A DNA stretch of 63,911 bases, counting the filler, from Pelomyxa schiedti (Eukaryota; Protista; Evosea), in the NCBI GenBank assembly GCA_020536535.1. It is 14 parts of 14 records of this genome, joined end to end, with 100 filler letters (N's around TTAATTAATTAA, not from the genome) between each part and the next. Parts side by side here need not be neighbours in the genome. Positions count along the whole stretch, not along the records: positions 49,321 to 61,329 come from JAHLWZ010001227.1; 13 more parts are not named here. One strand, written 5' to 3'. Position numbers and translations under genes: made by a program. Shown piece by piece: positions 1-63,911 of this stretch. A model generated the notes under the pieces. That model saw nothing but the letters and a program-made list of their open reading frames with translations, had not been told where the DNA came from and searched no databases. How positions within the stretch are numbered: the first letter of the stretch is position 1; each line of letters begins with the position of its first letter.

Positions 1-318
1 AAACAAGGTGTGTGGTGCTTCCCAATTAATTAACCCCTCAATTTCGCACAAGGTACCCTTTGGATTTGGATTGGATATATTGTGTGTGGATTGGAGATTC
101 TATTTTGTGCAAAAGAAAACCTTCTGAAAATCTGTAACAGTGAATGCCCACTGACAACAACTCCGTTTTTAGATACTACCTACCTCTCAGCCATCCAGTC
201 AACAACAATCTCACCACAGCAGAGTTCCGCTGTGTTAAAGTACTTCCTAGTTGTGTAATTGGCATTTTTTTTATTTAGACTTCTTTTCATACACAATTTG
301 AAGTGTTAGTGTGGTGGT

Positions 319-8815
<8,497 letters not shown>

Positions 8816-9403
8816 CGTGGTGGTCCGGTGGCGACCTCGCTTGAAGTGCCCTGGATTTATCGAATTTGTGATTTTCCTCCCGTTTTACTCCTGGCAGCTG
8901 TTAACGGAACAGTTTTTCCAATTGACTTATTTAGATTGAGGCCAAGTCTCAACGATCAACGATGATGGGATTACAGAGCCAAATTTCCTTCAGGTCGGAA
9001 TCGTTGGGTGAACGAAGAACACACAGAGATAAGATGAAACCTTGATGCTGGTAACTCTCTACATCCAGGCCAATTATCTCTACTTTGGGCACTACTTTTC
9101 CTCAGTCAGGATAGGTTGGCTCCAATGCACTTGAGGACCTTTCAGTGTACTGGAAGGAGACACTGAGACTCTCTGAGTTTTTCGAGGCACCTCGTCGTTT
9201 GGTGGGAAAAAAAAAAGGGTTCCTTTATATGGATTTACACGCAGGCAAATGCGGAATGTTACAGACCTAAAAAAAACTCAAAAACAACAAAAGGTTTGCA
9301 TAAAAAAAAAAAAAAGCAGGCACACCACACGCCAGCGGTACCGCAAAGATCCAACCAACACAAGTCGCTACGCGTGTAGAGTAGTACAACAGACATACCG
9401 AAG

Positions 9404-10838
9404 ATGTTCAGGGGCAAAAATGCGAAATCGTCGGCGCCACCACCTCCACCACCGTCGTCCGGCGGCGGCGCACCACCTCCCCCACCACCCCCACCACCAC
9501 CTCCTTCCGCTCCAGTGGCGCCTCCTCCTGTGCGTTTTTTTTTTCCCCCTGTTTTTTGTCTGTATTTTTCTTGGGTTTTTTTTTTTCGGTTTTCCTTTTC
9601 TCCTTTGCTTGTTACTTACCTATGCATGTAGAAAACCGCGGCTAGAGGAGCGTTGCTGAGCGACATTTGCTCTGGCACGAAACTGAAGCATGCTGTTACT
9701 GTAGACAAGTCAGGACCACTCCTTGAGAATCGTACTGTCTCCCCCGAAGTAATACTTCTCCCCACTAACTTTTCTAGCAAAAACTCCAAGTGGTCCATCA
9801 GCGAACAACCCACTGGGTATCCCGACAGGCGGTATAAGCGCACTCAAGAAGAGAACACCTGGTCCCCCTGGTGGCCCTGGCGCTCGCCCAGCGCCCCCAC
9901 CTGCGTCACCGGCATCATCTACTGAGAGTGAGGACACAGCACCCCAAATTGGCGGTCTAGCCATGGGCATTGGCGCAGTTAAACTGAAACCAAGTGGCAC
10001 ATCCACTAGACCAACCCCTGGTGGTGTCAAGTCTACTCCCGCACCGCCGTCTTCTGTCGGCAGACCTTCTCCAACAACAGCTTCGCGTGCTGCGCCACCC
10101 CCCAAGGAGGATAACTCTGCTGAGCTAGAGGATCTTAGGAAGCAGTTAGCCGAGGCGCTTTCTGCAAAGGAGAAGGTATCATGACACTTCACCTATGTGT
10201 AGTTGTAGGCCTAATTCTCTTTTAGGCGGAGACTGAGCTCCATGAATTGAAGAATCAACTTGAGATTCTTACCAACGAGGCCGAAACCCTCCGGTCCGAA
10301 AATGAAACCCTTAAACAAAAAGTTTGTTCCTTTCACTACTGTATCTCGAAACCAAACACTCTTGCAGTCGCCATCTCCTGCTGCTACACCAGCCTCCAAG
10401 CCAACACCTCCCGCTGCTGCAAGCAAACCCTCCTCTTCTTCCAGTTCCTCTTCAAAGAGCAGCGGCAGCAGCAGCCATTCTTCTTCCCACAGTTCATCTC
10501 ATCACAGCTCAGGGTCAAGCACCTCCCACAGCTCGCCTGCTCCGAAGGGTATCGTCTCTCGAAATCCTTAAAATTTGAACTAACATCCCACAGCTGCTCC
10601 CCCTCCCCCTCCCGCCGCCAAGAAGCCTCAGTGCAGGGCCCTCTTTGACTACAAGAGCACCGAGCCAGGAGACCTTGTCTTCACGAAGGGATCCATCATC
10701 ACCGTTCTGGACAGCTCGGTACAAACAACTATTCCCACTAATGTCTTCCTCTGACTTGTCCCACAGAAAGATTGGTGGTCTGGAGAGCTCAATGGCAAAT
10801 CCGGTGCCTTCCCCGGCAACTACGTGGAAATGATCTAA
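9404..10838 (+). CDS. Pro-rich WH2 + coiled-coil + C-terminal SH3 protein (verprolin/WIP-like actin regulator)
   Basis: Poly-Pro N-terminus. WH2-like RGALLSDICSGTKLKHAVTVDKS (~9640-9715). Coiled coil ELEDLRKQLAEALSAKEK|AETELHELKNQLEIL. SH3 CRALFDYKSTEPGDLVFTKGSIITVLDSS|..WWSGELNGKSGAFPGNYVEMI*, stop at 10836-10838. Confidence 0.85.
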
Positions 10839-11055
10839 AGTATCCGATTTCCGTGCACACACCCGCCACCAAACCCAAATCACAAATGCAACAAAAGAAC
10901 GACTTGCTGAAAAGAAGTTTACTCTGTTTTTGTCTGTTTAATATTTCCCCCAAATCAACAAACACAGAACAACCAAGTAGTTGTGAGTTTGGGGAGCAGA
11001 ATTCATTGGTCCTCTAGAGAGCCCTATGGCCTTCCTTCCCTATTGCTTCAATTCC

Positions 11056-12540
11056 CTATTGCTTCCTTTCGGCGTGTGGGGAAGGCGATGCGGACGTGGA
11101 GGGGGTGGGCGGGGAGGACGAGTAGGTGTCGGTGTTCTGGGCCAGCCTCTCGGAAGCAGCCAGGCGTAGGAGCCTGTCGACCGCGGCGTTGCCAATGACG
11201 AGGCTAAAGTCCCTGCCTGTGAGTGACACCACTTCAACGGAATCAGAAAGCTTGCGTGTGTGCGTGATTAGAAAATTAGGATAGGATTGGTTGCGCGTAC
11301 TGCAAGGATATTTGCGGCCCTGTTATTCTTGGTTATTAGAGCTAGCTCTCCAAAGTAATCTCCTTCAGTGAGTTCTTTAACAGGTACTTCTTCTATAGCC
11401 CCATCATCCCTGGGAATGTTGAGAGTAACCGCAACAACACCCTTGTGAAATACAGCAAGTTACTTTCGGGAAGCACGGGTTTATGCAGGGGACTGTACCT
11501 TCTCTACTACATAGAATCTGTCACCTACATCTCCTTGGCGAAGGATGTATTCCCCTGCTTTATATGCGTGGTGTTCCAGTGCATCTGCTATCAACCCTTT
11601 CTCACATTCTGTCATTGGACCTATATCTGTGTTAATTAGGAAGCAGTACACACTGATAGAGGGCCCAAACTGAGTAACGGAACTCTATTCAAGAAATACA
11701 TGAATCGCTTCCGTTTCTGAATGGCAGCTCCCATTAGTATTTGCCTAAAGGTGAGTCTATCCATGACCCAAAGGGTTCCGTGACCCTCCGACTAGAACTA
11801 CATTAGTGGCGACCTTATGAGAAAGAATCTTGACCTTTACAGTAGCTGTTCGAGGGCAGTCATACAAAAGAGCAATTTCACCAAAGCTTCTTCCTTCCCC
11901 GAGGGAGGTAACTTTCGTTCCCGAAACTATTACAGAGAAGGAACCTTTCGTGACAACGAAAAACTCGTTGCTTTCCGTATCTCCTACAGTCATAGAATCA
12001 AACCAAGGCATGTAGAAAGACTAGGGAATGATACCTTGATGGATAACAACTTCTCCAGGTTGAGTTTCTTTCTCATACATTGCGTCTACCATCTCTTCGA
12101 ATCTTCCCTTTTCAACACGTTAGTTACAACTCAAGTATTCAAATAGATGACAGACATTTCCGCGGCACATAATGTTGTGCCATTGTTGCGGCGATTCTTT
12201 CCCTTGTTTCAACTGGCTTAGGTACTTTACGCAGTTCACCTTTTCCACATCACAACTTGATAGATAACCATAGAATGCTACACACAAGGTGGGAACTTCT
12301 GGCAATAATCCAGGCTTTCAGAACTCACAGAAAACCTCCTGTCTCCTGTAATTAAAGAGAGGATACGAAAATCAGTTGTCTATTCCACGGTGCTGCGAAT
12401 TGACATTTCGATTTCTATATACTGCATAGCACCAACAAAGCAAAGCAACTTACTTCCATTGTGGTTGTGACCAACAGTACTAAGCCGCCTTCTCGCTGGT
12501 ACGTGCAGGGACGACATTTGTTGACTGCGAAGCCACGATG
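11056..12540 (-). CDS. pkaR: cAMP-dependent protein kinase regulatory subunit (two cNMP-binding domains)
   Basis: Inhibitory-site sequence RRFSVSSES (~12314-12346). CNB-A phosphate-binding cassette SFGEIALLYDCPRTATVK (~11830-11890). CNB-B GDYFGELALITKNNRAANIL (~11300-11365). Stop TAG at 11056. Start codon not resolved, so the 5' coordinate is approximate. Confidence 0.8.
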
Positions 12541-12779
12541 TACACTTGATCAGCCGGAGATAATGTGCTTGTGCTGCTAGTTGAGGGTATTTTTTAAAAA
12601 AAGGTGAATGTGGAGTTGCTTGTCCGTGCAGTGGACTTTTTTTCTTCTTTTTTTCCGGATGGGGTGTGAGTAATCACTGGGATTTCGATGTGATGGTTTA
12701 GGGGAATGGGTGTTTTTTTGGTTTAAATTGGGGTACAAAGGCTGGTCAGTTTATGGCGGCACGAGTTGCAGGTGTTATG

Positions 12780-15700
12780 TTATATGGACCATTTCTGGAT
12801 GAGGTCGGCATCGTCGGGGGAGTAGAAGGGCTCTCCAGTTTGGGCAATGATGGTTTCCCCACAGAAAGGGCACTCGGAGGCAATCAAGTCGTCGTACTCC
12901 TGCTTGGCCCTCTCATATTCCGCTACGGCCGCGTCGTCTTGCTCACCTGAGAGGAGTTAATTAGAGTAGTGAGTAACTTGCAGTGTCTTGATTCCAACCT
13001 GGGACAGAACTTCGGGCAGGAGGGTATGATAACCAGGACTGCAACTCCTCAGCCCTCTGCCTTTGGGCTGGTGTGAGGAAGCCGACCATCTGAGAGGAGT
13101 GACGGTTTGAGAAGAAGGGGAATGTTGGGGGATACAGACATGGTCGTGCAGGCACTCAGCATGCATCACATGCCTGCAAGGGAAATAGAAAAACTGTCTA
13201 GCCAATGCGGGACAGTGGCAGAGTTCACATTGCTGAGTGGCAGCAACAACACCACATTTATTTCGAAGTGCACTGATATCTTTTCTGATAAGGTTTGCAG
13301 ATTTTGTAGCCTCAGCCATTTCTTCCTTCAAAGCCGCAATATGTTTGTTATACTCTTCTAGTGATCTACAAATTTCCTCCTGAAAGACTTTTAATATGTA
13401 TCACAGGAAATCAGTTTAACCTTGAAATCATCTATTACAGTGAATTCGGGGAAGAAAGGGAGAATATCTTCGATTTTAAGAAGCTTTTCACACTCTCGAA
13501 GGAAAAGCATTACACTTGAAGGCAATGAGTAAAATAGAATAGAAAAGGAGCATACGTTTTTATATTGGCAGCTTTGTTGTCCCCCTTAGTGCACTGTTTA
13601 ACAACAAACTGAGCAATCTTTAACCACAGACGTTTCTTCAAAATCTCGTCGTCTGGCTTTCCTGCGTGAAGCTTAGCCAGGGAGAGATCTTCCAGGAGAG
13701 CTAAATCGACGGCCTCTTCAAACATATGCATATTACTATAAATCACAACACATGCACGCTTTTTATCTAGCTTGGTGCACAGACGAAGAGCGTATTTTGG
13801 ATCATAGAAGGCTGGTTGATCCTGCTTTTATCAGAGGGACTGAAGGGAAAAGAGTAAGATGTACATTTAAGAATTTCTGCAGAGCTGTTTCATCTTTCTG
13901 CTGTGCATAAAGAGACAAAAGGTAATTGTGAACAGCGGGATCATGGTTGGTGCGAATGCTGTACTCCAAATATCGGATTGCTTGGTTCTTCATGCCAATT
14001 AAAACCTCAAAAACTTCAAAAAAGCGCTACGAACAATACCTCTGTACTGGCGGGATGCTTAGCTGGATTATACCGCATTAAAGCAGGAAACAGGTTCTTG
14101 GGTTTAAGTTGAACTTTTGAGTTGATCCAGCATGTAACTAAATCCACCGGTTCATGGCATATAATTATGGGAGAAAACTTATAAAATAATGCCTCATGGG
14201 CTTGGGTCTTTTGGAGGTTTACTTGTTAGATTGTGTTTTGTAAGAATTAGTATCGAACCAGAGTTAGCATAACCCTAATGGTCTGCCTGAAAGCATTAAG
14301 CTGTAAGAAGTAAGACAACAATCGTTCATAGTCCTCTATCAGGAACGCATAGTGTAACATGTCTTCAGTGCGACCATGTGCGGCAATAAGACTGAATGTG
14401 GTTTCCACATTTAGAGAATCCTGGTTTTGTAACTCTCAGGAGGAGTAGAAGAGGAAAACCTTGTATTTATCTAAGAAGGCCTTAAACTCTTCCATTGTCA
14501 CTGCCTTAGAGGGTGAATTGATATCTGCAAGCTGGTTGAGCTTATGGAGATATAATTCCGTTAACCAAGTGCAAATTGCAGTAATTTGCATCTTGTGCTA
14601 AGATTGAAGTAAGTAACGGTAAGCATAGTCGTTGGTTGCACCTGAGGATTTATGGTGGCCAGCTTGTCATTCAAGTATCGCAAAAGGAAGTGCCGCTTTT
14701 CTTTGTTGATAAATTTCAATGCTACTTTCTCAAAGGGGACTGTTGTTTTGGCAAATGAAAGGGCGGATAATTCATATTGCTCCTAAATAATGTAAGAGTC
14801 ACAAGTCCAAGTTGTCATGCACACCAAGGTAAAGTAGTGCTCAGCCTGTGCAGTCCAAACTATATCTTGCTTCTCGAGATCACCCTAAATTTGGAGGAAC
14901 TATAAGAATAATAAATGAGAAGGTGCAACTACACCTTACAGTAATCGATTGCAGATTGCCACTCTTTCTGCTCCATTTTTTGTCTCCAGACATCTCTGTC
15001 CTCATTAGCTATGAGCATTTCATAAATAAGATTGCTGGCACAAATGAAAATTCTGCCATTCTCTTTAAAGGTATCTTGTGCTATGCAGTGAATTTTCCCA
15101 CATTTCTTCGTAAATTAAACCGAAGAAATATAAAACGGATGGTGCATACAGGACTCAACTCAAGATCAAAAACAACTTCTTCTGTCAAATTATTCATACA
15201 CTGTATCTTTTGATCATATACTAACACGTAGTGAAATTCAGTTAGAGCAATGCCAAGTGGTGGGTCAGGAGGAGCGGAAGGATCTTTGGCAGGGTACCTG
15301 TGATATATAAATTATTGTTCCCTGTTCTGGGCACTAAAGATACCGAATAAGAGATGTATCTGTGGTTACTGCATCTCCAGACCCTTGGTACACAAAACTA
15401 ATTTTACCGTGATAAATTCCTGGCCCTGAAATGCTATTAGAAGTGGTTATATAAGTATATTCACCTGTTAGCCAAGCAAAGTTAGTGGCATTTGCCCTAC
15501 GAAACTTACAGAAGAAGGCTAAGTCAGCATTGACAAGGCGCACGCCCTGTGGAATTTCGGTAAACTTTGGACCTTCTTGGTGTTGAAACAGGGTTTCAAA
15601 GGTGGGCCCACCTTTTCAACAGTAAATTGATGGCGAAGACAAGAATGAGCTTACCAATGAATTGGTAAATACGAGAGGTGGTGGTGGCAATTACAAAAAA

Positions 15701-16660
15701 TCTTGCCTTATCTTCTTGACACCTTTCCCATCTTAGACCTGTTATAGCCTGTGACGTACTGATATCTAGAGGATAAACCTATACAAAAATGAATGCACCT
15801 TATTATTTTGTTAAAGTAGTACCTTGTTCCACAGCATGTCTTTTGAAAGATCTTTTGCTGCCTCAATGCAAGCCTCGAATATCCTCCCCTGATTTGTTCC
15901 AACCAGGAACTCCTTCGTGCTTCTGGCATCAGTGTTTTGCAAATCCCAAGCCACGCTTTCAATTCGTACTCCTTTGCAGCGTGGAAGGGGCTTTGGCTTG
16001 TTGAAAGATGAGTGCAAGTAATAATTTTCGTCACTTTCGAGGCTGATGAGGAGATGATTGCCCGTGGGATCAAGAAAGATTTTACTAATTTGGCTGTCAT
16101 CTCCCTTTGGAGTAGGGATGATTATGTCTGGAGTGAGTTATTGAAAGACTGAGGGTATTGGAAGCAGTGTGCTGGTTGGAGAAAGTGGAAGTGTTCACCT
16201 TTTATGATTGGTTCCCTTCCTCCAGAGGTATCAGACAGGTCAATGTGCACAATGTTTTTGTTGTGGCAAGCCAATACCAAAACGTTGTTTGCCAGAACCA
16301 CTTGTATAAGTCCTTTGGTGTGCAAAGGCACACTGGATATACTTTGCAACTTGGCCAACTTGAACACGTGCTCAGGCTCCTCCACAGCTGATGCACTTGC
16401 CCCACGGCCTTCTCCTGACTGAGGGACTTCTGTGTCCAACTACAAAGAAGCCCATTAATACAAGTCAAATTAAGTTCATTGATTGAAACAACAGTAACTA
16501 CAAAAGGAGAGATTTTCGCTGGGGGAAAAAAGCAAGAAAAAGGGTTTCTCGCGAGAAAAGAGGCAAAAAAAACTGCACAGTAGGGGAAACGACAAACACA
16601 CACATCGTCAACTTCAGTCGTTGCATAGTTTCCGAACCCTTGGAAGTTATCGTCAGCCAT
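12780..16660 (-). CDS. VPS18: Vacuolar protein sorting 18 (Pep3/Vps18, HOPS/CORVET core subunit), multi-exon
   Basis: MADDNFQGFGNYATTEVDD|LDTEV start. Pep3 N-terminal motifs CKGVRIESVAWD..EFLVGTNQGRIFEACIE and FAWLT..GIYHG. Clathrin-repeat-like QAIRYLEY..HNYLLSLYA and EEAVDLAL..KKRLWLKIA. C-terminal RING CELCHCPALARQFFYFPCRHVMHAECL and DDLIASECPFCGE. Stop at 12780. Confidence 0.93.
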
Positions 16661-16986
16661 CTCCCACGCTGCCCAGATCTTTTTCCTTTGTTTGTTCCCT
16701 TTCAACGAACACTTCAGTCGATCACCACACTTTTGCTCTTACCTTAAACATCTGGAGTTACAGCCGTTGCCTGCACACACGCTCCGAATTGTTTTCCTTG
16801 TTGGCATTGGCTTAGAACTGAGGAGCATCTGACCAAGGCCTCCTCAGTCGGCTTTTTCTAGAACCATTTGATGTTTGTGTGTAACGATTTTCGCCACACC
16901 TTTGTGAAACAAAGGGCCCGTTGTTTCGAAACCGAAGAAAAAGAAAAAAACCAAAACCCGATAGACCTAACACGAAACACGAGAAA

Positions 16987-19551
16987 ATGGGAGCAACGCC
17001 GTCATCGCCGGTGACGTCGCCGCGACGCGCCAGGCTGACTCGCACGCACCACCGCTCCGAGACCAGCGGCCGCAGCCGCGGCCGGGCGCGGTCGCACTCG
17101 GTCACGGCGGACATCCCCGGCACGGGGACCCGCCGCGCCTCGCTGTTCACCATCTCGCGGAGCTGCGAGGGCACGGCCCAGCCGAGCGGGGGCGCGGGGG
17201 CGCTGCTGCCCGGCGGCCACGTCGCCCCTGCGCGGCCCGCCTCCTCGCTCTCGCGCCACGCCGAGGGCTCGGACTGCTCGCTCTCGCCCAGGGCCGACTT
17301 TGACGACTCCTCCACGCCCTCCTCCTCCTCCCCGTCACCCACCCCGAACTCGGCCTCGGGCGCCTCCACCCCCACCGCGACGCTCGGCACGACGCCTCCG
17401 ACGGCGACGCCGCCGCCGCCGCCGCTGGAGCCGCCGCCCCCGCTGAGCCCCGAGAAGCGCGAGGCGGCGGCGCAGGCGCTGAGCCTGGCCAACCTGCTGT
17501 GGACGGTCGTGCTGCCCCGCAGCCTCCCGCGCTGGTGCAGCTACTTCCCCTGCGGGCCCAACGCCAGCTCGGACTCGCGCCACATCCGCGCCCTGCAGCA
17601 CAGCCGCGCCATCATCTTTGGGTGCGAGGTCCCGGCCGAGTCCACGAGCGAGCTGATGGAGGACGCGGCGGCCCTGGGGGACTCGCAGTCGCTGGCGCAG
17701 GTCATCTGCGACGCGTGGAGCGGGGCGGCCAAGCAGTGGCCGTCCGTCGCGTCGCCGGCTGTCACGAGGTATCCAAACACTGCTTCTTTTGAGGTGGATC
17801 CTACTGCTGCTCTGCTTATTAACTTGGCAGAGGCTCTATTTCCGTATGCTTAGCTTCTTTTTGTTTTTGTTTTTGTTTTTGTTTTTGCTTGTGCTTGTGC
17901 TTGTGCTTTTGCTTTTGCGTCATGCAGACTCTGTTTTTCTTGTATTTAGTTCAGGTTTTTTTGGCTAGTTTGGAATTTCTGTTGGTTTTGTTTTGTTTGG
18001 ATAGTACAAATTTATTTACTATTTACATTTAGCCTTGTACCACTTGTGTGTAAAAGTCTTGCATTCTTGGCGGATCTGAATGTACAATCTGTCGACCCAC
18101 GAAATGAGCTTGGGGGAAGTGATGCTCTTGTGGCTGTTGCTAGGCTTGGCTCTCGAAGAGGCACCAACTGGATTCTGCGTAATCGCAGAAGTTGGTGCAA
18201 ACCCGGAGCTTATGAAAACATATTTTTATCAGCATGCTCTGCAGGGAACTGGGATATATGTAGATCAATCTGGAATATTGTTCACTCACATTCTAAATTT
18301 GGACTTGCTGATAAAAGTATCCTTTACGCTGTAGCTAATGGCCATGTCGAAGTTGCAGAAAAGTTAGTCAAGATGCTCCGCAATCCACTTTCGCCTGAAC
18401 CTTTGATGCTACAACTAAGCTGTTCAGGGGGGCACACTGAAACTGTGCAATGGCTCTGCAAGCAAGTCAATTTTAGAAGGCTCCCAGATGTCAACTTTGT
18501 TGCCGCCAAGTCCATGCAAGCCTGCTGTGCACACGGCCACCTGGACTTGGCCAAGTGGATAGCGAACGAGTTTGCACTGAGACGAGAGCATATTGCCGGC
18601 CCTATTATGAACAGTTCACTGGCCTGGGCATGCAGATACGGCCACATCAGGGTGTGCCGCTGGCTTCTCCGGGAGTTCAAAATCAGCACCGCGGAGGTTG
18701 TAGAATCCAGCGCCATAGAGGCGTGCTGCGAAGGCGGCCACATCGAAATCCTAGACTGGGCCCAGACACACCTAGACATGGCCGCGATCCCCGACTCCAC
18801 CAAAGTCGACGCGCTGCTGATGTGCTGCACCACAGGGAACCTGGCCGTGGCCAAGTGGCTCTACACCACCTTTGGCCCGCAGCCCTTCAACCCGACCGGC
18901 CAGTTCCTGCAAGAAAGCTGCGGGGCCGGGCACCTCGAGCTGACCAAGTGGCTGATGGAGGTGTTCCCGGTGCCCATCGACGTGGCGCAGGAGTGCCTCA
19001 AGTTCGCGTGCCAGCGGCAGCACACGGCGCTGGCGCGGCACCTGTACCAGCAGTTCACGTTCCTGGACCCCCTGAGCTCGTTCAGCCTCTCGTGCGTCGA
19101 GCTGGGCAGCGCGGCGTTCGCGCAGTGGGCGCTGCAGGTCTCCCCGGTGGAGTTCGACGCGGACGAGGCGGCGACCGAGCGCCTGTTCAGCGAGTGCTGC
19201 GGCCGCGGGCACCTCGCGCTGGCCCGCTGGCTGTGGCGCGAGCAGCTGCGCGACCTGCCCGACTTCTCGGCCGAGGCCCCGGCGCTCGCGGCCCGCCTGG
19301 TCGTGCAGCTGTGCTCGTCCTCGCAGCTGCTGCCCACGGCCGCGTGGCTGTGCGCCGAGTTCGGCGTGGCGGCGACGCCCGAGGTGGAGCAGGCCTTTGT
19401 GGACTCCTGCGGCAACTACAACTTCTTCGGGGCGTGGTGGCTGTACGTGACCTTCAAGTTCGCCCCTGACAGCCCCACGTTCAGAAAGGCTCTGGAAAAG
19501 TGCCCCGGCTCGAAGATGAACATTTTCCTCAAACGCCTCGCTGGTGTGTGA
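16987..19551 (+). CDS. Ankyrin-like repeat protein with Ser/Pro-rich N-terminus (MG start, possible myristoylation); 2 exons
   Basis: Exon 1 16987-17768 and exon 2 18033-19551. The intron (GTATCC..TTTAG) is phase-compatible. Repeated units ACSAGNWDICRSIW, AVANGHVEVAEKL, ACCAHGHLDLAKWI, ACRYGHIRVCRWL, ACCEGGHIEILDW, SCGAGHLELTKWL, ECCGRGHLALARWL. Confidence 0.8.
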
Positions 19552-19881
19552 GTGACTTGAATTCGCCTAAAACAGCATCAACGTGCAGTGCAGGGATATA
19601 CGGATATGAATGAGATAGAGAGATATAGAGATGCGGAACCACTCAGTGTGATATTTTTTTTTTTTAAGGCATCAATCACCAACACGCAACAATGAGAAAC
19701 AAATGTTAAAACCAATCAACACCACCTCACATTTTGGGATGTCTATTAAATACTGTGTAAAATAACACTAGTCCTTTGTCACGAAAGTGACACCATAACC
19801 TATCTTTTGTTTTTAAAAATAGTCCCAAAGAAAAAAAAACCTACGAAAAAGATAAAGGTTTCTTATCTTTACTCTATCCCT

Positions 19882-22800
19882 CTAGACGTTGAACACTTTG
19901 AGGGTTACGGGTTTAAATCCACCACGTGCTGTCCATGTGGGAATGTGGCTAAAACAGGGGTGCACGGGGAGCCACTCCAAATCCGGAATGTGGTTCCTGT
20001 GTACAGCCCAGATGGAATGCAGTGTTTGTCTGCCCGGTGCCCAGGAGAAAGGGGGTGTAGTCGCGTTCTTGTCACACAGAATCTTGACCCCGGAGTAGTG
20101 TCCTGACAGCAACATCTTCAGCTTCTCGATAACAAGGACACAGCCAGGATATATACTGTGGGAATGTGTTAAAGGGGAGGAAGGGGGGGGGAGATAGTGT
20201 GATTACAAGGATTCCTTGATTTGCCGGAAAGCTTTCTTTCCAACAAACGGGCACTCCACTAGCATTATTCCTGCTGCCTCTTCAAGGTCATAAGTGGTTG
20301 CAAACACAGCAGCATTTCTTGACCCGGATGCTCCACTTTCTCGGGCTGGAGGAGAGATTACTTTGCTACTCTGTTGGGAAGTGAAACACTTACCGATCAC
20401 ACTGTTGACCCGCTTGTTTCGTTGAAGAGCTGCCTCTGTTTCAATGAGTTTTATACAGTGGTTCATGCAGAAGTCGTTATTCATCTCTGTGAAAGGCACG
20501 AAAGTCCCACCAGTGATCTTTTTTTTTGTGGGACTTAGATGGAAAGAGGGAAAGAGTTTACCGCATCTCTTCTATCTGCATTTTTCCTGTGTGTATAGCT
20601 TTGAAGATCTGCAGGGATTAAGAAACGGAAAACAGGGGAAAAAAAGGTACAAATAGCAAATCTTTGGATAGGCTCGTCAACAATAGTAACTGATGAAGGT
20701 GCTGTTCCTTTGAGTACAACTTTTGTTGGTGTGCTGAAGAGGGTCTCAAACTGCTTCACGAGTTTTAGGGACCAAGATACATCTATCAAAGAAAGTTAAA
20801 CAAGTTGGTTCGTGATGGCTCCAACATTTATCAGTGTACTCCAAAAATTCTGTCATTTTTGGGCTCAGAGTAAAGTCTGCAGGGCTAGCAGCTGATTGAG
20901 AACACTAAATAGAATGAAGAACAGACTAACCTAAATTGTGGGGCATCCACCTTAAGAGGTTGAGGTGGAGCTGTTGACGATGCCCCTGACGGTTCAGTAG
21001 TTGAGACTGCCTTTGTGTCTGGTGCTGCTTCTGGCGTTTTAGCCGGGGCCGGGGACTGGGCCGACTTGGAAGCAAGAAATGCCTGTTTCCAGGGTGAGAC
21101 GGCGCAACTAGATCTTAATGTCTTTAAATATTCTTGTTCCCAAATCCGAGTGGGCTGTTCAACAACTAATAGAAGGTAAGGGGGGAGGGAGCGATGGGAA
21201 TGAGGCTGAACATTTCTCAATGTCTACATCAAAGAGATTCAGGATATCATTTACACCAATGTTGTCAACGGAAAATGCTGTAGCATTCATTCTTCTTCGT
21301 ATTTCCTCTTCACAGACAGCACTGAAAAATGGAGGCAGAATCTCTGGGGCCAAAACAAGGTCTAATGGCGATTTAGTAGGGAGTGAGACCGAGTATAAAA
21401 CCTCCTAATCTGAGGCCTGTGAACACTTGTCCCAAGAACACCAATGAACTTGGAATAACGTCTATCGTGCGTGTTGCGGGATTTGAGACATAGGATTCCA
21501 CCTTGCCAACAACTTCTGCTTTTAGCGAACACTCTTGATAAATCTGTGACCTCATTTAGTGCCTGAGAAGTTATCGATGCGTGTTGATTACTGCTTCACA
21601 AGTCTCCATGACCAATTGAAATTGTTCTTGCTTGAATTCTCCACCCTCATTACCTTCCCGAATAAGGCAAGCTAGTACGAGGAAAGGAATTGTAGTCACT
21701 TGCGAATACCTATGCATAGGGTGGGTATTCTTTCGTTTCACAATAAAATGTACGCGTAGCCAAGTACATCGAGAGTGCACAACCAGCCACATATGGACTT
21801 CATCTTGTGCTTGGCAACTGACCAGTGTTCAGGTGATATCTGGTTTTCGGTTAAAAAAACATAGTGTTCTAATCGGTTTTCTACCCAAAGGGGTATGCAA
21901 CCAGTAATGTCTTCTCGTGCAACACCCTTTAAAACTGAGCTATCTATACTAATAAAGGAATAAGATAAAAAATGGGGAAAGAGGCTTATACCTTCGTGTA
22001 AAACCTCCATGCGATGCTTCCTGAGACTCCTTTGCTTCAATGGAGTATCTTAAAGACTTGGAAAGGTAAATATGCAATATCCAAGAATAAGAGGTTGTAA
22101 CCTCCATGAAAGTGTCCGCGGATATATAAGTCTGGTGAACGGCTCGAACATTGAGTTGCGTTGGATCAGCAATTGCTGCTTCACTGCGTGTTACGCTGAG
22201 GGCAATGCACATGCAATCTGCATCAAGGCAACATTCAACCCAATCGCGGGTAGATATGGCGCAACGAATGTCACGCTAAGGCTATTAATAAGTTCTATTT
22301 GATCAACAAGACTACCTCGGCTTTTTTTTTATTCAGTGCAGCAACATCAATTGCCGCAGCTGCGTTGGCCATTTTCAATTCCAGATCCTACAAAGCCTGT
22401 TAGGAGCTAAATAAAGTAGTGGCGCTCACCTCCATCAAAGAGACATTCTTTTCAGCCCGCTGGTCAAGCTTCTTGCTAAGCCCACTCTTGGTGATATTGC
22501 GATATGTCATTGATGTGAATGATGCTATCTGGAAGGAGGTTACTATTTCTAATGAGGATGAGTAGTAGCTTTATCATTGGTAAGAGTGCCAGTAATTGCT
22601 TCAGCTAAAAACTTGTGGAATGTGACCATAAGTTCTTTCACTCGAAGTAACTCCTTGCAGTAGAGTTTTCTTTCCTGTACAATGTCACACAAAGCGACCT
22701 TGGGCGTGCCTACCACGGATTTCAATTTCATTGCCTCCAAAAGCATCTTATCAACTCTTGCATCACTACTCTCAGCTAGCTCTTTGATGTGTTGAAGTTT

Positions 22801-24616
22801 GTCACGCTCTTTCGTGGCCAATATTTGGTTAAGTAACCTAGAAACTACTAAAGTAAGAGATAGGAGGATGGAAATGTGTAGAAACTTTCAGACTCAATGT
22901 ATGCTATCTCTATCTTCATTTTATTCTGCTCCTAAAAGAATGTGAAACGAAATGGTGGATAAGCAGAAGTATACTTTTTGGAGTTTCATTGGGTACATGG
23001 CATCACCAAGAGTGATAAATACTGGACTTGGAATATTGACTTCATCCCAGGGTAAAGATATATTGCCTGTTCTTTGGTAATCCAAAACAAGCTTGTGGGT
23101 GTGCTTTGCAGGTGTCACAATACTAGCAGCAATCTGCCCAGTGTTAATATGATATAAAACAGGAATGAATTGGGTACCTGCTGGCAGCCGAGAAGATTTG
23201 TAATGGTGTTAGTGGCGCCTTCAATTTCGCTTGCAGTTTTGATGTACTGGAATGTTCCTTGCGTTGTACCAAGCTGTGGAATGGAACCAAGAAGAACGGC
23301 ATCATGTCCCTTTTTGTGAAGTGAGTTTCAAAGATGTGCACGCTGTTGTACTTACGGAAGTAAAACCAATTGAATGAACTTCGTTGGACATAGAAGAGTT
23401 TGACAGGAGATTTTTTAGGATGTTGTACTGTGCTTGTAGTTGTTCCTTTCCACATCCATCCTGTCCGTCTTTCAGAAGCTTATTAATATGATGACTCGGA
23501 ACGAATAAAGAAGTACCCGAGAAGAAGACAACAGCATGGTTTGATTTATCATATCGTGCAATAATGTCTCCAACGGCGCGAAAAGCCTCCACAAACGATG
23601 TACCACCACTCGCGCGGGTAGATTTAAAATCGCGCTCTATGTCACCGAATGGTTTGCCCTGTTCTTGTGGTTACAATGGTTCATCAAGGGTTCAAAACCA
23701 GTCACCTTACAAGGGTATATTGAAACCCGGCTATCATAGAAGATTACATCAATATCTTCAATTCCGCAAGCTCTGGCACCTTGAATAATGCCAAGAACAC
23801 TTTTCTTCGCATCTTCAATTGCATCACACATAGAGCCACTCTTCCAAAAGTTTTAGCAAGAAGAGGGTAACGGTCTTAACTAACCTTGTCCAGAGCAATT
23901 GTCAACGACTTGGGCACTGTCTTAACGCTTGAGAGTTGAGGTAAGTCTGCACTGAGAACAACACGGAGGGCCACAAGTTTTTTGCCCTTGGCACTAAATC
24001 TCTGGCAAACCTCACAGATTGTTGCAGGGGCAGTTTTATTAGGGTCATCCTCTGCCGAGTACGAATGTAATACACAGTAAGTAGCCGGGATTACGATAGA
24101 TGGAACTGATTCAACGGGAGTGGGCACAGACGACTCCGGAGTTGATGTAGTTGTACTCGTAGTAGTGCCAGTAGAAGGTGGTGGGACGGGCAGTACGGCT
24201 TGGCAACAGGCTGGAACATCATTCCACTGTACCAATAAATCATGTTCTAAAAGAATGCATAAGTTCTGAAATATGGTGGGGAAGTAGAAAAACCTTCAAC
24301 ACTAATGAACCCCGAATCAACAAGACCCCTTAGAAACTGTGCCTCTGGCTTCTCGGGCAATGCAACTGATGGAGAGGGGAAAAAAAAAAAAAACAAAACA
24401 AAACAACAAAACAAACCAAAAAAAAAAAAAAAACATAGGCGTCAGTCAGGTGCAGGGTGACAATGACATAGTTCGAGGATGTTGGGTTTTTTCAACATTC
24501 AGGTCGCAACTGTATTTTGTGGCCCACACGGCTTTGAGTCTATTGTATTCCTCATAGCCAAGAAAATCTCGTAGTGCGAAAAGTGCCCTGGCCTGCCCTC
24601 CAAATCTCTCTTCCAT
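19882..24616 (-). CDS. Large von Willebrand factor A (vWA) domain protein, multi-exon, C-terminal region of unknown function
   Basis: MIDAS motif TIALDK|SGSMCDAIEDAKKSVL, then RARGGTSFVEAFRAV and HAVVFFSG/DG. Long spliced C-terminal region (EHWSVAKHKMKSICGWLCTLDVLGYAY, QVTTIPFLVL) ending ..KPVTLKVFNV* at 19882. The start (MEERFGGQ.. at 24616) is tentative. Confidence 0.7.
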
Positions 24617-24825
24617 GTGTGTTGAATTTATTCGTTTTTGCCCGTTGAAAGGAAAAAACACCGTCCTGATGACACGCACTTTTTTCTTCGAGTTCTGTAT
24701 GCGGAAATGCTTGAGAAGCGGAATCCTGTTGAGGCTTTGGTGGATTGGCAGGCGCCACTCTGGGAAAAACCCAATTAACGGATCAGAACGCGCTGTCATT
24801 TCGTTGTTTGGCCAGTCCCGGCGTC

Positions 24826-25167
24826 TGGGGTTTTTTAGTCACCATGTGTCTCGATGACACCTACTCCCATAATTGGTGCACGACCGAACCGTTACTGTTC
24901 TTTGGGGTGTGGGCGAAGTGGGTAGTGAAACTTGTAGTTGACTCGTNNNNNNNNNNNNNNNNNNNNNNNNNNNNNNNNNNNNNNNNNNNNNNNNNNNNNN
25001 NNNNNNNNNNNNNNNNNNNNNNNNNNNNNNNNNNNNNNNNNNNNNNTGGGGTTTTTTAGTCACCATGTGTCTCGATGACACCTACTCCCATAATTGGTGC
25101 ACGACCGAACCGTTACTGTTCTTTGGGGTGTGGGCGAAGTGGGTAGTGAAACTTGTAGTTGACTCGT
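24826..25167. other. Scaffold gap of 100 N flanked by a 121-bp exact duplication (assembly overlap artefact)
   Basis: 24826-24946 is identical to 25047-25167 on the two sides of the N run. Confidence 0.9.
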
Positions 25168-26343
25168 GTCAGTTGCCTGTCAACACCCCCGATGTCTTTG
25201 ACCACTTGATATTGTGGGACCTGTGAGACTGGATTGTGGGTGCATTGTATTCTTCATATCAATGTCATCTTTTGTGCTCATGAAAGATGACTCCAATCAA
25301 GGAACAATGAACACGATACAAACACAAGGCAATGAGTGGAACCTGGATCAACCACATGATACGCAAATGGCACTGAAGGCGATTTTTCTGAAAGATTGAA
25401 ACTCAACGGAAACACCCACAAATTAGTCATGAACACCTCACGTCGCATCGGGGAGAAAACACAAAAGGAATGACTGTCATAACAGCCTCCTCCTCCAACA
25501 CGATGTCCAACCTGGGTGCCAAGGGAAACTTTGTCACTACGTTGGGATGACAGTAGCATTTATTTCACCCACAATAAATTGCTAGTGTCACCACAACCAT
25601 CGTGCACAAGCTTCCTAGCATCACAGATGGGGATTGTGTCCAAAACCATGTGAAGGCAGCTTATGGTAGACAGGCCTTTGAAACTGTTGGTGTGTTTGAC
25701 ACTCATTCCTTTTGTGTTTTCTCAGGGTTTTTTTGGTCTACTGGTTTATAATATTGGCTCTGGAGTCTGTGAAGGGCAGCAGACTGTTCTGGCACACATT
25801 CCAGGTTGTACTCGCGGGGGTTGGTGTGGGAGATAGAAGGATTCGACTTCGTATTAACTGAAGCCCACTCAAACGAGAGAATATTAACAACACAACTGAT
25901 GAGAACTTGTAAGCAGAGTGAAAACAACAGACAACAACCTATCTTGATTCGAATCCTACTGAACTCCACAGCTACAGAGACAACAGAGCCTATTAAAATT
26001 GTAGAGATATTAGAACAGAATGATAGGGGAGATGTAATTTAAATACCTTTTGCTTGCTGTCAGAAGAGAAGAACTGAACTGAACTTAACGTGCTGAAATT
26101 TCATTCCACCTTACAACTGTGCAGGGGAGTGACGTAAACAACGGTCCAGTTGCAAAACGAATTGTATTTTCTGTGTTAATAAGCCTGCGGTTGAAATGAT
26201 CCACCACCACCATCATCAGCAGCAGCAGCACCCCCAGCCAGCAAGAGGGTTCGGAGAATAATCCACTTCATATCACGACCAGCAGCTCCGCAAGGGACCC
26301 CAATGCAAACCACATCAGCCGTCACCCTTGCAGTTCTACAACA

Positions 26344-26443
26344 NNNNNNNNNNNNNNNNNNNNNNNNNNNNNNNNNNNNNNNNNNNNTTAATTAATTAAN
26401 NNNNNNNNNNNNNNNNNNNNNNNNNNNNNNNNNNNNNNNNNNN
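26344..26443. other. Artificial contig-joining linker N-TTAATTAATTAA-N (first of 13)
   Basis: The 12-mer has stops in all six frames and is embedded in N runs. Copies start at about 26388, 28938, 30946, 32312, 36051, 37182, 38457, 40733, 44215, 47139, 49265, 61374 and 62833. Plain 100-N gaps lie at 24947, 52306 and 55112. Confidence 0.97.
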
Positions 26444-26781
26444 AGCACATTGGTGTGTCTGTTGGCCGTTGGCGTGCTGCAAACTGTGTGCACACTGTTT
26501 TCCCAGAAAAACGCTCGTTTTTTGATCGTGTGCACACCGAAAAAGTTTGGGCAGTCCCAATAATCCAGGAACGACGCGGCGCCCCCCGTCGCGGACGAGA
26601 AGCCCCTCTGCCACCACCGCCCGCCCCCCGCCGCCGCCGACGTCCCCGCCCCCGCCTGCTGCTGCTTGTCCCCAGCGTAGACGACCTTGGACCACCCCAG
26701 CAGCAGCACGTAGACCAGAGCAACTACGACGAATCTCCACAGAGTCCAGCGGCAGCACCCGCCCCTCGTTCGTTTCGCCAT
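26444..26781 (-). CDS. 5' end of a type II membrane/secreted protein (truncated by contig end)
   Basis: MAKRTRGGCCRWTLWRFVVVALVYVLLLGWSKVVYAG: basic N-terminus plus a hydrophobic anchor, GC-rich exon. Confidence 0.5.
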
Positions 26782-27230
26782 CTCCCACAAGGCAGGCCCT
26801 GCTGTTGGAAATTGCTTGTTTGTTTGATTGTTGTACAAGTTAAATTACGATTACGGTCAACGGATCTCGTATGACGAGTTATTTAACCGACGGCAGGCAA
26901 ACTGCTTGAGTTTAGGACTTGCTTCACAGACGGATCTAAGAATAAATTATCTTGCGTGGCGTTGGGGACACCCGATCTGGGTCCGGAGCAGATCTCGTTG
27001 GATAGAAAGAGGCGATAGCTCGCAGTTTCGGCTTAGTGAAATTCCCCTGAGTTTTTGCTTGGATTCACCTTAGAAAAGGATGAGATACGAGGGAAATGGG
27101 CAGGGAATAAGCACAAGTCCGAGCATTTAAAGGAGTGGCGACGTGAAAAAAACCAAATAAATACAAAATAAATAAGCGAACAAATAAAAAAAACCAAACA
27201 ACTAAAACACACAACTCAAACAAAAACAAA

Positions 27231-28049
27231 ATGTCATTCAGATACTCACCATTCTTTGGCATGAACCCATGGGCTGAGATGAACCGCATTCACAGGCAGA
27301 TGTCTCAACTCCTGGATGCCTTTGATCCCTACTGGATGGAAGCGGAGCCAACTTACGGCCCTACTTGTACATGCAGACACAGGCCACAGGAAATTGAACA
27401 GCGAGAGAGAAAGCCGGAACCTATGGAGGAACAACCTGAAAAGGGGAGTGAGGAGTCAAGTCTGGAATCAGCAACAAAACCTGTCACGGCAGACAGCAAG
27501 CCGGCTGAGGAAAGCGAGGCTCCCAAGTCAGAACCAATGGAACCAGAGAAGCCTGCAAATGCGTCAGTGCAAGGAAATGATAGTGCGTCAGTGGCAGCTC
27601 CCAAACCTTCATCAGCAGCTCTGGTTGCAGAAAAAAGCAGGGCCCCGCACTCACTTTGGGATGGATTCTGGAGGAATCCCCAGCAACTGGAACTGTGGTG
27701 GCCCAAATCCGATGTCAAAGAGACAGAGTCACACATACAAGTCATGGCGGAGCTTCCAGGAGTCAGCAAGAAGGACGTGAAAGTGGAAGTCACACCAGAT
27801 GGAGTCCTCGTCATATCCGGAAACAAGGAGCACACCAAGGAGGAGAATTCCGGCTCGGAAGGGGATAAGGAAGCCCGCTGGCGCACAACAGAGAGGACAT
27901 TCGGTCACTTCTGCAGGAGCTTCAGGCTGCCAAAAGGAGCTGATGCAACACAGGTCACTGCTGCATTTGAAAACGGAACACTCACTGTCACTGTGCCCAA
28001 GCCGCCAGTTGCACCATTGCCAGAGTCCCACAAAGTAGAAATCCACTGA
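27231..28049 (+). CDS. Small heat shock protein (HSP20/alpha-crystallin domain), intronless
   Basis: WPKSDVKETESHIQVMAELPGVSKKDVKVEV..VLVISG..ERTFGHFCRSFRLPKGADATQVTAAFENGTLTVTVPK..KVEIH. Long acidic/Pro linker before the domain. Confidence 0.95.
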   Translation: MSFRYSPFFGMNPWAEMNRIHRQMSQLLDAFDPYWMEAEPTYGPTCTCRHRPQEIEQRERKPEPMEEQPEKGSEESSLESATKPVTADSKPAEESEAPKSEPMEPEKPANASVQGNDSASVAAPKPSSAALVAEKSRAPHSLWDGFWRNPQQLELWWPKSDVKETESHIQVMAELPGVSKKDVKVEVTPDGVLVISGNKEHTKEENSGSEGDKEARWRTTERTFGHFCRSFRLPKGADATQVTAAFENGTLTVTVPKPPVAPLPESHKVEIH

Positions 28050-28418
28050 GAAACAACCTCAGTTAGACGATGTAAACAGCCATTTTATAAAGATAATTTT
28101 CGTTTTTGTTTTAATCTTCTTCATGCATAAAGAAGATTAAAAAATATAAAAGCGTACGTACTGGTAAAATAACCTTTAAATGCATGGCTCCAAGGGTACT
28201 CAGTTCGTAACTGATTGTGGGAGTGACGTTGAGTGTCGGGAGCTCCTTTCCTTTGTACGAAATAAAAGTTGTTAGGAGAAAAACACCAGCAATCAAACCG
28301 GGAAAAGCCACCCGACCAACAAGCACAAACAATAAAAAAAAATACAAAAACCACCGGAGCCGTGACCGGCGACATCTACCACGCACAGATCTTGTTGTTT
28401 TGGTTTTGAGAGAATAAC

Positions 28419-28893
28419 ATGTCTGACGACGCAGCAATAAGAAAGGCTTTCGACGTGTGGGACAAGGTTGGTTGCTGCTAGTCTTCGCTATTTTTTTTTT
28501 TCCCTAATTTTTTTTTCCCTTTGGGGCAGAACAAGGATGGCTACATTTCCAAGACGGAAGTGGCCGAAGTGTTGGCCGCGGCTGGCGTTGGTGCCGGCAA
28601 CATTGCTTCTTTGACTGAGGACGTTATGTCAAAGGTACCTTGGACTCCAATGTCATTCTAATATTATATTTAAAACCAATAACATTTGGATAATCTTGTT
28701 GGTGCCGGCTTGTTTTTCATAATACAAAGTATATTGTTGACTTTTCTAACAAATCTTACATTGTAGACCGATCTCAACAAGGACGATAGGATATCATTTG
28801 AGGTAAGGATAGATTTTATTTCGACTTTCTGTTATAACCACAATATGAAGGAATTCAAAACGGCAATGGCCTCAGGCAAACTCACTATGAAAA
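28419..28893 (+). CDS. Small two-EF-hand calcium-binding protein (3' truncated)
   Basis: Spliced MSDDAAIRKAFDVWDK|NKDGYISKTEVAEVL..VMSK|TDLNKDDRISFE|EFKTAM; both loops are canonical EF loops (DxNxDG, DxNxDD). Confidence 0.85.
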
Positions 28894-28993
28894 NNNNNNN
28901 NNNNNNNNNNNNNNNNNNNNNNNNNNNNNNNNNNNNNTTAATTAATTAANNNNNNNNNNNNNNNNNNNNNNNNNNNNNNNNNNNNNNNNNNNN

Positions 28994-30473
28994 TGGCTGT
29001 TTGAGAGGTTTGGGTTTGGGAGTAATTTGCACCAAACGGCACTTTCTGAGCTTTGTACTTGGTGTTCATGGGGATCCTGCCCTGGCAATTTGAAGTGGTT
29101 CACTGGCACCTTACTAGTCTGCCCAAACAAAGATCGTGTGACAAGGAGCCTTGTGTCAAACAAGCACAGCACGGTTGAAGATTGCAAATGGCAGCCGTGG
29201 GTGGAGGGTGAGATTCGTGGAGGTGGTTACACTGATCTTCTGGAAGATGTGCACAACCCGGAAGTTGTCAAGTGGTTGGTAACCACTCTTTCATCTCAGC
29301 CAAGTGAGGATGATCTCAATCGTATCTGCAAAAAAACTGGAGACGTGGAACTCACTCAGTGGCTTGTCACAGAGCACAAGTTCGCACCAACAGCAGCAAC
29401 CTTTGAATCAGCATGTTCAACACCAAGGAAAAAAGGATCCACACTTGCCAGGTGGCTGTCTCCGAGGGTGTCACTCTCTGAAACCGACATCATCAAATCA
29501 CTTGTGTCTGCACTCATCTGGGGAAACATGGAAGTCGCAGAGTGGTTGGACGAGACCTTCCACGTGATGGATGCTGTCAACTCCAATGCAGAGGTTGCTG
29601 AAAACTGCTTGGTTGAGATCTGCACAGAGCTCGGTGATTACAAAGACAAGGTGGTGGGACTGGAGTGGTTCCTTCAGCATCTCTCAGCACCGGATCATTC
29701 AGGGATAAGCATGAGTTGCATTCACAAGGCCATTTCACAAGCCCTCCCTTATCGCACGAATGCAATTGCCGTGTTGCTGGAGACATTCCCTGCAGTTGAA
29801 CCGCTCCTTGACGAAGCACAGTTTGAGAAGATTGTGTCTGAATTCATGAAGTATCACCTGAATGGTTTCCAGTGCCTGTGTTCCGGTTCTCGCTCCTCAG
29901 TTTTGACATCAGAGTTCATTGGGAACTGCCTGACATCAAAGTCATTCAATCCACACTCCAGCAAGGTTGTCAAGTGGGTGATTCAGAAGTTCAACCTTCA
30001 ATACTCTCAAATCAAGGCCAACAACAACCGGCTCTTGTTCAAACTCTTGTCAGGTCGGAAGAACCGTTGTGCACAGTGGCTTCTCAATCGATTCAACATC
30101 CCTTTGTCTGATGTGTGTCTCTCACCATTAAAATGCATTGCAACACATACACACATCCAACACCACAACAAAAAAAAAACACTCAACACATTCCATCCAG
30201 ATTGTGGACATGGCTCAATTGGGAAGCAAGTGTGCTGACAGCATGGACCTCACAGGTTGGCACATGATTCTGGATAGTTATGGTCCCTCAATTGACCGTT
30301 CACTGATACGCAAGCACTTGATGCCACTTGTGTCACGTTCTCCTCACGTTGCAATCCACATCATCGACTCGTTTGGGCTCACAATTAACGAATTCCGTGA
30401 GTATGTGATTGCACAGTCCAGACACACTTTTGAAGTTTCCGTCAAGTTGTGGCTTGGCATACCTTTGAGTTAA
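28994..30473 (+). CDS. Degenerate ankyrin-like W-rich repeat protein (5' truncated)
   Basis: 403-aa ORF with repeats HNPEVVKWLV, TGDVELTQWLV, ALIWGNMEVAEWLDETF, CAQWLLNRF. An intron near 30115-30200 leads to the final exon, stop at 30473. Confidence 0.6.
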
Positions 30474-30518
30474 GAAAACGATAGAAATAGATGTGGTTCC
30501 TTAACTTGAGGAGGAGCA

Positions 30519-30735
30519 TGTTAGCTTCTGTGGGCTCGTGAATAAGTCCCACAGAGGAAGAAAACAAGTGAAAGTGGGTTAAAAGGCTGCGATGTTCAAA
30601 TGGATTCTTGGACAAGTGTGCATGTAATCAAAACCGCCTGCCGCGTTCTTGTTGCTGTATTTGTGCGCCCAGCTGCGCTGTGCGCTTATCATTACCTTTG
30701 CTGTCTCATTCTGGTAATAGTCCAGATTCGGCTCA
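30519..30735 (-). mobile_element. Partial copy A of a ~400-bp TGT...ACA dispersed element
   Basis: Reverse-strand match to 63169-63569 from GAGCCGAATCTGGAC to the end ..CCCACAGAAGCTAACA. It has a ~95-bp internal deletion and lacks the 5' part. Confidence 0.85.
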
Positions 30736-31001
30736 CCCTGAATCCAAAGTGTGCCCACGTTCCCCAATTTGGATGGGATCGGGGAGATTTAACACAATTT
30801 GTATGCACATTGGAGAGCTGAATTCGTGCCCAAGTTGGTAGTGGAAACCCAAAGTGGGGAATCTCTCCATACCACTAAGTCAGACGCGAAGTCGATTAGC
30901 TNNNNNNNNNNNNNNNNNNNNNNNNNNNNNNNNNNNNNNNNNNNNTTAATTAATTAANNNNNNNNNNNNNNNNNNNNNNNNNNNNNNNNNNNNNNNNNNN
31001 N

Positions 31002-31466
31002 TGTGCACATAGTGCTCCACAAAAGGATGCCCAGCAAGAGCTTCAACAATGCAAGTCTTTCCTGACCCAATGTCACCCATGACACTCACTTTGATTCCAT
31101 GCTGTGCGCAGTCCCTGTATTTTGGTATCAGTTGGTCCAACTCGCCGCGCGGTGACGTCACCCATGCAACTCCCGCAAACCGCCGCGAGTGAATCATTTT
31201 CAGCTTTCTGGTTTGGCAGAGTTTTTAAACGTCAAAAGCGAAATACCATCTCCGCGCGGCCGAACAAGCACCACAAAGCAAAACAGACAGCACGCGCACA
31301 CCGCCGTCGTGACCTTACATTGCAGCGAACGAGTGGAACAGCTTGTTGACGCGGTCGAGTGCGGCCAACGTGAGCACATCGTACACGTGGCCGACAATGC
31401 GCTCAGCAATGCACGCATCAACGATACCGTTCGAACCACCACGTTGCACGGAGTTGTTGCCGACAT
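31002..31466 (-). CDS. Ras/Rho-like GTPase with N-terminal extension (3' truncated)
   Basis: GIKVSVMGDIGSGKTCIVEALAGHPFVEHYVH resembles the Rho G1/G2 region. Start uncertain. Confidence 0.6.
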
Positions 31467-31478
31467 TCATTTCTCAGA

Positions 31479-31993
31479 ATGATCACTCCGGGAAAAATGC
31501 AAGAAAAACGAAACGTCGGCTGGACGGACGAGGAGGCATCAGATGCCACACAACAGCAGCAAAGCGACGGAGGTTGGGATGGTTGTTACGTCGTAACAAC
31601 GGCGAGATCTACAGCTGGCGACCAACCCAGCAGGGTTACGTCGGCGATGGCTGCACTCGAACTCGAACCGACGACGACCGTGGAGAGCGCAGCGTGGGCG
31701 ACCAACTCCAACGACCGCAACGTCGCGTTCACTGGAATGGTGCACCTCAGAATGCTGCTCTGCTCGGAGGGTACCCCATAATACTGTCCTCGTACGAGAC
31801 GCGCTTGCTCACTCGCTCTTGCATTTTATCATGTAATATTGATTGATTATCTTTTAAATGTATTTATTCTTACTGACAGTATAAGGTATAATTATGTGAG
31901 GTGTCCTTACTACCTTTTTTTTGGCAGAACCGCCCATTGCCGAAGTCATTGAGACTGGCGTTTTGCCGCGCCTCATTCAGTTTTTATCTCTGG
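31479..31993 (+). CDS. Importin-alpha-like ARM repeat protein, N-terminal fragment
   Basis: NSNDRNVAFTGMVHLRMLLCSE|EPPIAEVIETGVLPRLIQFLS resembles the first ARM repeat of importin alpha. Intron about 31770-31927. Confidence 0.65.
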
Positions 31994-32428
31994 TGTGTGC
32001 ATATTTGTATGCATCACATCTCCTTGATTTTTTTTTTTGTTGTTGTTGTCACACTGACCATGATGGAACTGTGAATCTTCTTGCAGTCAGATGATACGAA
32101 TTTTCAATGCGAAGCGCTTTGGGCATTAACAAACAGTCTGTTCTTATGTTCTCCCCAAGTTTCAGCTTATTAAATTGGGAAATCAAGTTTGCAGTGGCAG
32201 CAACACCAAACAGACAGAGGAAGTGATTATATGCGGAATTTTGCCACAATTACTCGACCTGCTTTCCNNNNNNNNNNNNNNNNNNNNNNNNNNNNNNNNN
32301 NNNNNNNNNNNTTAATTAATTAANNNNNNNNNNNNNNNNNNNNNNNNNNNNNNNNNNNNNNNNNNNNTCAAGCAACAAAGGAATCCTATGGCACCCAAAA
32401 TTATAAAATAGAAGAAATTTTTTTGATT

Positions 32429-33622
32429 TCATGAAGAGAAGAAAGTGAAGACCCTCTGTATCCAAGGAAGGACATCGGGCTGAAAATTCAATGAAACAAG
32501 CACGCGTCCTGAACTTGCGTCCTCAACTGTGATGCATTTCCTCTTGTTGGAATCGACAGGGCCAGTGGCCTCATGAAGCCGGAAAAAGAACCCAGAACGG
32601 GCAACCCACTGACAAATGTCGTTGTGGTGCACAACCCTGAGTGGCTTTGTCGAGTCGTTGCAGTCCCAGAACTCGACACCTACCTCAGCTGACCTGGGTC
32701 CGATTATTCTGGAAACCAAGAAGATTCTTCTGTCCAGTTGTGACAGCTGTGCAGTTCGTTCTGTCACTGACAAATAAGTGACATTTCCAGTGGCTTCTTC
32801 GACTAGTTGAACTGGTTTAATCCCGGGTTCTGACCCAAGAATATTAGTCACAATGAACACGTTGGTACCCTCATCCCTCTTCATGCACAGCAGTGACCCA
32901 TTGGTGCCAATAGGTAACCTTGGTGGATCGCAGTGCCGTCGTTTGCTTTGTGTCATAAATTTGCTGAAGGCTGGAAACAGTGATCAATAAGGTGGGGTGT
33001 TGTTCGTCACACTCATGCAGAACAACAAACACAGCTTCCTCTGGATTTGAACTGCTGATTCCAAGCCAAAGAACTGTGGAACGCCAGGGAGGCCTGGTGG
33101 CATAAATCTCAGGTCAGTGACCTTTGCCACATAGAAGACATCGCGCCAGTTGTTGTCCATTCCAAGGCAAATCATCCACTTGTTGTTGGATGAAAAATAC
33201 AACGTCCCCTGCATGTTGACAATTGTGGTTTCCTCTCCATTCACAGTGTTCACAATCCTGGACCAGTTGGAGTAAAACACAGTGTCAGTGACACAGTCCC
33301 CAGATTGGTACTCACAGTTGCTCGTGGTGACGTCACCTACGATACCCAGCGTCAGTGGAGACACACGAAACCTCACGCAATGTGACGTGATTCCCCCAGC
33401 CTGGAGTCCCCACAAGATCCCAAGGAGAACCGTGGCGGATGACGACGTGATAGAGTCCCACAATTGCCTCACGAGGGAGGGGTTGCAGCGGCACACGGTG
33501 CGCGCGGGGCTCGCCACTCCGCAGCGCTCGTGTCCCGCCATCATGAAAGCACAGAATTGGTCTCGGAACCGAAAAGAGACATATGAATCAAATACCGCTG
33601 GGAGGTTCCCGGCTTGGCTCAT
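32429..33622 (-). CDS. HxRCG-SP motif family protein (predicted beta-rich/propeller body), member 1
   Basis: FRDQFCAFMMAGHERCGVASPAR..RFRVSPLTLGIV; after one intron the C-terminus reads EFWDCNDSTKPLRVV..ARSGFFF..ITVEDASSGRVLV. Confidence 0.7.
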
Positions 33623-33899
33623 TCCTTTTTATTGCTCCTTGGTTTTTGGGTCTTGATTTCTGCGAACTAGGAACTTCGATTCAGCCAGGATGAAGAACCA
33701 AGAAACACATAGAGCTAGGACACTCTTAATCTTCGTTTTCCGACATTAAATCAGTTGTTTTTCCTTGGTTTCAGAACAGACAATCTAGATACCTACGTAT
33801 CTCGTAATATCACGAGAAAAAAAAACGCGAAGTTTATTAGCCTCGTTCTCCTTCAGGCTTCTGTACCCCATAAGGGTAAATATCCCCCTCTATCTGGGG

Positions 33900-36006
33900 T
33901 CAAGAGGAAGACGTGGCAGTTGGTTCTGTGTGATTGCGGTGGTCAGGGAATGCTGCTGCGATGTTTGCGAGGCACCTGGTTATGTGACCGGTAACGTCGT
34001 CGTCAGTTGTGGGAGTATTGTTTGTCACCGTGCTAGTTGTTGCTGCTGTCGTTGTTGCTGTCGACGGGTCAGGACTGGAATTTGTGAACACGATCTCGGC
34101 ACAAGTCACCAACACTTTGTCAATTGCCGGGAATGACGGTCGATCGATTTCTGTGTGTGAGTGTGAAGGAGGGACAGAATGGAAAGAAAAAACGAACCGA
34201 GGAGCGAGAGGCAGGATTCAACAACGACAGAGAACAGACCAACGCACGCACGGTGCACGTTGATCATCTTGGGCTGCGAACGTAACGCGGAAATGATGGC
34301 AATCTTCCGGCTGAGGCACTCCACGACGGGATAATCCCCAACGTCATCACAAAGCCGGTCCAATTCTGTGTGTGGGTGTGAGAGAGAGGAGTTGGCTCTT
34401 ATTGTTGTAAACAACAAACCGGCAATTTCCGGGGCTGAGAGTGATGCCCGCTGGGCCCTCATAAATTCTGTTACTTGGGCAGCGGACTTCGGCATCTTTA
34501 CTGGTGGCACTTCGCCTTGAAGAAGTTCACTCACCAAAACCGCAAACTCCCACATGTCTCCTTTTGAATGTGTTTGTTTATGTGTGATGCAGAGTTAATA
34601 TTGAGTGAACTATCAACAGGATGAAACTCAACAACATACAAATACCTTGAATTCCGTAGTGCCCAGTGTGCATCTGTGGTGGCAAGTAAATTGGTGTTCC
34701 AGCCCCTTTTGTAAAACTCCCAATCATAGCTGGTTTACTCCCGTGGCCGATTTGGTGCTGCTGGAGGGCTCTTGATACTCCTTGGATTGAGTTGAGTGTG
34801 TTGAGGCATGTGTGTGTCTGTGTCAGAAAGTACCAAAGTCAGTTATTTTTGGAGTTCCACAAGAATCGAGGAGAACGTTGTTACTGCTCAGGTCCCGGTG
34901 CATGTAGTTCCTCCTGTGTTTTTTTATTATTATTGCATTTTTTTTTGTTTTTAAGCCAATCAACGTAAATGATATTTTTTTTAAAAGAGTGCAAGAAGAA
35001 TTGAAATTGAATGAAACCTGTGAAGTGCAGTCATTCCTTTGGCAATTCCGGAAGAAACTGCCACAACTTCGGTGAATGTCAAATCTTTCTAATAATTGTG
35101 TATGATAGATATAGATTCATATTTACAATTTGAGTGAGTCCAACTAAAAACAAGTGGGAGGAAGAGGGTGCAAAAAACAAACATGTTGAAGGAGCTGCCT
35201 GAGACTCATTTCCATGAGTTCAGACACGATCCAGAGTGACCCTGTGCTCGTGACGCAAGTGCCAAGGCATCTCACAATGTTTGGGTGCCTCAAGCTTGAC
35301 GAAACCTGGTGAGTTGATGGATGAATGTTTAGAACGCAAGATGATGAGAGACAAAACTCCGTCTCACTCACCAGAGCTTCCTGCTGAAACCTGGTGATGT
35401 TGAACTCAGACTTGATGGCGTCGTGAAGTGCTTTAATTGCCACAAACGTTGGTGTTCTTTCTGATGAGGAGGATGATGATGAGGAGGAGGAAGTGGTTAT
35501 CCCGTTGTGATCATGGAAGGTGCACTTGAAAACAGTTCCATACGAGCCGACTCCAAGTGGGGAAACAACTTTCAGGTCTTTCTCTTGGATTGACATGGTT
35601 GATTTGATTCGAACCTTGACAACAACACCTCTGTTTCTGTTGCTGCTGCCGCTGTCTTGTTGTCGCTGTTGAATGTCACTCAAGGTAATGGATGAATCGG
35701 TTAGCAGTTCCTCAGAGTTGTTGTTTTCTGAACCGACAGTGAAAATCACTTGTTGTGTTGGTTCAACTCCAAACTTCCTTGAAACGATAAGCTTCACAAT
35801 CTTTTTTGAGCAACAAAACAACCAGTTAGAAACATTGCAAACAACGAGAAAAAAAGGAAAGGTTCAAAAAGAAAAGAAGTGGAGATTCAAGAGAGGAAAG
35901 CACCATTTGAAGGGGACAGGATCCACACACAATTTCATCAAATGAGGGAAGGTCCTCAAACGTGATCCTGAGTTGCGATTGCTTGCAGCCGTTGGTCTTA
36001 TTGTTT
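33900..36006 (-). CDS. Ubiquitin-like domain + TKL protein kinase, multi-exon
   Basis: UBL-like IVKLIVSRKFGVEPTQQVIF..LLTDSSITLSDI. Kinase LGVGSYGTVFK, VAIK, HPNIVRCLG, MHRDLSSNNVLL, ITDF|GVSR, GAGTPIYLPPQM, DMWEFAVL. The 5' end may be truncated. Confidence 0.85.
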
Positions 36007-36958
36007 NNNNNNNNNNNNNNNNNNNNNNNNNNNNNNNNNNNNNNNNNNNNTTAATTAATTAANNNNNNNNNNNNNNNNNNNNNNNNNNNNNNNNNNNNNN
36101 NNNNNNTGTCGCAAATCCGGCATCACCGGTCATGGGGGCAAACAGCTCCGCTTTGGGATGCGAATACAATGCCCCACGTCACGACCCACAGTTTGGTGTC
36201 TGCTGCCAGACCCGAGAACCTTTCACCAAACAGATCTAGCCCCAGTGGGCAATGGATATGACACAACAATTCGCTTTTGAAGAAAAAAGAGGGAGCCGGC
36301 CAACAATCACAGTTTTCGTGAAATCTGTAAAAAAATTTAATTCCCTATCCCCTTGTAACTGGTCCTTGTACGCAATGCGTTGTGTGGCATCAATGAAAGT
36401 GTGTCCATTGTGTTGTACAAGTCATTGCCAACAATACACAGGAGCGAGAAGCCGAATCACTTCCGTTCCGGGGGAGAAAGAGGGTCCGGGAGGTTCATTG
36501 AGGTTCACAGAGGAAATCCAAAAAAAAAGATGGACCTCCTGGAAACCGATCCTAGACCCTCCAGTGGTCAGACAGCCTGTCCAAATCCTTGTCTGCAGCA
36601 CTTTCACTGGAGGGTCCTCCTCCTCACTTGGTACTATTCATTCAAATGGGACACACTCGGTGGGCTTACGACACACAGCCGCGGACATAGTGATGATTGC
36701 GAAAAAAAATTATTTTTTCCCTCTTCAGCTGTCGTGTTTCCGGCAACACCGGTCTTGGTGCAACTCTTTGTGGTCCTGTGGTCACAACGCACCACGTCAC
36801 AGAGCACAATTCGGTGGTTTTCTGAGCTCCCGTGTCAAAGGAGGAAAAAAGTCCTGTCTTCGCCTAACAGACTCAGTTCATCTCTCTGCCCTTTTGCACT
36901 CCAGCAAAACAAAAATGCTTCACAACAAGTGCTTGGTACGTTTCTGTGGGCTTCCACC

Positions 36959-37137
36959 TGTGTACTTCCACAAAGTACACGAACTCGGCCTTGCTTGCGA
37001 GGCTCTGAAGTCTGGTGGACTTTAGCGGGATTGGAGAGACTGAGGACTGAGCCGAATCTGGACTATTACCAGAATGAGACAGCGAAGGTAATGATCAGCG
37101 CACAGCGCAGCTGGGCGCACAAATACAGCAACAACAA
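36959..37137 (+). mobile_element. Copy B of the ~400-bp TGT...ACA element (cut by contig end)
   Basis: Starts exactly at TGTGTACTTCCACAAAGTACAC and is nearly identical to 63169 onward; the upstream flank is unrelated. Confidence 0.9.
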
Positions 37138-37237
37138 NNNNNNNNNNNNNNNNNNNNNNNNNNNNNNNNNNNNNNNNNNNNTTAATTAATTAANNNNNNN
37201 NNNNNNNNNNNNNNNNNNNNNNNNNNNNNNNNNNNNN

Positions 37238-37472
37238 CAAGAAGCGGTGACAAGGAGAAACAGAAGTGCTTCTTCCACTTCCCGGAATGCAAGATACCAA
37301 GCCACCCCCACCCGCGCACACAAACCCTCACCTCAGTCAATTCCAGGGCAACGAAATCGACAAGGAACCTCGTGAGTGCGCCCTGGCATCCCACAATGGC
37401 CACTGGGCTGCGCGCCCCGCACCTGGGGTGCGTACCAGCCATAAGTTCCAGAACCCCGGGGCAACAAACCAT
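37238..37472 (-). CDS. HxRCG-SP family member 2 (N-terminal fragment)
   Basis: MVCCPGVLELMAGTHPRCGARSPVAIVGCQGALTRFLVDFVAL. Confidence 0.6.
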
Positions 37473-37669
37473 GAGGAGGTCGGACTTCGGCCGAGTGAAT
37501 TTAATTGACGTGGCCACGAGATCCCTCCTTGCTGTAATCGTCGTGCTGGCGATTGGTGCCTCAGTTTCAGGCGACCGGACTGAAGCACCGCCGGCACCCC
37601 ACAGCGTTTGTCCCATCAGTTTTTTCTTTGAACTTTGCGAACCATCAAAAAGAGAAATCAAAATGGGAG

Positions 37670-38412
37670 ATGAGGTGGTGCCCGGAGAAGGATGGAAGAG
37701 CTACCGCCAACACACACCCACCACGACAAGGAGGAAGCCCCAGGATCGAGGCAGTGATCAGGGCGCGGGACCAGTTCATGGCCGTGGCCGCAGGCGCACT
37801 GGTGGGCAGGTGCGGGCGCACGAGCCCAGTGACCGCGGCGTGGTCTCGCGGCACAGTCGCGTCGCTGTGGGAGTTCGGCCGCTCCTGGGTCCTGTGCCCC
37901 TCCACGCCCATCGGCATGACTCTCATACAACGCCCAGGGAGGGTCCACGTGTCGCTGGGGGTGTCGCCCACTCTCGGGGTGGTCTACTGCGAGTGCATCG
38001 ACAGCGTGCCCGCGACGAGCGTGACCCGGGCGCTGTGCTACGTGGCCGGGGCCATTGGCGACAACCGCCTCGTGATGGTGTGTGAGAACACCTTGTGCGT
38101 CGTCGTTGGTGGGGCGCATGGGGTGCTGCGCACGTTGGCGCCGTTTCGTGGTGGTGTCCTTGAATGCAGCAGGAGCTGGATCGTGAGGAAAGACCCCAGG
38201 AGTCTGGATTTATGGAAGGTCAGCGAGGGAGAGCCACAGGATGGCCCACCGCACACTGTCAGCGGAAAGTTCCCGCAGGAGTCTCTTCACCTCAGCGGGG
38301 ACACTCTTGTGATGTGGGGTGGCAACCTAAAAAGGGCCAAGCTGCGGACATCTTCAGCCAGTGCCGTGTTTGTTGACCTGCAGAAAACCTACACAAGCAG
38401 TGAAGTGAGCAT
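37670..38412 (+). CDS. HxRCG-SP family member 3 (3' truncated)
   Basis: IRARDQFMAVAAGALVGRCGRTSPVTAAW..HVSLGVSPTLGVV; continuous ORF to the contig end. Confidence 0.7.
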
Positions 38413-38512
38413 NNNNNNNNNNNNNNNNNNNNNNNNNNNNNNNNNNNNNNNNNNNNTTAATTAATTAANNNNNNNNNNNNNNNNNNNNNNNNNNNNNNNN
38501 NNNNNNNNNNNN

Positions 38513-38879
38513 ACAGATACTTGGCCCCAACAACCCACTCCTTTGGCAGTTCGGCTCCCATAACGCACAACGGCGTGCCAAGCACGCCCAGGGTGGCCTT
38601 TGAAAATTTCGCAATGACCCACAGCGAAGTCTGTGATCGCTCCCTGTTCCTCTCAACATCACCAAATAGCTGCAACGTGGTGACCTGGTCGGGGGCATCA
38701 AGCCATTCACGAATGAGGACTGACAGCAGGACTGGGAGTGCAACAAGCGAGACTGGCGATTTACTACCGCATCGCTGGTGTGTTCCCATAATCAGCGACG
38801 TCACCTGGTCGGGCCAGTGCATGAGGATGTTGACGCAACCAACGAATTTCGCCTCGGGTGTCGATGACGTGATACCCAT
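38513..38879 (-). CDS. HxRCG-SP family member 4 (3' truncated)
   Basis: MGITSS..WPDQVTSLIMGTHQRCGSKSPVSLVALPVLLSVLIREWL..KFSKATLGVL. Confidence 0.65.
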
Positions 38880-38946
38880 TTTTTCCCTGAAAGTTATTGT
38901 AACTTGATACACAGTTCTAGTCAAACAGAAAAGAATCTCTTGAAGC

Positions 38947-40488
38947 TCAAACCAGAAGAGAAAATACACCACCTGCCAGGAGGTGGGCAGGATACTTGAA
39001 CAAGAAAACAACAATCCCTGATGGGTCAGTGACCTGCACGCAGGAAACTGACCATGAGTCCCTTGTGACAGTGCAAACAAATCCACCCGCAGCAAACATG
39101 CTGGTGCAACCCACTGGGCATTGCACGGTCCTCAGTGGCCTGCTGAAGTCCCGGCTGTTGCAGTCCCATATCTCATACCATGTGGGCCAATTCACTGCAG
39201 GAAGGGAACCTGGGTCACCAGGTGGTGCTGTGATGGTGCATTTGTGCTTTGCAACACAGAACAGGCTACTGCTGAGCTGACAGAGGGTGTCAACGAGTGT
39301 AAGGCCACTACCCTCATCATCATTTCCAGTGCCCACAGTGGTCTGTATGCCAGTTCCTTCTTCAATCACAACAACAGACTGGTATCTATCATCAAGGATA
39401 GTAACAAAAACGTGAGCCCCACTCAGCTTCCTTAGTACCACACTGAATCCAATCTCACAGTTAGAAGCACCAAATTTGCAAGTAGTCGAACTCACCTCAC
39501 AGAACTTCTTGGTTGCCCAGGTCCTAGACACATCAATCACCCTCATATTGGCCAGATACACCCCGCTCCTGCGCTGTGAGGAATCACCTACCAACATAAG
39601 AACGGCCTCATCAGGAACAGCGTGATTGAAGAACAGTGACAACTTGGTGTCACTGCTGTGATAGGCCCGGGGCATGGCCCTCGGCACTTCTACGAGGCAC
39701 CTGGCCCCGGCGTCGCTCCCATAAGTGGGAGTGACTGACAGGTGGGACACTCTTCCGAGGCACCCCAAGAGCCACTTGCCGGTGGCCACCAGGGTGACGG
39801 GCGTGCGTTCCTCCCATAATCCCAGCCTCTCGCCCGTTGCGATGCGGGACGTGTCCACGCACCAGCCCCTCGGCGATCTGAAGAGGGACACGGCACTGTG
39901 GGTGTTTACGGAGACAAGGGTCGAGGTGGGCCTATCGTCGTTCCAGCAGCTGACATCATGAGTGATTGAGCCAGTGAGGGGCGAAATTCCAAACGTGACC
40001 ATGGTGTTTTGTGGAATGAATGACATGGGCCCGACCTTGAGGCAGATGAACAATGATGGGAAGTCGACGAGCCAGCCCCAAAGCACCCTCAACGCACTCC
40101 ACAGTGCACTACTCTGACAGGGGCTGTTGACGGTTGTAGTGCAACTTGTGCGGCAGGCGGCCGAGGCAGAATTGTGGGATAGGACGCACGGCGACGTCGC
40201 TGCAGTCATCAACGACGGCCTGAGAGTGCAAGTCTCGGAGCCGCCACAACGAGGGTGCGTGGACATCAACAGGGCAAGGAACAGGTCGCGAATGCGGCAC
40301 GCGGACGTGGTGCACGACATTCCCGGCGGCAGGGGCACAATTGTGGGACGGTAAGGCGGTGGCGGCGACGGTGGGGCCGAAGCTGCAGCGGTCGCCGCCC
40401 CGCCCGTTGATCGGCTCACTTTTGGCGGTTCGCCATCCTCGTCACTGTCGTGGTCAGACTCGTCGCCTTCGTAGTCCTCGTCATACAT
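38947..40488 (-). CDS. HxRCG-SP family member 5, complete intronless 513-aa ORF
   Basis: IRDLFLALLMSTHPRCGGS..TFGISPLTGSI..YEIWDCNSRDFSRPLRTV..AAGGFVC..VQVTDPSGIVV; the C-terminus aligns by eye with member 1. Confidence 0.8.
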   Translation of the reverse strand: MYDEDYEGDESDHDSDEDGEPPKVSRSTGGAATAAASAPPSPPPPYRPTIVPLPPGMSCTTSACRIRDLFLALLMSTHPRCGGSETCTLRPSLMTAATSPCVLSHNSASAACRTSCTTTVNSPCQSSALWSALRVLWGWLVDFPSLFICLKVGPMSFIPQNTMVTFGISPLTGSITHDVSCWNDDRPTSTLVSVNTHSAVSLFRSPRGWCVDTSRIATGERLGLWEERTPVTLVATGKWLLGCLGRVSHLSVTPTYGSDAGARCLVEVPRAMPRAYHSSDTKLSLFFNHAVPDEAVLMLVGDSSQRRSGVYLANMRVIDVSRTWATKKFCEVSSTTCKFGASNCEIGFSVVLRKLSGAHVFVTILDDRYQSVVVIEEGTGIQTTVGTGNDDEGSGLTLVDTLCQLSSSLFCVAKHKCTITAPPGDPGSLPAVNWPTWYEIWDCNSRDFSRPLRTVQCPVGCTSMFAAGGFVCTVTRDSWSVSCVQVTDPSGIVVFLFKYPAHLLAGGVFSLLV

Positions 40489-40821
40489 CTGCGTCTTGTT
40501 GACTCTCTGTTATGGGATTTGGTTTTAACCGTATGTGCCAGAAAACTTTCGTTTGGAACCAAAAAGGTTCGTTTGATTTCATTTCTTGGTGCTTTGGATG
40601 ACTTAGATGTTGAGGTTGTTTTCTGTGAGCTGTTGCTTGAGTTGTTCGAGCTGTTCAGGGGACATGTCCGGGGCTGGTACATATGTGGNNNNNNNNNNNN
40701 NNNNNNNNNNNNNNNNNNNNNNNNNNNNNNNNTTAATTAATTAANNNNNNNNNNNNNNNNNNNNNNNNNNNNNNNNNNNNNNNNNNNNCACCATGTCTTC
40801 CCAACGCTGTTTGTATATTTA

Positions 40822-41040
40822 TCACCTTGTTTCGGTTGAGAGACAGCCCTGCGTTGCAAAGAAAGCAATTTTTTTATATTTTCGAGTAAACTCCATTGGC
40901 CGTCCCAAGACTCTTGCTACATGCATTCCTCCCGAGTGCATGCTACACTTGATAGGCGGCAATCCTGGCAAGTTGAGAGTCTGCTGGTTGCAGTCAATGA
41001 CAGCCCCCACGTGGGTAAGCCAGTCTATCCCCAGCACCAA
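40822..41040 (-). mobile_element. Ty3/gypsy-like retropepsin (aspartic protease) C-terminal remnant
   Basis: LVLGIDWLTHVGAVIDCNQQTLNL matches the retropepsin C-terminal pattern ILGMDWL...AVIDC..+TL. No catalytic D(S/T)G is visible upstream. Confidence 0.6.
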
Positions 41041-41400
41041 ACAAATATGTCAACTTTTGGGGAGCATATAGTGGCCAGGCTGCACCCAGAGATAGAATCT
41101 GGAAAACTGCTGCCACTATCACCTGTGGTGCTTTTTGCACTGTGAACTCCTGTAAATCCACAGAACCCAGCCAGTGTGACACAGGTAACATTGTGGTTGT
41201 TGTGGTAAGTAGGATGTTGCTCTTCACCACACGACAAAAGCAGAAACACACCAAAGAGACAATACAATGATGTGGCCAACTCCACAAAGTTCAGGCCCAC
41301 ACAAACCAACCACCCTGTGAGCTCATTGGCAGTTCCACACTTGTAATAGCTTTGTTTCCCCAAGACTAAATAACACAACAATACTTTATTCAACAACCAA
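41025..41400 (-). pseudogene. Degenerate duplicate of the upstream pseudokinase C-lobe
   Basis: Shares CAAATATGTCAACTTTTGGGGAGCA (CSPKVDIF) with 41741-41765. VKSNILL and SPKVDIF lie in different frames. Confidence 0.5.
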
Positions 41401-41486
41401 TTTAACAGCCATTGTGATCTTGTTGAAACAGACTGGTCATTCTAATCCCATGATATAAAGTCTATTCCACTACCTACCAAGAACTG

Positions 41487-44170
41487 TTAATTAGAGTTGC
41501 CTGTTCCCAGATTCTGCCCAGCAGACCGATTCTCCAACATACAGAGTATCTTATTAAGACTTTCAAGTACCTGCCAAGCTGCTGGCCTCTGGTTGAGCTT
41601 AGTAGTCACACACTGGTTGATAAGATTCACCAACTGGGGTTTTGTGTTAGGGGCAGTGGCCATAACAATACCAGTGGCTGTGATGTGGCACCGAAGCAGT
41701 GTTGGCTTGGGTGTGAGCTCTGACAGAATCACCCCAAATGCAAATATGTCAACTTTTGGGGAGCAGGAAAGTGGGTTCACATTTATGCCCCTGATGGATG
41801 TGCAGCTATTGCCATCGTCAGAGATGTCTCTACCTTTGCTGCCTGTATCGGCATGGAAGGTGACCAGTTCAGTGATCACCTTGTCACCTTCTGTGGTAAC
41901 AACAACATTCTCCAGCTTAAGATTGCTGAATACAGTGCCGTGAAGGTGGAGGTCCATGATGGTGGTGATTATGTCCTTGGCAATTACCAGTGCTTCAGAG
42001 AGCTCCATGGTGGATATGTGCTTCTCCAGGTAGGTCTTGAGTGTGAAGTGGAACTGTGGGTGCACCATGCACCATACCTTGGGGTTCTCTCTGAATACCG
42101 TTTGAAGCTTCAGAACATGGGTAGAGCACTGCGCCATTTGGCTCCAGTAATACAGGTTCTCAAAGAACGCACTCTGGTACTCTTTGCTGCGCTTTCTCAG
42201 ATCAACCTTCACAGTACCAGTTTGATTGTTATTCATTGAGTGTTCCAGAGGCAAAAGATCGGCAGTAGTAGCCGTTGTAGTGGTTGAAGTAGTAGTCACT
42301 GTGGTTGATGATGCTGGAGTAGAAGTTGTGGTTTCCGCTACCGCCGGCGTTGTCATTATGGGTTCCCCTGACGTGCTGGTATCATTGGCTAATGCGTCAG
42401 TCTTCCAGGCTAAAAACGAATCGTGGTCATTGGCTACAGTAGTTACACTGCTACTGCTCGACGTCGTCGTAGTGGTAGTTGCAGGGATGCCGGTATCGAC
42501 AGGGGTAACGTGGCTGCTGCTGTTGTTTGGGCATAGTGGCACTGCAATGCATGCCGGTGTTGATGTTTCTGTGGATGACCATGAACTGGCTGAAGTTTGG
42601 ACTGTCCGCTCCTGCAATATCTCGCACCGTTTCTCAAGCGCCTCAGCATTCAGTTTTCCAAAAAGGAGACGCAGATCCTGCACATCTGCTGTATTCCCAG
42701 CACCAAAAATATTTTTCATTTTCTCTCTCTGCTTACAGAGGACTGTCACCTTATCTAGATAGGACTGGAAATACTGAGTTGTACGTTCACGGCACACCTC
42801 TTCCAGTTCCTGTCGTTGTTTTTCTACCTTTGTTCTGTCACATAGAGAGTCAAGCATGTGTTGTGCTACAATCTTGTTAAAGTCTGCATTAGCAAGTCCA
42901 TCCATGGCAGACAGCACCCCCGCTCCTGTTATTCCTAAAAGTGAACACATACTTAGTCCAAGTGCCACTGCCAATGCCGCACTGGCTCCTCCAGTGAGTG
43001 GTACGGCAGCAACTGCTGCTAAACACGCAACAAATCCAAGACCAGTGAGTCCCACTGCACCTCCCTGTGCGAGTCGGTGCATCTTATGATTGTAGGTAGG
43101 AGCTGCACCCAGGAGTAGCTTTCTCACGTCATTGTCTTCGATTTCCATAATTTTTTGACATTCTGTTTTTACATCATCTTGTATTTTCTTGCGCATTTCA
43201 GTAATCACAGGATGAACCACTTTTACTGTTAGCCAAGCACCAAGCTTTTTGGTAATCTCGCTCTGGGCTTGTTCTGTTTTTGAGGTAATTGACCTGGGGT
43301 TATACTCCAAGGGTAGAGAAATAGCTTTCTTAAGGAACTCATCTTTGAATTCACGTACTTTTTGTTCTAGAAGCTCTGGAAGCGCCTTTGTGCATTCAGT
43401 GATCCTAGCCAAGATGATTACTTGCGCGGCCTCAATCCTCTCAGTGGCAACATCTCTTTTTGTCTCGAGATCTCCAGTAGAGCACAATACCGCAAGATTA
43501 TTGAAGAAGGTTCCTGATGCGGCCGATATTTGTTCAAGTGCCTGACAGCACTGCCTCTGCTGAGCAGCAATTATCCAGTGCAAGAATTTGTTCATGAATA
43601 ACCCATGTGTAAATTTTCTGAATGGGTCCTGGAACAGTGAGTCCAGAGCACTCACACAACAAAAAGACGTGCAGGTTGCAAAATCTTTAGGAATGTTGAA
43701 CCACCTGGTTGCTGGTGACTGAAGCATCTGCTTGAGGTGCTCACCGTAAACTCTTGTAATAGCAGCCTCAGTTGGCCTGTCCCCGTGGAGATCAGCCACT
43801 ATTTTACGATGGTCAACACTGGTATTGGCAAAGAAAACCTCTGGTATGGATTCCTCTACTGAGAGGCCTTTTGAAGCCTGAAAAAGTAATTTTTCCAGAC
43901 TTGTCAAAGCGTGCTGTTCATTTAATTCAAATGCCGCTGTTGTAAAGCAGAAAACGACACCATGTGGACGGTAAGCTCCAAGGAACACAGGCATGAATTG
44001 AGAGATAGGTTTTCGAAACTGGTCACTCTTTGCATGGCCAGGCAGATCTACAAGTTCAATACCAGCCTTCAAAAGGGGCACAGGGTACTCCACAACGATG
44101 ATTGTGGTCAATATTTCTCGCTTCCTTTCTTCATTCTCATCTCCTTTTTTCTTGTCAGAGTAAACTTTAA
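41487..44170 (-). CDS. Dynamin-like GTPase (bacterial-DLP/mitofusin type) fused to a C-terminal pseudokinase (5' truncated)
   Basis: 874-aa ORF: VEYPVPLLKAGIELVDLPG (G3), VVFCF, FFANTSVD (G4-like), long helical bundle, Gly/Ala-rich hydrophobic hairpin GLTGLGFVACLAAVAAVPLTGGASAALAVALG, Thr-rich linker. Kinase-like fold LHLHGTVFSNLKLENVVV, KVDIFAFGVILSEL, LINQCVTTKLNQRPAAWQVL, lacking HRD and DFG. Confidence 0.75.
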
Positions 44171-44475
44171 NNNNNNNNNNNNNNNNNNNNNNNNNNNNNN
44201 NNNNNNNNNNNNNNTTAATTAATTAANNNNNNNNNNNNNNNNNNNNNNNNNNNNNNNNNNNNNNNNNNNNACACAAAACAAAAAAACCTGTGCAGTGTGC
44301 AGCAACTGTGAGGAAGTGCACTCACTGCCGTGCACCAATCAAAACTAAAACAGAGATACCTTGAACCACTGCCACAATCAAAAACAATCCACTTCCACAT
44401 TGGGATGAAACACAATTTTCACATTACATACATGGGGTTTTTCCTTCACAAATATCTCCTAAATTATTTCAGACA

Positions 44476-45290
44476 TCAATTAATAGATGGAAAGTGGGAG
44501 GGATCAAAGGGCACAGAGAAGTCACCAACGTGGAACCCTGTTGGGCAATCATGCACTGCAAACTTGATTTCAGTGCCAATCTCTGAACTGTGCTGTGTTG
44601 TTGAGACAATCAGGTGAAGGTGAAATGCGTTTGATCGGGATGCAATTGCTTTGATCACAACTGCGGGTGCGTAGGGTTGGGGCAGAGTGAAGGTGGTGCT
44701 TTGGTGACCTAGAGGGGATATGTGGAGTATCAGGAGTGAGCAACAATCAGTTGTCTAACCCGGCTGCTGCCAGATATCTATGGTGGTTGTCAGAACTGAG
44801 AAAAGAAAAAAGAAAAGAATACACATGTGCTAAGCCGGCAATGTGGCGGGCCTGGAACAGAGCAGAGGCAGTGAAATGTTATTCCTGGTGCCTTGCAGAC
44901 CGCTTCGGCCTAAGTTGAGGTGAGGAGTACAAACAAAATGTAATGGGTTAATACCTGGTGACAGTAACTGGCTAGCCTGGAGAATAATGCTTTGGTGCCC
45001 CTAGAGGGGATATGATGAGTATCAGGAGTGATGCGCAAACAGTCCCAAAAAAGAAAATAAAATCAAAGAAAAAAAGAAAAGAAAAGAGACACCTGCCTGA
45101 GTTTCAGCCGGCAATGTGGCTGGAATTGCGTGGAGGCAGTGAAATGTTATTACTGGTGCCTTGCAGACCGCTTCGGCCTAAGTTGAGATGAGGAATACAA
45201 ACAAAATGTAACGGGTTTCTACCTTGGTGAGTGTATGGCAAAGTTCTCCCCCACCTGCAAAAAGTTAAAAAGAGGTGAAGCGAGAGAGGA
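44476..45290 (-). CDS. Multi-exon gene of unknown function with an internally duplicated exon pair
   Basis: Spliceable exons AEAVCKAPVITFHCLHAIPA and AEAVCKAPGITFHCLCSVPG, then GHQSTTFTLPQPYAPAVVIKAI..PSHFPSIN*. Confidence 0.35.
44697..45230. repeat. Tandem duplication, period ~291 bp (about 2 copies)
   Basis: TGCTTTGGTG.CCTAGAGGGGATATG at 44697 and 44988; AGGCAGTGAAATGTTATT.CTGGTGCCTTGCAGACCGCTTCGGCCTAAGTTGAG occurs twice. Confidence 0.9.
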
Positions 45291-45323
45291 GGGAATACCA
45301 CAGAAAGCTCCGCATCGATGAGA

Positions 45324-45380
45324 GCAACGCAACGCAACGCAACACAACGCAACGCAACGCACCACGACGCACCACAACAC
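45324..45380 (+). repeat. (AACGC)n imperfect pentamer microsatellite
   Basis: Seen directly in the sequence. Confidence 0.8.
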
Positions 45381-45802
45381 CATTATTTTGGCCTCACATC
45401 CATCTCCTGCCGTCTCGCCTCTTGACACTCACGACCATCATTGCACTGGGAACGTACATATACATACGGCCCTCTGGACTTGTTTTTTTTGTTTTAAAAT
45501 TTTTTTGTTTGCAACTTTGTTGCAGGAGGCTGGCCCAGAGGAATAGTGAAACAAATAACCTTGTTTCATCCGCCAAGACAAGGGCCAATGTTACTAGAGG
45601 TGTAGGGGTTGTGTTGTTGTATTGTGCTCAATTTACCCTCCCCTCGAGGTAACTGCTGCCAGGGGTTCCTGGTTGGCACTGAGGGGATGCACAGGGGAAT
45701 TTGGTGGCTTATGTGATTTTTCCCAGGTATCCCCTTGTTTCCTGTTTGAGGAGTCACTGCTGGCATGATTTTCTGTATTTCTGGCAGCTTGGATGGTGAT
45801 CT

Positions 45803-46122
45803 TGTGTACTTCCACAAAGTACACAAACTCTGGACTATTACCAGAATGAGACAGCGAAGGTAATGATCAGTGCAGCAGGGCACACAAATACAGCAACAAG
45901 AACGTGGCAGGCGGTTTTGATTACATGCACACTTGTCCGAGAATCCATTTGAACATCGCAGCCTTTTAACCCAATCACACAACCGCTCTGTGAGATTTTA
46001 CACACTCCCTTTTTATCCCTTTACAAACAACAACGAGAACACATAAGAGAACCCTTTATTCTCTTCACTTCACTCGTTTTCTTCCTCTGTGGGGCTTATT
46101 CTCGAGCCCACAGAAGCTAACA
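45803..46122 (+). mobile_element. Copy C of the TGT...ACA element with 4-bp target-site duplication ATCT
   Basis: ATCT|TGTGTACTTCC...CCCACAGAAGCTAACA|ATCT. It has an internal deletion of ~65 bp relative to copy D. Confidence 0.9.
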
Positions 46123-46140
46123 ATCTGGAATGTCAATGTG

Positions 46141-46355
46141 TGTTCATGAAATTTCACTCTACAAAATAGATATTTTGGATTGAGTGAGGAACACTCACCA
46201 AGGGATACACCATCACTTCTGTGTTCCCATGATCCACCCATATTTAAACGAAAATTCCCAAGCCATGGGTATGCACAGAGCGCAAATAGAATTCCAGGTG
46301 AGTGTTCCTCACTCAATCCAAAATATCTATTTCGTAGAGTGAAATTTCATGAACA
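46141..46355. mobile_element. MITE-like element with 59-bp terminal inverted repeats (TGT...ACA)
   Basis: 46141-46199 is the reverse complement of 46297-46355 with one mismatch, around a 97-bp spacer. No clear TSD. Confidence 0.8.
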
Positions 46356-47194
46356 AAATAGTGCTAAATAGCTTTTAAAACGCAATGGAAAGCCAATAAA
46401 TTGATAATGTAAACGAAATGAATAAACTAATTGTAAATTGAAGTGAAAATGAGAGTCTTATGTTGCATAGCTTTGGAATTGATCCAGCGACTTCAGTGCC
46501 GGAAATGTCCGCTTCCATGTCGGAAATATCCGCTTCAGTGCAGGGAATGTGCCATTCCACAACATCATGATCGCGATTCTACCATGCTGGAACTCTCCTT
46601 GCCACTATGCCACCTTGCCAGATACACTCTCCTCTCTTTCACCAGGATACCTCCAAAACCACTATGCAAGAACGCCGTAATAAAATAATGTGGTTTGGGG
46701 TTTTATTATGCCTTAAAGGGAAAAATCGGCATAATAGAGTGTCACAGAGAACAACAGCTTGTTGTAGTGCATGTACAGATGCAATGCAGTGTAGACAGAG
46801 TCGTTGCCAAAACGCTTGAGCATCGGAATGAAAAGAGCAACAGAGCAACGCAACGAAGCAACAGAATGCGATGTCACCGCATGGATGTTGAAGTACTCGA
46901 ACGTAGCATGCCAAGAGAAGCAACGTTGTGTGATAGCAATGTGCCGATGCGAAGATAATCGCCGATGATGTCAATTCGTCGATGAATGAAGAGAAACAGT
47001 GTCAAGATGATGTAGAACATGTCAACAGCGTGAGTCAGATGACTGTCAACAGCGAGCCATGTGCCGTGTCACTGTGATTGATGTCGATCTTGATNNNNNN
47101 NNNNNNNNNNNNNNNNNNNNNNNNNNNNNNNNNNNNNNTTAATTAATTAANNNNNNNNNNNNNNNNNNNNNNNNNNNNNNNNNNNNNNNNNNNN

Positions 47195-47934
47195 AACCAA
47201 CAACCACCACCAGAAGCAAAAGTACCGTGATGAGCCCAGAAGCAATCAACCTACAGCGGGAGGAACAGGACCCACCAGAATACACTGATAACACAAAGAC
47301 TGATGTGTGGAACTTCGGTAACTCATTCTCACTGCACATCCCACACTTACCAACAAAGGAATTCTTGTTCACAATGTTGTTGCTCCACTGTCCTTGGTTG
47401 AGATAAGGTCCACTTCCTCTCTCCGCATTTCTTCCAGACTGTGTACGTCTACCTGGACACCCTCACCACCTCCAAAAGCAGCTATTGTTGAACAACAGGC
47501 CCCCGAATTCTCCCTTCTTACAATTCTCCGTGGACTAACAGCCAAGACCGCGAATCGTAGTAGCAGTGGTAGCAGTGGTACTACTATCAGTAGCCCCACA
47601 TGGACACCAGGACCTGATGATTCCGGTCAGAGCACATACAGTATTGGTAGTAGTATGTAGCCATCTATCCGTACTTTACCAAAACCACCATAAACCCCCA
47701 GAAGCACGCCGCAGGCACGTCGAGAGGCACCTGGTTGGATACGCACTCGCGAGTGGCACATACGTTGTTGACTTCCCTCCCACACGCAGGAAGTCAAAAC
47801 GGCCACGCCGGGACCCATCCTCATCATTTCCACAATGGGCACGACAGTTGGTGACACTGTGCTTGGCTGCTGAGCCACTCAGAAGGCCATCAATGAATGA
47901 CCTCTTGATTGTGCTGTCCTACTTTGAGGACTGA
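47195..47934 (+). CDS. C-terminal fragment of a pseudo-Roco-type pseudokinase (paralog of 55645-60392)
   Basis: KTDVWNFG|..HVERHLVGYALASGT..QWARQLVTLCLAAEPLRRPSMNDLLIVLSYFED* parallels KIDVWNFG..WAQQLVTMCLVAEPTNRPTVKQLL. Confidence 0.7.
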
Positions 47935-48339
47935 AGGACTCATGACTTGATGTGTTATCGTCGCTCTTGATTATACAAGTAAGCACCCATGTTGCACCAG
48001 GAATGTTCACAGACCACAAAACCGGTTTTGTGATGGCGTGGCAACCCGGTCACGAATCATCTCAACTAATTTTTGATCAGATTCGTCGTCGTTATCGGTG
48101 CTGAGCCGGAGTTTCGTGTCTGCGGCAGTGTAAATGACATTGAATTTCAATGACAAATTTGCCGCTGACACCATCTGTACTGTGTGTTGTGCATTTTTTT
48201 TCTTTCGTCTGCACCAACGACAAAAGCAAAAACAAACCGCCCAACAACAGCAGCAGCAACAGCGACTGCAAAACAACAACTTCAAGTACCCATGATCAAC
48301 GACCATTGCCGCGTGAACTTGGGGTATTGCCACCGCCTT

Positions 48340-49220
48340 GTTTGGTGTTTCCTTTTTTTGTTGGTGTGTTTTTGGAATGTTACTCTTGAAGGAATAACTT
48401 TTGATAAACAGGCATCAGGGAGGATTGACAATGTTGTGAATCACCCACAGTCACCTTTGTTCGAGAAGGAGAAGAGCCTAACAGCCACAACAAGAAAACA
48501 ATTTGTGGTCTGTTTCCAGGTATAAAAAAAAAGGATGACATCACATCTGAATCTTTCTTCTTGAAGATCCCAATTGATAGAAGAACTGTGCTTCATTTCG
48601 TTGCTTATTCAGAAATGGGACCCCTTTCTCCTCCCACGTTGGCTAATGTTTCTCTTAACCCAGGGAGCGAATAATGGACCCACAAACACCAGATAGCTAC
48701 AGAAATACTTGGGCAGAAGCTCACGTGCAGGTGTTGCCATCCCCCATGACCAGTCTTGCCAAATCACCACCTTTATCTCTCTTATCTCATTTGGGCTTGT
48801 GAGAACTTACATTGACCTTGAATCGATTGTCAAACAAGTCCTTGATTACAACAAGCCCACAGCAGCAACAAAGGAATAAAATCATTCAAAATTTTCAATT
48901 CCTTGCTCCTGCACTGCCAAATACATTCACCAACCTCCAACCACGGAATTCGTTTACTGTTGGCGTTCCCATAATCACAGTGCCCACGTCGAGCCCCACG
49001 CAATGGGCGGTGAGCGGGCCCTGCCACCCGATTATGGGACCCGACTATGGCGCCTCCCACAGGGGCTCGACAACGCCGAGCGTCGGCGACACCATCGCAA
49101 CCCCGCGGGTTGGCAACAACAGGAGGAGTGGTGACCATCAACAACAACAATTCCAGAGTTGTTTGATGGTGGGCCCTGCGATGGGCGCAGCAGCTGGTGA
49201 CACTGTGCCTGGATGCTGAA
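48340..49220 (+). pseudogene. Highly degenerate third paralog of the same pseudokinase
   Basis: TGGGCGCAGCAGCTGGTGACACTGTGCCTGG (WAQQLVTLCLDAE) at ~49178-49220. HVEPH and FLAPAL remnants lie in different frames. Confidence 0.4.
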
Positions 49221-49320
49221 NNNNNNNNNNNNNNNNNNNNNNNNNNNNNNNNNNNNNNNNNNNNTTAATTAATTAANNNNNNNNNNNNNNNNNNNNNNNN
49301 NNNNNNNNNNNNNNNNNNNN

Positions 49321-52305
49321 CGACTGCATACAAGGACGACGTGAGTTACATTGGTTCGCTCATCGAGCAGGTCCGCTCAGGCAACGCCGACGCGATGTAC
49401 GACCTCGCCAACTGCTACCTCGAGGGCAGCAACGGCGTCGCCAGGGACCGCGGCCAAGGCGCGGCGCTGATGCAACGCGCCGCCGACGCAGGCAACGCGG
49501 CGGCCATGCTGGCCCTGGCCTGGGCCCACTACAGGCCTCCCCCGCCCCCGCCCCCCGGCGGCCGCGTGCTGTGGGCGAGGGACCTCGACGCGGCGCAGCG
49601 CTGGTTCACGATGGCGCGCAGCGGCGCCGGCCTGTACAACGTCGGGTGCGACTACTACTACGCCGGCGCCGGGGTGGAGCGCGACGCGGACAAGGCCGTC
49701 GCGCTGTGGGCAAAGGCTGCCGACCTCGGCGAGGAGCTCGCGATTGTGCAGCTCGGGTGGTGCTACCAGCACGGCGTGGGGGTGCAGCGCAATCCAAAGA
49801 AGGCCGTGAAGCTGTACAATGACGCCATCGGCCTGGACGACTGCCATTCGTGGAGGCTTGGTGTGTGCTATCTGCGCGGCGAGGGCGTGAAGCGCAACGT
49901 CACAATGGCTGTGAAGCTCTTTCGGTCGATCACCGACGCAAACGCACAGGCATACCTTGGGTGGTGTTACTTGTGGGGTGGGGGTGGCATCGAGAGGGAT
50001 GTGGCAAAGGCCGTGGCCCTGCTGAGAAGTTCTGTTTCGGTGCGTGGAAGGAAGGAGGTATTCCTTGGGTATTGTCATGAAACTGGCGTTGGTGTTGATC
50101 AGGACACAGCCAAGGCTCAAGAGCTATACAATGCTGGAAAGCATACACCAGAAGGTGCAGAGGCCCTTGGGGAGCTGGGAGTGTTTTGTCAAAGGGGTGA
50201 TTGTGGTGCACCAGTAGATAAGAGGATGGCTATTGGATATTTCAGGATGGGTGCTGAATCTGGTGATCCAATTTCAATGTTTCACCTTGGTGCGTGTCTC
50301 AAGGATGGCAATGGTGTTGATTGTGACTTGGAACAGTCACGACACTGGCTGGGGAAGGCCACTCAGTTGGGGCACAAAGGGGAAGTCATGTCCCAGGCAA
50401 TACCAAAAAAAAAAGGTGTCATCGATGCATTGCAAAAAGAAGTGGAGTCCTTGCAGATGGAGGTAAAAAAGAAGAATGAACAAGTAAGTGCTTGGCGATT
50501 TCCTTTCCATTACATTGATGTTTGGCAGCTTCTAAGAAGCGAAAGGACACAGGAAGACACTGCCAAAATCAACTTGGAGATGTCATCTATCAAAGAGAAA
50601 CTGCCTGAGAGCTTTCCCGAAAATTACGAAGTATCCAAAAAAAAAGTTGTGAATGATTCGTTCACCCCATCAGGACACTGTAAACACAATGACTGCACTT
50701 ATACCAGCGACTGCTGACGATTTTAGGGTTGAGAAACTCCTTGGTACTGGGTCAAACTCAGTGGCGTTTGAAGTCTGTTATCTCCCACGTTCTGCCATAT
50801 CTCCAAACCAAACAGGAAAGAACATGGTGATGAAGGTAGTTTTCAACTGGGAGAACACACCACGGCAATCGTTTCTGAGGCAGAAATACATGGCTGAGTG
50901 TGTGATCCTCTCATTGGTTCCACCTCACCCAAATGTGATTCACCCTCTTGGCACATTGGTACTCCCTTGGTACATTTCCCTTAACATACAATGCATTACA
51001 CTCACATTGTCACAGCCTCACAAATGCATTTGTTGAGAAAATACCTACAGACCAACCATATTTCCGGGAGTTGTGCTCCAACAAGTCATTGGCCATCCTG
51101 ATGCCCCACTGTGGCATCACCTTGCCTTCCTTCCTCTCCTCATTAAGCATGGAGGACAAGAAGACAGTTGAGGTGGTACACAACCTCCTCCTTCAAGGAC
51201 TCAAAGCCATTGTGCACATTGAGTCACAGTCCATTGTCCACAGGTTTGTGTTGGGGCCTGGTATTTCTCAAATAAAACACACAGAGACATCAAGGAAGAC
51301 AACATTCTTGTTGACCCAGAAAGTGGCGACCTGACACTGATCGACTTTGGGGAAGCTGTGCACTGCCTGAACACCAACCTTGAGATGGCAATTTCCTCCA
51401 TAACACAGCCCTGGGGCAATGCAGGAACAATTCCACCTGACCTGAGCATCTTCCTCCGGAGTATGAGGAGTGGAACCAGTGGTGTGTTCTCATACTCGAA
51501 GTGTGACTCTTTTGCACTTGCCCTCACCTTCTGGGATGCTCTCTTACCCCCAACCAACAAGTTCATTGGGACCTTGGACTGTGACACAAGTGCATTCACC
51601 ACCCAGGCACTATGCACTGAGTTCCCTCTAAACCAATTGTTATCTTCAGAACAACAAGGCAGACTGCTGGAAACAGTGATGATTGGAATGATGGAACCTG
51701 ACAAGGCAAAAAGGCTCTCTGCCTCTGATGCAATCTCAAGGCTTCAGGGTGCCACAACCTCAATGCTTCAGGGTGCTGCAACCTCGGGGCTTCAGGGTTC
51801 TCCACCAACAATCCAATCTCTCCTTTCGACTGTTACTAATTACACAGTTGAAACACTCCTTGGAACTGGTGCAAGTTCAGCTGTTTTCAAGGTACAAAAC
51901 TGTACAACAACAAGCAGCAGCGGCAAATTGTCATCACCATCAACAACAGCAGTGGTGAAGAGCTATGTGGTGATGAAGGTCCTTTTCAACTGGGATGACA
52001 CATCACAGACAATGCTGAAGCAGAAATACATGCATGAGTGTCAGATACTCTCATTCGTTCCACATCACACAAATGTAATTCATACTCTTGGGGACCTTGT
52101 AGTCCCTTGGTATGTTATCTGATTGGGTCATTTCACACCCACTTCAGGTCAAAAGATTTTTTTTTCACAACCCACAGCCTTCCAGCAGAGTTTGTGGAGA
52201 AGATACCTGCAGATCAACAATTTTATCGAGAACTGTGCAACAACCAGTCACTTGCCATCCTCATGCCTTATTGTGGGATCACTTTGCCATCATTCTTATC
52301 TTCCT
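49321..52305 (+). CDS. Sel1-like repeat protein with coiled coil and two tandem PINK1-like Ser/Thr kinase domains (both ends truncated)
   Basis: About 8 SLR units (AMYDLANCYLEGSNGVARD, QLGWCYQHGVGVQRNPKKAVKLY, SMFHLGACLKDGNGVDCDLEQSRHWL). Kinase 1: LGTGSNSVAF, VMKVVFNW, PPHPNVIH, VHR|DIKEDNILV, LIDFG, WGNAGTIPPD, YSKCDSFAL. Kinase 2 starts ~51835 and is cut by the gap. Confidence 0.85.
51741..51810 (+). repeat. 24-bp coding tandem repeat x3 in the inter-kinase linker
   Basis: GCTTCAGGGT units encode LQGATTSM LQGAATSG LQGSPPTI. Confidence 0.8.
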
Positions 52306-52453
52306 NNNNNNNNNNNNNNNNNNNNNNNNNNNNNNNNNNNNNNNNNNNNNNNNNNNNNNNNNNNNNNNNNNNNNNNNNNNNNNNNNNNNNNNNNNNNNNN
52401 NNNNNTTTTGGTGCCAATGATTACGATTGCACGATGCCACTGTGTTTTTGTTT

Positions 52454-53518
52454 TCACGATATGGAGCACTTGAGGGTGGACACTCTGGAATAATCGAACT
52501 TTGGGGACCACTCAGAGAGCCATGTGATGATTCTGTGGAGTGACTGAGGTGCAAACACTGACGTGCTCCCAACAACCCAGTTGTGTGGTGGTTTGTATCT
52601 CGTTGTTGTTGTTGCGGAGGAAGAGGTGGTGTTGGTGTCTGGTGATGATGACGATGACGATGGTGGCGGTGATGTGAATGGGGATGATGGTGACGATATG
52701 AGTTGTATGATGTGTGCCACATTGTTATTATTATCACTATTGGTGCTGGTGATGCCGGTGGGTGATGCTGTTCTGGTTGTTGTGGTTGTGGAACTTGTAG
52801 TACCGGGTGTTGATCCGGGTGCGAGGTCATATGTTTGTTGCATTGTGAGAAAAAGTGATTGTGGTGATAATATATATATTAACCTGTGGTTGGAAACAAC
52901 GAGGGGAATGTCGCGGTGCGATGACAGTGTTCTGAGTGTCTCCCTCAAAAACGGAACGCTGGATTCCTTGTGCATTAGCTATTAGTTTCCGGTTGTGTGA
53001 AGTGAGAGTGAATTTTGCCGGTTCATTTCTGGTGGGGTGGGAAATAATAGCAACACATGCATACAATGTCGAGGCAATCAATTACAAAGAGGACCGCGTT
53101 CGCGTGTGAAAGGAGGAGTTCGAGGTCGCCAGGGTCCGGCGATCCGTCAAGATCATAAATCCCAGTGAGGAACAGGTGCTCCGCGTCTTGGAAGTAAACC
53201 ATGGACAGGTTCTGGTCTTTGTAGTAGTGTTGGAATGAGGGGCATGTGTATCTGTCATACCTTTATAATTTTAGTGTTGCAGCAATTGGAGATTAGGGTT
53301 AAAAACAACCACGTGACACACAGTCATTAACATCAAACTAAAAAAAAAAACCAATAACAACACCAACCAATCAGAACGACGAAATGAAAATGAAAATGAA
53401 CAAGAACGACACACGGAAACATCTGCTGCAATTTGCCAACCAGAGTCCTCTTGCCGGAACCGGAAAGGCCAATCACAGCAAGTAACGATGCCCATGGTCC
53501 AGGATACCGCCGCTCCAT
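52454..53518 (-). CDS. Atypical Ras-superfamily small GTPase with low-complexity insert and C-terminal CSIS (CaaX-like)
   Basis: LLAVIGLSGSGKRTLVGKL (P-loop), HANAVLFVIDCLD, DIPLVVSNHR, Thr/Ser/His insert, WVVGSTSVFAPQSLHRIITWL, ending ..KCSIS*. Confidence 0.65.
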
Positions 53519-53629
53519 GAGTTTCGTTTTTTTCCGGTTTGCTTTGGTGGGTTTCCTTTTTGAGCACTTCACAAACAAGCTGTTGTCTTGACCTGGATGC
53601 AGGGGATAAAAGAGGGTGAGCGCGGTTAC

Positions 53630-54579
53630 TCAGATGAGTTGTAAGAAATGTATTACCAGGAATTCCGGTGGTGTGTGGCAATGACGAAACTGTGGACAAA
53701 TTTGAATATACTTGGTGCCATTTGAATGGAGACCTTTGTAAAATCTTCTCTGGGGAAGAGTGAGGTGAGAAGTGTGAAGTGTGAAGTGAGAGAAGTTATT
53801 GGATGTGGATTGCACCCAGAGGACTGTTGTGTTTGAATTTTGATGTTATAAATAGAAAAATATAATTAATATGTGTTGCTAATTCTGTGCAAGATGTATA
53901 TACCACTGAGACAGATTGGAAATCGATTTTGCTCCACAAACTGGCGAACCAAGCCATATGGCTGAAACTGATCATACCTGAAAATAACGATTGAAATGCA
54001 AGTCATGGTTAACTGGTGCAGTAGTAGTATAGTGCAAATGTTGGTAGGAGAGCGCTTGTTTATTCGTTGGGAGGAAGGATATATACTCTCGCCTTTCGTG
54101 CAACATCAAAGAATAATTGTCATTCGAAAATGAAGATAACAACTCCTTGTCAGTATAAATCCATTGGTAAAATTCGTCAGCATCCGTTTCAGTCTCTAAC
54201 TGTGTGTGGGTATGTATTTTGTGTTGGTTGGTGGTATTCTCACACACACACTTAGAGACTAAGTCAACATATATAAACAAAAGAAAAGTCAAGAAGAACC
54301 TCAAAACAAAGATGTGATGCCCACTCCAGGCAGAAGTGCCAGCACAAGATCCTGTTCACATTGACCTCTGATGTTGCGTACCACTTTTCAATCAGTGTCT
54401 GTGCAATAATTTTCCATGTGATACTGTCTGGGGAATCATGTGAGTGTCCGAGAAAGAAAGAAAGAGTGTGTAGTATTTACAAACCAGGATAAAGATCTCT
54501 CCAGTGGGTGTAGTCTTTGGGCTGTGCCCAAACATACACCATGCGGCGCACTGCCACTCCATAAATATCAGATACTGGT

Positions 54580-54672
<93 letters not shown>

Positions 54673-55427
54673 TTACTCAAATATTAGAATTGGAATATCT
54701 TCTGGAGTGTGTGTTTGGTGGCAGAGTTGGAGAGAAAAAGAATAAGGATGATGATTGAGCGAGCAGTTTTGTGTCCTCACGATAATCCAGAGAAAGGAGT
54801 ACATGCCACCCTTGGAGTGGAGCTGAATGCCACAATGACTTTGTTACTGCTGCCACTACTACTCCCAGCAGTCCCGGGCCCTTCCATTTGTTCTCCTCCT
54901 GTTCCTTTTTTTGTCACAGGACGGGCAGCGGCAGAAGTGGCAGCGGCAGGGATGATTCCGAAATCCAACAAGCACAAGTGAGCCCAAAGAGAGTCGCAAC
55001 ACTCCTGTGTGTGACAAATGCAATTGTGAAGTGCTTTGCATGTGACCGCAAGTCGTTGTATTTCCTTCCCGTTCAGGTTCCTGTGTAAAAACATCAAAAA
55101 ATTTCCACAAANNNNNNNNNNNNNNNNNNNNNNNNNNNNNNNNNNNNNNNNNNNNNNNNNNNNNNNNNNNNNNNNNNNNNNNNNNNNNNNNNNNNNNNNN
55201 NNNNNNNNNNNAATTTCCACAAATTTTTATGACAGAGAGAGAAAAGAGATGTGAGTGCGCGTGCGAGTGAAGTGAGTTTAGCGACTGCGCCAACTCACCA
55301 ACGAACGAACTCACCTGCAGATTGCCAGCAACACTTGAACATCTTCGCAACAAAACAACAACAAACAACACCCATCTCCATCATCGCGGGTCCTGTGACA
55401 ACCACGGCTACCACGACGCTTCATCAT
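53630..55427 (-). CDS. F-box protein, multi-exon, spanning the 100-N gap; 3' end uncertain
   Basis: EDVQVLLAICR|NLNGKEIQRLAVTCKALHNCI..DSLWAHLCLLDF is an F-box-like pattern, with downstream WRDLY. Confidence 0.55.
54585..54668 (+). repeat. (TG)42 dinucleotide microsatellite (intronic)
   Basis: Seen directly in the sequence. Confidence 0.97.
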
Positions 55428-55644
55428 TTCCGATAATTGACGGTGAGAATGATTTTTAAATTTTTCTTTTTTGTTCCTCGTCCGAAGCAACCCACAGAGA
55501 CCCATCAGTCTGGAAATCGATTAAGGTGATTGCTGATGACCCAGGGCTCATGGGAATGTGTTCCTTCAAGGTCTCCAAAGGACTTGCAAAAAAAGCTCCA
55601 CTCTTCGCATGTTCAGCAACCTCAACAAAATCTCACCTTGATCA

Positions 55645-58600
55645 ATGAGAAACGAAACGAATAACCAAATGAAACGACGACACAACCAACAACGCAGCAT
55701 CAACGCTGAACACGTGACGCCAACGAGGGCCCAATCTCATGTCATAATTAATTGCTTCGTCGTCGGGAAGTCAGGGTCGGACGAGGACCTCTTCGCTCTT
55801 CTTCTCCATTACTACAAAGTTGCCGTTTGTCCCAATCCGCAAACACTCAGTGGAGACCAATCTGCCGTCTCACTCCCAATGTCCCTTACCATTACCACAG
55901 ACTTTCATGCTCCGCAACAGCAACAGCAGTATCTGCGAGGTTGTGACAACAGTGTTGTTGTTGGCGGTGGCGGTGGTGGCGGGTACGAGAATGACCCTGC
56001 AGTGGATCTTGTTTTCCATCGCAATGGGAGCCCAACTATGGGACCTGGGTGTACAAAAGAAAAGGGCTCAGTGGTTCTGGTGGTTATGCCTTTTCGTGGC
56101 AAATGTCCTGAGAAGCTCTCTGTTCCTTGGGATCACAAATGTTCTTCATATTTTGGTGAAGAGAACATTATCCTGGCAAACTTCTGCCCAAACCAACCCG
56201 TTATTGATCATGATTGTCTGGACTACACACTGCTGAATCTTGCAATAGAAGTATGCTCTGTTCAAAAATAATAACTATCTCATTCATTAAGAAAAAATTA
56301 ATTAACCCACTCTCAGATGAGAGCAGGGTATCTGTTCAAGAGTAAGCGCAAACCTTCAAAAGATACTATCACCAAGCTGATAGATGCAATTGTTCTTACT
56401 TCTCAAACATCTGGGTTTCACCAAGGTTGCTTTCATCAATCCCATTCATTTTTATGCAGGCTGCTAGTTCCTAACGTTCAAGTACATTCCTCTCTCTTTA
56501 TTTCAACCAGATTTTCTTCCCAACAAGTGCATGAGAACATCTTCCTCTCTCTTCTTACCATTATTTCCACGGGAGGGACTGATTGGAGTCACAAATATGA
56601 GCTGCTTGCATGTCCGATCATTATTGCACATATTAGATCACAGGTCCAACGTCTGTGAAAGGTTGTTGCGATTCTGGTTTGAAGCTGGGAACTGGCCAGC
56701 TGTGGATGAACTTGTTTTCTCAAACTTCCTCTTTGAGTCAGAACTGCCGCTATGTGACCCATGGTTGATTTCACCACTGGAAGGAAGCTATTGTCGTGGT
56801 GTTGTGCTACACTCTAAAATAGTTCAGAGCCATGGAATTCCAGAATGGGTCCTGCGTGCAAGGATTGGTGAGAAAGTTGATTTCCACCCAGAACAACCAA
56901 CATTCCTCCCAAAATCAAGCAAGCCACCAGATTGGGCATTGATCAAGCTTTCCCTGTTGTTTGGTGATGAGGTAATCACTGAAGAGGCACCCAACAGAAT
57001 CGTTTTAGTTGGGGGGCCTCTCCCTCACAAAGCGGCATTGTTGAAGTGCCTGATGCAGAATAAAACCAAAGCAACTGTGAAGACCTCAAGCACCAAAACA
57101 CTGGCAAGTCCACCGGTCATCCAAGTGCACAAACCCTTCAAGTTGTGGAACTCATTAAAACTGCCACTTCCGGACCTGTGCTCAGCATGGGAATTAGGTT
57201 TGTAGAGGTGCCACAAATTGTATTATTGACTGTAAATAAGGTGGAGGGGACACTGGAGAGGACTGGAACCCATTTCACCCGTGTTTCTTTTTCAGTGACT
57301 CAGTCTTCATGCTTGTTTTTGATGCCTCATCGTCATCTCCTCTAGCAGCAACAGCAGCAGGAATGACAAAAACTGGAAACACACAGCAAGAACACCCAGC
57401 AATTCCCAAGTTGGACTTCTGGATGAACCAAATCAACTCATGCCAGAAAAACAAGATGAATCCGTCGTGTTATCGTCCACACTCTCAAAAACCAAAGGTG
57501 ATCTTTGTTGGAATTTGCACCAGCAACAGCATGGACGAGAAGCTTTTCATGACCATCGAAAAGCACTGCCACTTATTCCATTTCAAAGTGCTTGGCCGTT
57601 TTACCATCAATACAGAAAGTGGCGAGGGGTTCTACTGGAAATCATATATGTCCATGCTATTTGAGAGCAGGCGGAGTGGGCGCCCTTACTCCACCTGTGT
57701 GCCCAAAGCAAATATCATTCGGTCCATTGCAAAGGCAATAGAAAGGAACCAGAGCCAATACATCATCCCACAAAGATGGTGCAGATTTCGTGCTCATTTG
57801 GGCACTGTCAAAGCAAGTGCAGTGAAGTGGTCACAGCTTGCCAGGATTGCACACGACTGTGGAGTTGGGAGATACACATCAAAAGTGAGCCAAGCAGCTG
57901 AGGAGGAGGAAATGAGGCTGTGCTTTGACTGGCTCTCTGACATTGGCGCAATTTTTCACTTCGTGCATGATGAAGTCTTCCAATCTTCTTTGAGAAGAAG
58001 ATTGGGAGCTGATGAAATTGTTGTGTTGGATCCATCTTGGTTTAATTACACCAAGCAGTTGCTGCCTGTTGAGATCTCACCCCTTCTTCTTCCCTCTGGG
58101 GAAAGTGAGTCACCATTGGAATCCCTGCAACGACACACAATAAACTACCTGCATCACAATCAAATCGGCACTGAAGTGGCAGGTGCCCTTTCAAAATTAG
58201 GAGTGCTGGTGAACAGCATCAACAACCAGCCACACTTCCCATTCTTCATGCTTCCTTCAGTCCCCTCTGACATCTCCTCTCTCTGTGATCAATTCTGTAA
58301 GCTCTGTGATCATGAGATTGCCACCAATGCCACAGGGTTCCTCCTCCACTTTCAGCTCCTTCCCGTTGAATCGTTCTCCAAGGTTGTGTGCCAGCTATTC
58401 AACAACATACCAGGTGTTCACCCAATTCTAATCAGCAGAGATGGGATACTGATCTCCAAAAGGATCCAACAGCAGGATACAACAACAAGTAGCGCTGTCG
58501 ACAGACCTTGTGAAGCCCACTTGATGATGATTCTTACTGCGGATCCAGCCACACAAAATGCAGTGGTTGTGGTGGCCATGGGAGTAGTAGGGCTTGGGAG

Positions 58601-60392
58601 AAGAAAACTTATGATTGGGGATAACTTACTTGTTGCTGCAGTGGGTTTGCTCATCAGAAGTGCGCACTCAACAACTCCAAACACAACAGTTGTTCCTGCC
58701 CACCACTCTTTCGTTTGCCCCACCTGCCTGTTGCAATACTTGCAGATCAACACATCAAATCGAGTAGAAAGTACCTGTCCACTCAAGTCTAATAATCAGG
58801 GTAGTAGACGAGTAGACAAACGTGCTCCTTCGTTGCCCCCCACAGTTGAAAGTGACTTAAAGTTCAGGAATTACAACACCCTGAAGCAGACAATGGAAGC
58901 CACACATGGTGAGTGGCTGACTGCCACACTGAAGTGCCATAGAGCTGCCATTCAAAATATTGCCTCCTCCACTGACTACTACTTCTTTTTCTACCCAGTT
59001 TTTAACCTCACTGATGAGGAAGCAAGCTCTGCCACGATAACCAGGACAGAGTGGTTGGGTCTTGAGAACACAGGGCCTTTGACAGTCAAACCATTTGCGT
59101 TGCAAAGTTCCACCAGTAGTCTCTGGGAAAATTCTATTTTGGAATACAGGGAGAAACACACTACTGTTCCGGACCATCCCAACATTGTCAAGTTCATTGG
59201 GGTTGGAGTTCATGGTGAAATGCTGTTGGGGTTGACTGAATACATTCCTCCTCCACCCCTCAGTCTCCTCCATCACTCACTTCCCCTCAGTACCAACCCT
59301 GACGCAACAAACACATTTTCCTTGTCAGACTTGCTTAAAGCGTGCCTTTTGAACCCCCAGTCCCAACAGCAAGAAGAAACGGTGCTGGAACAGATACTTC
59401 CAATGTGCCTGAGGGAAAAGATTCTGAGAGATGTTGCAGAGGGTCTGACTCACTTGCACTCCCAGTTTCCTCCTGTTGCTCATGGTGATGTTGACATCGG
59501 TTTGCTTCTCACCCCCATTCCCCATTGGCTTTGCTAACCACCAACAACAGGAACTGTATTGATCACCTCATTGGATCCAGTTGGATCAGGCCCTTGGGCA
59601 AAGGTTCTACTTCTTGTTTGTGGGGCCTTCATTAATTTCAATTTCTTTTTATTACGTAGCTTACACACCCGATGGTTACAGTTGACAAAACTACGATTCC
59701 AAGCAAATCCACTCAAGAGAACCAATCATCAACAACAACGACGACGACAAACAGCAGGAGCTTCAGCCCAGAGGCCATCATCCAGCAGCGGGATGCACTG
59801 GATCCACCAATAGCTCTCGACAAGACAAAGATCGATGTGTGGAACTTTGGTTTGTACAACTAGAAACAATCAAGTTCACTCTCACTTTTCTAACTAAAAA
59901 GGGATTCTTGTTCACACCGTTGTGGCACCACTGTCCTTGGTTTACCTCCAATCAACTTCATCTTCTCTCCCCGTTTCTTTTGGGAGATTTCACTGGAAGC
60001 TCAATGAAGAAGGCAAGAGGAAGAACACGAAGAATACTCTTCTGTGTAAGGGGCTCTCCCCGTCAAATTTCCACACGCCTCACACAAAAACAAAAACAGC
60101 AACAGGCTCCCATCCCCACCCCAAACAAGTGGAACCCAAGACAAGACCAGTTGAGAGGCACCTGGTTGGATACGCACTTGCCAGTGGAACACTGGTTGTT
60201 GGCTTCCAAGAGGGCACTGGCATGATGATGAACAGTGGCACAAGGAGGGGTGACGTACATCAGCAACCCTTTGCACCATGGGCACAGCAGCTGGTGACAA
60301 TGTGCCTGGTTGCCGAGCCAACCAACAGGCCCACCGTCAAACAACTCTTGGTTGTGTGGAATTACTTGTCCATGGAGCCTAACCACTCTTAA
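55645..60392 (+). CDS. Degenerate Roco-like protein: N-terminal pseudo-G domain, pseudo-Roc, COR, pseudokinase
   Basis: INCFVVGKSGSDEDLF (first G-like start). Pseudo-Roc: RIVLVGGPLPHKAALLKCL, CSAWELG, LVFDASS, FWMNQI..KVIFVGI. COR-like: CFDWLSDIGAIFHF..IVVLDPSWF. Kinase: DHPNIVKFIG, LRDVAEGLTHLHSQFPPVAHGDVDIG, LDPVGSGPWAKVLLL, IDVWNFG. Stop at 60392. Confidence 0.7.
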
Positions 60393-60565
60393 ATTCCTCT
60401 AAAAATCAACTTTTGAAGACCACCCACTTCACGATGATGACGTTGTCGCGGCCATGCACCGATTTTTTTTTTATGTCGGGGTGGACTGCGGGTATTGTGG
60501 CCCCACCCAACTGTGGCCATGGCTCCACACAAAACGGCCCGCTTTGGCATTTACATACACATGAG

Positions 60566-61329
60566 TCAGGAAATCGAACACAAAGGGGGAGGGTCATCGG
60601 AATAGTCGAACTTTGGGGACCACTCAGAGAGCCATGTCATGATTCTGGTGAGTGACTGGGGTGCAAACACTGATGTGCTCCCAACAACCCAGTTGCGTGG
60701 TTGTGGTGCTTTGGGCGTTGTTTTTGTGGTTGTTGTTGCTGATGTTGTGGTGCTGTGTGATGGTGATGATGATATGAGCTGTGCGATGCGTGATACATTG
60801 TTAGTGTTGCCACTGGCAGATGAAATTTCAGGGCAAAGGTCATATCTGTGTTTGGTCAGATCCAGAGAAGAAGAAGATTTTCTATCTAAATATATAAGAG
60901 AGAGTTAAACAAACCTGTGGTTTGCCACAACGAAGGGAATGTCACGATGTGGTGATGACGACAGTGTTCTGAGTGTTTCTGTCAAAAGCGGAACGCTGGA
61001 TTCCTGTGAAGCCGGAGTAAATTTGCCGGTTGATGATTTCCGGCAAGTGGGAAATAACAACACAACGACACATACAATGTCGAGGCAGTCAATCACAAAG
61101 AGGATCGCGTTCGCGTGTGAAAGTACATCATCACCTGGAGAAGGGACCGATGAGGAGGATACATCGTGTTCATATATTCCAGTGAGGAACAAGTGGTTGG
61201 GTTCTGGCAAATAAACGGCCGTCATGTTCTGTTCCTGAACAGTTTCGCGGTAACAAGGGCATGTGGAGTTGTTGTACCTTTTCAAAAAAACTCGTCAGTT
61301 GAAAGCACGCAAACGCAGAATTATTTATT
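60566..61329 (-). CDS. Paralog of the atypical CSIS-ending small GTPase (5' truncated)
   Basis: HLFLTGIYE..HANAILFVIDCLD..PLLTETLRTLSS..DIPFVVANHR|..WVVGSTSVFAPQSLTRIMTWLSEWSPKFDYS..LCSIS*. Confidence 0.7.
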
Positions 61330-62089
61330 NNNNNNNNNNNNNNNNNNNNNNNNNNNNNNNNNNNNNNNNNNNNTTAATTAATTAANNNNNNNNNNNNNNN
61401 NNNNNNNNNNNNNNNNNNNNNNNNNNNNNATGTCAGTTGATTGGAAATTGTGGGAGGGGAGATTCTAGACAGACCGGGAAAGCGTTTGTAGTATACGAGA
61501 TTAACAAGCAACCTATCAAATTGCCGTCACCCACATTTCATTACCAACAATAAAGAACACACTTTTGCCCACAGCGCCATCACCAACGACAACACACTTC
61601 ATAGCTTGCATTTTGTTTTTTTTTTTATTTCGTTCTTTTTCCCGTATCGCTTTTCTTGAATAACAACGGCACGGTTTTATTTGAAGGGACGTTCATGTCA
61701 GGGGCTTTTGTGTAACGGGTGCCTACGTAGAAGGTGTGAAGACTGCCAAGTAAGTCTACCAATTGGCATCGGATTTACCTACCTGGTGCCGGAATATAAA
61801 AAAATGTGGTTACGCGGTATCATCTTGCCAAACACTTGTACGTCTTAGTGGTTGTTGTATTTTCTGTTTAAGAGTAATCCACATTGTTACCACTTACCTA
61901 ACCACCCACGTGATGATGAATAAAGGACAATAAAAGGCTCTACTATCTAGCTGGCTGCAGCCAGATTTAGTCCTAGCTGAACCTCCAGCTAAAAGCTAGC
62001 TGTTTCTCCATCCAATACCATAACCGTGAATGTCTCACATTCTACCACTGACTTGTACTGTGGGGTGGCACTTGGTGCCAAAGAGACAA

Positions 62090-62179
62090 GCATATCTGGA
62101 TCAGTGGGCGGTGATTTTTTTCCCTATCAAAAAGTCTATCATCACCGCCCAAAATCACCGCCCATTGATCCAGATATGC
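62090..62179 (+). repeat. 29-bp inverted repeat (90-nt hairpin)
   Basis: 62090-62118 pairs with 62151-62179, with a single G-U mismatch on the + strand. Confidence 0.85.
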
Positions 62180-62370
62180 CCAGGCAAATGAGAAACCTAA
62201 GCGGGAGATTACAATTCACTTCCAACACGACGCAGATGCACAACCCCTCTTCCTCTAGCTTTCCGTTCCGAAAATACTGCCAAGAAAAATCAAAAGAGAT
62301 GAACAAACACCAAAACAAAAATAAAAAACAAAAACCAAAAAACGCACTTTAAGCAAATTCAATAAAAACG

Positions 62371-62788
62371 ATGCCTTTCAGCAAGAAAAAGCTGGTGGGT
62401 GCCACGCTCCTCGTGGTGGGGCTGATCGCGTCCCTCATAGCCAACGAGGTGGGGCAGCACATGGCCGACGCCGGCCGCCCGTTCCTCGCCATGTGCCTCC
62501 GCGGCCTCAAGGTGCTCTTCGAGCTGTTCGTGCTCGCCGTAGCCACGTGGATAGGCATGCAACCTGCACCGCGGACCCCTCTGCCTGGGAGTCCCGAATC
62601 ACTTATTTCCTCGGCTTCTGCTTCTGCTGCTACTTCTGCTTCTGCTTCTGCTTCTGAGAAGGGGCAGAGCGCTGGTGTTGAGGGGAAGGAGAATTGCGGT
62701 GGTGGGATTGTGGGAGGCACTCCACCTATTCTGCGTAAGTTATTGTTGCTGCTGGATGATATTGATGTTGTATGTTGTGATTGGTTTG
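62371..62788 (+). CDS. Small membrane protein, two N-terminal hydrophobic segments, Ser/Ala repeat (truncated)
   Basis: MPFSKKKLVGATLLVVGLIASLIAN..LKVLFELFVLAVATWIG; GCTTCT hexamer repeat ~62614-62655. Confidence 0.5.
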
Positions 62789-63168
62789 NNNNNNNNNNNN
62801 NNNNNNNNNNNNNNNNNNNNNNNNNNNNNNNNTTAATTAATTAANNNNNNNNNNNNNNNNNNNNNNNNNNNNNNNNNNNNNNNNNNNNGAGGAGAATCAC
62901 CAGAACAATCCAGCTGCTGTTAGGCCTTGTGTCACATACAGAACATCATCAACAAAAAATGTAAAGTAGTGCACTGTTTCACAGGTCTCAATTTAAATTT
63001 TTGAAAGCTCCCCCCAAAAGAAACAAGTTCCCACCAACAACTTAGCACAGCACGGCAAAGATGGGCATGAATATTCGGAAATCGAATTTTTGTTATTAGC
63101 TTTTCCCTGCTAGTGACTTCCCTCTGGGTGGCTCGAAGTGAGTTGAAGTGAACTGGAGTAACCCAGAG

Positions 63169-63569
63169 TGTGTACTTCCACAAAGTACACGAACTCGGCC
63201 TTGCTCGCGAGGCTCTGAAGTCTGGTGCACTTTAGCGGGATTGGAGAGACTGAGGACTGAGCCGAATCTGGACTATTACCAGAATGAGACAGCGAAGGTA
63301 ATGATCAGCGCACGGCGCAGCTGGGCGCACAAATACAGCAACAACAACGTGGCAGGCGGTTTTGATTACATGCACACTTGTCCGAGAATCCATTTGAACA
63401 TCGTAGCCTTTTAACCCAATCGCACAACCGCTCTGCGAGATTTTACACACTCCCTTTTTATCCCTTTACACAACAACAACGAGAACAAACAAGAGAACCC
63501 TTTATTCTCTTCACTCTCACTCGTTTTCTTCCTCTGTGGGACTTATTCTCGAGCCCACAGAAGCTAACA
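63169..63569 (+). mobile_element. Copy D (longest, 401 bp) of the TGT...ACA element
   Basis: Both termini are shared with copy C. 5' hairpin GTGTACTT-CCACA-AAGTACAC (63170-63190) and 3' hairpin TCTGTGGG..CCCACAGA (63533-63561). No TSD is visible for this copy. Confidence 0.9.
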
Positions 63570-63911
63570 CTTTCATTGTTAATAAAGTTTACCCTTTTCG
63601 TGGTCTCACTACAAAAACCTTTGAAGATTGCGTCACTTTAATTGTTTCACAAAATAGTAAGAAAAATGAAACCAGTCGTCGCCTTAACCCAGCGGGGTCG
63701 GCGCTCTTCCTCTTCATTGGGTAAGACTTTTGTTTGTTTAATCTGTAAATATTTTTGCCTTGTTCTCCACTACTTTTTTTTTTGGTGTTGAGGCTTAGTG
63801 CCTTGCTGAGGACTGTGGTGTGCTTGTGGTGGCGGCTGCGGGTTTCTTGGGTGGAGCGGCTCTCTCTGTCTCTTTCTGTTGTGTGTATGAGTTGGATGAA
63901 TGAGCTTGGTG

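Follow-up and report, generated by a model that had tools for sequence, protein, structure and literature searches.

A Sel1-repeat protein with tandem PINK1-like kinase domains from a large kinase family of Pelomyxa schiedti

Structure of the gene and its product

The window analysed here is a stretch of 63,911 nucleotides joined from parts of the genome of Pelomyxa schiedti (Archamoebae), one of which is the entire 12,009-bp contig JAHLWZ010001227.1 (assembly GCA_020536535.1). At the left end of this contig lies a gene of six exons and five GT-AG introns of 41 to 68 nt each, whose product carries eight Sel1 repeats followed by a coiled-coil-like linker and a pair of kinase domains in tandem, K1 and K2 (Table 1). 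The closest relatives of this product are, without exception, other P. schiedti proteins. In the public annotation the gene product is P0017 ("sel1 repeat family protein"), whose splice sites are identical to those that we inferred; we used this public protein as the spliced product and handled the last K2 exon, which lies outside it, separately. Splicing and expression were judged from the annotation and from homology to paralogs, the four sequencing runs being genomic contigs from one sample.

Table 1. Coordinates of the gene, its exons and introns, and the kinase domains, counted along the window
Feature	Position	Strand	Content and basis
Sel1-kinase gene	49323..52305	+	six exons, five introns
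exon 1	49323..50483	+	eight Sel1 repeats (~49323-50363) and start of linker; Pfam Sel1, P0017 match
intron 1	50484..50528	+	45 nt, GTAAGT...CAG, between codons; absent from P0017 (...KKKNEQ/LLRSER...)
exon 2	50529..50630	+	remainder of coiled-coil-like linker; P0017
intron 2	50631..50673	+	43 nt, GTATCC...CAG; P0017 reads ...PENYE/DTVNTMTALIP...
exon 3	50674..50969	+	K1 N-lobe: glycine loop GTGSNS, beta3 Lys in VMKVVFNW, alphaC Glu, HPNVI
intron 3	50970..51015	+	46 nt, phase 2; splits the Cys codon of LVLPC/L
exon 4	51016..51243	+	~25-residue beta4-beta5 insertion, beta5 (SLAILMPHCGITL), alphaD, alphaE, to H-R of HRD
intron 4	51244..51284	+	41 nt, phase 2; within the Arg codon of HRD
exon 5	51285..52109	+	K1 HRDIKEDN, DFG, WGNAGTIPPD, YSKCDSF, alphaI; Q/G/S/T-rich linker; K2 N-lobe (GTGASS, VMKVLFNW, HTNVI)
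intron 5	52110..52177	+	68 nt, GTATGT...CAG, phase 2; place and phase equivalent to intron 3 of K1
exon 6	52178..52305	+	3' end cut by gap; K2 insertion-3-like segment, beta5 (LPAEFVEKIPADQQFYRELCNNQSLAILMPYCGITLPSFLSS); tblastn with paralogs
assembly gap	52306..52405	.	100 N; conceals the remainder of K2
K1	50674..50969, 51016..51243, 51285..~51750	+	complete, all catalytic motifs
K2	~51800..52109, 52178..52305	+	N-lobe, then exon 6; only Lys and Glu of the catalytic set visible

An earlier note on this DNA had described Sel1 repeats and two tandem kinases, and both are present on the same strand; its description needs correction in that the gene has five introns, K2 is incomplete, and some N-terminal codons are missing. 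The annotated ATG is at 49395 and the frame stays open to the contig edge; because the reading frame is open at the contig's left end, a few codons are lost there, only about 5 to 15 as judged from the N-termini of paralogs. K2 is incomplete because of the 100-N gap that follows exon 6, and the public annotation stops earlier still, running into intron 5 and terminating at 52122. Contigs of the sequencing runs extend K2 beyond 52305 into an alphaE-like stretch, and a search for the rest of the domain downstream of the gap within the contig recovered no kinase-like sequence. The reading frame appears to shift near 50631-50673 because intron 2 lies there; of a frameshift at an A9 run (50637-50645) and a 43-nt intron, the former was rejected. 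The intron is removed in P0017, and the genomic contigs of the four runs contain no indel at this place. The contig also carries a ROCO-like gene 3.4 kb further downstream.

The Sel1 array matches Pfam PF08238 over exon 1 in eight stretches (172.6 bits, where the cut-off is 30.7; E 6.4e-52), which places the protein among the Sel1 repeat (SLR) proteins, a group with tandem repeats of ~36 to 44 residues. The linker preceding K1 is charged and coiled-coil-like, its exon 2 segment being 52% E/K/Q/R/L, and paralogs have similar linkers immediately N-terminal to the kinase. Outside the kinase core, no 19-residue window of the available sequence (which lacks the first codons) has a hydropathy like that of a transmembrane helix, and the highest value, 1.43, falls in kinase strand beta5; because there is no transmembrane segment, the label "receptor-like" that had been given to this protein is not supported. 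No mitochondrial targeting sequence was found, in agreement with what the earlier note had proposed; the first codons being absent from the window, this was judged together with complete paralogs, which begin 10 to 20 residues ahead of the first Sel1 repeat and lead straight into it. The gene product is thus predicted to be a soluble protein.

Likeness of the kinase domains to PINK1

K1 retains all of its catalytic residues, with the beta3 Lys in VMK, the alphaC Glu in AEC, HRDIKEDN, and DFG, and Pfam Pkinase matches P0017 with an E-value of 1.3e-17. An AF2 model of K1, built from an input alignment that included PINK1 sequences, has a pLDDT of 93.4 and Z scores of 25 to 26 to kinases (a model from a 13-sequence family alignment reached a pLDDT of 55 and was not used). 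These motifs and the modelled bilobal fold are those of a eukaryotic protein kinase and predict an active Ser/Thr enzyme. The motif pairs of K1 and K2 are LGTGSNSVAF and LGTGASSAVF, MKVVFNW and MKVLFNW, HPNVI and HTNVI, and LAILMPHCGITL and LAILMPYCGITL; with WGNAGTIPPD and YSKCDSFAL in the C-lobe of K1, every kinase motif quoted in the earlier note is present. The two domains are 49% identical in the N-lobe and 76% identical in the insertion-3-like/beta5 part; at the DNA level, K1 and K2 are 70% identical. The N-lobe identity of 49% and the occurrence of tandem kinases in other paralogs indicate that the tandem is an old arrangement.

Among kinases of known structure, PINK1 (Other/NKF2; PDB 6EQI, 7T4K, 7MP8, and 9EIH) is nearest in sequence, whichever direction the search takes. 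When K1 alone was compared to the PDB, the best 12 distinct sequences were all PINK1 (E 2e-11 to 3e-8, 177 residues aligned), followed by PIM1 (E 1.8e-7) over 50 residues; the alignment to PINK1 is 3.5 times as long as that to the next family. A profile of the Pelomyxa family recovered PINK1 from the PDB with 60 bits (E 2e-15) and TTK/PIM1 with 46 bits, a margin given as 13 bits. In the reverse test, K1 reached 115 bits with the PINK1 HMM, whereas generic kinases had a median of 52 (a gap of ~60 bits). A scan of 1.84 billion protein representatives returned PINK1 orthologs as the first named family outside Archamoebae; the first full-domain matches past Archamoebae and Trimastix bear PINK1 motifs, and two are named Pink1 by their sources. 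Exon-by-exon searches of Pfam and the PDB gave weak matches only, the N-lobe exon alone recovering LIMK1 (E 0.7) and no PINK1. The E-values of the K1 and family-profile searches put the PINK1 resemblance that the earlier note had suggested beyond chance, and of all kinases with a solved structure PINK1 comes nearest to the kinase domains.

The resemblance extends to particular elements of the fold. PINK1 and K1 share K-x-x-F-N-Y/W after the beta3 Lys, HPN[IV]I, HRD[IL]KxDN[IL]L, a GN..[AP]PE activation loop, Y[ST]K[AC]D, and M[LM]xxDPxxR, as well as a glycine loop without the third Gly, a variable beta2-beta3 loop at the place of insertion-1, and a beta4-beta5 insertion of ~25 residues at the place of insertion-3. 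This last element is similar in length to insertion-3 of PINK1 and aligns with it in HMMER, with IP, N-x-SL, and then LxxLM..C.L..FL in common, and contains two short helices in the AF2 model (model residues 100-116); of the Arg-Asn pair of PINK1 insertion-3, the Asn is kept and the Arg is replaced by Ser in K1. The P-loop Cys of PINK1 is likewise replaced by Ser. The autophosphorylation site of PINK1 lies 9 residues past the beta3 Lys (Hs Ser228/Ph Ser202); around the corresponding place both domains have Thr at +8, followed at +9 by Pro in K1 (NWENTPRQ) and by Ser in K2 (NWDDTSQ), and the Thr at +8 is found in most paralogs.

It is unlikely, in our assessment, that the protein is instead a generic, fast-evolving, lineage-specific kinase ("Other" or TKL-like, as in amoebae) whose PINK1-like motifs are convergent or retained from an ancestor. 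Identity to PINK1 is only 20 to 26%, and structural searches do not by score alone set PINK1 apart from other kinases: the best matches of the AF2 model are PINK1, with 286 to 306 residues aligned (306 with 6EQI) against 258 to 266 for CDK2, VIA Z scores of PINK1 and CDK2 differ by less than 1 Z unit, and the Foldseek E-values of PINK1 grade without a break into those of FGFR, TGF-beta receptor, and CaMKII. In total score, the best PDB PINK1 chain (60 bits) is also exceeded by more than 150 cluster representatives, with 71.7 bits at rank 150, but most of these totals add up several weak domains of 30 to 40 bits each. The single-domain matches of at least 70 bits outside Archamoebae, by contrast, side with PINK1 in the tree described below (except P0130, which groups with the controls), and many of them bear FNY, GGN..APE, or Y[ST]K[AS]D. 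The 13-bit margin, the longer aligned stretch, the gap in the reverse test, and the presence of an insertion in the same loop as insertion-3 all speak against such an origin.

The tree was a quick reconstruction with only nine control kinases, all from one hit list, and an unresolved backbone, in which a branch of support 97 parts eight of the nine controls (together with one unnamed match) from the other 67 rows, which comprise a PINK1 clade, a metagenomic/sponge clade, and an Archamoebae clade. Profile searches in both directions, the signature motifs, and this split support classification of the domain as a PINK1-like (NKF2-like) kinase in the wide sense.

A Pelomyxa family beside PINK1

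At least 60 paralogs are present in Pelomyxa, a count that the earlier note had called for as a check. Their kinase domain is combined with Sel1, ankyrin, Ras/Roc, MORN, VWA, CNH/Vps39, and SH3 partners, and the Sel1-kinase order recurs in ~19 of them. Other paralogs also carry tandem kinases; the second kinase domain of paralog P0015 lacks DFG (IGFG), so that a tandem of this kind can include a pseudokinase. No paper in the library searched describes PINK1 in Archamoebae, Sel1-kinase fusions in amoebae, or the Pelomyxa family, which by this measure is an undescribed PINK1-like family. The proposal of an undescribed signalling module stands to this extent; as a one-off it does not, given the Sel1-kinase paralogs and a gene already deposited in GenBank.

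Divergent PINK1-like kinases, all uncharacterised, are found in Mastigamoeba balamuthi (P0069/P0071), Trimastix marina (P0051), Gefionella okellyi (P0126), Sycon ciliatum (P0105), and a metagenomic clade, and they share the wider PINK1-like group on the same side of the 97 branch. The Mastigamoeba and Trimastix proteins form one clade with divergent Pelomyxa paralogs (support 92). These protist and early-animal kinases score 99 to 115 bits against the family profile, compared to 300 to 820 for full-domain core Pelomyxa members, and none has the full FNW/WGN/YSKCD signature.

Phylogenetic comparison with PINK1, another check that had been proposed, put the Pelomyxa proteins on the PINK1 side of the 97 branch, but as their own clade (support 100) within the Archamoebae and Trimastix clade and separate from the metazoan-type PINK1 clade (support 91). 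As one of at least 60 such genes, the gene is therefore not a PINK1 ortholog, and its product is placed by sequence in the separate Pelomyxa clade. Compared to the single PINK1 gene, with elements as listed in PMC8828467, the Pelomyxa protein has a Sel1 solenoid and coiled coil at its N-terminus and two kinase domains in tandem, and it lacks the MTS, OMS, and TMD. The N-helix and C-terminal region (CTR) are absent: K1 ends at alphaI, K2 follows after a linker of ~25 residues, and single-domain paralogs end within ~10 residues of alphaI. Insertion-2 (alphaC-beta4) is also absent, alphaC passing directly into HPNVI.

These differences bear on the improbable alternative that the gene encodes the functional PINK1 of Pelomyxa, a Ser65 kinase of ubiquitin or a ubiquitin-like protein that guards the mitochondrion-related organelle, with Sel1 repeats in place of the import-based sensor. 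In its favor, searches in both directions give PINK1 as the closest characterised kinase, the insertion with its conserved Asn sits at the insertion-3 site, a Thr or Ser lies near the Ser228/Ser202 position, and P0042, a divergent Pelomyxa relative, carries the GenBank name "PTEN induced putative kinase 1." The metazoan-type PINK1 clade moreover contains no Pelomyxa sequence, and therefore the entire Archamoebae clade could be co-orthologous to PINK1. Against it, the size of the family and its varied N-terminal modules fit poorly with a single organelle-surveillance gene, the elements listed above are missing, and the family forms a clade of its own. Reviews list PINK1 as absent from anaerobic protists (PMC9796589, PMC6759080), and the related amoeba Entamoeba is reported to lack both PINK1 and Parkin (PMC9796589).

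An assembly artefact or dead gene, in the form of a chimeric single-cell join of Sel1 and kinase parts or a collapsed or duplicated repeat, is highly improbable: the genome does come from single-cell amplification (PMC8887013), two 100-N gaps lie within the 12-kb contig, many paralogous contigs pile up on conserved motifs, and composition changes strongly in exon 1 (GC3 up to 1.0 in the Sel1 part and ~0.45 in the kinase part), but the GC3 shift is gradual within one unbroken Sel1 reading frame, one run's contig covers 49679-50405 with zero differences, K1 and K2 are only 49 to 76% identical in protein and 70% in DNA, and both the Sel1-kinase order and kinase tandems recur in paralogs. A bacterial-amoebal join at the GC-rich 5' part was rejected on the same gradual change and on paralog P0019, whose exon 1 has the same GC3 hump on a 25-kb contig with ordinary eukaryotic neighbors.

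Possible functions and significance

Our preferred reading, to which we assign a probability of roughly 0.7, is that this nuclear gene, nearly complete at the locus, encodes a soluble Ser/Thr kinase of several domains that is a distant relative of PINK1 and a member of a Pelomyxa family of at least 60 genes. The catalytic domain of this family has been combined with many interaction modules by shuffling. The Sel1 solenoid may bind a partner or position the enzyme, and the linker may join two chains. The kinase domains would be activated in the manner of PINK1, by autophosphorylation in trans, perhaps on the conserved Thr/Ser 8 to 9 residues past the beta3 Lys, and the active enzyme would phosphorylate cytosolic substrates. 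A ubiquitin-like substrate is possible, and ubiquitin kinase activity would be a purely hypothetical property.

Parts of this architecture have counterparts elsewhere. ROCO/LRRK-type families (e.g., the Dictyostelium Roco kinases) follow the same logic of one kinase type joined to many repeat and GTPase modules (ankyrin, Ras/Roc, and LRR-like) with lineage-specific expansion, although the kinase subfamily differs (TKL for ROCO) and the Sel1-kinase gene has no Roc-COR module. Two kinase domains per chain are also found in RSK/MSK, in the JAK pseudokinase-kinase, and in plant tandem kinase proteins, with P0015 resembling kinase-pseudokinase pairs; those families are unrelated, whereas both Pelomyxa domains derive from one PINK1-like family. 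In eEF2 kinase, SEL1-like helical repeats that bind substrate or regulators accompany an alpha-kinase, but there the catalytic fold is different, the repeats are C-terminal, and the catalytic domain is single.

In the usual view, PINK1 is an animal ubiquitin kinase that is encoded by a single gene and bound to mitochondria. In P. schiedti, an anaerobic amoeba whose organelles are reduced, at least 60 soluble kinases have a catalytic domain most similar to that of PINK1, with an insertion where PINK1 binds ubiquitin, and are fused to many targeting modules. The host lacks canonical mitochondria and has anaerobic mitochondrion-related organelles instead (PMC8887013). A further and rather improbable reading is that the family consists of kinases of ubiquitin or ubiquitin-like proteins freed from mitochondrial import control, which swappable Sel1, ankyrin, and GTPase modules aim at different cellular targets; one of these could be the vacuoles that house the many prokaryotic endosymbionts of Pelomyxa. 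If that were true, phospho-ubiquitin signalling would be older and broader than PINK1/Parkin mitophagy and would survive without canonical mitochondria.

As a compact domain with a confident model (pLDDT 93), K1 is amenable to direct expression and assay. If the Pelomyxa kinases are ordinary signalling kinases, they add a lineage-specific branch to the kinome tree, and the PINK1-type domain would predate animals. Should ubiquitin-like proteins be substrates of some of these kinases, it would become possible to test outside mitophagy how phospho-ubiquitin signalling arose.

Likeness of the kinase domain to PINK1

At the sequence level, the PINK1 likeness of the window kinase holds in both directions. 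Searched against the PDB, the first kinase domain (K1) found PINK1 from Tribolium, Pediculus, and human in all 12 of the best 12 distinct sequences (E = 2e-11 to 3e-8), with 177-residue alignments that start at HPN, take in the beta4-beta5 insertion, HRD, DFG, and the activation loop, and end at YSKxD; PIM1 ranked next among the families (E = 1.8e-7, 50 residues around the catalytic loop). A profile of 13 paralogs likewise scored 60 bits against PINK1 (E = 2e-15, whole domain) versus 46 bits for TTK/PIM1. Against 1.84 billion representatives, the same profile recovered 53 proteins with E <1e-30, whose sources, where looked up, were all Pelomyxa save the Trimastix protein P0051 (two further ones were multi-domain sums), followed by divergent proteins of Pelomyxa, one from Trimastix marina, and two from Mastigamoeba balamuthi. 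Below these came single-domain matches with IKMLFNY, HRDLKSDN, GGNxALMAPE, and Y[ST]K[AS]D, including a Hydractinia protein labeled Pink1-like and one labeled "PTEN induced putative kinase 1"; many of the higher total scores were sums of several weak domains of 30 to 40 bits each. In the reverse test, an HMM built from nine metazoan-type PINK1 domains gave K1 115 bits, compared to medians of 99 for the family and 52 for generic kinases drawn from the same set of matches. In the alignment, K1 and PINK1 share a K-x-x-F-N-W/Y motif, a variable beta2-beta3 loop, a GN..PPE loop, YSKxD, and M[LM]xxDPxxR, and K1 has an insertion of ~25 residues at the PINK1 insertion-3 site, followed by SL..LM..C..L..FL. 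Forward searches, reverse HMM, and aligned motifs thus agree with the earlier note that the kinase domains are PINK1-like.

The predicted structure is in keeping with the PINK1 link, but it is not decisive. The AF2 model (pLDDT 93.4, pTM 0.91) was built on a 66-sequence alignment that included PINK1 sequences. PINK1 accounted for 16 of its 17 top Foldseek matches, with E-values grading continuously into other kinases, and VIA-align gave nearly equal Z scores to PINK1 (26.4 to 25.5, 286 to 306 residues aligned) and CDK2 (25.5, 258 to 266 residues); this continuum and the near-equal CDK2 score are therefore why we read the structure as fitting rather than deciding.

Relation to PINK1 and the Pelomyxa family

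By sequence, the window gene is not PINK1, nor an ortholog in the usual sense. When 76 domains were placed in a maximum likelihood tree (quick search, SH-aLRT support), the 25 rows of the core Pelomyxa family formed a clade (100) nested in one of Archamoebae and Trimastix (92); PINK1 of metazoan type (91) and a sponge/metagenomic group (99) form separate clades. The tree has a polytomy as its backbone, and a branch with support of 97 sets the three clades against eight of nine control kinases and one unnamed match. The whole Archamoebae clade may be co-orthologous with PINK1. The 99-support clade of PINK1-like kinases (P0088, P0091, P0093, P0095, P0098, P0099, P0102, P0103, P0105, P0122, P0131, P0139, and P0150) carries the motif GGNxAH[LI][AP]PE and comes mostly from metagenome or Logan contigs, plus one sponge protein (Sycon ciliatum).

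Of the PINK1 elements described by Gan et al. (MTS, OMS, TMD, N-helix, insertion-2, insertion-3, and CTR; PMC8828467), the window protein has an insertion-3-like segment only. The claim that it has no mitochondrial leader stands insofar as no MTS is present in the protein, but the gene's own first ~5 to 15 codons are missing from the contig. PINK1 dimerizes and trans-autophosphorylates a Ser 9 residues past the beta3 Lys, whereupon insertion-3 becomes ordered; at this site K1 has Thr (+8) and Pro (+9), and the second kinase domain (K2) has Thr-Ser. In the insertion-3 Arg-Asn pair, to which the 6EQI paper reportedly assigns a role, Asn is retained and Arg is replaced by Ser in K1.

The K1 search recovered 51 P. 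schiedti proteins of 467 to 1,487 aa, besides 13 shorter ones from an earlier search. Depth spikes of run contigs over the conserved motifs fit with many paralogs. Family kinases are fused to Sel1 repeats (~19), ankyrin repeats (~14), Ras/Roc domains (4), MORN, VWA, CNH/Vps39, and SH3 modules. Tandem kinases recur in P0015, P0016, P0175, and P0011; the second domain of P0015 (residues 422 to 670), with IGFG for DFG and HRDIKESS for HRDIKxDN, is probably a pseudokinase, which would mean that the family includes kinase-pseudokinase pairs. P0042 (KAH3764091.1), a Pelomyxa protein of 362 aa that GenBank calls "PTEN induced putative kinase 1", falls among divergent Archamoebae sequences outside the metazoan-type PINK1 clade and begins with a coiled-coil-like segment in place of a targeting sequence. 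The kinase at the C-terminus of P0051 (1,491 aa) belongs to this group and scores 115 bits with the Pelomyxa profile; the protein's source, Trimastix marina, is another anaerobe with reduced organelles.

Gene model, architecture, and contig

The gene lies on one complete contig of 12,009 bp, JAHLWZ010001227.1 (49321-61329, assembly GCA_020536535.1), and its close protein relatives are P. schiedti proteins in every case. This anaerobic archamoeba, sequenced by single-cell genomics, has mitochondrion-related organelles and, according to its genome paper, 7.4 introns per gene, of which almost all are GT-AG (PMC8887013).

Features of the contig and the window gene
Feature	Position	Strand	Details
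Exon 1	49323-50483	+	DNA and frames
Exon 2	50529-50630	+	DNA and frames
Exon 3	50674-50969	+	DNA and frames
Exon 4	51016-51243	+	DNA and frames
Exon 5	51285-52109	+	DNA and frames
Exon 6	52178-52305	+	DNA and frames; cut by gap
K1	P0017:403-734		beta3 Lys, alphaC Glu, HRDIKEDN, DFG all present
K2			GTGASS, VMKVLFNW, alphaC Glu, HTNVI; past intron LPAEFVEKIP...LAILMPYCGITLPSFLSS, then gap
Assembly gap, 100 N	52306-52405		JAHLWZ010001227.1
Annotated gene, 498 aa	52454-54887	-	abundant S/T/P/H low-complexity runs
Assembly gap, 100 N	55112-55211		JAHLWZ010001227.1
Annotated neighbor gene, 1,423 aa	55669-60392	+	weak COR-A and weak kinase matches

The six exons are separated by introns of 45, 43, 46, 41, and 68 nt, all five GT-AG. 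The locus is present in four public runs, all genomic contigs from one sample, and in no RNA run; the model derives from the DNA and its reading frames. P0017, the public product (850 aa, "sel1 repeat family protein"), has identical splice sites and differs at its ends alone: its first codon is the ATG at 49395, with the frame open as far as the contig edge, and it reads into the last intron to a stop at 52122 because the following exon is cut by the gap. Paralog N-termini (e.g., MAATKRHADDSNSSYVGSLVEQANAGN...) agree with the upstream frame (...SYIGSLIEQVRSGNADAM...), which therefore leaves only ~5 to 15 codons beyond the edge; contigs from the four runs reach ~1.3 kb further upstream of 49321 (records of 1,531 to 1,535 nt, ending at 49558), and the raw data therefore hold the missing start. 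A frameshift near an A9 run was rejected in favor of the 43-nt intron, the genomic contigs of the four runs having no indel there.

Exon 1 encodes eight Sel1 repeats (Pfam E = 6.4e-52), followed by a charged linker of ~60 residues (E/K/Q/R/L, 52%); comparable linkers directly precede the kinase in paralogs. Exon 1 also has a strong GC3 hump (49413-50130), at 0.9 to 1.0 over 49413-49772 and falling gradually to 0.3 to 0.4 beyond 50043. A chimera was rejected as its source, given the single Sel1 frame throughout and the same course (0.6 to 1.0 to 0.33) in the first exon of P0019, a paralog on a different contig (L001, 3001-4107); the hump resembles a 5' GC gradient or the outcome of biased gene conversion between Sel1 paralogs.

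K2 starts ~25 residues beyond K1, and run contigs carry 32 nt more of it past 52305 before matching the alphaE region of K1 at ≥90%, so K2 continues in the real genome. An assembly duplicate was rejected, because the two domains share only 49% N-lobe identity and 70% DNA identity, with an intron at the identical codon and phase; judged from these comparisons, the tandem is old. Beyond the kinase core, no stretch of the protein reaches the hydrophobicity of a membrane helix, so it is soluble, contrary to the earlier description as receptor-like.

Downstream, the 498-aa gene had zero Pfam matches, and a long (TG)n microsatellite lies within its span at ~54560-54680. A 742-aa exon of the neighbor gene matches COR-A (E = 0.004) and kinase (E = 0.017), both weakly, and the gene's end carries HPNIVKF... 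and ...EPTNRPTVKQLL; the gene probably encodes a degenerate ROCO/LRRK-like kinase.

Novelty and proposed working

The window gene is already in GenBank, under generic automatic names only, and the literature searched held no mention of PINK1-like kinases in Pelomyxa or Archamoebae; according to reviews, Entamoeba and Monocercomonoides lack PINK1 (PMC9796589, PMC6759080). Ubiquitin-like proteins are possible, if improbable, substrates. Taking the domain content and catalytic residues, which are observed directly, together with steps drawn from PINK1 and the modular pattern of the family, we suggest that the window protein is most likely a cytosolic signaling kinase, in which the Sel1 solenoid would bind partners or place the enzyme, the charged linker would pair two chains, and the PINK1-like domains would, once activated by trans-autophosphorylation, phosphorylate substrates in the cytosol.
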